This document shows, one piece after another, positions 1 through 42,663 of a stretch of DNA of 42,663 nt. The position numbers and the translations under genes were made by a program. The notes beneath the pieces are model-generated. The model saw only the letters and a program-made list of their open reading frames with translations. It was not told the DNA's origin and did no database searches. How positions within the stretch are numbered: position 1 is the stretch's first letter; each line of letters opens with the position of its first letter. This DNA is from a virus, in the IMG/VR virus record IMGVR_UViG_3300045988_096562; one strand, given 5' to 3'.

Positions 1-119
1 CAATTAAGTTAGATAATTGCTGTATTTATTGATTTTGTGTGTGCCTTTTAAATGCCACGCCATCTTGAGGGGGTGGTGAGCTAACGCTCGTGCGGGTTCA
101 AGTCCCGCCAACCGCACCA
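1..119. repeat. Terminal direct repeat, copy 1 (identical to 42545..42663)
   Basis: Read directly. Both copies run caattaagttagataattgc...ggttcaagtcccgccaaccgcacca and coincide exactly with the window ends. This implies a circular or terminally redundant unit of 42,544 bp. Confidence 0.95.
54..119 (+). tRNA. 3' partial tRNA-Leu(GAG)-like fragment; probable attP core
   Basis: Anticodon stem ccatc/ggtgg (60-64/72-76) with loop ttGAGgg (U33, G37). Long variable arm gagc-taac-gctc (78-89). T arm gcggg-ttcaagt-cccgc (92-108). Acceptor 3' strand caaccgc, discriminator A and CCA (109-119). No matching 5' acceptor strand (gcggttg) and no D-loop lie upstream, so it is only a fragment. Confidence 0.6.
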
Positions 120-129
120 AGCTAACAAA

Positions 130-168
130 ATAAGGGCTTATAGGTAATTCTATAAGCCCTTATTTTTG
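130..168 (+). terminator. Intrinsic terminator just after the tRNA-like end, possibly bidirectional
   Basis: 13-bp stem ataagggcttata/tataagcccttat with an 8-nt loop, followed by tttt on the + strand. The - strand reading is also followed by a T-rich run, so it could also terminate int. Confidence 0.7.
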
Positions 169-214
169 TTTGACATCATAAAATCTTGCGTGGTTTGACA
201 TCATTTTGACATCA
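168..214 (+). promoter_or_regulatory. Three direct copies of TTGACATCA (170-178, 195-203, 206-214); candidate integrase arm-type sites (P' arm)
   Basis: Exact 9-mer repeated. The 21-nt tandem unit tttgacatcattttgacatca (194-214) recurs at 42483-42503 on the other side of the core. The last copy overlaps the int stop codon. Confidence 0.55.
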
Positions 215-1285
215 GAATATTTTAGAGATACGTTCTACGATGTCATCTTCCATTTTAGGAGTGACGTGTGAGTAGGTATCCATTGTTTCTTGAAATGAAG
301 CATGTCCTAGACGTTCCTGTATGGCTTTCATATTTGCCCCGTTTTCGATGAGGAGTGTGGCGTGGGTGTGTCTGGTCCCATGCATGGTAAAAGTTGGCTT
401 ACCGATTAAATTGGCGTACTTCTTACATAACTTGCTGACTTCATCAGGGCAGCGAGGAGCGCCTTTAATGCCTGGGAATACCAGATCATTATTAATCCAG
501 TTCATTGTCTTAATTCTGCGTTTATCTATGACTATTTTATGCTTCATAAGTTCCTGAAGTGTATCCGTATCAATGGCTATTATCCGTTTTGATGATGTAG
601 TTTTAGTTGTATTTGATATAACTGCAGTTGATCCGATTTTGAGTGCTGTTTGTGAAATGGATATGGTAGATTTCTTAAAGTCGATATCAGACCATCTTAG
701 GCCTAATAATTCAGATCGTCGCATGCCGGTTGCAAATGCTAATTTAAATAATGCATGGTGTTCGGAATTTGATATATTTGATAGAAAATTCTTAACCTCA
801 TCTGCAGATAGCGTTACCATATGACGAACTTTAACCTGCTTTGGCCTATCTAGGTTACGCATATAATTTTTGGGGATGATATCATCCTTTACAGCCTGTT
901 CTAATATCGAGCTCAGTATTGTCATGGTGTAGGAGATGGTTCTTGATGATAATCCGTCCATCGACTCAAAGACATACCGTAATGTATTTGGTTTAATCTC
1001 AGCTAGCTTTACATTGCCAATTTTGTTTCTAATATAACGATTAATAATCCCTGTATAACTTTGATAGGTGGCTGGTGTTATAGTCTTTTCCTTTAGATTC
1101 AACCATATATTAATCCAGGTGTTTAATGAGATAGTGTCATCAAAATTGGCACATGATTGATTAGCATTTACGTATTTCTCCATAGCTTCCGTAGCAGCTT
1201 TTTTTGTGCTGCCATAAAAGTATTTACGCTTGCCGTTTATCACCTTTGATACCTGGTAGCGTCCATCAGCTCGTTTTTTAGCCAT
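212..1285 (-). CDS. int: Tyrosine site-specific integrase
   Basis: 357 aa. The N-terminus AKKRADGRYQV...GKRKYFYG looks like an arm-binding domain. Catalytic signature: ATGMRRSELLGLRW (Arg), HGTRHTHATLL (H-x-x-R), LGHASFQETMDTYSHV (His/Tyr). AGGAGG RBS. Adjacent to the att region. Confidence 0.95.
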   Translation of the reverse strand: MAKKRADGRYQVSKVINGKRKYFYGSTKKAATEAMEKYVNANQSCANFDDTISLNTWINIWLNLKEKTITPATYQSYTGIINRYIRNKIGNVKLAEIKPNTLRYVFESMDGLSSRTISYTMTILSSILEQAVKDDIIPKNYMRNLDRPKQVKVRHMVTLSADEVKNFLSNISNSEHHALFKLAFATGMRRSELLGLRWSDIDFKKSTISISQTALKIGSTAVISNTTKTTSSKRIIAIDTDTLQELMKHKIVIDKRRIKTMNWINNDLVFPGIKGAPRCPDEVSKLCKKYANLIGKPTFTMHGTRHTHATLLIENGANMKAIQERLGHASFQETMDTYSHVTPKMEDDIVERISKIF

Positions 1286-1343
1286 AAAAATAACCTCCTT
1301 GGCTTAAATTTGAGTATAAGAAATAAGCCTTAGAGGATTTATG

Positions 1344-1352
1344 TGATATAAT
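1344..1352 (+). promoter_or_regulatory. Perfect extended -10 element TGaTATAAT on the + strand
   Basis: tgatataat read directly, about 60 nt upstream of a +-oriented intrinsic terminator. No good -35. The region is AT-rich, so it could be fortuitous, or it could overlap the leftward int promoter. Confidence 0.3.
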
Positions 1353-1408
1353 AATATTGGAGTAAAAATGAAATACCTTTTCTCTAAGGCTAGGTATGTA
1401 GTTTTTAG

Positions 1409-1441
1409 AAGCCCTCATTTCGGTGAGGGCTTATTTTTTTT
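1409..1441 (+). terminator. Intrinsic terminator with + strand polarity
   Basis: Stem aagccctca/tgagggctt, loop tttcgg, then an 8-9 T run on the + strand. On the - strand the hairpin is followed by ctaaaaac, so it is a poor terminator for the leftward genes. Confidence 0.6.
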
Positions 1442-2723
1442 AATCTTCAGGTGTATAGCTATCAAAAATAAAATCTATAGTTGCTCGGATCGGAGGCTTA
1501 GCACCTTTTATTTTTATTAATTTATACGCTTTAATACCTGTATTACAAATAGGAGTTGCTAATAAAGCAACTAAAAAACTATGGGTGGCGGTTTCTGCTT
1601 CAGTAAAATCCAATACAACCGTTTTACCTTCAGCTAAAGCTGGTAGGATACGTTTATCTCTTTGCTTTATAGCCTCATATTTCACCTCACAATGTTTTCC
1701 AAAATAGTTATACATATCAATAACAATTTCTTTTGAAGCATCTATATTTTTGCGAGCATCAACTTCAGCCTTTGCCTTTTGTCGCAATCTTTCAAGTTCA
1801 TCATTGATATCAAATGTTTTAAATTTATCAAATCCAATGGTCATATAAACAAACGTACCTGGCCAGGGTTGCCGAAGTGTATTTGATGTTATATCTGTTG
1901 GTGATATATGTAACAAGCCTTGACCTGAAACAATATACATATCTGCTTCTAAGGTTTTCCCTATGTTAGAAGATAGATATAACCCCATCCCGGCGTTATT
2001 TTGGCCTTCATAAGGCCGTTTAGGTGCACCAAATGTTCCTGAAATTTCGGGCTTAATGGCATACTCTAAGGCTGTCATATCAGAAGTAAATACAGAGTAT
2101 GTTTTTTCTAAATGCTTTTTTACGCCAATACCTAAGTCGGCGATTATGAATGATAACTGCCCTTTGTTTTTATACCAATTAAATTGTAATAGGGAGGGGA
2201 TAGTAGGGTTGTAGCCGTGCTCTAAGGTGTTATAGAGTAGTTCGGATACAATGTATCTCAAAGTGCCTTCATGCCCAGAAATTAAGTCCATATCAATTTG
2301 TGTAGTATAGTCCAAAATTTTATCTAATGCAGACGGGATATCTGTTGACTGATTCCGAATAGCAAACATTGGTTTATCATAAATAAAACGGAAGTTTTCT
2401 GTGCTATTTTCAAAAACATTGTAGCAACCAGGAGCCCCTAAACGGTACCACATTTGTCCAAGAGTAGATTGTTTATTACAATAAATTTTGACATAACAAC
2501 CTTTTGATTTTAAAAACCAGATATATAATATTAAGAGTGATAAAGCTTGATAATTAGCATTAACACAATTACTACCGTCAATTATTAAGCTATCGCCATC
2601 GTAAGACCAATCAAAAATAGAAAGATATGAATTAAAATCGACTAAATTTCTGTTCTTAAACGATAAAGTAGTTGGTAATTTTAAAATTCGATTTTTTCTT
2701 TTAGTGTAAATAATTTTTGACAT
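1440..2723 (-). CDS. GHKL (histidine-kinase/RsbW-like) ATPase flanked by STAS-like domains; function unknown, prophage cargo
   Basis: 427 aa. N box ELLYNTLEHG (nt 2214-2243), G1 box DLGIG (2124-2138), G2 box GMGL (1980-1991). N-terminal segment SLIIDGSNCVNANYQALSLLILYIWFLKSKGCYVKIY resembles STAS. After a coiled-coil linker, the C-terminal segment GKTVVLDFTEAETATHSFLVALL resembles the STAS-like DUF4325 family. Confidence 0.7.
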   Translation of the reverse strand: MSKIIYTKRKNRILKLPTTLSFKNRNLVDFNSYLSIFDWSYDGDSLIIDGSNCVNANYQALSLLILYIWFLKSKGCYVKIYCNKQSTLGQMWYRLGAPGCYNVFENSTENFRFIYDKPMFAIRNQSTDIPSALDKILDYTTQIDMDLISGHEGTLRYIVSELLYNTLEHGYNPTIPSLLQFNWYKNKGQLSFIIADLGIGVKKHLEKTYSVFTSDMTALEYAIKPEISGTFGAPKRPYEGQNNAGMGLYLSSNIGKTLEADMYIVSGQGLLHISPTDITSNTLRQPWPGTFVYMTIGFDKFKTFDINDELERLRQKAKAEVDARKNIDASKEIVIDMYNYFGKHCEVKYEAIKQRDKRILPALAEGKTVVLDFTEAETATHSFLVALLATPICNTGIKAYKLIKIKGAKPPIRATIDFIFDSYTPED

Positions 2724-2736
2724 TTTACGTACCTAT

Positions 2737-2765
2737 TTGATATACTAAACATATAAATTTATATA
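2737..2765 (+). promoter_or_regulatory. Candidate sigma70-type promoter TTGATA-17 nt-TATATA on the + strand
   Basis: Hexamers at 2737-2742 and 2760-2765 with a 17-nt spacer, about 80 nt upstream of a strong +-oriented terminator. The context is AT-rich, so the call is tentative. Confidence 0.3.
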
Positions 2766-2844
2766 AATGCTTAGAGACACAACATGAGTATCTTACTCGT
2801 CTCGTAGAATCGAAAGGAAATATTAAGATTTTTTCCCTTATATT

Positions 2845-2877
2845 GACCCTTGCGTATACGCAAGGGTCTTTTTCTTT
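2845..2877 (+). terminator. Strong intrinsic terminator with + strand polarity
   Basis: Perfect palindrome gacccttgcgta/tacgcaagggtc followed by tttttcttt on the + strand. The - strand reading is followed by aatataagg, with no U tract. Confidence 0.7.
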
Positions 2878-2907
2878 GTAATTACACCGCCTAACAAATC
2901 TTGGGCG

Positions 2908-3474
2908 CTATAAATTACTAACAGCGACCGAATCTACTGTGCCTGTATCTGCGAGTATCTTAACAAAGAACGTGCCTTTGATCATTGCGCCAAATTCGTT
3001 CTGTGCGTCGACAGTGCCCCGGACAGTAACACTGTTCTTATAACGGGTAACTTGCTTTATATCAAATTTAGCAGTAGAAGGGGCTTTTAATTTGGATAAT
3101 ACGGCCTCTTTAGCAGCAGCTTGATATTCTCCTTGTTGCTGATTGCTTATATACACATCGTCAATAGTATCTAGTTTTTCGCCATTTTTGTAGACTGTCG
3201 AAAAGCTGTTTTCGATTTCACTAACTTTATTATTTTTGATGCGGAAGAAAGTTTGACCGTATTTTTCATCAACTATATAATATACATCTTTTTGTCCAGC
3301 AGCCTTATTCACTTTACCGAAATCAGTGACCCCGACACTTTGTAAATCGGTAAACGCTTGTTGAGCCTGTTCTTTTGTGAGTCCTGTAGCATCCTTGATA
3401 TTATCGACAGGACCTCCGCAACCTGTAATGCACAAAGTAGCTAATAGAACCCCGGCTACTATCACTTTTTTCAT
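2908..3474 (-). CDS. Lipoprotein (candidate superinfection-exclusion or surface-modifying moron)
   Basis: 188 aa. The signal peptide MKKVIVAGVLLATLCITGCGG has a lipobox (L-C-I-T-G-C). AGGGAG-type RBS. It sits in the lysogeny operon between the ImmA-like gene and the GHKL gene. Confidence 0.8.
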   Translation of the reverse strand: MKKVIVAGVLLATLCITGCGGPVDNIKDATGLTKEQAQQAFTDLQSVGVTDFGKVNKAAGQKDVYYIVDEKYGQTFFRIKNNKVSEIENSFSTVYKNGEKLDTIDDVYISNQQQGEYQAAAKEAVLSKLKAPSTAKFDIKQVTRYKNSVTVRGTVDAQNEFGAMIKGTFFVKILADTGTVDSVAVSNL

Positions 3475-3499
3475 TTTTAATCTCCCTTTATATATTCCC

Positions 3500-3775
3500 T
3501 TATAACGCTGATAAATAATGATGGTAAAAAGCTATATTTTCCAATTCAGAGTCGTCAACGTGAGACCTACGGACCATCTGTTCAATAAGATCAACGTGTT
3601 TGTCCAAGTAAAAGTCATCATTAATAATATGAATTAGTTCATGCTTAATTTCCTCCCTCATGCGATCATGGGGGAGATTTTTATTTATGTAGATATTATG
3701 GGTATCTACATCTTCACATTCCTCCGACACAGCGTTGGCATGTGGTAAATCACAGTAAATTACATTAACTACCAA
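3500..3775 (-). CDS. Short ImmA/IrrE-like zinc metalloprotease
   Basis: 91 aa with an HEXXH motif (IKHELIHII). It lies immediately downstream of an XRE repressor, as in ImmR/ImmA pairs. TTG start with a GGGAG RBS. Confidence 0.7.
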   Translation of the reverse strand: MVVNVIYCDLPHANAVSEECEDVDTHNIYINKNLPHDRMREEIKHELIHIINDDFYLDKHVDLIEQMVRRSHVDDSELENIAFYHHYLSAL

Positions 3776-3796
3776 ATTAACACTCTCCCTTATATA

Positions 3797-4183
3797 CTAT
3801 TTATTTTTTAATTTTAATAGTTCTATATATTCAACTGCTTTCTCCATATCCTCCTTACTAATATCTTTTGCTGCAGAAAATAGCATACGGGCTCCTGGGC
3901 GTGTGCGCAAGTACTCAGCAAATTCAGCAGCTTCTTTATCTAGGTAATATTCCTCTTCGGTTTTATCTTGCCTTTCTACTAATTCCGATTTTGGCACGTG
4001 AAAATAGTTTGCCATCATTTCAATTTTATCTATTCTTGGGTATGTATTACCTTTCAACCAATCTGTTAAAGTAGTGTATTTAAACCCTAAATCAGCACAT
4101 AATTTATTTCTGTCTATTCCGCGGCTATCCATTAGCCTTTGGAGATTTTGCGCCATAATTTCCTTATTGCCTAAATCACTCAT
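3797..4183 (-). CDS. XRE-family HTH repressor (CI/ImmR-like)
   Basis: 128 aa. The HTH LQRLMDSRGIDRNKLCADLGFKYTTLTDWLKG is followed by a C-terminal extension. It is divergent from a Cro-like gene across an operator-rich spacer. Confidence 0.9.
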   Translation of the reverse strand: MSDLGNKEIMAQNLQRLMDSRGIDRNKLCADLGFKYTTLTDWLKGNTYPRIDKIEMMANYFHVPKSELVERQDKTEEEYYLDKEAAEFAEYLRTRPGARMLFSAAKDISKEDMEKAVEYIELLKLKNK

Positions 4184-4236
4184 CTCAAATTTCCTCTCTA
4201 TAATAAATTCATAATAATTAATAACATAATACGATA

Positions 4237-4323
4237 TTTCCGTAATAAATTCAATATTTAAACTAAAAATTTACGATATTTTACGGAAATTTAATAGACA
4301 TTACGGTAAAACCGTAGTATACT
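4237..4323. promoter_or_regulatory. Immunity switch region: TTACGG-type operators and a rightward promoter
   Basis: Palindrome ttacggtAAAaccgta at 4301-4316 fills the spacer between -35 TAGACA (4295-4300) and -10 TATACT (4318-4323). Inverted half-sites tttccgtaa (4237-4245) and ttacggaaa (4281-4289) lie upstream, plus a degenerate ttacgatat (4271-4279). Confidence 0.65.
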
Positions 4324-4367
4324 CTAGTCATGATAATAAGTGATGTTAATAAGAAAGGAGGTAATTT

Positions 4368-4556
4368 ATGAAGTATACACTTAGAATGCTCCGCGCATCC
4401 AAGTCTTGGACACAAGCACAGGCTGCAAAAGAAATAGGCGTATCTACTGAGACTTGGGGAAATTGGGAGCGTAAGCGATCTTATCCAGATGTGCCAAATA
4501 TATCTAAGATAGAACAGGTATTCAATGTCGCTTATGATGATATTATTTTTTTATAG
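4368..4556 (+). CDS. Cro-like XRE-family HTH regulator
   Basis: 62 aa. HTH WTQAQAAKEIGVSTETWGNWERKRSYP. AAGGAGG RBS. Divergent from the repressor. Confidence 0.9.
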   Translation: MKYTLRMLRASKSWTQAQAAKEIGVSTETWGNWERKRSYPDVPNISKIEQVFNVAYDDIIFL

Positions 4557-4569
4557 CTTATTACGGTTT

Positions 4570-4586
4570 TACCGTAAATTATTTGA
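4570..4586. promoter_or_regulatory. Third operator-like palindrome TTACGGT-TTT-ACCGTAA downstream of cro
   Basis: A perfect 7+7 inverted repeat with the same half-site as the operator at 4301-4316, about 270 bp away. Confidence 0.55.
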
Positions 4587-4683
4587 ATGAAAGGGGAAAT
4601 ATGTACAACAAAAGAACTGCTGTTATTAATACAGTGATAAGTACCACATAACAAATCTTAGAAATTGTAAAGCTTATAGCTGA

Positions 4684-4716
4684 ATTAGAAAAAGAGCACA
4701 CATGTGAGTGCACTCT
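4684..4716 (-). terminator. Intrinsic terminator for the leftward small gene 4736..4945
   Basis: On the - strand, agagtgcac/gtgtgctct form a 9-bp stem with two G.U pairs that would be A.C mismatches on the + strand. A ttttct run follows. Confidence 0.6.
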
Positions 4717-4735
4717 TAATTTTGAATTCAAATAA

Positions 4736-4945
4736 TTACTTTTCAAAAGTAATGTATAAAATATCATCGGCTTGGAACAGATGTATCGTATTACCAACAA
4801 AAGTGTATTGAGTTTGATATAGTTTGAAGCTTTCAAAATCAGTGATGTCAGCCTGGTCTAGGTAATTCGACTCATGTTGGCGTATAAGTTTTAGATTTTC
4901 TATTCTGATGTATTCGCCATCTCTTAATTTGATTGTTGCTCGCAT
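4736..4945 (-). CDS. Hypothetical 69-aa protein, an autonomous leftward unit inside the rightward early region
   Basis: GGGAGG RBS 7 nt before the ATG. It has its own extended -10 upstream and its own terminator downstream. No recognisable motif. Confidence 0.7.
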   Translation of the reverse strand: MRATIKLRDGEYIRIENLKLIRQHESNYLDQADITDFESFKLYQTQYTFVGNTIHLFQADDILYITFEK

Positions 4946-4968
4946 ATAATCACCTCCCTTCTAAGGTG

Positions 4969-4976
4969 ATTATACA
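4969..4976 (-). promoter_or_regulatory. Extended -10 TGTATAAT on the - strand driving 4736..4945
   Basis: The reverse complement of attataca reads tgtataat, about 25 nt upstream of the start codon. Confidence 0.45.
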
Positions 4977-5053
4977 AACAATTATTTAAGAATACACAAA
5001 ATATTCATGAAATTTTTATGAACATCTATAAAAGGATATAAAGGAGGATTGTT

Positions 5054-5254
5054 GTGGACAGGAATAAATTATGCATAACAGTCGCTGAGGCCGCCGAATT
5101 AGCAAGCGTTCCTCAAGATGTGATTCGTCAATGGGCCGCTGACTTTGATTTTCCGTCAATGAAGATAGGGGCCCGAGGTGGCAAACGATTGATCCATTTA
5201 GATTCGTTTAATGCATGGCTAGGGAAGCGCTGCCAGGCAAGAATAGGAGAATAG
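5054..5254 (+). CDS. Excisionase-family / MerR-like HTH DNA-binding protein
   Basis: 66 aa, GTG start after AAAGGAGG. ITVAEAAELASVPQDVIRQWAADFDFPSMKIGARGGKRLIHLDSFNAWL matches the excisionase-type winged helix pattern. Confidence 0.7.
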   Translation: MDRNKLCITVAEAAELASVPQDVIRQWAADFDFPSMKIGARGGKRLIHLDSFNAWLGKRCQARIGE

Positions 5255-5256
5255 GT

Positions 5257-5415
5257 ATGAAAATGTTTTTAATTGCACTAGCAGCTTGTATGGTGTTCAT
5301 TTTGGAAGGGTCTGATATTCAAGGATATAACCTTTCAGATGGAGCATTATATTTAAGCTTCATCGCATCACTAATCTTGTTGTTATATACAGCATTTATT
5401 GAAAGGAGTGAATGA
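5257..5415 (+). CDS. Small membrane protein (52 aa, two hydrophobic helices)
   Basis: An internal ATG preceded by AGGAGA is preferred to the 5215 start, which overlaps the previous gene. Sequence MKMFLIALAACMVFIL...LSFIASLILLLYTAF. Confidence 0.55.
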   Translation: MKMFLIALAACMVFILEGSDIQGYNLSDGALYLSFIASLILLLYTAFIERSE

Positions 5416-5416
5416 T

Positions 5417-5509
5417 ATGCAATCCATCATTCAGGCGCTGTTCTTCGTTGCATTGATCATAAGCGTATGTGCATTAATTAGTAGCATATTCGTACTAATG
5501 ATGATTTAG
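5417..5509 (+). CDS. 30-aa hydrophobic peptide (below the ORF-track cutoff)
   Basis: ATG 8 nt after AAAGGAG. MQSIIQALFFVALIISVCALISSIFVLMMI forms one transmembrane helix. It is tightly packed between its neighbours. Confidence 0.45.
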   Translation: MQSIIQALFFVALIISVCALISSIFVLMMI

Positions 5510-5519
5510 TAGGTGCTAC

Positions 5520-5684
5520 ATGAAACGAGTTACATGCGCTAAGTGTGGAGTTAAATTAATTCCATATACTTACAGTTACATTTATGACGAAATAAATCGT
5601 AAGGCAATTAGAGTATGTAAACATTGCCATGATGAACATATTCGCCGTAAAAGTAAAAATGCCCTCACGCACGGCAATGCGTAA
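5520..5684 (+). CDS. 54-aa zinc-ribbon protein (below the ORF-track cutoff)
   Basis: Hand translation gives MKRVTCAKCGVKL...RVCKHCHDEHIRRKSK..., with two CxxC pairs. Confidence 0.5.
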   Translation: MKRVTCAKCGVKLIPYTYSYIYDEINRKAIRVCKHCHDEHIRRKSKNALTHGNA

Positions 5685-5735
5685 AGGGCAAAGATAAAAA
5701 TATCCTATATAAATTATACCAGATAAGGAGATAAA

Positions 5736-6125
5736 ATGCCTGAAATAAAAGCAATAAAATCTAAACCTGCTGTAAATAACTTTGATTTCAACTTTTTTTC
5801 TGATAACAAAGGCCGTAGAGGGAAGACAACTAAAGTAGCGATACATATCTGTAAAAGCTATATCAAATTATCTTTGCCGGCATATCAGAAACTAAAAGGG
5901 CCTGAATATTTTAAAGTTGGTATCGATGTTAAAAACAAAGTTATTTGCGTTATGCCTGCGCTAGCAAAAGAACCTAACATTATTAAACCTACGGCTAAAC
6001 AGATTGAACGTAATACTATTTTTATTACGAAGAGCCGCGACATAATAAATAAACTATTTGACCTCGGCATTTCTAAAGAGGTTGAGGGTAAATTAGTCGA
6101 TGGCGATCTATTATTTAAATTTTAA
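5736..6125 (+). CDS. Hypothetical early protein
   Basis: 129 aa, AAGGAG RBS, co-oriented with the early operon. No motif recognised. Confidence 0.75.
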   Translation: MPEIKAIKSKPAVNNFDFNFFSDNKGRRGKTTKVAIHICKSYIKLSLPAYQKLKGPEYFKVGIDVKNKVICVMPALAKEPNIIKPTAKQIERNTIFITKSRDIINKLFDLGISKEVEGKLVDGDLLFKF

Positions 6126-6136
6126 GGAGATTAATC

Positions 6137-6775
6137 ATGGAAAATAAAAACGTTTTAACTATTAACTTTAATAACATAGAAGATTTGGCATTGCAGATCG
6201 CGGAATGGAATGCAACTTTAAATCATCAATGCCAAGGTCCATGTATGTCGGAAAAGCCAATTGTTAAAGTAACTTCAGGCACTAGTCTGGAACTAGCAGA
6301 AAATAAACTCGAGGATACATTCAAGAAAGCAATTCAAAAGAGCAGCAAAAAGATTGCAGAAGGTATAACTCAGCTTGAAGCTAATGGTTGTAAGGTAAAA
6401 ATCTTAGAAAATGAAGTGTCAGCGCCTGCAGACGATGTTCCTGTAACAGACTTCGAAGGTAATCCGACGAAACTTAATAAAGAAGAAAAAGTTAAACCTG
6501 CTGCAGCCCCTAAACCTGCTGAAACAACAAAGGTCGAAGAACCTACTCCAGTAGAAGCCGCTCAACAAGATACAGAATTAGATGTTGCTACTGAACCTGT
6601 AGATAAAAAAGCCTTTTATAAGGAATTCCGTGAATGGATGGGTGAAGATGGGGTAAAAGCAAAAAAAGCACTTGCAATTTTTAGCAAGCATGGTGTTACT
6701 CGTCCATCTAGTGACTCTTTGACCGATGATCTTATCACCGATTTGAAATCTATCATGGCAGAGAAGGAGGCTTAA
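6137..6775 (+). CDS. Hypothetical acidic early protein with a Pro/Ala/Glu-rich linker
   Basis: 212 aa, AAGGAG RBS. Low-complexity segment PAAAPKPAETTKVEEPTPVEAAQQ. Confidence 0.75.
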   Translation: MENKNVLTINFNNIEDLALQIAEWNATLNHQCQGPCMSEKPIVKVTSGTSLELAENKLEDTFKKAIQKSSKKIAEGITQLEANGCKVKILENEVSAPADDVPVTDFEGNPTKLNKEEKVKPAAAPKPAETTKVEEPTPVEAAQQDTELDVATEPVDKKAFYKEFREWMGEDGVKAKKALAIFSKHGVTRPSSDSLTDDLITDLKSIMAEKEA

Positions 6776-6777
6776 AT

Positions 6778-7149
6778 ATGTCTAAACAACAATTTAAAAG
6801 CCAAGCAGATATATGCAAGAAGTCGCTAGACATATTACATAAGGCCATTGAAATGGACCCTGGCAACGCTGAGGAATACGAAGCCGGTATCGCGTATACC
6901 GAGGGTGTCATGAAAGCATCCAATGCGATTGTAAAGGCCTTTGATGTAGTAGAGCCACCTAAATCAGCTACCCCTAAGGATAAAACGGAAGATGCTGCAA
7001 AGGAAGAAAAGCCAAAGCGTACTCGTAAGACTAAAACGGCTAAAGAACCTGCGCCATTTGATAGCAAACCAACTATAGAAGAAACGCAACCAACGGCTGA
7101 GCCTAGTGTAGAAGAAAACTCGAACATCTTTTCCATGTTCGACGATTAA
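6778..7149 (+). CDS. Hypothetical early protein with a disordered Lys/Glu-rich tail ending NIFSMFDD
   Basis: 123 aa, AAGGAGG RBS, start 3 nt after the previous stop. Confidence 0.75.
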   Translation: MSKQQFKSQADICKKSLDILHKAIEMDPGNAEEYEAGIAYTEGVMKASNAIVKAFDVVEPPKSATPKDKTEDAAKEEKPKRTRKTKTAKEPAPFDSKPTIEETQPTAEPSVEENSNIFSMFDD

Positions 7150-7163
7150 GGCGGTGGCGTTCT

Positions 7164-8813
7164 GTGGAAACTGTGTCTAGTTTATACATCCGTAAAATGT
7201 TCGATAGCATCATAATTGAAAAACATTATGATGCTGCTTACACAACAATTCACCATTGCGATTGCAATCATACATTTGGTGGTACATGGAATCGCAAATA
7301 TAGCATGGGCTGCGGATATTATACAGGTGCGAAATATTATGTTTGCCCTAATTGTGGAACTCGCTCCGAACCATATGTTCATAAAGTAGTAATTGCATCT
7401 GATGATGAGGAACTATTTCCTAAAGAAATGTTTTTTGAAGTCGTTAATTGCAAAGACTTTCTCGATCTTCGTATTAAATATAAAGGAATCCAGCTATTTT
7501 GGGATGGAACATCTGAAGATGGCTCTTATAAAGAAGTCCTGCGTTTTGATTTCAAAGCCAGAAAAGCTTTTTATATCGATGAAGATAAGAGAAAACATGA
7601 GCTCACAGTCGAGTATATTCGTGAGTATGATAATCCGATTATGCCAATTTTAAAATACATAGGAAAATCCTATGCAGTTCATGGATTTAATAAAGAACAT
7701 TTGGCCAAACTCTTCAAAAGTCTGCGTATAACGTTTGAAAAACGCTTATCAGAACAGTGTGGATATAAAGTAAAAGATGTTTATATCCCACATTCGATTA
7801 GTGAATATGGCGGATATGGGATTTCTATGCTGGTTAATATGATCTTAAAGCTCAGCGCTCCTGACATGCCTGCTGTCACTAAAATTATTAAAAGCAACAT
7901 TAAATGGACTTCACGCTATTGGATTGGTTCTATAAGAGATCTGCATTTTTATGATTCGGTTTTAGCTATGACTAAAAAGGGGACCGGATTCTTAGAAGCA
8001 TTGCGAATTTATCATCGAGCTCCTGATAGTAAATTATTGCGTAGCATGATGGTTAATGACCCTATGATTGTTAAGCTATCAGATATGCTGAATGTTTTTA
8101 AAGATGAAAATAATCGAAGGACAATATTGACTCTTAATCGAGAAAAAGGGTTCGATGATGTATCTGCGAAAATAATTAATGCAGCTCATTTAGATGAGAA
8201 TATGGGTGTTAGGACTGAAAAAATACTTAATATGTGGCTTGGCCTTTCCAAACGATATGGTGAGCGAAATTTATTGCGATATTTGCTAAATGTCACTGCA
8301 TCAGATATCAGGGATATTGTTAATATGTACAGTCAAATAACTGGTAAGTATATAGCTCAAGTTTGGAATACTAATTGCAAGTTAAAAGACTTCCATGATG
8401 TTGTAGTTAATATTTACAACAAGCAAGAGTACGGCGACGTAATGCTTCCAGAGGTTCCTCACCTACAAGCGGATGTAAACGGAATGCATTTTATGGTCCC
8501 AAGAACTGCAGCAGAATTAATGACTGCTGGTAAACGATTAAAAAATTGTGTGGGCTCATACCGGGATAGAGTCATGAAAGGAACTACGGCAATAGTGTTA
8601 GTTATCGACGATGCTATGAAGCCGGTTGCATGCCTAGAATTGGCCAATAAGGGTAAGAAGAAAGGTCGTCAAATATTCGACTTAGTGCAGGCGAAGCTCT
8701 TCGCTAATGAAGAACTAAAAAAGAATGCTCAAATTAACTCGACGGTAATGCAATGGGCCAATCAATTGCAGATTGAGCCGCACACCATCGATGTGGATGC
8801 CACTGTTGTATAG
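7164..8813 (+). CDS. PcfJ-like protein with an N-terminal Cys/His cluster
   Basis: 549 aa, GTG start. The C-terminal AGKRLKNCVGSYRDRVMKGTTAIVLV matches the conserved PcfJ-like core. The N-terminus has HHCDCNH...CPNCG. Confidence 0.65.
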   Translation: METVSSLYIRKMFDSIIIEKHYDAAYTTIHHCDCNHTFGGTWNRKYSMGCGYYTGAKYYVCPNCGTRSEPYVHKVVIASDDEELFPKEMFFEVVNCKDFLDLRIKYKGIQLFWDGTSEDGSYKEVLRFDFKARKAFYIDEDKRKHELTVEYIREYDNPIMPILKYIGKSYAVHGFNKEHLAKLFKSLRITFEKRLSEQCGYKVKDVYIPHSISEYGGYGISMLVNMILKLSAPDMPAVTKIIKSNIKWTSRYWIGSIRDLHFYDSVLAMTKKGTGFLEALRIYHRAPDSKLLRSMMVNDPMIVKLSDMLNVFKDENNRRTILTLNREKGFDDVSAKIINAAHLDENMGVRTEKILNMWLGLSKRYGERNLLRYLLNVTASDIRDIVNMYSQITGKYIAQVWNTNCKLKDFHDVVVNIYNKQEYGDVMLPEVPHLQADVNGMHFMVPRTAAELMTAGKRLKNCVGSYRDRVMKGTTAIVLVIDDAMKPVACLELANKGKKKGRQIFDLVQAKLFANEELKKNAQINSTVMQWANQLQIEPHTIDVDATVV

Positions 8814-8822
8814 GAGAATACT

Positions 8823-10730
8823 ATGAAACTCACAAAATTAGAATTACTAAATTTTAAAGGACTAAAGTCCTTTGCCATAGATCTTAATGGCGATGTCATA
8901 ATCCGTGGTGATAATGCCACAGGGAAAACGACTGTATTCGACTCAGTGTGTTGGTTGCTATTTGGCAAAGATAGCCTGGATAGAGCTGATTTTGAAATCA
9001 AAACATTGGATGGTGGTGAACCTATCCATAAAGTCAATCACGAAGTAACAGGAACCTTTACATTAGATGAAGGTGGTACTGTTGAGCTTAAACGCGTCTA
9101 TCGTGAAAAGTACTCTTCCCCTCGTGGTGGTGAAGTTACCTTAACAGGTCACACGACAGATTATTTTGTCGATGGTGTGCCTAAGAAAGAAAAAGAATAC
9201 AAAGAAATAGTTAGTTCGCTTGTCGATGAAAGCATCTTCAAATTAATCACTAACCCTTTATATTTCAATGAGACGTACTCCTGGCAAAATCGTCGGAAGC
9301 TGCTCCTTGAAATGTGTGGCGACATTGACGATGCTGCTGTAATCAATAGTCGTGAAGACTTAAAACGATTAGCAGAGTTATTAGATGGACGCACAGTTGA
9401 TGATCAACGCAAAGTGATTGCCAGCAAGAAAACAGCTATTAATAAAGAACTGGATATGATTCCGGTTCGTATTGATGAAGCTGTGCGAAATAAACCTGAA
9501 GTTATGGCTGATAAAGATAAACTAATCAGTGATATTAAAACTTTATCAACAGGCATTGATGATGTTGAAAAACAAAAGGCAATTATTCGAAACGGTTTTA
9601 GCGCCACAGAAAAGCAGTCTAAAATTCGTGATATTAATCGTCAATTAGATGTTAGACGTTCAGATGTACTATCCGATTACCATAAGCGCAAACAACATTT
9701 GCGCAGTGAGTACGAAGCTGCACTATCTAAATTAAAGGCGACTGAAGCTGAAAGAGATAGATGTATGGATAGAAGCAACGAGCTTAATAAAGAAATTGAG
9801 CGAGAAGCCAAACGCATCGAAACTCTAACAGCTGAATTCAACACATTTAATACTCAGCAGTTTAGTAAAGAGGCTTGCCCTACTTGCGGGCAGCAATTGC
9901 CGGCGGATAAGCAGGAAAAACTCGAGGCAGAATTTAACGCTAATAAATCTAAAAAGCTTGAAGAATGGAAAGGCCTTATCGATAGTTCTGTTAAGTTAAA
10001 AGGAAACTATGAAGAGCAGCAAAAAACTATGATATCAAAAGCTGACGGCTTAATAGATGACATTACACTACAAAGCAAGGAGCGAGATATTAAACACGAA
10101 GAATATGAGGCATGTTCTGAACCTAATGTCGAAGATGATCCTACGTATACCGATTTAAAAGCACAATTATTTTTACTTGAGATTGAAGAGGAACCAGGTG
10201 CAGACACTGAAGAGCTTGCAAGACTTGAGGATGAACTTTCTTCTTTGAAATCTAAAAAAGCAAATCTCGAGACTGAATTGAATAAATTCAAATTGATTGA
10301 TGATATTGAAAATCGTGTTATCGAATTAGAAAATCAACAACAAAAACTTGTTGCCGAAAAGAATAAACTCGATGAAGCATCATATCTTATGGATGAGTTC
10401 GTAAAAGCCAAAGTTAACATGTTGGAAGAAAGCATTAATACAAGGTTTAAACTAGCTCGTTTCAAAATGTTCAACGTTATGTTGAATGGCAACGTTGAAG
10501 AATGTTGCGAAACTACCTATAAAGGGGTGCCATACCGCAGCATGAACAACGCAGCACGCATTAATGTAGGGTTAGACATTATCAATGCATTAACTAGCTA
10601 CTTCAAAGTTAATGCTCCGGTGTTCATAGACAATGCGGAAGCTGTTACTGACTTTATACCTGTTAATAGCCAAACAATTAAATTGATCGTTGATGAATCA
10701 GAACCACAATTAGTGGTTAAGGAGGGGTAA
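8823..10730 (+). CDS. Rad50/SbcC-like SMC-family ATPase
   Basis: 635 aa. Walker A GDNATGKTT at the N-terminus, a long coiled coil with a central CPTCG zinc-hook-like motif, and C-terminal Walker B PVFIDNAE. Confidence 0.85.
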   Translation: MKLTKLELLNFKGLKSFAIDLNGDVIIRGDNATGKTTVFDSVCWLLFGKDSLDRADFEIKTLDGGEPIHKVNHEVTGTFTLDEGGTVELKRVYREKYSSPRGGEVTLTGHTTDYFVDGVPKKEKEYKEIVSSLVDESIFKLITNPLYFNETYSWQNRRKLLLEMCGDIDDAAVINSREDLKRLAELLDGRTVDDQRKVIASKKTAINKELDMIPVRIDEAVRNKPEVMADKDKLISDIKTLSTGIDDVEKQKAIIRNGFSATEKQSKIRDINRQLDVRRSDVLSDYHKRKQHLRSEYEAALSKLKATEAERDRCMDRSNELNKEIEREAKRIETLTAEFNTFNTQQFSKEACPTCGQQLPADKQEKLEAEFNANKSKKLEEWKGLIDSSVKLKGNYEEQQKTMISKADGLIDDITLQSKERDIKHEEYEACSEPNVEDDPTYTDLKAQLFLLEIEEEPGADTEELARLEDELSSLKSKKANLETELNKFKLIDDIENRVIELENQQQKLVAEKNKLDEASYLMDEFVKAKVNMLEESINTRFKLARFKMFNVMLNGNVEECCETTYKGVPYRSMNNAARINVGLDIINALTSYFKVNAPVFIDNAEAVTDFIPVNSQTIKLIVDESEPQLVVKEG

Positions 10731-10732
10731 GT

Positions 10733-11500
10733 ATGACTGACTTACAAATTTTTAATAATGATAGATTTGGACAAATTCGGATTGTACCGGTAGATGGCGA
10801 ATTAATGTTTGTCGCTAAAGATGTATGTGATTGTTTAGAAATCACAAAGTACCGAGATGCAATCAGCCGACTAGATTCTGATGAAAGGGGGTCGGTTAAA
10901 CTGGACACCCCTGGAGGAAAACAAGATATTGCTGCTATTAACGAATACGGGCTATATAACCTCGTGCTTTCAAGTCGAAAACCTGAAGCAAAAGAATTTA
11001 AACGTTGGATTACACATGATGTGATTCCTGCTATTAGAAAAACTGGGTCCTACTCTATATCAATTCCAAAGTCACTACCTGAAGCTCTTAGAGCATACGC
11101 CAATGAGGTGGAATCGCACAATGCAACAAAGGCTATCGTTGCTCAACAAGAGCAACAGATAGCAGAATTTAAACCGGTTAAGGATTACGTGGACAAAATA
11201 TTGTCTAGTAAATCTTGCTTAACTATCACCCAGATTGCCGCTGACTACGGCATGAGTGCTCAAGAGTTAAATAAGATTTTGCACGAAGCTGGTCTACAAC
11301 GTAAGGTCGGTGATCAATGGATTCTCTACAAGCAGCATATGTCAAAAGGCTTCACTAAATCCGAAACCTTTACATTCTGCAGAAGTGATGGTCGCTTAGA
11401 TTCTAAAATCACAACTAAATGGACTCAAAAAGGCCGTTTGGAAATTCATAATATTTTATCTAACTTAGATATCCACGCTGTATGCGAAAACGTGGCATAG
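10733..11500 (+). CDS. Bro-N / KilAC-domain antirepressor-like protein
   Basis: 255 aa. The Bro-N pattern FGQIRIVPVDGELMFVAKDVCDCLEI...FKRWITHDVIPAIRKTG is followed by a KilAC-like C-terminus LTITQIAADYGMSAQELNKILHEAGL. Confidence 0.8.
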   Translation: MTDLQIFNNDRFGQIRIVPVDGELMFVAKDVCDCLEITKYRDAISRLDSDERGSVKLDTPGGKQDIAAINEYGLYNLVLSSRKPEAKEFKRWITHDVIPAIRKTGSYSISIPKSLPEALRAYANEVESHNATKAIVAQQEQQIAEFKPVKDYVDKILSSKSCLTITQIAADYGMSAQELNKILHEAGLQRKVGDQWILYKQHMSKGFTKSETFTFCRSDGRLDSKITTKWTQKGRLEIHNILSNLDIHAVCENVA

Positions 11501-11510
11501 GAGGTACATA

Positions 11511-12383
11511 ATGGGTGAAGTAACAAAAGCACAAACTCAAACACCATCGCTTAAAACTATGGTGTCTAGTGAGTCGGTAAAGAAACGTTTTAATGAAATA
11601 TTGGGTAAAAAATCAGCAGCCTTTGTATCTAGCTTGATTTCTGTATCTAATAATAATGAACTGTTATCAAAAGCAGACCCTACCACAGTTATTACTGCAG
11701 GTGTGATGGCAGCCACTTTGGATCTTCCAATTAATCAAAACTTGGGGTTTGCCTATATCGTTCCTTTCTACAACAGTAAAAAGAAAATTAATGAAGCTCA
11801 ATTTCAAATGGGTTACAAAGGGTATATCCAGTTGGCTATGCGAACAGGTCAATATAAGACCATTAATGCTAGTGAAATTTACGAAGGTGAAATTAAACAC
11901 CATAACAAGCTTACAGGTGAGTTCGAATTAGGCGAGCGAACTGGTGATAATGTAGTTGGTTATATTGCTTATTTCAAACTCATTAATGGCTTTGAAAAGT
12001 ATTTATATATGTCTAAAGAAGATGCTGAAGCACACGCTATAAAGTACTCCCAAACATACAAAAGGGGCTTTGGTCTTTGGAAAACAGATTTTGATGCCAT
12101 GGCCATCAAAACAGTACTCAAACGTTTGTTAAGTAAATATGGCATTCTATCAGTCGAAATGCAGAGCATGGCTAATGCAATTTCTGTAGATGGTGCCGTC
12201 ATTCGTGATAATAATGGCGAGCTCACCCCTGATTTCGAAGGTGAAACTATCGATGTTCAATCTGATGTAGCAGAAACAATCGCTAATAATGCAAATTCTG
12301 AAGCCATTGACATCGATGCTAGTCCTACCAATGAATTCGTTAATCCTGAAACTGGCGAAGTAGTCAATATGTTCGGTGATTAA
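11511..12383 (+). CDS. recT: RecT-family single-strand annealing recombinase
   Basis: 290 aa. QFQMGYKGYIQLAMRTGQYKTINASEIYEGE is typical of RecT. It lies next to nuclease-like genes. Confidence 0.85.
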   Translation: MGEVTKAQTQTPSLKTMVSSESVKKRFNEILGKKSAAFVSSLISVSNNNELLSKADPTTVITAGVMAATLDLPINQNLGFAYIVPFYNSKKKINEAQFQMGYKGYIQLAMRTGQYKTINASEIYEGEIKHHNKLTGEFELGERTGDNVVGYIAYFKLINGFEKYLYMSKEDAEAHAIKYSQTYKRGFGLWKTDFDAMAIKTVLKRLLSKYGILSVEMQSMANAISVDGAVIRDNNGELTPDFEGETIDVQSDVAETIANNANSEAIDIDASPTNEFVNPETGEVVNMFGD

Positions 12384-12385
12384 TT

Positions 12386-13108
12386 GTGATTAGTATTCAA
12401 GCATTCGGTAGCAGCTCAAAAGGGAACTGCTACCGAATCAAAACCTCAACAAACGGTGATGAATTACTCCTGGATGCAGGGTTGCCATTTAAAGATATCC
12501 AGCGATATTGCCGATTTAATTTCCTACATCTATGCGGAACATTACTCACACATCAACATGGAGACCATAGCAAGGCTGTAAACGATCTATTAAAGCTTGG
12601 CCATCGTGTCTATATGCTGTCAGATACGGCCAATGCCTTGTATGTATCTGATAAGCACACAGCAATTCTTATAACCCCAAAAGTTCAATTTACGGTAGGC
12701 AATTTTAGTATTCTACCTTTTGAATTAGAACATGACGTTCCTAACGTTGGATTCTTAATTTCAGATGGAGAGGAAAAGCTTCTATATATCACCGATACAT
12801 ATTACTGCCGATATACGTTTAAAGATGTTGATCATATCATGGTTGAATGTAACCATTCCTATGAAATTCTAAATCAACATGTAGAAGCCGGTTACCTTGA
12901 TGAAAAACGAATGGAGCGGTTAATTCAATCTCATTTTTCTTTAGAGAATGTAATTAAATTTCTAAAATCTATGGATCTAACTAGGTGCCAAGACATACGA
13001 CTACTACATTTATCAGATAGCAACTCAGATGCAGAAACATTCAAACGAGCTGTTCAAGCTGCTACTGGTAAATTAGTAATCGTAGAGCAAGAAAGGAGCC
13101 CCTTATGA
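12386..13108 (+). CDS. Metallo-beta-lactamase-fold hydrolase (probable recombination nuclease partner)
   Basis: 240 aa, GTG start. HxHxDH motif (THQHGDHS) and downstream His/Asp ligands. Confidence 0.8.
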   Translation: MISIQAFGSSSKGNCYRIKTSTNGDELLLDAGLPFKDIQRYCRFNFLHLCGTLLTHQHGDHSKAVNDLLKLGHRVYMLSDTANALYVSDKHTAILITPKVQFTVGNFSILPFELEHDVPNVGFLISDGEEKLLYITDTYYCRYTFKDVDHIMVECNHSYEILNQHVEAGYLDEKRMERLIQSHFSLENVIKFLKSMDLTRCQDIRLLHLSDSNSDAETFKRAVQAATGKLVIVEQERSPL

Positions 13109-13545
13109 TTATTAAATCAATAGCAATCACAGATAACGATATCAGCATTGCGTATCAAAAACCATCTGCTACAGGGTTAACGGATGTATTCACGCTAAAA
13201 TCTAAGGACGATCCACGTCCTGAACTTCTGCAAGCATTCAATAAACTGCAGTCTATTGTGAAGAAAAACTTTGAATTCTTGGAAGAATTTAAAATCCCAT
13301 TTTTGGTAAATACATTTAAATTTAAGTATGATGACGTTGAAGGTCTTATTAACCAGGTTGGTGTTGAAGGTATCGTGTCTGATATGAACACGCCTAACAA
13401 ATTTAAATTCAAAACGGGCTGGTTAAATGTTGAATATGCAGACTCTACATTTGCTATCTCAGTCCAAGACTTAATCGATGAATGCGTAAGGTTTATTATG
13501 GGACGTCGAGCCCAGGATAATTTATTTAACGACAATGAAGAGTGA
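13105..13545 (+). CDS. Hypothetical protein
   Basis: 146 aa with an ATGA overlap to the previous gene. No motif recognised. Confidence 0.7.
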   Translation: MIIKSIAITDNDISIAYQKPSATGLTDVFTLKSKDDPRPELLQAFNKLQSIVKKNFEFLEEFKIPFLVNTFKFKYDDVEGLINQVGVEGIVSDMNTPNKFKFKTGWLNVEYADSTFAISVQDLIDECVRFIMGRRAQDNLFNDNEE

Positions 13546-14489
13546 TAGATATGGCGAAAAATCAATCATACTACTTTAGTCATGACATCAATGCGAGTAA
13601 TGATCCTAAAATCGCTGCTATGATTTCAGAATTAGGAATGATTTCATATGCCTGGTGGTGGATATTGATTGAAAAATTAGCCGCAGCAGATGACTATAAA
13701 TTGCCACTAAAAAAATATACATTCGTCGCTTTGGATAATGAATTAAAGATGAATGATGAACAAATTTTAACAAGTGTTCAACAAGTGTTCAACAAAAATC
13801 AACACGTGTTGGAACAAAATTCAATGTGTTCATTTTGTTCATTTTTGTTAATTTATTTGTTGATTCATGACTACGAATTATTGGACTGTGATGACGAATA
13901 TTTTTGGTCACCCAGCTTAATTCGAAGGTTTGAGTTTAAAAAAGTGAAAGAGGAAACTATCCGCGAAAAACGTAGGTTGGCGGGCCTTAAAAGCGCGGAG
14001 TCTCGCAAAGCAAAAAAACAAAATTTAACACATGTTCAACAAAATTTAACACATGTTCAACAAAATCAACTAATAAAAGAAAAGAAAAGAAAAGAAAATA
14101 ATATAGAGAGAGATACGCGCGCGCGTGAAGATGAAAATCCTCTATCTATGTTTGAAGATGATGAAGTAAAAAATAAACCCATTTACGAATTGTATATGAA
14201 ATCAATTGGAATTGTATCGTCTACTATTAAAGAGCGGTTAGATGATCTAGTTGAATCATATGGCAAAGAACGAGTCATTGTTGCTATTAATACCACAGCG
14301 GATAACGGTGGCAATAGCATCAAGTATGTTGAAACTGTCACGGCAGGGAATCTAAAGCAGGAGGTGCAAAAGGATTTTGGAGCAAGCAAATGTAACAGCA
14401 ATGCTAGAGGCGTGTCTCGAAAAAATTCGAGAAAGGACGAAGACGTCGACTGGGAAAAAGAATATCAACGAGTCCACGGTAAAAAATGA
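13542..14489 (+). CDS. Replication initiator-like protein (Lin1244/DUF4373-type N-terminus); start may be the ATG at 13551
   Basis: The N-terminus YYFSHDINASNDPKIAAMISELGMISYAWWWILIEKL matches the DUF4373 pattern. The gene contains iteron-like DNA repeats internally. Confidence 0.7.
   Translation: MIDMAKNQSYYFSHDINASNDPKIAAMISELGMISYAWWWILIEKLAAADDYKLPLKKYTFVALDNELKMNDEQILTSVQQVFNKNQHVLEQNSMCSFCSFLLIYLLIHDYELLDCDDEYFWSPSLIRRFEFKKVKEETIREKRRLAGLKSAESRKAKKQNLTHVQQNLTHVQQNQLIKEKKRKENNIERDTRAREDENPLSMFEDDEVKNKPIYELYMKSIGIVSSTIKERLDDLVESYGKERVIVAINTTADNGGNSIKYVETVTAGNLKQEVQKDFGASKCNSNARGVSRKNSRKDEDVDWEKEYQRVHGKK
13768..14126. repeat. Origin-like iteron cluster inside the initiator gene
   Basis: caagtgttcaa occurs twice in tandem at 13770-13791, then degenerate 11-bp-phased copies run to about 13850. 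A 21-bp unit aaaatttaacacatgttcaac occurs twice at 14020-14061. An (aaaag)n tract spans 14073-14100. The palindrome acgcgcgcgcgt lies at 14115-14126. Confidence 0.55.
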
Positions 14490-15111
14490 GTTCTTTTATC
14501 CTGTTTATGACAAACCGGTAGTCATTCAAACAAACGTTAATACCACCTATGCTGCAGTTGGAATCCCTAAGCGCTATTATGATATGGATTTCGACTGGTT
14601 GCGTAAGCATGGTAGTTTTCCTAAAGAGAATGCTGAAGCTTACGATGTGGTTAGAAAGTATTCTAATAACCTGAAAGCTAATCTTGATTCCGGTAAGGGC
14701 CTCATATTAAGGGGCCCAGCTGGTACAGGTAAGACATCCATTGCGGTAAGCATTTTAAAACAGGCTATGGAATTAGGTAAAGGGTGTCTAATGATTTCAA
14801 TGCCTAATTTATTGGATAATATGCTTACGTTATCTAAAGGCGACAATGTAGCTTATCTAAGATTTGAGCAAAAACTTAGAAATATCCCATTGCTATTACT
14901 TGATGATTTTGGGGCGGAGTATTCCAAGTCTGATTGGGTGTCATCTAAGGTTGAAAGCATCATTATTGATCGCTACAACAGAATGAAGCCTATCATTCTT
15001 ACAACGAATTATAGCGATACCTGGACTGAAGAGAATTATAGCCAAAGAATATATGACCGTCTACGTGGGGAATATGCGGTGGCTATATTTAATGGAGCAT
15101 CGCACCGATGA
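14377..15111 (+). CDS. DnaC/IstB-like AAA+ helicase loader (start uncertain)
   Basis: Walker A GPAGTGKTSIAV and Walker B LLLLDDFG. The longest ORF overlaps the upstream gene by 113 nt, so the true start may be downstream. Confidence 0.8.
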   Translation: MEQANVTAMLEACLEKIRERTKTSTGKKNINESTVKNEFFYPVYDKPVVIQTNVNTTYAAVGIPKRYYDMDFDWLRKHGSFPKENAEAYDVVRKYSNNLKANLDSGKGLILRGPAGTGKTSIAVSILKQAMELGKGCLMISMPNLLDNMLTLSKGDNVAYLRFEQKLRNIPLLLLDDFGAEYSKSDWVSSKVESIIIDRYNRMKPIILTTNYSDTWTEENYSQRIYDRLRGEYAVAIFNGASHR

Positions 15112-15506
15112 AAATTCTATTACGATGCCAGTTTAGATTTCGTAAGAAATCTCACAACCGGTTCCCAACACTGAATGAGTATATTGACTGTGAACGAGGT
15201 TCGACTATAGCAGCTGCAGCGATGAAGAAAAAATGCACTGAGCAGGTTAAAGAACAATGTCTATTGCAGCAGATACAACCTGTTAATGGGAAAGTGGATC
15301 TACTATTTGAATGGCATTCTTCAACCAGGCACGATCCTGACAATGTAGCGTTTGCTAAGAAATTCATTCTTGATGGGCTACAAGCTGCTGGCGTGCTAGA
15401 AAATGATAACCGAAAGTTCATTGGAACTATGGCTGATGAGATTATTCAAGATGATGAAAATTATGTAATCTTACACATTACAGAGAATATGGGGATATTC
15501 TTGTGA
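15108..15506 (+). CDS. rusA: RusA-family Holliday junction resolvase
   Basis: 132 aa. HDPDNVAFAKKFILDGLQAAGVLENDNRKFI is the RusA catalytic Asp-rich core. Confidence 0.8.
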   Translation: MKILLRCQFRFRKKSHNRFPTLNEYIDCERGSTIAAAAMKKKCTEQVKEQCLLQQIQPVNGKVDLLFEWHSSTRHDPDNVAFAKKFILDGLQAAGVLENDNRKFIGTMADEIIQDDENYVILHITENMGIFL

Positions 15507-15530
15507 TTATAAAATTAGTGGAGGTATAAA

Positions 15531-15722
15531 ATGACTGTTAAAGAATTAGAAGAAGCCTTGAGTAGAGTAAAAAACAAAGACATTGAAGTTATAATATATG
15601 ACGAAATGTTTGGTGGAACTGAAATTGAAGGCGTCGTGCATAATCTAGATGAACCAAAACTCAATTTCAAAGAACGTGTAGAACTATTGATTGGATGTGA
15701 GATTGATGCTAGTCGAAGATAA
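15531..15722 (+). CDS. Hypothetical protein
   Basis: 63 aa, GGAGG RBS. Confidence 0.6.
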   Translation: MTVKELEEALSRVKNKDIEVIIYDEMFGGTEIEGVVHNLDEPKLNFKERVELLIGCEIDASRR

Positions 15723-16134
15723 AAATAAATGGTGCTGGGTCGATGACTACGGAAATGCAGGAGATCCACAAGATACAATACAAGAGGCCATCGATGATCT
15801 TATGGGGTATGAACCTGATTTAAAAGAGGTATGGCTCACAGATGAATATGAACGAGTTGTGAGAATAGGACATCCTAATTATTACACTCCAGAAGTTGAT
15901 GCAGAACGAGTGATTGAAGACATTATCAATTATGATATTGATGATGAAATAGCTGAGTGGGCTTGTGATTATTTATCAAATGTTAAGACTGAACATATTG
16001 ATGAGCTAAGCGCAGCTTTAACAAAGGCATTCCGTGATTGGGAAAAGAAATATGGCTATGAAAATAAAGGTCATGTGGTTTTAGAAACAAAATCGTACCC
16101 TGTTGATAGCAAAGGCAGGCTTATTGTAGTTTAA
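15691..16134 (+). CDS. Hypothetical acidic protein (start possibly the ATG at 15706)
   Basis: 147 aa. It overlaps the end of the previous ORF. No motif recognised. Confidence 0.65.
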   Translation: MDVRLMLVEDKNKWCWVDDYGNAGDPQDTIQEAIDDLMGYEPDLKEVWLTDEYERVVRIGHPNYYTPEVDAERVIEDIINYDIDDEIAEWACDYLSNVKTEHIDELSAALTKAFRDWEKKYGYENKGHVVLETKSYPVDSKGRLIVV

Positions 16135-16221
16135 ATGCTGATCATATTTAATTATTTCTTATGAAGCTGGTATACAAATTCGGACTAAAACATAAAATAA
16201 CTTGTAAAGGGGGAAACATAT

Positions 16222-16752
16222 TTGAATGAATATGATATTGAGAAAATCACAAGATTGGCCACAGAGGTGGCAACTAAAACTTACTATGAATTAGCCAAAC
16301 AAGAAAATGCGCAGCTTGGTCGCAAACTTCGACACAACACGATCAAGCTGTTAAAACATTACAGTCAATTACAATCCTACGTAGACAATGCTATCTCGGA
16401 TTCGACACAAGCCGAGGATATATGGCTCAATGAATTATTGGCAGATATGTTCGACGATAATAGTATCGTTAGGGTAAATGCCATTGTTAAGAGCAAAGAA
16501 AAAACAGCATTGATGATGAGGCATGTGAATAATATGCTAGACATCTATGCTGAGAAGTGCAGCGAGAAACAGTTTAAGTATTGTGAATGCGTGCGACGTT
16601 ATTATATTGATGGTGAAACATTAGAAGAGATTGCTGAATCATTCCCTGAAAAACCTGATGTGCGTACTATCCATAGGTACGTTGCAAGGGGAATTGAAGA
16701 ACTATCCGTACTTCTATGGGGAGTGATAGGGCTCAATACGAAATTGTCATAA
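16222..16752 (+). CDS. Late-gene transcriptional regulator, ArpU/RinA-like (sigma70 region-4-like HTH)
   Basis: 176 aa, TTG start after GGGGGA. The C-terminus YYIDGETLEEIAESFPEKPDVRTIHRYVARGIEELSVLL resembles a region-4 HTH. It is the last gene before the packaging module. Confidence 0.6.
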   Translation: MNEYDIEKITRLATEVATKTYYELAKQENAQLGRKLRHNTIKLLKHYSQLQSYVDNAISDSTQAEDIWLNELLADMFDDNSIVRVNAIVKSKEKTALMMRHVNNMLDIYAEKCSEKQFKYCECVRRYYIDGETLEEIAESFPEKPDVRTIHRYVARGIEELSVLLWGVIGLNTKLS

Positions 16753-16789
16753 AACTGTCATAGACATGTCATTCTTGACAATTTATAAT
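16745..16789 (+). promoter_or_regulatory. Phased TGTCAT repeats plus candidate late promoter TAGACA-17 nt-TATAAT
   Basis: TGTCAT at 16745, 16756 and 16767 (11-bp phasing) and an inverted TGACA at 16776-16780. -35 at 16761-16766 and -10 at 16784-16789. Confidence 0.5.
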
Positions 16790-16862
16790 GATAGTGTGAG
16801 TTAATGGGAAAACAAATACTCTATCTCTCAACGACACAGTGAAACCTAGAACACTAAAACGG

Positions 16863-16900
16863 AAAGACCACTTAATCTATACGGTTAGGTGGTCTTTTTA
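16863..16900 (+). terminator. Strong intrinsic terminator about 75-105 nt downstream of the candidate late promoter
   Basis: 13-bp stem aaagaccacttaa/ttaggtggtcttt, loop tctatacgg, T run ttttt. Confidence 0.8.
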
Positions 16901-16902
16901 TA

Positions 16903-17107
16903 TGCAGGTTTAATCAATATCATCATAGGGGAGGGCCTACTCGTTAGGCAACCATGATCCTTTCATAATATTTCGGGGCTATAAAAAATCGCGACGTTTC
17001 ATAGTTGTTATCATCACATAAGAACACACATAATCTACACAACCAACAATAAAACCTATGTACTTAACTATAACAACTTCCCCGTGATGATATTGATTAA
17101 GCCTGCA
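16903..17107 (+). repeat. 24-nt inverted repeat (16903-16926 / 17084-17107) enclosing 157 nt
   Basis: tgcaggtttaatcaatatcatcat versus the reverse complement of gtgatgatattgattaagcctgca matches at 22 of 24 positions. Both mismatches are G.U-compatible on the + strand only. Confidence 0.7.
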
Positions 17108-17167
17108 TTAATCCAATCTATAAACATTTACTTGTGCTTTAACTACCAACAGAAAGGAGAAAATAGT

Positions 17168-17341
17168 ATGGCAGAAATTATTTGTCACGTTAAAGACTGC
17201 TTAAACAACAAACACAATAAATGTACTGCCAATGTTATTGTTCTCGGCGGTAAAGGCAATTGTAAATCTAAGAGTTTTGCAAGAAATGTAATGAAACATT
17301 CACGTAAACAACACTGGAGTGGGGGCATGTATGGGGGTTAG
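17168..17341 (+). CDS. Small Cys-rich protein, DUF1540-like
   Basis: 57 aa from the ATG preceded by AAAGGAGA. CHVKDCLNNKHNKCTANVIVLGGKGNCKSKSF fits the DUF1540 Cys pattern. The longer 17084 start lacks an RBS and lies in the inverted repeat. Confidence 0.6.
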   Translation: MAEIICHVKDCLNNKHNKCTANVIVLGGKGNCKSKSFARNVMKHSRKQHWSGGMYGG

Positions 17342-17490
17342 TCACTCGCACATATCCGGGGCCCTTAAGGTACTCCAAACGAAAAATATTTTGCGTGGGT
17401 CATCCGAACCCCGCGAAATCGCTAGTTAGTTATTTTTCCGAACTGCTGTTCGGCTTCAAAATCGGTCAATTTTTGAGAGGAGGCGAGACT

Positions 17491-18033
17491 GTGACAAACG
17501 TATCAATAGTTGACGAATTGGTATCATCTAAAATTGTGGCAAAAGTACTTGGAATCAGCTCTCGGCGAGTCCAGCAATTGACGGAAGATGGTATCTTCAA
17601 AAAAGAAAAACGCGGACAGTATGATATTGCGAAGACCGTACAAGCATTTGTTTCGTATAAAACCGGAGAAAGCAAACTCGAAAAAAAAGCTCGTGAAGGC
17701 GGGTACGACGCAGAACGAACTCTTTTAACTCGAACTAAACGGATGATTGAAGAAAACAAACTGAAGATTATGAATGGAGAATTGCATCGTTCTGACACAG
17801 TAAAATCCGTAATGAATAGAATGCTGAATAACTTTAAAAGCAAGCTCCAAGCTTTGCCATTAAAAGCAGCACCTAAAGTATTAGGGGAGACAAACCTGTT
17901 AGCTATTCAAGATACACTTCTTGATGAGGTGAACGAGTGCCTAACGGAATTGTCTGAATACGATCCAAACATGTTCCACGATGAGTCCGATGATATTGTT
18001 GTGGACGAAGACGAAGCAGGTGAAAGTGAGTGA
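17491..18033 (+). CDS. terS: Terminase small subunit, Nu1-like
   Basis: GTG start after GAGGAGG. The winged HTH IVAKVLGISSRRVQQLTEDGIFKKEKRGQYDIAKTVQAFVSY resembles lambda Nu1. It is followed directly by the GpA-type large subunit. Confidence 0.8.
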   Translation: MTNVSIVDELVSSKIVAKVLGISSRRVQQLTEDGIFKKEKRGQYDIAKTVQAFVSYKTGESKLEKKAREGGYDAERTLLTRTKRMIEENKLKIMNGELHRSDTVKSVMNRMLNNFKSKLQALPLKAAPKVLGETNLLAIQDTLLDEVNECLTELSEYDPNMFHDESDDIVVDEDEAGESE

Positions 18034-19898
18034 AACATACGTGCAACTTATTTAAAGGGATAGCAAGTGTACTAAAACCACCACCAAAGTTTACCGCGTC
18101 GGAATGGGCGAACGCCAATGTGGTACTTTCCACAGAGGACAGCGCCGAACCAGGGAAGTATTCCACCGATAGAGCCCCCTATCAAAAAGAGATGCTTGAT
18201 GCGGTAAGTGACCCTGACGTTGAAAAAGTAGTGTATATGACCGGCTCGCAAATTGGTAAAACCCAGCTCATTAAAAATGTGTTGGGTTATTTTATTGATT
18301 ACTTTCCGTCGCCAATTATGTTTATGCAGCCGACGAAAGATATAGCAAAGGAATTTTCGAAAACTCGTATTGCTCCCTTTATTCGTGACACGAAAGTGCT
18401 TAACGATAAAATGGCCGATGTAAAATCTCGGGATAGCGGCAATACGGTATTGAATAAGACCTTTCCAGGTGGTTACCTGACATTAGTCGGTGCGAACGCC
18501 CCAGCCGATTTGGCATCTAGGCCAATTCGAGTATTGTTGGCGGACGAAATTGACCGTTACCCTGCATCAGCCGGGACGGAAGGCGACCCTTTGAGCCTGG
18601 CAGAAAAGCGTACTAATACGTTCTATAATCGAAAGCATGTGTACGCATCCACGCCATTAGCCAAGGGTACTAGCCGAGTGGAAAAATTATATCTTGGAGG
18701 CACACAAGAGGTGTGGCATATTAAGTGCCCAGCATGTGGTGAGTATGTATATCCGTCCTGGGATAAATTCCACGCTGATGAAGATGCAGGTAAGTATTAC
18801 TTAGCCTGTGATCACTGCGGAACACTATCGGAAGAGTTCGAGTGGAAGAAACTTTATCGCGAGGGCAAATGGATTGCTGAAGCTCCGGAGAATTTGAAAA
18901 AGTATAATTGCCGTAGCTTTCATATGAATGCGTTTGGCTCGCCTTGGGCCTCTTGGGGTAAACTCCAGGAGAAATACGAAGCAGCAACGAAGCTTGGTAC
19001 AGCTGGCGTTAAGACATTCTTTAACACTGAAATGGGTATTCCTTATGAAGAGGATACCGAAACACTGCAGTCTGAAGAACTCTATGAACGTAGAGAGGAC
19101 TATGGAGCAGAGTTGCCAGACGGTGTATTACTCTTAACCTGTGGTGTGGATACGCAGGACGATCGTTTGGAATGCGAAATTGTAGGTTGGGGGAAAGACT
19201 ATGAGAGCTGGGGTATACAATACTTCAGACTATATGGAGACCCTGCCTACGATGCTGTATGGAAAGAATTAGACGACATTATTTTAAACCGAACATGGTC
19301 TTATGCCGACGGAAGAAAGCGAGGCGTATCGGTTACGTGCATTGACTCCGGTGGTAGTAAGACTCAGTCAGTATATAAGTACTGCTCAACTAGATGGCAT
19401 AAGCGCGTTTACCCTATTAAAGGTGTAGGTGGCGCTGGGAAAGATTTGATTGACGGCTTGCCTACTAGGTTAAAAAAGTACAAGACTAAGCTCTTTAAGC
19501 TTGGTGTAGATACCGGCAAGGAACAAATTTATAGCGACTTGAATCAAGAAAAAGGTCAACCAAGGTATTGCCACTTCCCGAAAGATCACGAAAAGGGATA
19601 TGGGAAGAAATACTTTGAGGGCCTATTGGCAGAGATGAAAGTATCTAAATTAGTTAATGGTCACTTTAAAGAGCAATGGGTATTACGCCCAGGGCGCAAA
19701 AGAAATGAACCGTTTGATATTAGAAACTACAATCAAGCTGCTATCACTATTATGAATCCCAACTTCGATGCATTGGAAGCTCGGAGTAGTAAAGAGGATT
19801 ACACGCCTTATCAGAATACAACTCGTGTAGTCAAAGCAGGAAATACGCCAAAGACACGAACCAGGAGACGTGCTAGAGGTGGGGGGATACGATTATGA
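18030..19898 (+). CDS. terL: Terminase large subunit, lambda GpA family
   Basis: 622 aa. N-terminus LKPPPKFTASEWANANVVLS...PGKYSTDRAPYQKEMLDA, Walker A-like GSQIGKT, LLADEIDRYP, and the zinc motif CPACGE...CDHCG. Confidence 0.9.
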   Translation: MKHTCNLFKGIASVLKPPPKFTASEWANANVVLSTEDSAEPGKYSTDRAPYQKEMLDAVSDPDVEKVVYMTGSQIGKTQLIKNVLGYFIDYFPSPIMFMQPTKDIAKEFSKTRIAPFIRDTKVLNDKMADVKSRDSGNTVLNKTFPGGYLTLVGANAPADLASRPIRVLLADEIDRYPASAGTEGDPLSLAEKRTNTFYNRKHVYASTPLAKGTSRVEKLYLGGTQEVWHIKCPACGEYVYPSWDKFHADEDAGKYYLACDHCGTLSEEFEWKKLYREGKWIAEAPENLKKYNCRSFHMNAFGSPWASWGKLQEKYEAATKLGTAGVKTFFNTEMGIPYEEDTETLQSEELYERREDYGAELPDGVLLLTCGVDTQDDRLECEIVGWGKDYESWGIQYFRLYGDPAYDAVWKELDDIILNRTWSYADGRKRGVSVTCIDSGGSKTQSVYKYCSTRWHKRVYPIKGVGGAGKDLIDGLPTRLKKYKTKLFKLGVDTGKEQIYSDLNQEKGQPRYCHFPKDHEKGYGKKYFEGLLAEMKVSKLVNGHFKEQWVLRPGRKRNEPFDIRNYNQAAITIMNPNFDALEARSSKEDYTPYQNTTRVVKAGNTPKTRTRRRARGGGIRL

Positions 19899-21202
19899 CA
19901 ATCCTACAAAGGATTATGGAAGAATTAAATATTCGTGAAATGCACGAAATACCTACCGCTCTAACAAAGGCGTTGCTAGATTCGAATACATGTTCGGTAT
20001 TTTTGAAGGCAATAAAACCGTACTATTCGTATGAAGCGTTACTTGCTGAATTTGAAGAACATAGCGCGGATAGAAAAAACTATATGCAAGATTACACGCC
20101 ACAATGCGTACTAGATATAATCGGAGGTATTACCCCTGGCGGTGATGTTCGTGATGTGTGCGCAGGGATTGGCGGGTTGTCCTTAGCCAAATTTAAGGCA
20201 GATAATACCGTGACACTAAGGCTTGAAGAGTATTCAAAAAATGCAATAGCTTTTATGCTGCTTAATCTGCTAATAGCTAATATAGATGCGGAAGTAGTAG
20301 AGAAGAACGTTCTTACTGGTGAAGAGCTTGCGTACTATAAAGTGGAATCCGCAGCATCGGGCTTTGGCCAAGTAGTTAAAGTAGATATGCTAGGAAGTAA
20401 AAAATATGATACCGTGATTAGTAATCCGCCGTACAGTCAATCATGGATTCCACAAATGGACGCACGCTTTGAAGGCTATAAATTAGTACCAAAGAGTAAA
20501 GCGGATTTTGCTTTTATACTCGACGGACTTTATTCGTTAAATGTTTCTGGCACAGCTGCCTTTATCCTGCCGCACGGTGTACTTTTTAGAGGACAAGCAG
20601 AAGGCGATATAAGGCGTAAGCTTATTGATAATAATCTACTTGACGCCGTTATAGGACTACCTTCTAATCTGTTTACAAATACAAGTATACCTGTGTGTAT
20701 ATTGGTATTTAAGAAAAATCGTGCTAATAAAGACGTATTATTTATCGATGCGCAAAAAGACTTCATTAAGAACAAGAGCAAGAATATAATGACCGCCGAA
20801 CAGGTGGAAAAAGTCATTAAAGCCTATAAGGAACGAGTAGATATAGAGCGATATGCTAGTAACATTAGCATGTCTACTATTTTAGACAATGACTATAATC
20901 TGAATATTCCACGCTACATTGACAGCTTCGAACCCGAAGAAATACCAGACGCGGTACAGCTTGCTAAGGAGTTAAACGAAATTAATCGAGAAAGTCGGAC
21001 GTTGGGTTTAGAAATTGCGGAGATGTTAAAGCAATTAGTCTGTACAGATCCTGACGCGCAGAAAGAGCATGATGAATTTGTAAAAGAATTTACAGAATTT
21101 TTAGTATCATCTGATAGCGCGTGTACAGTTGAGGAGCAAGAAGATGTGATAAAAAAAATAGAAGATGTTAAGAAGTATCTACTTCAAAAGATGTTTGTGT
21201 AA
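19895..21202 (+). CDS. N6-adenine DNA methyltransferase, type I HsdM-like
   Basis: 435 aa. Motif I DVCAGIGG and motif IV NPPYS, then GTAAFILPHGVLFRG and IGLPSNLFTNTSIPVCILVF. The start overlaps the terL stop (ATGA). Confidence 0.85.
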   Translation: MTILQRIMEELNIREMHEIPTALTKALLDSNTCSVFLKAIKPYYSYEALLAEFEEHSADRKNYMQDYTPQCVLDIIGGITPGGDVRDVCAGIGGLSLAKFKADNTVTLRLEEYSKNAIAFMLLNLLIANIDAEVVEKNVLTGEELAYYKVESAASGFGQVVKVDMLGSKKYDTVISNPPYSQSWIPQMDARFEGYKLVPKSKADFAFILDGLYSLNVSGTAAFILPHGVLFRGQAEGDIRRKLIDNNLLDAVIGLPSNLFTNTSIPVCILVFKKNRANKDVLFIDAQKDFIKNKSKNIMTAEQVEKVIKAYKERVDIERYASNISMSTILDNDYNLNIPRYIDSFEPEEIPDAVQLAKELNEINRESRTLGLEIAEMLKQLVCTDPDAQKEHDEFVKEFTEFLVSSDSACTVEEQEDVIKKIEDVKKYLLQKMFV

Positions 21203-21603
21203 TGTTAAGAAATTACAAAAGAATTAAAATTACCGAAGTTGCTGATATATTGGGAAGGCCTAAGAAGAATCAAATGTATCCTGAAGGGTGTATTTGTTTG
21301 CAAGTATCCGCTAGCAAGGGGGAACTACTATATTTAGATACATCACAAGAAGTAGATGCTAAATACGTAGTAATTCGACCGAGAAACGTAATCCCTTATT
21401 ATTTATATTTGATGATAGAAAAAACAATGCCTGAATTCTTATATAAATATAGGCAGGGGCTAAATATATCAGCACATGACATAAAACATATGGAGATATT
21501 GTGCCACACGGATGTGGAAACACAGGCTTTAATAAGTATGGTATTCCAATCTATGCATGGCACAAGTCTAAGCGCTCAGTATGGGCGCTTTTTTAATGCG
21601 TGA
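21202..21603 (+). CDS. Half-size HsdS-like specificity protein (single target-recognition domain)
   Basis: 133 aa. IKITEVADIL...YVVIRPRNVIPYYLYLMIEKTMPEFLYKYRQGLNISAHDIKHMEILCHTDVETQALI follows the HsdS TRD plus conserved-helix pattern. TAATG overlap with the methyltransferase gene. Confidence 0.6.
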   Translation: MLRNYKRIKITEVADILGRPKKNQMYPEGCICLQVSASKGELLYLDTSQEVDAKYVVIRPRNVIPYYLYLMIEKTMPEFLYKYRQGLNISAHDIKHMEILCHTDVETQALISMVFQSMHGTSLSAQYGRFFNA

Positions 21604-21617
21604 AAGGAGGTGAAAGG

Positions 21618-21842
21618 ATGGCAGAATGGACAATATATGAGGCAAAAGAGCATTTACAGGCGTGGTTAGATGCTGATTTAGCACTAGCAACCGGCAAGGA
21701 ATACACCATTGGTAATCGTCGGTTAACTCGGGCCAATGTGCAAGAGGTAAAAGACCGCATCAACTTTTGGCGAAATGAAGTAGCAAGACTTGAAAATAGA
21801 CCTCGACGTCGTGCATACCGTGTCATTCCGCGTGATATATGA
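21618..21842 (+). CDS. gpW-like head-tail joining protein
   Basis: 74 aa from the ATG after AGGAGG. AKEHLQAWLDADLALATGKEYTIGNRRLTRANVQEVKDRINFWRNEV matches the lambda gpW family. It lies immediately upstream of the portal gene. Confidence 0.8.
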   Translation: MAEWTIYEAKEHLQAWLDADLALATGKEYTIGNRRLTRANVQEVKDRINFWRNEVARLENRPRRRAYRVIPRDI

Positions 21843-23425
21843 GTAAACGTAAGAAGTCGTTTATGAAAACCGCAGCGGGAAGGACTAAAGCAACGCAGTA
21901 TTCTGGGAGTAAAACAAACTCTGGTTATTCTAATCATGGCGCAAATAGTTTTAAATCTAGCGCCAAAGGATACCAGGTTAACTCTCAAGATGCAAGGCAT
22001 GATATCGATGCTAATTTTAGAATGCTACGGGCAAGGTCGGTAGACCTTCAGCAAGGTACGCCTATTGCAGCAGGCGCGTTAAAAACCAATAAGACTAACG
22101 TCATTGGCCCTGGCCTACGTTTTAAAGCCAATATTCGCTTTGAGGAATTAGGCCTAACATTTGACGAAAAGAACGCATGGGAACGTAAGACTGAACGCGA
22201 ATTTGCTATGTGGGCTAAGCACTGTGATGCAAGAGAGCAAACTGACTTCTACGGGATTCAGGCGTTAGCATACTATGAAAAGCTCTTATACGGCGATGCG
22301 TTTGTAAATTTACCACTACTAATCAATCGAATGGATAAAAACCCTTACCCTTTGCGGTTGCAGATTGTTGAATCAATTCTCGTAGCTTCTCCACCTAAAT
22401 ATATAGGGCGCGAAGAAGATGAGAATAACGATGTAATTCACGGAGTTAAGTTTAATAAATACGGTGCGGCCATTGGGTTCTATGTGCTAAATAAGCTATA
22501 TAACGCTTTTAATGATGATCACGACTACACATATATTCCGAAGTACGGTACACAAACCGGAAGGCGAAATATTATTCAGGTTATGACGATTGAGCGTAGT
22601 GGACAGTTGCGAGGTATTCCAATACTATCTCCGGTAATTGAGGATTTGAAAGTTCTTAGCCGGTACAATGATGCGGAGGTTATGAAGGTATTAGTTAATG
22701 CCTTGATGGCAATCTTTATTGAATCAGAGGCCCCAGATGATATGGCGTTTGGGACTGGTATCGATGAGGAGGATCAAGTTGATTCCGAAAACGATGAAAC
22801 AATCGAATTAGGCAACGGCACGGTTAACGTATTAGCACCAGGTGAAAAGGTTAGTGTTGCGGAAAAAACACCAATCCCAACGAGCTTTGCAGACTTTACA
22901 TCATCTCTCATTAGTCATGTTGGTGCCGCACTTGAAATTCCTTATGAAATTCTTGTTAAGCACTTTGGCAAAAGTTACTCCGCATCAAGAGCGGCGTTAC
23001 TTGAGTACTGGAAATCTGTTGAAATGCAACGTTCCGAATTTATTACTCAATTTTGCAATCCTATTTACGAAGAGTGGCTAACTATGGCTATTCTGTTAGG
23101 TCGCATTGAAGCGCCAGGCTTTTTCGATGACCCAATTATTCGAGAAGCGTGGCTAGGTGCTGAATGGTACGGACCTTCGCAAGGTCAATTAGACCCAGAG
23201 AAGGAAGCTACTGCAGCAGAAATTCGTGTTAAGAATGCATTTAGTACTCGTGCTAAAGAAGCCGCAGAGCTCACAGGCATGGATTATGAAAATGAAATCT
23301 TACCACAACGTATTCGTGAACACCAATCTATGGATGAAGGAGGATTGTTGCATGAACAAGGACAACAAATTTCAGTTCAAAATTCGAACTCCGCTGAATC
23401 AGATTCAGGAAGCGGAGACGATTGA
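21839..23425 (+). CDS. Portal protein, lambda family
   Basis: 528 aa in the position between gpW and the protease. The family call rests on the lambda-like order of the flanking genes; no portal-specific motif was checked. Confidence 0.85.
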   Translation: MSKRKKSFMKTAAGRTKATQYSGSKTNSGYSNHGANSFKSSAKGYQVNSQDARHDIDANFRMLRARSVDLQQGTPIAAGALKTNKTNVIGPGLRFKANIRFEELGLTFDEKNAWERKTEREFAMWAKHCDAREQTDFYGIQALAYYEKLLYGDAFVNLPLLINRMDKNPYPLRLQIVESILVASPPKYIGREEDENNDVIHGVKFNKYGAAIGFYVLNKLYNAFNDDHDYTYIPKYGTQTGRRNIIQVMTIERSGQLRGIPILSPVIEDLKVLSRYNDAEVMKVLVNALMAIFIESEAPDDMAFGTGIDEEDQVDSENDETIELGNGTVNVLAPGEKVSVAEKTPIPTSFADFTSSLISHVGAALEIPYEILVKHFGKSYSASRAALLEYWKSVEMQRSEFITQFCNPIYEEWLTMAILLGRIEAPGFFDDPIIREAWLGAEWYGPSQGQLDPEKEATAAEIRVKNAFSTRAKEAAELTGMDYENEILPQRIREHQSMDEGGLLHEQGQQISVQNSNSAESDSGSGDD

Positions 23426-24419
23426 CGTCGATATTTACGGCGTAGTCATGAACGGCGCCGATTATTGGGGTGAAGATACAGGCGTTTCTAACGTACTATC
23501 ACAACTCCAAGGATTGGATCCATCGCAAAACATTGTTCTACATGTTAACTCTGTAGGCGGCGAAGTATCGGCAGGCGTTACAATCTACAACCGATTGCGC
23601 GCTTTACAAAATAAGAAATCTATTATTATCGAGGGTCTAGCGGCGTCTATTGCCTCTATTATTTCAATGGCGGGTGATGAAATTCATATGGCTCTGGGTA
23701 GCGAAATGATGATTCATAACCCTAGCTCATATGCATTTGGTGAAGCAGATGATTTTGAAAAAGCCGCTGAATCGTTACGCAAAACTAAAGAAAACCTTAT
23801 CGATATTTACGAGGCTCGCACTGGGTTAACTCGTGAAGAAATCGCAACTATGATGGATGAAGAAACTTGGTTAACAGCAAGGGAAGCATTAGAAAAAGGC
23901 TTCTGTACAAGTGTTGACGAGTCTTTACAAATGGTTGCTTGCCGTAAAGGTACTGACTTAATTGTCAATGGTTTACCAATGAGTATGGAAGTACTCAAAG
24001 GATTGCCTGTTGATAAATATGAAGAGAAAGGAGAAGAACCAATGGAAGTAACTGCTGAATTGTTGCGTACAGACTATGCGGAAGTATATGACGAAGTATT
24101 TAATGCCGGCGTTGCTGCTGAACGTGCCCGTTTACAAGCCCTTGATGGGATTAATAACGAAGCGCGAGCAGAAGTGGTTAATCGCGCTAAATATGAAACA
24201 TACGCTACGGTTCAAGATGTAGCTGTTGAATTACTCAATATGCCACAACCAGAACCATCTGAACAAACAAATCAATTTCAACGAATGATTCAAGATGCAA
24301 ATAACGCATCCAATAAAGTTAACACTGTCCCTGGTCAAGTGTTGGATGAAGATATCGACGAAGCTGACAAAACAATGAAAATCGTGGACCGTGTTATGAA
24401 AGCACGTGTTAAAAAATAA
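23352..24419 (+). CDS. Head maturation protease (ClpP/S49-type) fused to a scaffold-like C-terminus
   Basis: ATG after GGAGGA is preferred to the 23226 start. VLHVNSVGGEVSAGVTIYNRL...GLAASIASIISMAGDEIHM...MMIHNPS is the serine protease core. The C-terminal half is coiled and acidic. Confidence 0.85.
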   Translation: MNKDNKFQFKIRTPLNQIQEAETIDVDIYGVVMNGADYWGEDTGVSNVLSQLQGLDPSQNIVLHVNSVGGEVSAGVTIYNRLRALQNKKSIIIEGLAASIASIISMAGDEIHMALGSEMMIHNPSSYAFGEADDFEKAAESLRKTKENLIDIYEARTGLTREEIATMMDEETWLTAREALEKGFCTSVDESLQMVACRKGTDLIVNGLPMSMEVLKGLPVDKYEEKGEEPMEVTAELLRTDYAEVYDEVFNAGVAAERARLQALDGINNEARAEVVNRAKYETYATVQDVAVELLNMPQPEPSEQTNQFQRMIQDANNASNKVNTVPGQVLDEDIDEADKTMKIVDRVMKARVKK

Positions 24420-24433
24420 GGAGGGCAGAACAT

Positions 24434-24769
24434 ATGCCATACGTGGAAGAACAAAAGTTAGAGTACAAAGCTCTAATTGCTGGTACTCAAATGCCAGTCG
24501 TTACTAAAAAGGTAACAATCGGACAGGACGCTGCTGTGATTAAAGCAGGTACAGTATTAGAAATCGAAGCCACTTCTAAAAAAGCTAAACGCGCGGACGC
24601 TGATGTATACGGCGTAGCCTTGGCTGATATCGATGCTACGAAAGGTGACGTAGTAGCAGAAATTGCTGTAACAGGTGAATTTGCTACAGCTAATTTAGTA
24701 TTCAAATCTGGTAAAAAAGCGGAAGACTTCACAGCTAAAGCTGAAGCCCGCAACATTTATTTCCGTTAA
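24434..24769 (+). CDS. Head decoration protein (lambda gpD-like)
   Basis: 111 aa between the protease and the capsid gene. The IAGTQMPVVTKKVTI...IKAGTVLE pattern fits the family. Confidence 0.75.
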   Translation: MPYVEEQKLEYKALIAGTQMPVVTKKVTIGQDAAVIKAGTVLEIEATSKKAKRADADVYGVALADIDATKGDVVAEIAVTGEFATANLVFKSGKKAEDFTAKAEARNIYFR

Positions 24770-24781
24770 TAAGGAGGACAC

Positions 24782-25819
24782 ATGGATAATATTTACACAC
24801 CTCAAACACTTGCAGCGGTGGTTCGTCGTACTCCCGATGTGCCATCCTTTTTAAAAGACTTATTCTTCAAAGATACAAAAACATTCTTATCTGAAACTGT
24901 TTCTTTTGACATTGTAAAAGGTCGCCGCACTATTACACCTTGGGTAGCACCAAATTCTACTGCGCCATTATCCCAACGCACAGGTGTAACTACAACTACT
25001 TATAAACCAGCTCAAAAGAAAGAAAAACGAGCTATCACTGAAAATGATATCAAGGTCCGTTTAGCTGGTGAACAACCTTTCGCAGGTACAGTATCTCCTG
25101 AAGAACGTGCGATTCAACTTTTGGCACAAGATACACAAGAGTTGAAAGACAATTTGGTGCGCTCCCAAGAAGTTATGGCGGCAGACGTTTTATTTAATGG
25201 TCAAGCACACATTAAAGGCGAAGGCATTGACGACGTAGTGGACTTTAACTTCACAAACAAAGAAACATTATCTGGTAACGCACGCTGGGGACAATCCGCA
25301 GCAGAAATCGTGGCCAACATTATTAAATGGAAAAAGAAATGCTTGAAAGCATCTGGCTTTAATCCGAATACCTTAGTCATGAACTCCGAAACGTTAGAAG
25401 TAATGCTTTCCGATAAAAAAATCTTAGCGTTGTTTGATAATCGTCGTACAGAAATGGGTCTTTTACAATTTGAACAAATGGCAGAAGGCGCGACTTATGT
25501 TGGTTTCATGGGTGGTCAAATTCAATGCAATGTATTTACATATGATAACTACTATGTAGACCCAACTGATGGCCAAGAAAAAGAAATGGTACCTGCAGGT
25601 AAACTGTTGGTAGCTTCTGATATGGCCAAATTCACTAAATTATATGGTGCGAATACAATTATCCCTGGCGAAGGAATGGATTTCGTAACTTATGAAGGCG
25701 AATACGTAATGCGCCGATTGGTTACACGTGATCCAGATGCAGCATTCTTAGAATTGCAATCTCGCCCTATTTATGTCCCATTCGATGTAGATTCTTACTT
25801 CGTAGCGGACGTATTGTAA
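24782..25819 (+). CDS. Major capsid protein, lambda E family
   Basis: 345 aa. The N-terminus LAAVVRRTPDVPSFLKDLFFKD...ETVSFDIVKGRRTITPWVAP is typical of the E family. Confidence 0.9.
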   Translation: MDNIYTPQTLAAVVRRTPDVPSFLKDLFFKDTKTFLSETVSFDIVKGRRTITPWVAPNSTAPLSQRTGVTTTTYKPAQKKEKRAITENDIKVRLAGEQPFAGTVSPEERAIQLLAQDTQELKDNLVRSQEVMAADVLFNGQAHIKGEGIDDVVDFNFTNKETLSGNARWGQSAAEIVANIIKWKKKCLKASGFNPNTLVMNSETLEVMLSDKKILALFDNRRTEMGLLQFEQMAEGATYVGFMGGQIQCNVFTYDNYYVDPTDGQEKEMVPAGKLLVASDMAKFTKLYGANTIIPGEGMDFVTYEGEYVMRRLVTRDPDAAFLELQSRPIYVPFDVDSYFVADVL

Positions 25820-25848
25820 TCTAATCTAATCTAAAGGGGGTAAGACTT

Positions 25849-26253
25849 ATGCCAGTACAAGCTAAGCACGCAATCAATACTGGAGATTATGTATATAATC
25901 CCGGTGAGATTATCTCCGATTTAACTGCGGAAGAAGAACAGCGCCTAATTGAATTAGGCGCTGTAGTTGCAGTTAGCGGTGATAATAGTAAAGGCGGCGA
26001 AGATGATTCATTCGCAGTAGCGCTTGCAGTTATGACAAATGAAGAGATTTCCAATTATGGAAAGTCTATCGGGCTAGAATTTGCTAGTAAAGCAACAAAG
26101 GCAAGCATGATTGCAGATATTCTTGCATGTGATGCGGATATTAATTTGGGGCTTTTATCGGATGCTGCTCTTCGTGCAATGGTTGAAGCTGAACATTTAG
26201 AAGTTCCAGAAGACGCTACTCGTGAACAACTTATCGATTTCTTAGGTGAATAG
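25849..26253 (+). CDS. Hypothetical acidic protein with HeH/Rho-N-like helix motifs
   Basis: 134 aa, GGGGG RBS. The pattern TNEEISNYGKSIGLEFASKATKASMIADIL is repeated. Confidence 0.7.
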   Translation: MPVQAKHAINTGDYVYNPGEIISDLTAEEEQRLIELGAVVAVSGDNSKGGEDDSFAVALAVMTNEEISNYGKSIGLEFASKATKASMIADILACDADINLGLLSDAALRAMVEAEHLEVPEDATREQLIDFLGE

Positions 26254-26255
26254 AT

Positions 26256-26579
26256 ATGGGATTTAAAGACTTTGTGCAAAATGATATTGAAAAGGTGTTT
26301 ATCAATTCAAATGAATTTGCCGAAGTACACAACCTAAACGGTACGCAGTGCTATGCGGTGGCAGAAGGTCTTACCGACAAGCAACATGTTGAAATTATGG
26401 GTCAGGATATTGACGGGTTGATTTACGATACGATAGTTGTACACGTGTCCAAGCAGGATTTACATGAAGTGCCAGAGTATAATCAAATCTTTCGTTTCGA
26501 TGGCCGACTTATGTTGGTTCAATCATGCGAAGAAGATATGGGCATGCTGAATATTGTCCTTAGGGGGAATAACTCATGA
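26256..26579 (+). CDS. Head-tail joining protein, FII-like (tentative)
   Basis: 107 aa. Size, position and the C-terminal pattern FRFDGRLMLVQSCEEDMGMLNIVL fit head-completion proteins. Confidence 0.5.
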   Translation: MGFKDFVQNDIEKVFINSNEFAEVHNLNGTQCYAVAEGLTDKQHVEIMGQDIDGLIYDTIVVHVSKQDLHEVPEYNQIFRFDGRLMLVQSCEEDMGMLNIVLRGNNS

Positions 26580-27073
26580 GCATAACTATTGACGTAAAAG
26601 GGCTACAAGAAGGCCTGGTTAAGATAGACGCCCTTTCCGGTGAAACGAAAAGGGCGACATCGAAAGCTATCAACACTGCGATCCCTAAAATACGAAACGC
26701 AATTGTTGATAAAACTACGCAGGACTACTTTATAAGTAAGGCAAACGTTAAGAAAACGATTGACGTGAAGCGCGCGAACCCTTCTGGACTATCAGCATTC
26801 ATTAGGTCTAAAGGAAGACCAGTAGCACTTACTAAGTTTAGAGTTACACCAAAGCGGCCACCTAAGCGGAAAGGTCGTACTGTCAAAGCTCAAGTAATGC
26901 GCAATGGCGGAGGGGGAACAATCCCTAATGCTTTTATTGCTCGCATGGGAAGTGGGCATATTGGCGCAATGTATCGTAAAGGGGCAGACAGGTACCCAAT
27001 AGGACAATTCCACGGGCCTGCGGTCCCGAGTATGTTAAAAATGCTGAGGTATCGGCTTTTGTCGGTAATGTAG
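26576..27073 (+). CDS. Lambda gpZ-like tail/head-tail completion protein, zero-frame part
   Basis: KRKGRTVKAQVMRNGGGGTIPNAFIARMGSGHIGAMYRKGADRYPIG parallels lambda Z (RRKKGQ...GGGS...IPGAFIQQLKNGRWHVMQRVAGKNRYPI). The frame ends in an implausible tail (MLRYRLLSVM). Confidence 0.75.
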   Translation: MSITIDVKGLQEGLVKIDALSGETKRATSKAINTAIPKIRNAIVDKTTQDYFISKANVKKTIDVKRANPSGLSAFIRSKGRPVALTKFRVTPKRPPKRKGRTVKAQVMRNGGGGTIPNAFIARMGSGHIGAMYRKGADRYPIGQFHGPAVPSMLKMLRYRLLSVM

Positions 27074-27132
27074 CGCAAGAGGAGTTGTTACGACAAATCG
27101 GAACCTCATTCGAAGAGTTAGTAAGGAAGTAA
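27040..27132 (+). CDS. -1 frame continuation of the gpZ-like protein
   Basis: Reading aat gct gag... from 27040 gives NAEVSAFVGNVAQEELLRQIGTSFEELVRK*. This is protein-like and restores a length near that of lambda Z. The junction is an A5 run at 27037-27041. Confidence 0.55.
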   Translation, partial: NAEVSAFVGNVAQEELLRQIGTSFEELVRK

Positions 27133-27135
27133 TAA

Positions 27136-27597
27136 ATGACACCTACGCAATTAGCAACAGATTTAGGTACGTTTCTAAAACAGGTGCATGCAAACTATTT
27201 TAGTGATGATGCACAGGTGAAGGGGAATCCTTTATTAGTTGTACCTGGATTTTTAAAAATGAAAGAATCATCCAAGGAGGACCAATATCCGCATCTTGTT
27301 ATTCGCATTAATAAGATTGAGGATACCTTGCAGGGGTCAACCGTCCAACTGTTTCTGATTCATGGAGTGTACTCTGAGGATGTGGAAAAGGGCTGGATGG
27401 AGATTACAAACTTTCTGGAAACAACAAGACAAGCGTTACTGGCCCATCCGGTTATTGCTAAGCGATACCGTTTAGTGTTGGATGATAAACACGGAATTGA
27501 TACTGACATCCCTCCAGATCAAGCATATCCGTATTGGGAGGGGTTTATGACCGTTAAATATGATATCGAACAGATACGAGAGGAGATGATTATCTAA
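27136..27597 (+). CDS. Hypothetical tail completion / terminator-like protein
   Basis: 153 aa, located between the head-tail joining genes and the sheath gene. No diagnostic motif. Confidence 0.6.
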   Translation: MTPTQLATDLGTFLKQVHANYFSDDAQVKGNPLLVVPGFLKMKESSKEDQYPHLVIRINKIEDTLQGSTVQLFLIHGVYSEDVEKGWMEITNFLETTRQALLAHPVIAKRYRLVLDDKHGIDTDIPPDQAYPYWEGFMTVKYDIEQIREEMII

Positions 27598-27899
27598 TGG
27601 CAAAAACTGATGAACTAGCGACGGTAGAAAACGAAATGGCCGAAGCTGTAGAAAAACCAGTTAAATCTAATGATGCTAAACAAGTAATCTACTTAGGCCC
27701 CAATAGTGCAGAACTGGGCCTTACAACAGGAACAGTCTATATTGACGGGATTCCTGCCGTAGTAGGTGAAGATAAAGCAATGTTAAGACTATTGTTTGTG
27801 CCAATTAATAAGATTGCTGAAGCACAACAAGAATTAGCAACAGAAGGTACTGCAATGAGTGCAGCTTACCTTGAATTTAAAAAAGGAGGTCGTAGATAG
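27597..27899 (+). CDS. Hypothetical virion-module protein
   Basis: 100 aa with overlapping start and stop codons on both sides. Confidence 0.65.
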   Translation: MAKTDELATVENEMAEAVEKPVKSNDAKQVIYLGPNSAELGLTTGTVYIDGIPAVVGEDKAMLRLLFVPINKIAEAQQELATEGTAMSAAYLEFKKGGRR

Positions 27900-29344
27900 T
27901 GGGAAACTATAGACACGGAATTTATACAAGAGAGGTTCCTACTTCTCTTATTTCTATGACAGAAGCTACGGCAGCCTTACCGGTGTATGTTGGTACTGCT
28001 CCTGTACATTTAGCCACAGACCCAGCAGAGGCTAATAAAGCCGTATTGTGTCATGATTACGCATCCGCAACCACTCAATTCGGTTATTCTAAAGAATGGG
28101 ATAAGTACACATTGTGTGAAGCAATGTACTCTCAATTCTCTTTATTCGGAATGGCGCCCGTAGTATTTATTAATGTTCTTGATCCAAAGAAACACAAGAA
28201 AACATTAACTTCTACACAAAAACAAATCCAGGATAAAGTCGTAACAATTGAAGATCCTGTGTTACTCAACACGTTGAAGGTATCTGCTACAAACGGTGGT
28301 ACTGCCTTAACTATCAACGTTGATTACACTGCAGTATTTAACGACGAAGGCAAATTGCTTATTGGCATTGTATCTACTGGGGCACTTAATAGTGCAACAT
28401 CTGTTTGGGTAACTTACGATTATGTAGACCCATCTATGGTAACTGCAGATGATATCGTAGGTGGCGTGGATACAGAAGGTAAACGTAAAGGTTTGGAACT
28501 TATCAATGAAGTATTCCCTCGCTTCGGCTTAATCCCTGGTAACTTATTAGCACCAGGCTGGTCTCATAACACGCTTGTAGCAGCAGTTATGAAAGCAAAA
28601 GAAACTACTATTAATGGCATGTTCCAAGCTATGTCGTTATGTGATGCACCTACTGATGAAATTAAAAAAGCAACTGCAGTTAGTGAGTGGAAAAATAAAA
28701 AGAACTACGTCGATGAACGTCAAATCTTATGTTGGCCAAAAGTAGCATTAGCTAATCGCCAATTCCATTTATCCACACAGCTCGCAGGCCTTATGGCTAA
28801 GACAGATGCTAAGTACGATGACATCCCTTACAAGTCCCCATCCAATGAGTCCTTGCAAGCAGATAGTGCCGTATTGAAAGATGGTACTGAAATCTACTTA
28901 GGCCCAGATGAAGCAGCTTACTTGAACGGCCAAGGCGTCGTTACTGCGCTTAATTTTATTGGCGGCTGGAGAGCTTGGGGCAATCGTACAACTGCGTATC
29001 CATCTAATACAGATGTTAAGGATTCCTTTATCCCTGTACGTCGTATGTTCAACTGGGTATCCAACACGTTGATCACTTCTTTCTGGTCTAAGATTGACGA
29101 TCCAACAAATAAACGTTTGATTAATAATATCGTTAATAGTGCCAATGCCTGGTTAAATGGACACGTAGCATCTGGTGCACTTCTCGGTGCACGCGTTGAA
29201 TTCTTGGAGTCCGAAAACCCTACAACTGATTTGTTGAACGGTATTATCCGATTCCATGTATATTTAGGTGTTCCGACACCAGCTCGTGAAATCGACTTCA
29301 TTCAAGAATACGATCCATCTTACATGAGCACGTTATTTAATTAA
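27899..29344 (+). CDS. Contractile tail sheath protein
   Basis: 481 aa, GTG start. The N-terminus YRHGIYTREVPTS and the position before the tube gene are as in P2 FI or Mu L. Confidence 0.85.
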   Translation: MGNYRHGIYTREVPTSLISMTEATAALPVYVGTAPVHLATDPAEANKAVLCHDYASATTQFGYSKEWDKYTLCEAMYSQFSLFGMAPVVFINVLDPKKHKKTLTSTQKQIQDKVVTIEDPVLLNTLKVSATNGGTALTINVDYTAVFNDEGKLLIGIVSTGALNSATSVWVTYDYVDPSMVTADDIVGGVDTEGKRKGLELINEVFPRFGLIPGNLLAPGWSHNTLVAAVMKAKETTINGMFQAMSLCDAPTDEIKKATAVSEWKNKKNYVDERQILCWPKVALANRQFHLSTQLAGLMAKTDAKYDDIPYKSPSNESLQADSAVLKDGTEIYLGPDEAAYLNGQGVVTALNFIGGWRAWGNRTTAYPSNTDVKDSFIPVRRMFNWVSNTLITSFWSKIDDPTNKRLINNIVNSANAWLNGHVASGALLGARVEFLESENPTTDLLNGIIRFHVYLGVPTPAREIDFIQEYDPSYMSTLFN

Positions 29345-29358
29345 AAGGGAGGTAACTC

Positions 29359-29877
29359 ATGGCTAAACATAGAGATAAGTTGATTGACTTTGCCATTTTT
29401 AGCTCTGGCAGAGAATTATATGGTTACGCCGATGTAACCTTACCTGATATCGAATTTATCAGTGACACAATTAAAGGTGCAGGCATTGCCGGCGAAGTTG
29501 ATTTGGGTGTACTCGGGCAAACTAAGGCAATGAATATGTCTATTAAATGGAATACCATTGACAAAGATGTGACTGACCTTGCTAGTCAAAAGGTACATGA
29601 TATCGAAATTCGTGGCGCACAACAATTGTATGATTCTGCTAAAGGCGAATTAGTACCGGAAGCAGTTAGCGTATACGCAAAAGTGATGCCTAAGAAAATC
29701 GGTTTAGGTAAGTTTGAACAAGCAAGTAAAACCGATACTTCTACAGAGTTTGAAATTATGTATTTCAAAATGACTGTTGGCGGTAAAACTCGCACTGAAA
29801 TTGATAAATTCAATTATGTTTGTGTAATCAACGGTGTTGATTACTTAGCATCCGTAAGGGAGGCATTGGGTAAATAA
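29359..29877 (+). CDS. Tail tube protein (P2 FII-like)
   Basis: 172 aa, GGGAGG RBS. LIDFAIFSSGRELYGYADVTLPDIEFISDTIKGAGIAGEVDL matches the major tube family pattern. Confidence 0.85.
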   Translation: MAKHRDKLIDFAIFSSGRELYGYADVTLPDIEFISDTIKGAGIAGEVDLGVLGQTKAMNMSIKWNTIDKDVTDLASQKVHDIEIRGAQQLYDSAKGELVPEAVSVYAKVMPKKIGLGKFEQASKTDTSTEFEIMYFKMTVGGKTRTEIDKFNYVCVINGVDYLASVREALGK

Positions 29878-30200
29878 TGGTAACATACGATCGCGAAAAG
29901 CTAGCAGAAGGCTTAAATAATTTAACTGGATTTGACTTCACAAAGGCGGAACTTCGTGTCCGCCGTGAAGGCGATATGACTCCAGATGTTACATTTTCTA
30001 AAAGATTCCAAGCTGAGGTCGCAGCTATAGCTCTAAAGGAAAGTGCAAAAGTATTAATGACACTCCCTATCTCTGAATTTACAGAAATGTGTGCAGAGGT
30101 AAGTGTTTTTTTACTACGTGGTTCGGTAGAGAAAATGGGCCTTCTCCCGGACAACAATGCAGACGAATTGCCCTCCGTCTCAGAGAATGCGGAGGCATAA
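29877..30200 (+). CDS. Tail assembly chaperone (P2 gpE / lambda G analogue)
   Basis: 107 aa between the tube and tape measure genes. It contains the slippery heptamer T TTT TTA at 30107-30113. Confidence 0.8.
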   Translation: MVTYDREKLAEGLNNLTGFDFTKAELRVRREGDMTPDVTFSKRFQAEVAAIALKESAKVLMTLPISEFTEMCAEVSVFLLRGSVEKMGLLPDNNADELPSVSENAEA

Positions 30201-30301
30201 ACTTTTGGATGTCTACTCCGATTGTTGAAATAGCCGATTGGATGGATGACTTAGAATTTGTTCTTGAAGATGAAAAGCGCTTGAAGGAAGAAAATGACTA
30301 A
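30110..30301 (+). CDS. -1 frame extension producing the chaperone fusion (E' / GT analogue)
   Basis: After a -1 slip on UUUUUUA the frame reads FTTWFGRENG...STPIVEIADWMDDLEFVLEDEKRLKEEND*. The ATG at 30089 has no RBS. Confidence 0.7.
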   Translation, partial: FTTWFGRENGPSPGQQCRRIALRLRECGGINFWMSTPIVEIADWMDDLEFVLEDEKRLKEEND

Positions 30302-30349
30302 TCCATCAAGCGCTTTTTGCGTATGCAAATTTAAAAGAAAGGAGGGACT

Positions 30350-32698
30350 ATGGCGGGTAAAGTATTCGAAATTGCTTTTGCTATAAATGGTGCTTTGGCA
30401 CAAAGCTTTAAAACATCTATGCAACAGGCCAAAGGAACACTGACGCAGTACGGTTCTAAAATGAGTGAACTGAAAACACAACAAAAGGCGTTGGATTCCG
30501 CATTAAAGCAAGGGGTTATTTCGATGGACTCTTACCGAAATGCAACTGCAAAAGTCGGTAAGGAACTTGAACAAACCGCGGCTAAGGATGCTAAATTGCG
30601 AAAAGCTATGCAACATAAAATCGCTGCAGATGTTAATGCTAAAAGCGCGCGTAGCGATTTAGGTAGTACACTGGCTACTTCAGCGGTAATGGCTGCTCCG
30701 TTCGTCGGGATGCTATCTAAAGCAGCAGACTTTGAGGCAGTGATGTCCAAAGTTAAAGCAATCACTGTATCTGACGATAAAGCTATGCAACAGTTAACGG
30801 CTACTGCTCGTGAACTCGGCGAGAAAACGATGTTCTCTGCTACACAAGCAGGCGAAGCTATGACATATCTCGGTATGGCCGGTTGGAACTCTCAACAAAT
30901 CATGGCTGGCATGCCGGGGCTTTTGAACTTAGCTGCAGCAAGTGGCACAGACCTTGCACGTACGGCGGATATCGTATCTGACGACCTTACCGCGTTTGGG
31001 TTAAGTGCCGAACATGCCGGACATATGGCTGACGTATTTGCGAAGACATCGACCAAGACAAACACAAATGTTGAGATGCTTGGCGAAACAATGAAGTACG
31101 CCGCACCAGTAGCGCATGCATTTGGTGCAAGCTTGGAAGAAACAGCAGCACTTACAGGTCTTATGGCTAATAGTGGCATTAAGGCATCTGCTGCCGGCAC
31201 AGCGCTTCGGTCTGGGTTCTTACGCTTAGCAGGTACTTCCGCTAAATCGACTAAAGCAATCGAGGAAATGGGACTATCATTAAGTGAGGCTACAGCTCAG
31301 CAAGAAGAAGCAAGAGCGGCCTTAGCAAGTTTAGGCATTGCTATGGACGATACCAATGGCCCTCGTAAGATGGGCGCAATCGTTCGCGACTTAGCTGATA
31401 GAACTAAGGACCTGAGCAAAGAGCAAAGACTTGCTACACTTGCGACTATTTTCGGTACTAATGCAGCATCAGCTTGGGTGGCTGTTATTGACCAGGGTCC
31501 TGATGCACTTGATCAACTGACAAAGGAACTTGAAAATAGCGATGGTGCCGCTGCTGCTATGGCTGAGACCATGCAGAATAACGCAAGAGGTGCAATGGTT
31601 CGATTGCAATCGGCGTCCGAGTCGGTGGCTATCTCTATTGGTAGTACGATGTTACCGACTCTTGCCGAGTTGGGAGATTCTCTAGCCAATGAAGCCGCCT
31701 ATGTATCTAAAGTAGCAAGTGAGCATCCAGAGCTTACTGAAGCAATAATCAAAACAAGTTTTGCTGTAATGGGAATGGTAATTGCGTATAAAACGGTAAG
31801 AGCCATATACTACAGTATAGTAGCTGCTAAAGCAGCATACGTTTTGGCCACAAATTCTGAAACATTGGCATCTGCGAGAAGCACTATTGCATCAGGCATT
31901 CATAAAGGGGCAATGCTAGCCGGTACAATTGCTACTTATGCAGCAGCCGCTGCACAGTGGGCATTAAATGCGGCTATGACTGCAAACCCTATCGGGCTGG
32001 TTATCGTTGCCATAGTAGCTTTAATAGCTGCATTTGTTTGGTTAGGTACACACATCGAGGCAGTATCCAATTTCTGTACCTCGATGTGGGAGTCTCCAAC
32101 AGCGGCAATTATCGCTTTCATGACGGGACCTATTGGATGGCTAATTTATGCGGCTATGGGCTTAATTGCTAACTGGGATCAAGTAAAAGCATGGTTCACA
32201 TTATTGTGGGAAGATCCTAAGGCCGCACTTAGCCAATTCTATGATTGGGTTATGAGTAAGCTTGGAGGCCTGTTTGATTGGATTAGTGAAAAATGGGAAT
32301 GGGTTAGGTCTATTTTTAGCAAGCCGATTCAGGCACGAGTAGAAGGCTCAGCGACAGTTAATGGGCAATCCATTCAGCATAATGCAAAAGGCGGCATTTA
32401 TGGAAAAGGCTCATTCCTTACTACCTTTGCTGAAGAATCTGCAGAAGCTGCCATTCCTATCAATGGTACGCCAAGGGCTGAAGCTTTATGGCGACAAACT
32501 GGCGCTATGATGGGGCTTTTACCAGGTGAAGGTAATTCCGTAATTTCTGTATCTGCGCCGATCAACATTACTGTTAATGGTAGTGCGGATGCAAGCGCAA
32601 TACAACAAATTAAAAGTGCTGTAGAAGGGGCAATGGACGACTTAGAAGCACGACTTGCTGAAATCCAAAACAGGAAAGGGCGTGTAAGCTATGCCTAG
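30350..32698 (+). CDS. Tail tape measure protein
   Basis: 782 aa. TP901-type core MFSATQAGEAMTYLGMAGWNSQQIMAGMPGLLNLAAASGTDLARTADIVSDDLTAFGL, plus hydrophobic central helices. Confidence 0.9.
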   Translation: MAGKVFEIAFAINGALAQSFKTSMQQAKGTLTQYGSKMSELKTQQKALDSALKQGVISMDSYRNATAKVGKELEQTAAKDAKLRKAMQHKIAADVNAKSARSDLGSTLATSAVMAAPFVGMLSKAADFEAVMSKVKAITVSDDKAMQQLTATARELGEKTMFSATQAGEAMTYLGMAGWNSQQIMAGMPGLLNLAAASGTDLARTADIVSDDLTAFGLSAEHAGHMADVFAKTSTKTNTNVEMLGETMKYAAPVAHAFGASLEETAALTGLMANSGIKASAAGTALRSGFLRLAGTSAKSTKAIEEMGLSLSEATAQQEEARAALASLGIAMDDTNGPRKMGAIVRDLADRTKDLSKEQRLATLATIFGTNAASAWVAVIDQGPDALDQLTKELENSDGAAAAMAETMQNNARGAMVRLQSASESVAISIGSTMLPTLAELGDSLANEAAYVSKVASEHPELTEAIIKTSFAVMGMVIAYKTVRAIYYSIVAAKAAYVLATNSETLASARSTIASGIHKGAMLAGTIATYAAAAAQWALNAAMTANPIGLVIVAIVALIAAFVWLGTHIEAVSNFCTSMWESPTAAIIAFMTGPIGWLIYAAMGLIANWDQVKAWFTLLWEDPKAALSQFYDWVMSKLGGLFDWISEKWEWVRSIFSKPIQARVEGSATVNGQSIQHNAKGGIYGKGSFLTTFAEESAEAAIPINGTPRAEALWRQTGAMMGLLPGEGNSVISVSAPINITVNGSADASAIQQIKSAVEGAMDDLEARLAEIQNRKGRVSYA

Positions 32699-33761
32699 TA
32701 ATTTGCGCCGCGTTACTGTCAAACTGCAGTATGAACAGAAGGACATTACTCAAGACCTAGTTCCTTATTTAAAGGACTTCAGTTTTAACGATGTAATGTC
32801 GGGAGAGGCTGATGATATATCAATTACATTACATGATATAGAAGAACTTTGGATGTCTGACTGGTTCCCTGAAAAAGGGGCTAAGTTGACCGCATCAATT
32901 GTATTCCACAACTGGAATGAACTCGGAGACGAGATAGAAATGAAATGCGGCCAATTTGAGATAGACGAGATTACTTGTAAAAATCCACCTCACGAAGTAA
33001 CCATAGGGGCGGTTAGTGTTCCAGATGAATCGAAATTAAGAGGAGAACTGAAGAGTAGGTCTTGGGAGAAGACTACTCTCAAAACTGTCGCCGAGGAACT
33101 TGCAAAAGGTGCAGGGCTCGAATTGTTTTATGATACGCCTGAAACGATTGATTTAGACCGCGTCGAACAGTCCGATCAATCAGATTTAGAATTCTTGATG
33201 AAAGTCTGCAAGGATAACGGACTTGCTCTAAAGGTTTCAGATAAGCAAGTGATTATTTTTGATGAAACAAAATTTGAAATGGAAAAAGTAGTCGCAACGC
33301 TAATTAATGGGCCAATGCCTACGGACCTTACAGAAGACCAAATTAAGGAACTAGGGGAAATCATTCCCTATCAAGGAAGTTATTCCTTAAAGTCTTCGCT
33401 GAAGGATATCTATTGGGGCTGCCACGTAAAGCATAAGAGTACTAAACAAAAGAGTAATATTGAGTATACGTTCAAAGATCCGCATAAAACGCAAGGCAAG
33501 ATACTACAGGTTAACCAGGGATGCGAGACTCAGGCAGAAGCTGAACGCTTAGCCAAGAAAAAGCTGCGTGAAAAGAACAAGAATGAAATCACCGGTTCAG
33601 TCGCTATGCTTGGACATATTGTGCTGGCTGCATCAGCCACAATAAACTTAAAAGGATTCGGTAAATTTGACGGCAAGTATATCATTAGTAAATGCTCCCA
33701 TAAGGTGGGGGGCGGGTATACTCAAAGCCTAGATATAAGGAGGTGCTTAGATGGATATTAG
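32691..33761 (+). CDS. Baseplate hub / late control D-like protein (P2 gpD, Mu gp44 analogue)
   Basis: 356 aa, directly after the tape measure gene and before the gpV-like spike. Assigned by order and size. Confidence 0.6.
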   Translation: MPSNLRRVTVKLQYEQKDITQDLVPYLKDFSFNDVMSGEADDISITLHDIEELWMSDWFPEKGAKLTASIVFHNWNELGDEIEMKCGQFEIDEITCKNPPHEVTIGAVSVPDESKLRGELKSRSWEKTTLKTVAEELAKGAGLELFYDTPETIDLDRVEQSDQSDLEFLMKVCKDNGLALKVSDKQVIIFDETKFEMEKVVATLINGPMPTDLTEDQIKELGEIIPYQGSYSLKSSLKDIYWGCHVKHKSTKQKSNIEYTFKDPHKTQGKILQVNQGCETQAEAERLAKKKLREKNKNEITGSVAMLGHIVLAASATINLKGFGKFDGKYIISKCSHKVGGGYTQSLDIRRCLDGY

Positions 33762-34233
33762 TGTGGCCTTAAAAAATTTAATTCGTGACGGCATCGTATC
33801 TAGTACAGACCCATCAACCATGACGGCTAGGGTAACATTTCCGGACCGAGACGATTTAGTGTCGTATCCACTCGAAGTACTTTCTCATGGATCACAAGCT
33901 AATAAACACTACTGGATGCCAGGAGTTGGCGAACAGGTATTATGTTTATTCCTACCTCAAAATAACAATTTGTCCCAGGGCTACATCTTAGGCACCACGT
34001 ATAATGCCAAGGATAAGCCCTCTTTTAATGGGCAAAATATCCACGGAATCAAATTTGCGGACGGCTCTACTATCTCGTATGATGCGGACGGTGGAGGACT
34101 TGTTATTAATTGTACCGGTAATCTAACTATAAACGCTCCTTCAGGGGATGTGGTGGTTAACGGAATTAGTTTAGTATCTCATACACATGGTGGCGTCGTT
34201 CCTGGTGGCGGTAATACAGGAACACCGAATTAA
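33751..34233 (+). CDS. Baseplate spike protein, gpV-like
   Basis: GIVSSTDPSTMTARVTFPDRDDLVSYPLEVLS...WMPGVGEQVLCLF...GYILG matches the gpV N-domain pattern. Confidence 0.8.
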   Translation: MDISVALKNLIRDGIVSSTDPSTMTARVTFPDRDDLVSYPLEVLSHGSQANKHYWMPGVGEQVLCLFLPQNNNLSQGYILGTTYNAKDKPSFNGQNIHGIKFADGSTISYDADGGGLVINCTGNLTINAPSGDVVVNGISLVSHTHGGVVPGGGNTGTPN

Positions 34234-34239
34234 TAGGAG

Positions 34240-34857
34240 GTGAGTAACATATCATTGTTAAGTAAATTAGGCGGTGCTGTTGCTAATTATAAGAAAAACC
34301 TTAATTCACAAGGTTTAAAGAATTTGCAAAATACACAATTAGGCGATGTGGCTTACTCTCGCCTATCTAATCTAGCCGATAAGTTTGGCCTGGGCGGATA
34401 CTTACCGCAACGCCAATTAGGTAGTTTCGGAAAAATAGTATTTGTAGCGTCCTCACACACGGTGCGTACGTTCGACGCATTGGCCCGAAATATCAACGCA
34501 CGAACAGCGTCCCACGAAATCATAGGGCAAAAGCCAATACTTGAATTCTTGGGGCCTGATGGGGATGATATCACCTTCACGATGAACTTTAATAAGTTGT
34601 TGGGTGTTGATCCTTTGAAAGAGATTGAGGAAGTGGCCAAAATGTGCCGAGAAGGTCAAGCTGAGCAGTTGATTATTAACGGCAAGCCTTTTAGTGAACA
34701 CAAATTACTGATCACCAGTATAAGCGCAGCGATGAATACGATTGATAATCGAGGTAATGTATTATCTGCATCCATCAATGTAACGCTGAAGGAGGCCCCT
34801 GATGTTCCTAAAGTTGTAATCACACCTAAACAAGGAGGCGGTACAAATGCAAATTGA
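34240..34857 (+). CDS. P2 gpU-like tail protein (start uncertain: GTG 34240 or TTG 34255)
   Basis: GKIVFVASSHTVRTFDALARNINARTASHEIIGQKPILEFLGPDGDDITFTMNF...LIINGKPF resembles the GpU family. The GTG overlaps the AGGAGG RBS. Confidence 0.55.
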   Translation: MSNISLLSKLGGAVANYKKNLNSQGLKNLQNTQLGDVAYSRLSNLADKFGLGGYLPQRQLGSFGKIVFVASSHTVRTFDALARNINARTASHEIIGQKPILEFLGPDGDDITFTMNFNKLLGVDPLKEIEEVAKMCREGQAEQLIINGKPFSEHKLLITSISAAMNTIDNRGNVLSASINVTLKEAPDVPKVVITPKQGGGTNAN

Positions 34858-35206
34858 CGTGAGCGCTCGTCTTGAAGGTATTGATTTTGCACCTAAGGAT
34901 ATTCTTACAGAGATTATTCAAAATGTGCGTACCGTTATTTCTACAACGCAATTCACAGTACCCCTTGATAGGCGATTTGGTATCGATGGTACTGTAATCG
35001 ACTTACCTATGCCTGTGGCAATGGCTAGAATATCTGCCGAAGTGATTCGAGCAATTACCGAATATGAACCGCGCTGCAGAGTCGTTTCAGTTGACTTTGA
35101 AGAAACGGCTGCTACTGAGGCGGAGGAAGGGCATTTGACGCCTAAGGTATCCATAGCAATCAAAGATGAATGGCTAGAAAGAGTAGGTGGCTATGAAGCA
35201 GTATAG
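34847..35206 (+). CDS. Baseplate wedge protein, gpW/gp25-like
   Basis: 119 aa. ILTEIIQNVRTVISTTQFTVPLDRRFGIDG is the gp25-like motif. Confidence 0.75.
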   Translation: MQIDVSARLEGIDFAPKDILTEIIQNVRTVISTTQFTVPLDRRFGIDGTVIDLPMPVAMARISAEVIRAITEYEPRCRVVSVDFEETAATEAEEGHLTPKVSIAIKDEWLERVGGYEAV

Positions 35207-35393
35207 AACTGTCCAAGGCGATATGTGGGACGGTATAGCCTTTAAAGTGTATGGCAGTGAAGCGTATATGAATGTGTTACTAGAAGCTAATCAAGAGTAT
35301 GCCCATTATGTCATCCTTCCCGCTAATCTTATTTTAAAATGCCCTGATGCAAATCTAAGGGCTACCATTAATTTACCACCGTGGAGGCGATAA
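35193..35393 (+). CDS. P2 gpX-like tail protein (LysM-like)
   Basis: YRTVQGDMWDGIAFKVYGSEAYMNVLLEANQEYAHYVILPANLILKCPD...LPPW parallels P2 gpX (QGDTLDAICVRYYG...LAANPGL...LPD...LWE). Confidence 0.75.
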   Translation: MKQYRTVQGDMWDGIAFKVYGSEAYMNVLLEANQEYAHYVILPANLILKCPDANLRATINLPPWRR

Positions 35394-35395
35394 TA

Positions 35396-36529
35396 ATGAA
35401 CTTACCTGAAATCAACTTTGTCACGGCGGATAAAGAAGCCGTCGAAAAGGAAATATTCGCTCTCTACACTTCCGTAACTGGGCGAACACTAGCTCCGGCC
35501 GATCCGATTCGTTTGTTTTTATTAGTAATTACTAATATAGTCATTCTACTACTTAATCGAATTAATGATACCGGCAAGCAAAATTTATTGGCGTATGCAA
35601 GGGGCGATAACCTAGACCACATAGGTATTGCATTAGGAGTGGAACGTTTACAAGCTACAGGTGCCGTTACCACAATGAAGTTAACCGCATCAATGGCAAG
35701 ACCCGAGGGCATAGCCATCCCTAAAGGCACACGATTTACTTCAGGAGATGGTGCATTTTTTGCACTAACTGAGCCTTACTATCTGTCAGCTACACAAACA
35801 ACAATAAGCGTAAAAGCGGTATGCACAGAAGCTTCAGCTAAAGGGAATGGCTACCCAGTAGGGTCGATTACCACTCTTGTAGATCCTATTCCATATATCG
35901 CTAGTGTAACCAATACCACTATATCTGAAGGTGGTGCCGATACGGAGACAGACGACGCATTCCGTGAACGTATTAGAGAAGCACCTGAGAGTTTTTCGTG
36001 TGCTGGTGCAGAAGGGGCTTATGAGTTTTTTACTAAAAAAGCATCTGCTCTTATTAGTTCAGTAAAAGTGATATCTCCTAAGCCTGGTGATGTGGTTGTA
36101 TATCCAGGTCTTGCATCTGGTGAAATAGCCAAGGAAGAGATTCTCAAATTAGTGGAAACTGTACTTACTGACAAGAAGGTACGCCCTCTTACTGATAATG
36201 TATCTGTGAAAGCTCCTACTGCTAGGAATTATAGTATAGCGTTGCAGTATTATATTGATTCTGATAATTCGTATTATGCAGATACGATTAAAGGTCGTGT
36301 TGATGCTGCAGTTGCTGATTATATAAAATGGCAATCTGCAAAAGTAGGGCGTGATATTATACCGTCTGAATTAATTCGTCGAGTTATGGAGGCAGGCGCC
36401 AAACGCGTTACCGTAACTTCGCCTACTTTTACGGTTGTTAAAGATGGTCGTAAAGAAGATGATTACCAGGTTGAGCTAGCTCAATGCATAGGCAAGACAA
36501 TTACTTATGGGGGTGTAGAGCATGAATAA
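35396..36529 (+). CDS. Baseplate protein J-like
   Basis: About 377 aa from the ATG 8 nt after GGAGG. Position and size fit gpJ, along with ETDDAFRERIREAPESFSCAGAEGAYEFF. Confidence 0.8.
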   Translation: MNLPEINFVTADKEAVEKEIFALYTSVTGRTLAPADPIRLFLLVITNIVILLLNRINDTGKQNLLAYARGDNLDHIGIALGVERLQATGAVTTMKLTASMARPEGIAIPKGTRFTSGDGAFFALTEPYYLSATQTTISVKAVCTEASAKGNGYPVGSITTLVDPIPYIASVTNTTISEGGADTETDDAFRERIREAPESFSCAGAEGAYEFFTKKASALISSVKVISPKPGDVVVYPGLASGEIAKEEILKLVETVLTDKKVRPLTDNVSVKAPTARNYSIALQYYIDSDNSYYADTIKGRVDAAVADYIKWQSAKVGRDIIPSELIRRVMEAGAKRVTVTSPTFTVVKDGRKEDDYQVELAQCIGKTITYGGVEHE

Positions 36530-37166
36530 TCTCTACGACTTTAATTTAAAAGACACATTGCCTAGTTCGATTGCTAGCGATACTAAAGTCCAAGCCCTTG
36601 CAGAAGTTGTTACATTACGGCTTATCGACCTTATGCCAATGGTCGATAAGTTAACTATACTATCTCATTTAAACGAGTTAAGCACCCCTATTTTAGATGA
36701 GGTAGCGTGGCATTTACATGTTGATTTTTACGACGAAGCGGCAACTAGGGAACAAAAAATTAAGCTAATTCTTAATTCTATTACCTGGCACAGGAGAAAA
36801 GGGACAGTTGGGTTAGTAGAAGAAGCTATAGGTGAATTATATTCGGAATGTGAAGTTATCGAAAATTGGGATTACGAAGGCGGTCAACCTTACCATTTTA
36901 AATTACAAATGACGGGTTATATGATGACTCCTAATATTCGTGAAAGAGTATTGCGAATATTAGATTTCGTTAAGAATAAGAGGTCGTGGCTGGATAGCAT
37001 AGAATATGTGCACGAAATAAACTCTGAAGGTGTCTATATTGGTGGCGTAACCACTTCGGCGGGGAGTGCCGTGATTGAGCCGTCCCTGAAAATCACTATA
37101 GAGCCGCAGATTCAAAAAGTTTATATAGGTGGTGCAGCTACTACTTATCAAATTATTCATATTTAG
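36522..37166 (+). CDS. Tail protein I-like (P2 gpI)
   Basis: LPSSIASDTKVQALAEV...ILDEVAWHLHVDFYDEAATREQKIKLILNSITWHRRKGTVGLVEEAI matches the gpI family. Confidence 0.85.
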   Translation: MNNLYDFNLKDTLPSSIASDTKVQALAEVVTLRLIDLMPMVDKLTILSHLNELSTPILDEVAWHLHVDFYDEAATREQKIKLILNSITWHRRKGTVGLVEEAIGELYSECEVIENWDYEGGQPYHFKLQMTGYMMTPNIRERVLRILDFVKNKRSWLDSIEYVHEINSEGVYIGGVTTSAGSAVIEPSLKITIEPQIQKVYIGGAATTYQIIHI

Positions 37167-37175
37167 GAGGTACAA

Positions 37176-38174
37176 ATGGCAAAATACCCTGCTGTCATTA
37201 CAACAATGGCAGGTACTAATGCAACAGCAGAAGCTAACGCAAGTAAGCAGGCTTTAATTTTTACTAAAATCGTAATTGGCGCAGGTGATCCTCCTGCATC
37301 AATTGCTCGTGCTACAGGTTTAACTGATAAACGATTAGAATTGGCTATTACTAAAAGCACTAAGTCCGGTGACGGACAATTTACAGTTCAAGCTTCTTTA
37401 TCGAACGCGAATTTAGAAACTGGTTTCTATGCACGTGAGATTGGATTGATGGCCAAAGTAGGCGAATCTGGACGAGAGGTTCTTTTCTCTTACACAAATG
37501 GCGGTAGTTATGTGGACTATATCCCAGATAAGACTACACCTATGGACAGCTATATATTCACTATTACAACAGTGATAGGGAACGCCGAAAAAGTACAAGC
37601 CATTGTACAGGATAATGGCTACGCAACAATTCATGATTTAGAGGGTCACAATAAATCGACTAATGCACATCGAGCAGAGTTCGATAAGAAACTTGATGCA
37701 AACTCTAGACAGTACGTTAAAGCACTCGCTAAACATAACCAAGGTCTACAAGTAACAAAAGGCGATAATTCACAAGAAACTATTGGATTTATCACAAGTA
37801 ACTATAATGATAGCGATATAAACAAAGTGCTTAACTTAGGCACTCTTAAAAGTATTTTAGGTCAAGGCGGTATTTTAGCGTCTAAACTTGATCGTGATAA
37901 TGGCTATGTAAAATTTGCCAACGGCTTTATTTTACAATGGGGACTATCCTGGTTCGAAGACCAAAATACTTATCGTGATATTACATTGCCGATAAATTGT
38001 AATGTACTAGTTGCTTTTACTACTGATGACATTGCCGGCAGCACTACACGAGGCGACGAATTCTATTTAACGTGGAATAGTGGTTTTTCTGCTAACAATA
38101 AGGTTTCTATTCGTTTCCTAGCTAATAGAGGGAGTGCAGGGAGTTTCACTTGGTTATGTATAGGTAAAGCATAA
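37176..38174 (+). CDS. Tail fibre protein
   Basis: 332 aa. The N-terminus YPAVITTMAGTNATAEANASKQALIFTKIVIGAGDPP...LTDKRLEL is the conserved tail-fibre N-domain of P2/Mu-type phages. The C-terminus is divergent. Confidence 0.8.
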   Translation: MAKYPAVITTMAGTNATAEANASKQALIFTKIVIGAGDPPASIARATGLTDKRLELAITKSTKSGDGQFTVQASLSNANLETGFYAREIGLMAKVGESGREVLFSYTNGGSYVDYIPDKTTPMDSYIFTITTVIGNAEKVQAIVQDNGYATIHDLEGHNKSTNAHRAEFDKKLDANSRQYVKALAKHNQGLQVTKGDNSQETIGFITSNYNDSDINKVLNLGTLKSILGQGGILASKLDRDNGYVKFANGFILQWGLSWFEDQNTYRDITLPINCNVLVAFTTDDIAGSTTRGDEFYLTWNSGFSANNKVSIRFLANRGSAGSFTWLCIGKA

Positions 38175-38186
38175 TGGGAGGAAAAG

Positions 38187-38579
38187 ATGAACCAATATGT
38201 ATTTGTATTAAATGAAAAAGGTGCACGAATTACTTCTTTTGTTGATAATACAATTTCAAAAGAGGAACTGATAGCACTGGCTAAGCAAGATTACCCTAAT
38301 GCAACTGACTATATTTACTCTGCAGATGGGGATAGTATGCTAGATGAATTCATGAAAGGTAAATTGTATGTAGGTGGTCAATTTGTATCTGCTCCAGTTC
38401 ATGAGTTAACGAAGGCAGAAAAGATTGCGGAGATTCGTTCCTATTACAATCGTCGTTTTGAAACACTAGATCAGGCATTGATACGAAGACGCTTAGCAAA
38501 CGGTGACATAAGCGATTTACAAGAACAGTTTAAGAAAATTAATGCGGAAATGATTGCTAAGATTAAGGCGGTGAAATAA
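38187..38579 (+). CDS. Putative tail fibre assembly chaperone
   Basis: 130 aa immediately downstream of the fibre gene. Assigned by position only. Confidence 0.5.
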   Translation: MNQYVFVLNEKGARITSFVDNTISKEELIALAKQDYPNATDYIYSADGDSMLDEFMKGKLYVGGQFVSAPVHELTKAEKIAEIRSYYNRRFETLDQALIRRRLANGDISDLQEQFKKINAEMIAKIKAVK

Positions 38580-38581
38580 CT

Positions 38582-38737
38582 ATGGCAGATATTAAAAGCG
38601 ATGTTCCAGTAATGCACTTTTGTGAGTACTGTTGGGCTACTTTAAATGCCGACGGTACTTGCCCAACAGAAGGATGCATTCATAATGATCTAATGGATTT
38701 AGAAATGGGTGAAGATGATGACGCCGGTCAAGCATAA
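38582..38737 (+). CDS. 51-aa Cys-rich (zinc-ribbon-like) acidic protein, below the ORF-track cutoff
   Basis: Hand translation gives [51 protein letters not shown]. It starts 3 nt after the previous stop. Confidence 0.4.
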   Translation: MADIKSDVPVMHFCEYCWATLNADGTCPTEGCIHNDLMDLEMGEDDDAGQA

Positions 38738-39053
38738 TCTATCTGCTGTTAAGGGCGAATTTATCACCTTAACGATCGGATATAATAGCTCAGTAGAGCC
38801 GGAGGATTTGTTTTCCTGTGTAAGAAAGTTTGTTCAAGATGATCACTACGAAGCCAAATTTAATATCACAGTATCAAAGGATAATTTAGCAGCAGGTGAA
38901 CGCTGTAGAATTATCCTTTCTTTGGATACAAAAGAATTACTTGACGGCAGATACGTATGGGATTTATTTATTTGGGCCGAAGGCAGACCTGTCAAATGTC
39001 TTATTAAAGGGCAATTAACTATTCTTGAAGGTGTCAGCAACAGAGGAAAATAG
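38709..39053 (+). CDS. Hypothetical virion-associated protein (start possibly 38715/38718)
   Basis: 114 aa. The pattern of alternating beta-like segments ending [10 protein letters not shown] is typical of small Ig-like fibre accessory domains. No firm motif. Confidence 0.6.
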
Positions 39054-39054
39054 T

Positions 39055-39456
39055 ATGAGTGATATTAACGTTTATGCAGGTGAAGGGGATACAGTAGTCA
39101 TTGAGGGGCATACCCAAATAATCAAAATGAGAGGCCCAAAAGGCGATGCGGGGCCGCCTGGACCTAAAGGAGAACCAGGAGAACCTGGTAAAAATGGTGC
39201 AGATGGTGCGAGAGGAGAACAAGGTCCTCCGGGCCCTAAGGGTGAACCATTACGCTTTGAGGATTTAACCGAAAACCAAAAGCAACAAATTAAAGGAGAA
39301 AAGGGCGACCGCGGTGAGAAAGGCCAAAAAGGGGACCCAGGCGAACCAGGTCCTATAGGGTTAACAGGCCCTGCACCTGACACTAGTGAGTTCATGGTTA
39401 AAGATGAACTCGAACAAATCATTATTGAGTTACGAAAAATCAACGGAGGAAATTAA
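39055..39456 (+). CDS. Collagen-like repeat protein (accessory fibre)
   Basis: Two uninterrupted G-X-Y blocks: 13 triplets at 39133-39249 and 9 triplets at 39295-39375. The ATG at 39055 directly follows the previous stop. Confidence 0.85.
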
Positions 39457-39458
39457 CA

Positions 39459-40163
39459 ATGGTAAGACCAAAACAAGCAATTATTAATGATTTAATGGGT
39501 GAATTGGATAAATTTGGTGGTCATATCACTCAAATTAGGGACGCTATCCAATCTAAAGGAGTAACATCCGAAGGTAAATTATTCAAGTTTGCAGAAGAAA
39601 TCAACCGCATTGAACCTGCTAGTACTTATGGATATATCCTTGATGCGGTAAAAGGTGCATATAGTAAAGGCTATTCTGATAGTGAGATTGTTGGGATTAT
39701 TAATAATTTAGCAAATAAGAATCAACCACCTCAACCACAACCAGGTCCGAACCCTGCACCTACTTTTGATGCAGCAACTGCTACCGAAATTCCAGCCGGT
39801 CAATTCCAAGGCCGTAGAGACTTAGAGGGCGAATTGATTTGCCCTCACGTCATCAAAGTTGGGGCTAATGCGTTTACTGGATGTGAGTATAGCGTTGCGA
39901 ACTTGCCGCAAGCTAGTGATATTAATAAGGATGCTTTTAAAGGATCCTATATTACTTTGCTAGAGATTCCTAAATTTGTATGGAAAGATAGTAATTTAGA
40001 CTTAATGGGTGCTTACAATTTATTTAGAATTAACACTATTATTGTGGCTGATGAGTCTACTCCGCCTTCAGATTTAGGTTTTATTAAACCTGGTATTATG
40101 GTTTATAATCACGACCGTAGCAAGAAATGGGATGTTTACAATAATGAGTGGAAGCCAGTGTAA
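39459..40163 (+). CDS. Hypothetical protein with a Pro/Gln linker and BspA-type leucine-rich-repeat-like segment
   Basis: 234 aa. NQPPQPQPGPNPAP is followed by IPAGQFQGRRDLEGELICPHVIKVGANAFTGCEYSVANLPQASDINKDAFKGSYITLLEIP. Confidence 0.65.
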   Translation: MVRPKQAIINDLMGELDKFGGHITQIRDAIQSKGVTSEGKLFKFAEEINRIEPASTYGYILDAVKGAYSKGYSDSEIVGIINNLANKNQPPQPQPGPNPAPTFDAATATEIPAGQFQGRRDLEGELICPHVIKVGANAFTGCEYSVANLPQASDINKDAFKGSYITLLEIPKFVWKDSNLDLMGAYNLFRINTIIVADESTPPSDLGFIKPGIMVYNHDRSKKWDVYNNEWKPV

Positions 40164-40186
40164 TACTTTGGTAAGGAGATAATTGA

Positions 40187-40516
40187 ATGTGGACATGGCA
40201 ATTTGAACTTAATGACATACTAACGACATTAACCATTGTTAGTATAGTCGCAGGCCTTACATATAAAGTATTGGTGATTCCATTATTGGAAAAGCGTGAT
40301 TTACAGCACTTGCAAGATACACTTGTATTCCAAGAAAAAATGGGAGTTCTAACAGAAACCCTCAATGACTTGAAGAATGAAATCAAGTTATCTCGTGAAG
40401 AACGTGTAAAAGCATATACAGAACACGTGAAACTAGCCACAAGAGTAAAAGGAATGGAGTCGCGTATAGATGAGTTAAAGGAGGAGTTTCATGAACATAC
40501 CGCCAAAGCTCATTAA
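40187..40516 (+). CDS. Membrane-anchored coiled-coil protein of the lysis cassette
   Basis: 109 aa. An N-terminal TM helix LTTLTIVSIVAGLTYKVLVIPLL is followed by a heptad-rich segment. Confidence 0.65.
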   Translation: MWTWQFELNDILTTLTIVSIVAGLTYKVLVIPLLEKRDLQHLQDTLVFQEKMGVLTETLNDLKNEIKLSREERVKAYTEHVKLATRVKGMESRIDELKEEFHEHTAKAH

Positions 40517-40862
40517 TTCATTAAAAAAATCATATCAATCTGTTAGGGTGGACAACATCCATCCAACAGGAGTTCTTGCTACAAGGGCACTAGTACTGAC
40601 AATGCTAGTGCCTATTTTATTGGTGATTGCTCAATACATCATGGCTTTTATTAGTGGTTATGTATCTGATGATGCCAACAAGTTAATTAGTGTTGGTATT
40701 AATATCATAGATCATATATTCATCCCATCTGTTCTTACAGCGCTTGTTGGCTTCCTTGCATTATGGATAGACAAAAACGGAAACGGAATACCAGACAAAT
40801 TAGAAGAACAAACCAAAATGCCACCATTATCAAATATTACAGAAAGGAGTGATAAGAAGTGA
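40491..40862 (+). CDS. Putative holin
   Basis: 123 aa with two hydrophobic helices (VLTMLVPILLVIAQYIMAFISGY and IFIPSVLTALVGFLALWI) and a charged C-terminus. It lies directly upstream of the endolysin gene. Confidence 0.6.
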   Translation: MNIPPKLINSLKKSYQSVRVDNIHPTGVLATRALVLTMLVPILLVIAQYIMAFISGYVSDDANKLISVGINIIDHIFIPSVLTALVGFLALWIDKNGNGIPDKLEEQTKMPPLSNITERSDKK

Positions 40863-41482
40863 GAAAAGGGTTTGATATTTCAGCATGGCAAGAAGATTAT
40901 AACGGTAATCCTTATTTTAATCTTGAGAGAATGGAGCAAGCTAAAGCAGAGGGCAATGAATTTGTCATTATTAAGCTAGGCGAAGCATATAATGTAGATG
41001 AATATTTTGAAGAACATATGACTGCAGCATTAGAAGCAGGCTTAGAAGTAGGGGTATATTATTTTAGCCATGCGTACACAGAAGCAACCGCAGTGCAAGA
41101 AGCAGAATGGGTAATCAATACATTAAATGCATATGGATATACTGATTGGCATCTACAAGCTGGCATTTGGTATGACTATGAAGAACACTCTCAACTACGT
41201 GCATATATTAATGCTGGCGCACTTACATCTCAAGATATGACTAACTGTATGAGTAGATTTGTAAATAGATTATGGCAAGCAGGATTTAAAAATGTAGGTA
41301 TCTATAGTGGGTATTCCTTATTATGGGATGAAACATATGCATACAGTCAGATACCAAGTGTTCCTGTATGGTGCGCACAATATGGCGCAACAGAATGTGA
41401 CTATCCAGATGTTAAGATTTGGCAATATAGTGATAGTGGATATGTAGCAGGGGCAGAAGTAGATGTTAATTATATGTATTAG
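40859..41482 (+). CDS. Endolysin, GH25 muramidase
   Basis: 207 aa, GTG start. KGFDISAWQ...FVIIKLGEAYNVDEYFEEH...AGLEVGVYYFSHA...IWQYSDSG is the GH25 signature. No cell-wall-binding domain is appended. Confidence 0.85.
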   Translation: MRKGFDISAWQEDYNGNPYFNLERMEQAKAEGNEFVIIKLGEAYNVDEYFEEHMTAALEAGLEVGVYYFSHAYTEATAVQEAEWVINTLNAYGYTDWHLQAGIWYDYEEHSQLRAYINAGALTSQDMTNCMSRFVNRLWQAGFKNVGIYSGYSLLWDETYAYSQIPSVPVWCAQYGATECDYPDVKIWQYSDSGYVAGAEVDVNYMY

Positions 41483-41491
41483 GGGGTAAAT

Positions 41492-41926
41492 ATGTATGTT
41501 AAAATTAAACAATTTAATAAAAAGTATCCTTGGTGCGTTCCTGTTATTGGTATCATTGTGTGCTTCATCTGTGTATGGATCTACACCAACAGAAGCATTA
41601 ACATTGACACCACAGGAATACGCAACGCTGAAAACGAACTTCGACACGCTAGAGAGTACAATCAACAGGCAGTTGACTACAATCAACGAGTTAGAAATGC
41701 AGTTGAGAGTAGCCAAGCTATCAACGAGCGAACAGAAGAACGAATTAATCGAAGCGTTGAACTTAATCAAAGAACAGAGAACGCAATTAACAGAAGCACG
41801 GAACTTACTACAGAAGCAAGAGAAGATGCTGAACGAGCAAAAGCTATCATTAGAGAAAGCAGAAATGTACTTGAACGAGCAAAAGAAAGAAATACACAAA
41901 GCCAAGATGGAGCAACGCAAAAGTAA
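41492..41926 (+). CDS. Alternative overlapping ORF: N-terminal TM plus Asn/Arg/Glu-rich repeats (i-spanin-like, or a frame shadow)
   Basis: 144 aa starting 4 nt upstream of 41496, so 41496 is in the +1 frame relative to it. TM helix WCVPVIGIIVCFICVWIY. The open frame may only reflect the T-poor composition of this stretch. Confidence 0.3.
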   Translation: MYVKIKQFNKKYPWCVPVIGIIVCFICVWIYTNRSINIDTTGIRNAENELRHAREYNQQAVDYNQRVRNAVESSQAINERTEERINRSVELNQRTENAINRSTELTTEAREDAERAKAIIRESRNVLERAKERNTQSQDGATQK

Positions 41927-41981
41927 GTTGTTAAACATCTTATTAGGTGGTACTGTTATTTATCTTGCAACTAAGAACTAA
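41496..41981 (+). CDS. Spanin-like protein: N-terminal signal or lipoprotein-like peptide, coiled coil, C-terminal TM anchor
   Basis: 161 aa. MLKLNNLIKSILGAFLLLVSLCASSVYG, then regular Leu heptads, then LLNILLGGTVIYL. It extends to the cassette terminator. It is the favoured frame of the two overlapping ORFs. Confidence 0.55.
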   Translation: MLKLNNLIKSILGAFLLLVSLCASSVYGSTPTEALTLTPQEYATLKTNFDTLESTINRQLTTINELEMQLRVAKLSTSEQKNELIEALNLIKEQRTQLTEARNLLQKQEKMLNEQKLSLEKAEMYLNEQKKEIHKAKMEQRKSKLLNILLGGTVIYLATKN

Positions 41982-42045
41982 GGAAGTAATCCATATATCT
42001 CCTGAGCATGAGCAGGTGGACTCATGGATTGACTATAATAATGCA

Positions 42046-42088
42046 AAAGACCTTACTGGGAATATGTCCTGGTAAGGTCTTTTTTTTG
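42046..42088 (+). terminator. Intrinsic terminator ending the late/lysis operon
   Basis: Stem aaagaccttac/gtaaggtcttt followed by an 8-T run. Confidence 0.8.
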
Positions 42089-42157
42089 TTTATAAGTAGT
42101 AATTGCAGATAAGGTAAAAATATGGTGTAATTAGGGTAATAATAGGAGGTGGGAGTA

Positions 42158-42475
42158 ATGCTGAAAGTATTTAACAAAGACCCACATTTTATGAGGGACG
42201 CAGTAATCGTAGATAGCTACGAAGCTGCATGGGATATAATATGCTCCATGCAGCAGAGGCTAGGTAAGGGCATCCTTACTGCAGGTAGGGAGACATGGGA
42301 GGACCTTAGATTGTCCGAGCATTTCCCAAATTTTGTTTGGGCTGACGGTGTAAAGGCGGTCTACATTAATAGCGATAAAACTTTAATAATTCCTGCTCCG
42401 TCAAAGTATAATCGCGCCAACGTTTTAAAGCTCATCAAGTTTTTCGGACTCCACTATTCTGTCCGAGAAATATAA
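42158..42475 (+). CDS. Hypothetical 105-aa moron protein next to attP
   Basis: ATG 8 nt after AGGAGG. It lies downstream of the late terminator and upstream of the att arm repeats. No motif recognised. Confidence 0.7.
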   Translation: MLKVFNKDPHFMRDAVIVDSYEAAWDIICSMQQRLGKGILTAGRETWEDLRLSEHFPNFVWADGVKAVYINSDKTLIIPAPSKYNRANVLKLIKFFGLHYSVREI

Positions 42476-42482
42476 ATGCATA

Positions 42483-42503
42483 TTTGACATCATTTTGACA
42501 TCA
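42483..42503 (+). promoter_or_regulatory. Tandem TTGACATCA pair (P arm); candidate integrase arm-type sites
   Basis: tttgacatcattttgacatca is identical to 194-214, in the same orientation, about 40 nt before the terminal repeat. Confidence 0.55.
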
Positions 42504-42544
42504 AGTTATGTAAAAATATAGTGATATATAAATAGATATATTGT

Positions 42545-42663
42545 CAATTAAGTTAGATAATTGCTGTATTTATTGATTTTGTGTGTGCCTTTTAAATGCC
42601 ACGCCATCTTGAGGGGGTGGTGAGCTAACGCTCGTGCGGGTTCAAGTCCCGCCAACCGCACCA
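42545..42663. repeat. Terminal direct repeat, copy 2 (identical to 1..119)
   Basis: Read directly; see copy 1. Confidence 0.95.
42598..42663 (+). tRNA. Second copy of the 3' partial tRNA-Leu(GAG)-like fragment
   Basis: Same sequence as 54-119. It is the same locus if the molecule is circular. Confidence 0.6.

Follow-up and report, generated by a model that had tools for sequence, protein, structure and literature searches.

The closest described relatives of the gene presented here are VapK and CapK, two kinases reported in 2026 (Chambers et al., EMBO J; PMC13373217). Each phosphorylates a separate STAS protein, with a freed PIN toxin (VapKSC) or a repressor (CapKS) as the output, and it was only in that year that such pairs of a STAS-GHKL kinase and a STAS substrate were recognised as immunity regulators. 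The residue phosphorylated is an absolutely conserved Ser/Thr with which STAS helix alpha2 begins (S48 in VapS, S54 in CapS), and the catalytic GHKL asparagine of CapK is N218. Activation by ssDNA was shown for CapK and inferred for VapK; the predicted ssDNA groove holds a conserved aromatic residue (W68 in CapK, F54 in VapK) and basic residues. CapK responds to DNA damage, and CapKS is often sandwiched beside restriction-modification (R-M) systems (PMC13373217).

In this work, we describe a third and widespread form, in which one polypeptide holds both the kinase and its substrate, with no encoded output. The gene lies in a temperate Veillonella phage (IMG/VR record IMGVR_UViG_3300045988_096562), of which we analysed a stretch of 42,663 nucleotides, hereafter the window. 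A fusion of the two proteins is plausible, because vapK is followed directly by vapS, 4 nt away, and vapS by vapC, and the summed length of VapK and VapS (297 + 116 aa) is near the 427 aa found here. We read the gene as a one-polypeptide VapK-VapS pair, that is, a kinase tethered to its substrate, which likely serves as an anti-phage or stress switch; we give this reading a probability of roughly 0.55. The features of the locus are collected in Table 1. The coordinates given for the gene in the initial annotation are right, and all the peptides quoted there are found in the 427-aa product.

Table 1. The fusion gene, its domains and its surroundings in the window (positions are those of the window)
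Feature	Position	Strand	Basis
Direct terminal repeat, 119 bp, identical copy at 42545-42663	1..119	.	Exact repeat search
Tyrosine integrase gene, downstream neighbour	212..1285	-	Phage_integrase, 108.5 bits, and SAM-like N-domain
Hairpin, 10-bp stem, just past the stop codon and ahead of the integrase gene	1409..1432	.	Terminator-like scan and sequence reading; T-run on the + strand side
Whole gene: fused VapK-like kinase and VapS-like STAS protein (427 aa; stop codon 1440-1442)	1440..2723	-	ORF list; phrog_5816 match
C-terminal DUF4325 STAS domain (VapS-like), aa 331-427	1443..1733	-	PF14213; hhalign; PDB match
S382 codon, candidate phospho-acceptor dyad, start of helix alpha2	1578-1580	-	
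H381 codon, candidate phospho-acceptor dyad, start of helix alpha2	1581-1583	-	
Charged helical linker, aa 298-330	1734..1832	-	AF2 secondary structure; conservation
GHKL (Bergerat-fold) kinase domain, aa 151-297	1833..2273	-	HATPase_c/HATPase_c_2; SpoIIAB fold and sequence match; conserved boxes; VapK/CapK collinearity
N165 codon of the GHKL domain	2229-2231	-	
N-terminal STAS-like domain, aa 1-124	2352..2723	-	Domain-only AF2 model and Foldseek; VapK alignment; conservation
Hairpin, 10-bp GC-rich stem, in the 184-nt spacer between lipoprotein and fusion genes	2845..2868	.	Terminator-like scan and sequence reading; T-run on the + strand side
Lipoprotein gene, upstream	2908-3474		
ImmA-type Peptidase_M78 gene, upstream immunity module	3500-3775	-	Pfam
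XRE-family repressor gene, upstream immunity module	3797-4183	-	Pfam
Cro-like HTH gene, divergent	4368-4556		Pfam

The whole of the 427 aa is explained by the order STAS, GHKL, linker, STAS in a full-length AF2 model (pLDDT 79.5). Pfam and Foldseek searches with AF2 models agree on these three modules, and with them bear out what had been proposed from the letters alone, that a kinase and its STAS substrate are joined in one polypeptide. The protein matches phrog_5816 over its full length (E 4e-103), and among its 714 homologues the length is conserved. The linker is the least conserved segment, with a mean top-residue frequency of 0.44 in 52 dereplicated homologues; AF2 assigns it helices at aa 298-303 and 306-325, the latter a single, charged helix of low-to-medium confidence, where the initial annotation had put a coiled coil.

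The catalytic residues of the kinase half are intact. The N box reads E161-L-L-Y-N165-T-L-E-H169-G170, the G1 box D196-L-G198-I-G200 and the G2 box N243-A-G245-M-G247-L, and E161, N165, H169, G170, D196, G198, G200, N243, G245 and G247 are each found in all 52 of the dereplicated homologues. This conservation points to an active kinase. The AF2 model leaves the ATP lid (aa 227-245) disordered, and the matches to HATPase_c (E 6e-4) and HATPase_c_2 (E 9e-4) both fall below their own Pfam cut-offs. When the N-terminal 145 aa are modelled alone (AF2, pLDDT 84.9), the top Foldseek matches are all STAS domains, with modest E-values of about 1e-2: 3lkl (TM 0.71), SLC26 STAS, 3oiz, TM1442, MlaB and RsbV. 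Sister families also give weak Pfam STAS_2 matches over this module. Its canonical phospho-site is occupied by Y58, not by Ser/Thr; C53 and Y58 are nearly invariant, the latter present in 50 of 52 homologues.

Both domains of the kinase half have a counterpart in VapK. The family profile aligns with the VapK family profile from aa 12 to 300, over nearly all of VapK (hhalign, 96.8%, E 2.7e-10, 267 columns), and with the single VapK sequence at 91.3%. The GHKL domain also matches CapK (hhalign, E 2.8e-4) and is collinear with the GHKL domains of VapK and CapK. Likewise, phrog_3364 is matched by VapK (E 4.9e-33), by CapK (E 1.3e-11) and by aa 10-309 of the fusion (E 1.8e-26). Both phrog_3364, a phage family of VapK/CapK-like proteins, and phrog_5816 are annotated as 'unknown function'. 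The view that no characterised family fits this protein needs to be revised, as VapKSC is a relative in both halves and CapK of CapKS a more distant one. The relationship is old: with identity of only about 21%, the sequences mark the fusion family as a separate lineage, anciently diverged from VapK. Used as a phmmer query, VapK matched five members of the fusion family, weakly, and its own relatives (120 of 120 among the matches listed) are about 295 aa long and have no DUF4325. In the extended family, the N terminus of one member (P0322) carries an additional small helical domain resembling the HTH of CapK.

The SpoIIAB/RsbW type of fold named in the initial annotation is also recovered. The best PDB folds for the AF2 model are those of SpoIIAB (1l0o, 1til and 1th8; Foldseek, E 4e-4, TM 0.64 normalised to target), a search of PDB sequences with the full-length profile gave SpoIIAB alone (E 0.11), and the best NCBIfam match is the anti-sigma F factor (E 4e-4). 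SpoIIAB is therefore the best solved match of the kinase domain in both fold and sequence, and one could propose classical partner switching, where the GHKL domain would hold a host or phage sigma factor unless its own unphosphorylated STAS domain engages it. We think this very unlikely, however. The NCBIfam match reaches 20 bits, far under the cut-off of 135, and by profile comparison VapK and CapK, which are not anti-sigma factors, are related to the fusion much more closely than the anti-sigma kinases of sporulation or stress are. Furthermore, neither a sigma factor nor a PP2C phosphatase gene occurs in the neighbourhoods examined or among the commonest neighbour families, and the earlier idea that the protein modulates a host sigma-factor cascade thus has no support.

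The C-terminal half is related to VapS. DUF4325 (PF14213) is matched at aa 357-412 with 29.2 bits against a cut-off of 23 in a full-length Pfam scan, and with 32.7 bits when the domain is scanned alone; VapS itself scores 62.7 bits. A profile of the domain aligns with the VapS family over aa 334-411 (hhalign, 95.2%, E 2.7e-8), and VapS (9z7o) is its best match among 177,635 PDB sequences, while CapS has no detectable similarity to the fusion. H381 and S382 are each invariant (52/52), and S382 sits at the start of a predicted helix (AF2, aa 381-402); gapless profile alignments set the phospho-serine S48 of VapS on H381, not on S382. The alignment stops at VapS residue 79, or aa 411 of the fusion, beyond which 16 residues are left in the fusion (to aa 427) against 37 in VapS. 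The fusion ends with the STAS fold, and the C-terminal inhibitory helix of VapS (aa 94-116) is absent. We found no VapC-like ORF (phmmer, E<=0.01) and no free VapS-like ORF in six-frame searches of the window and 92 loci, a PIN domain in only 2 of 140 neighbours, and no fused effector domain in the best 150 representatives, the longest of which has 543 aa.

In the candidate ssDNA groove, the column of the invariant VapK aromatic is taken in the fusion family by N55, a polar residue that varies, with Y58 three residues further on, and the equivalents of CapK K185 and K187 are basic in 56% and 71% of members, respectively (the residue numbering in the source appendix is offset). As N55 stands at the column aligned with the stacking aromatic and the lysine equivalents are basic in only part of the members, the trigger may differ from ssDNA.

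The position of the gene in the phage was earlier described as that of cargo between the integrase and the immunity genes, and the flanking Pfam matches agree with this. The ImmA-type/XRE pair is present in 13 related loci as well. The terminal repeat, which ends in a fragment like the 3' end of a tRNA and is flanked by TTTGACATCA repeats, is likely the attP core, judging from these sequence features; a complete tRNA was not found. A scan for sigma-70 promoters did not rise above shuffled expectation, and megablast of positions 1-8000 against 50,697 phage records gave no match.

This setting raises the question of whether the protein is a sensor for the prophage life cycle, feeding a damage or superinfection signal into the choice between lysis and lysogeny, for example by prompting ImmA to cleave the XRE repressor, or by modulating integrase or excision. 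Prophage copies do lie inside the lysogeny module, beside a recombinase and, in relatives with 72% identity (locus L073), beside ImmA, and the related CapK responds to DNA damage. That said, the same slot is shared by unrelated repressors and recombinases: ImmA/XRE with a tyrosine integrase in the phage studied here and in L073, an HTH repressor and a lipoprotein with a tyrosine integrase in L001, and CI/S24 with a large serine recombinase in L096. Such variety argues for cargo and not for a co-evolved regulator, and most of the 58 dereplicated loci have no integrase within 7 kb, so that we find this explanation quite improbable. The integrase was also considered as a functional partner and rejected; it occurs in 7 of the 58 loci and belongs to differing families, including a serine recombinase. 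The lipoprotein was rejected too, being present in only two loci, and in L073 the fusion gene follows directly after ImmA.

The fusion family is widespread but patchily distributed. In a library of 1.84 billion proteins it has 64 representatives at E<=1e-30 and 498 at E<=1e-10. Members occur in phages and on chromosomes, in nine or more phyla with identities of 40-50%, and 28 viral contigs carry them. Across the 58 dereplicated loci there is no recurrent partner gene other than integrases. R-M or defence neighbours are found in Parabeggiatoa, Verrucomicrobiota, Lysobacteraceae and cyanobacteria. In both Calothrix and Nostoc the fusion gene belongs to an extended run of co-directional genes, within which it is translationally coupled; the run also encodes type-I-like M and S, a HerA-like ATPase, a Ser/Thr kinase and a protein of 1442 aa, besides several unannotated genes. 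We considered MADS for this cyanobacterial island and rejected it, as the weak matches to mad2, mad5 and mad8 are better explained by type I M/S and HerA models; the kinase-STAS gene itself matched no mad model. Many copies lie amid housekeeping genes. In Acidobacteria this housekeeping synteny is kept, an arrangement that fits a general stress role and defence equally well.

A defence module had also been suggested from the sequence. In PADLOC-DB v2.0.0 the single match is a partial one to DrmA, and no defence model is matched significantly over its full length. The model concerned, PDLC02567, is aligned at positions 139-382 of 1750 with aa 154-413 of the fusion (E 3.7e-6, 14% of the model), and a Calothrix homologue matches in the same way. 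This suggests that the kinase-STAS cassette may also occur near the N terminus of a large helicase used in defence. A literature search on DUF4325, STAS and GHKL in defence, CapK/VapK and anti-phage HATPases retrieved no description of the fused form, and a BFVD fold search gave no annotated function. Phages in BFVD also encode stand-alone DUF4325 and GHKL proteins.

Taken with this, the translational coupling in Calothrix and Nostoc, the type I MTase gene that abuts the fusion gene in L056, the type IIG R-M gene that follows it in L055, the GHKL and DUF4325-like region of the DrmA model and the known habit of CapKS of adjoining R-M systems (PMC13373217) could mean that the protein is a regulatory subunit of neighbouring R-M-like or defence systems, as CapKS is for downstream operons, with the prophage copies orphaned or acting on unlinked targets. 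We consider this distinctly unlikely, since the fusion has no DNA-binding domain, its neighbours change with every lineage and many copies stand alone, with housekeeping genes around them or with the repressor immediately on one side and the integrase on the other.

We propose that the fusion is most likely a self-contained phospho-switch in phage defence or the stress response. A signal arising from phage infection or DNA damage would bind the groove between the N-terminal STAS domain and the kinase and activate the latter. The active kinase would then phosphorylate the tethered STAS domain at the H381-S382 dyad, with S382 the favoured site, and this would break or make a protein contact mediated by the STAS domain. 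Because none of the known outputs is present and the gene moves from phylum to phylum by itself, the contact may lie within the protein, where the kinase would let go of a pseudo-substrate or the oligomeric state would change, or it may involve some target that is widely conserved and encoded elsewhere. Carried as a separate piece of cargo next to attP and the integrase in temperate phages, and near R-M genes in other genomes, such a switch would probably benefit the lysogen. Genomic context and homology are what point to a defence or exclusion function.

A variant of this scheme, possible although we hold it to be unlikely, makes the GHKL kinase itself the effector of a one-polypeptide abortive-infection or toxin-antitoxin device, in which the tethered STAS domain would be a pseudo-substrate 'antitoxin' in cis that a trigger other than ssDNA releases. 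Autophosphorylation on S382, or on H381 (unusual for this class of kinase), would free the kinase, which might phosphorylate essential host or phage proteins or sequester a conserved target, as SpoIIAB does sigma F. Being phage-borne, the gene might instead encode a counter-defence decoy that soaks up the activating signal or mimics VapS or CapS, and so silences host VapKSC or CapKS immunity; the stand-alone DUF4325 and GHKL proteins of phages and the carriage of VapKSC-type systems by prophages would suit such a role. However, the fully conserved catalytic residues favour an active kinase over a sponge, the helix with which VapS blocks VapC is missing and many copies are chromosomal and outside phages, all of which makes a decoy extremely improbable.

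Returning to the phospho-switch, the target of the fusion is of particular interest. Finding it would tell whether the module alone can be an effector, and would establish, in Veillonella, a genus abundant in the human mouth and gut, a new defence or stress switch made up of a single prophage gene. The tethered geometry is also a simple system in which to study how these kinases are triggered.

The comparison with known systems can be drawn as follows. Among solved structures, SpoIIAB-SpoIIAA and RsbW-RsbV come closest to the kinase and to both STAS-like domains, and they share the E-x3-N-x3-H-G pattern of the N box. They work with sigma factor and PP2C partners, neither of which is encoded near the fusion gene, whereas the fusion has an extra N-terminal STAS domain, joins kinase and antagonist in one chain and is a mobile stand-alone gene. 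The DISARM DrmA variant PDLC02567 has the GHKL and DUF4325-like N-terminal region in common with the fusion, but adds a helicase/DUF1998 part and partner genes that the fusion does without. In CapKS the kinase likewise acts on a STAS serine at the start of helix alpha2, and 'H-S382-F' of the fusion recalls 'S-S54-F' of CapS. CapKS differs in its N-terminal HTH and its wHTH output, both missing from the fusion, and in lying upstream of an immune operon, whereas the next gene here is the integrase.

VapKSC differs from the fusion in keeping kinase and STAS protein separate, in its VapC toxin (there is no PIN gene near the fusion gene in the phage), in the inhibitory helix of VapS, which the fusion lacks, and in the ssDNA-stacking aromatic, which is not conserved at the aligned column of the fusion. 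The two are alike in the N-terminal STAS and GHKL domains, collinear over the whole of VapK, in the DUF4325 common to VapS and the fusion C-terminus, in the order of kinase before STAS protein, and in their contexts, as both occur in defence neighbourhoods and as prophage cargo, VapKSC-type systems in enterobacteria being prophage cargo themselves.

The kinase-STAS gene, which is prophage cargo, encodes a protein of 427 aa: a variant of the CapK/VapK-CapS/VapS kinase-STAS module that is fused and lacks an output. The initial annotation had read it as a STAS-like domain, a GHKL ATPase and a DUF4325-like STAS domain, and every peptide it quoted is present in the ORF. This three-module reading is confirmed by Pfam, by the invariant GHKL boxes and by AlphaFold2 fold matches. 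In Pfam, the DUF4325 domain scores 29.2 bits (gathering score 23), and the GHKL models HATPase_c and HATPase_c_2 match just under their gathering scores. The best solved fold for the full-length model (pLDDT 79.5) is SpoIIAB (E 4e-4, TM 0.64 normalised to the target), with STAS domains also among the matches; an anti-sigma partner switch was one of the roles considered. When the N-terminal 145 aa were modelled separately (pLDDT 84.9), the top fold matches were exclusively STAS domains (3lkl with TM 0.71, SLC26 STAS, 3oiz, TM1442, MlaB and RsbV), at modest E-values of about 1e-2; in sister families this module gives weak Pfam STAS_2 matches. The proposed coiled-coil nature of the linker is not established: it is modelled as one charged helix and is the least conserved segment of the protein.

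Chambers et al. (EMBO J 2026, PMC13373217) describe CapK (HTH-STAS-GHKL) as an ssDNA-activated kinase whose substrate is Ser54 of the repressor CapS (STAS-wHTH). For VapK (STAS-GHKL) they propose Ser48 of VapS, a STAS domain with a C-terminal helix, as the target, phosphorylation of which would release the PIN toxin VapC. With the sequences taken from the appendix of that paper, the family profile aligned window protein aa 12-300 with nearly all of VapK (267 columns, 96.8% probability, E 2.7e-10 against the VapK-family profile). The C-terminal profile matched the VapS-family profile (95.2%, E 2.7e-8), and VapS (9z7o), a strong DUF4325 member at 62.7 bits, was its best match among all 177,635 PDB sequences. 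The whole protein matches phrog_5816 and its aa 10-309 match phrog_3364, both annotated as unknown function; phrog_3364 is also matched by VapK (E 4.9e-33) and CapK (E 1.3e-11). The VapK locus runs vapK, a 4-nt gap, vapS and vapC, and VapK plus VapS (297+116 aa) come near the length of the window protein. The homology of both halves, this gene order and the summed length identify the protein as a VapK-like kinase fused with a VapS-like STAS domain. Kinase-STAS fusions are not mentioned in PMC13373217, nor were any found elsewhere in the literature searched. The sole PADLOC match is partial (aa 154-413 against the N-terminal region of one DrmA model). The first interpretation, a possible self-contained sensor and switch matched to no characterised defence family, is partly supported, and it is sharpened by this CapK/VapK-CapS/VapS placement.

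The N box (E161, N165, H169, G170), G1 (D196, G198, G200) and G2 (N243, G245, G247) are invariant in a 25-homologue alignment, and likewise in 52 of 52 dereplicated homologues drawn from all fetched loci. Outside these boxes, the non-canonical motifs S-G-T-F (in the ATP lid), H-I-S-P and W-P-G are also invariant in 52 of 52, which is unusually strong conservation for a mobile gene across at least nine phyla.

Judging from homology, the protein is most likely a stimulus-activated Ser kinase acting on its own tethered STAS domain; phosphorylation of that domain would then change a STAS-mediated protein contact. Helix alpha2 begins with an invariant H381-S382 pair, the candidate phospho-acceptor. 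In gapless profile alignments VapS S48 falls on H381, whereas the 'S-S54-F' pattern of CapS matches 'H-S382-F' of the window protein and so favours S382. The SpoIIAA pattern 'S-S58-G' matches it likewise. S382 is the favoured putative acceptor, with H381 as the alternative. The trigger is uncertain: the ssDNA-stacking aromatic of CapK/VapK aligns with the variable polar N55, Y58 three residues later is nearly invariant, and the equivalents of two CapK lysines are only partly conserved. A prophage induction sensor was also considered.

The window holds a complete temperate phage genome of about 42.5 kb; an exact 119-bp direct terminal repeat indicates that this genome is complete and circular. 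The repeat, whose end beside the integrase is a tRNA 3'-end-like fragment (GGTTCAAGTCCCGCCAACCGCACCA), is probably the attP core. Three copies of the motif TTTGACATCA lie on one side and two on the other; these copies are therefore candidate arm-type integrase sites. The phage has Veillonella as its host genus, and homologues in this genus share 76-82% identity with the window protein. All genes of the left arm run leftward, in the order tyrosine integrase, kinase-STAS gene, lipoprotein, ImmA-type Peptidase_M78 and XRE repressor, and a Cro-like HTH faces this arm. The gene is set off by spacers of 184 nt and 154 nt and by GC-rich hairpins on either side; their T-runs are on the opposite strand, so no more is concluded than that the gene forms a discrete unit.

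The interval from repressor to kinase-STAS gene contains a second cargo slot. This slot holds a 188-aa lipoprotein in the window (lipobox LATLCITGCGG, without a Pfam match) and an unrelated DUF3862/BLIP-like lipoprotein at the matching position of L001, a homologue-carrying locus; both may be superinfection-exclusion candidates. Elsewhere in the window, an excisionase-like HTH_17 gene lies about 3.8 kb from int on the opposite strand, and a 549-aa PcfJ-like protein is encoded in the early rightward region, followed by one of 635 aa that has an AAA_29 P-loop at its N-terminus.

Coordinates of features in the window and in related loci
Feature	Locus	Position (nt)	Strand	Residues (aa)
Terminal repeat	window	1-119 and 42545-42663
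TTTGACATCA repeats	window	170-214 and 42483-42503
Kinase-STAS gene	window	1440-2723	-
GHKL model matches	window			152-266
S-G-T-F region	window	~2031-2051		225-231
H-I-S-P	window	~1899-1910		272-275
W-P-G	window	~1857-1865		287-289
Linker helix	window			306-325
DUF4325 domain	window			357-412
Lipoprotein	window	2908-3474	-
HTH_17 gene	window	5054-5254
PcfJ-like and AAA_29 genes	window	7164-10730	+
Lipoprotein	L001	7080-7670
Calothrix/Nostoc island	L004	1440-17269
Calothrix/Nostoc island	L005	389-21269
vapK-vapS-vapC	L093, L094 (E. coli)	5001-6860

The core family comprises 714 clusters at 90% identity and 64 representatives at E<=1e-30; a cut-off of E<=1e-10 widens the set to 498 representatives, among them sister families of like STAS/GHKL/DUF4325 layout. 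Homologues occur in Veillonella, Lachnospiraceae, cyanobacteria, Acidobacteriota, several proteobacterial orders, Verrucomicrobiota, Saccharibacteria, Leptospiraceae and others, with 40-50% identity across these taxa, and on 28 viral contigs. Prophage copies fill the repressor-recombinase interval of lysogeny modules that are unrelated to one another: ImmA/XRE with a tyrosine integrase (window, L073), an HTH repressor and lipoprotein with a different tyrosine integrase (L001), and CI/S24 with a large serine recombinase (L096). The commonest neighbour families are integrase, HTH_3 and Peptidase_S24 (140 neighbours, 45 loci). One homologue abuts a type I methyltransferase (L056), another is followed by a type IIG R-M gene (L055) and a third lies near a PD-T4-6-like kinase (L047). 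A regulatory subunit of such adjacent systems was considered as an alternative role. Neighbour clustering over 58 dereplicated loci found no recurrent partner besides integrases. In Pyrinomonadaceae and relatives a solo kinase-STAS gene lies in synteny between acyl-CoA dehydrogenase and MeaB, amid housekeeping genes (Acidobacteriota loci L007, L008, L021, L022, L024, L025, L028), which suggests that it is retained by vertical descent and perhaps serves in general stress in this group.

Calothrix and Nostoc carry a long, co-directional island with type-I-like M and S genes, about six unannotated genes, the kinase-STAS gene (translationally coupled, overlapping its upstream neighbour), a 1442-aa protein without a match in Pfam or PADLOC, a HerA/DUF87 ATPase and a Ser/Thr kinase. 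Its similarities to mad2, mad5 and mad8 are no more than weak. The L005 copy is interrupted by an IS66 transposase, and its large gene is split. The island is possibly a multi-gene defence system not yet described. Several of the loci L059-L064 have partial-query or low-identity matches: for example, Nostoc L060 matches aa 11-209 only, and L062, at 34% identity, is called as split ORFs. L063 and L064 are cut by contig ends, and others are possibly decayed copies.

No VapC-like or free VapS-like ORF was found in the window or 92 related loci, no wHTH or similarity to CapS in the window protein, and no effector-sized extension among the best 150 representatives. Because the gene moves alone between phyla, its output has to be either internal or directed at a widely conserved target. 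Genomic context and the VapKSC precedent suggest a role in defence or as a stress switch; a counter-defence decoy is a less likely alternative. This widespread family poses a clear, testable question, namely what the kinase-STAS switch controls.

In VapS a helix blocks VapC, whereas the window protein ends with the STAS fold and so lacks that helix. In two E. coli loci, an operon of the characterised vapK-vapS-vapC type adjoins P2-like tail-fibre and tail-assembly genes, so that operon is itself prophage hotspot cargo.
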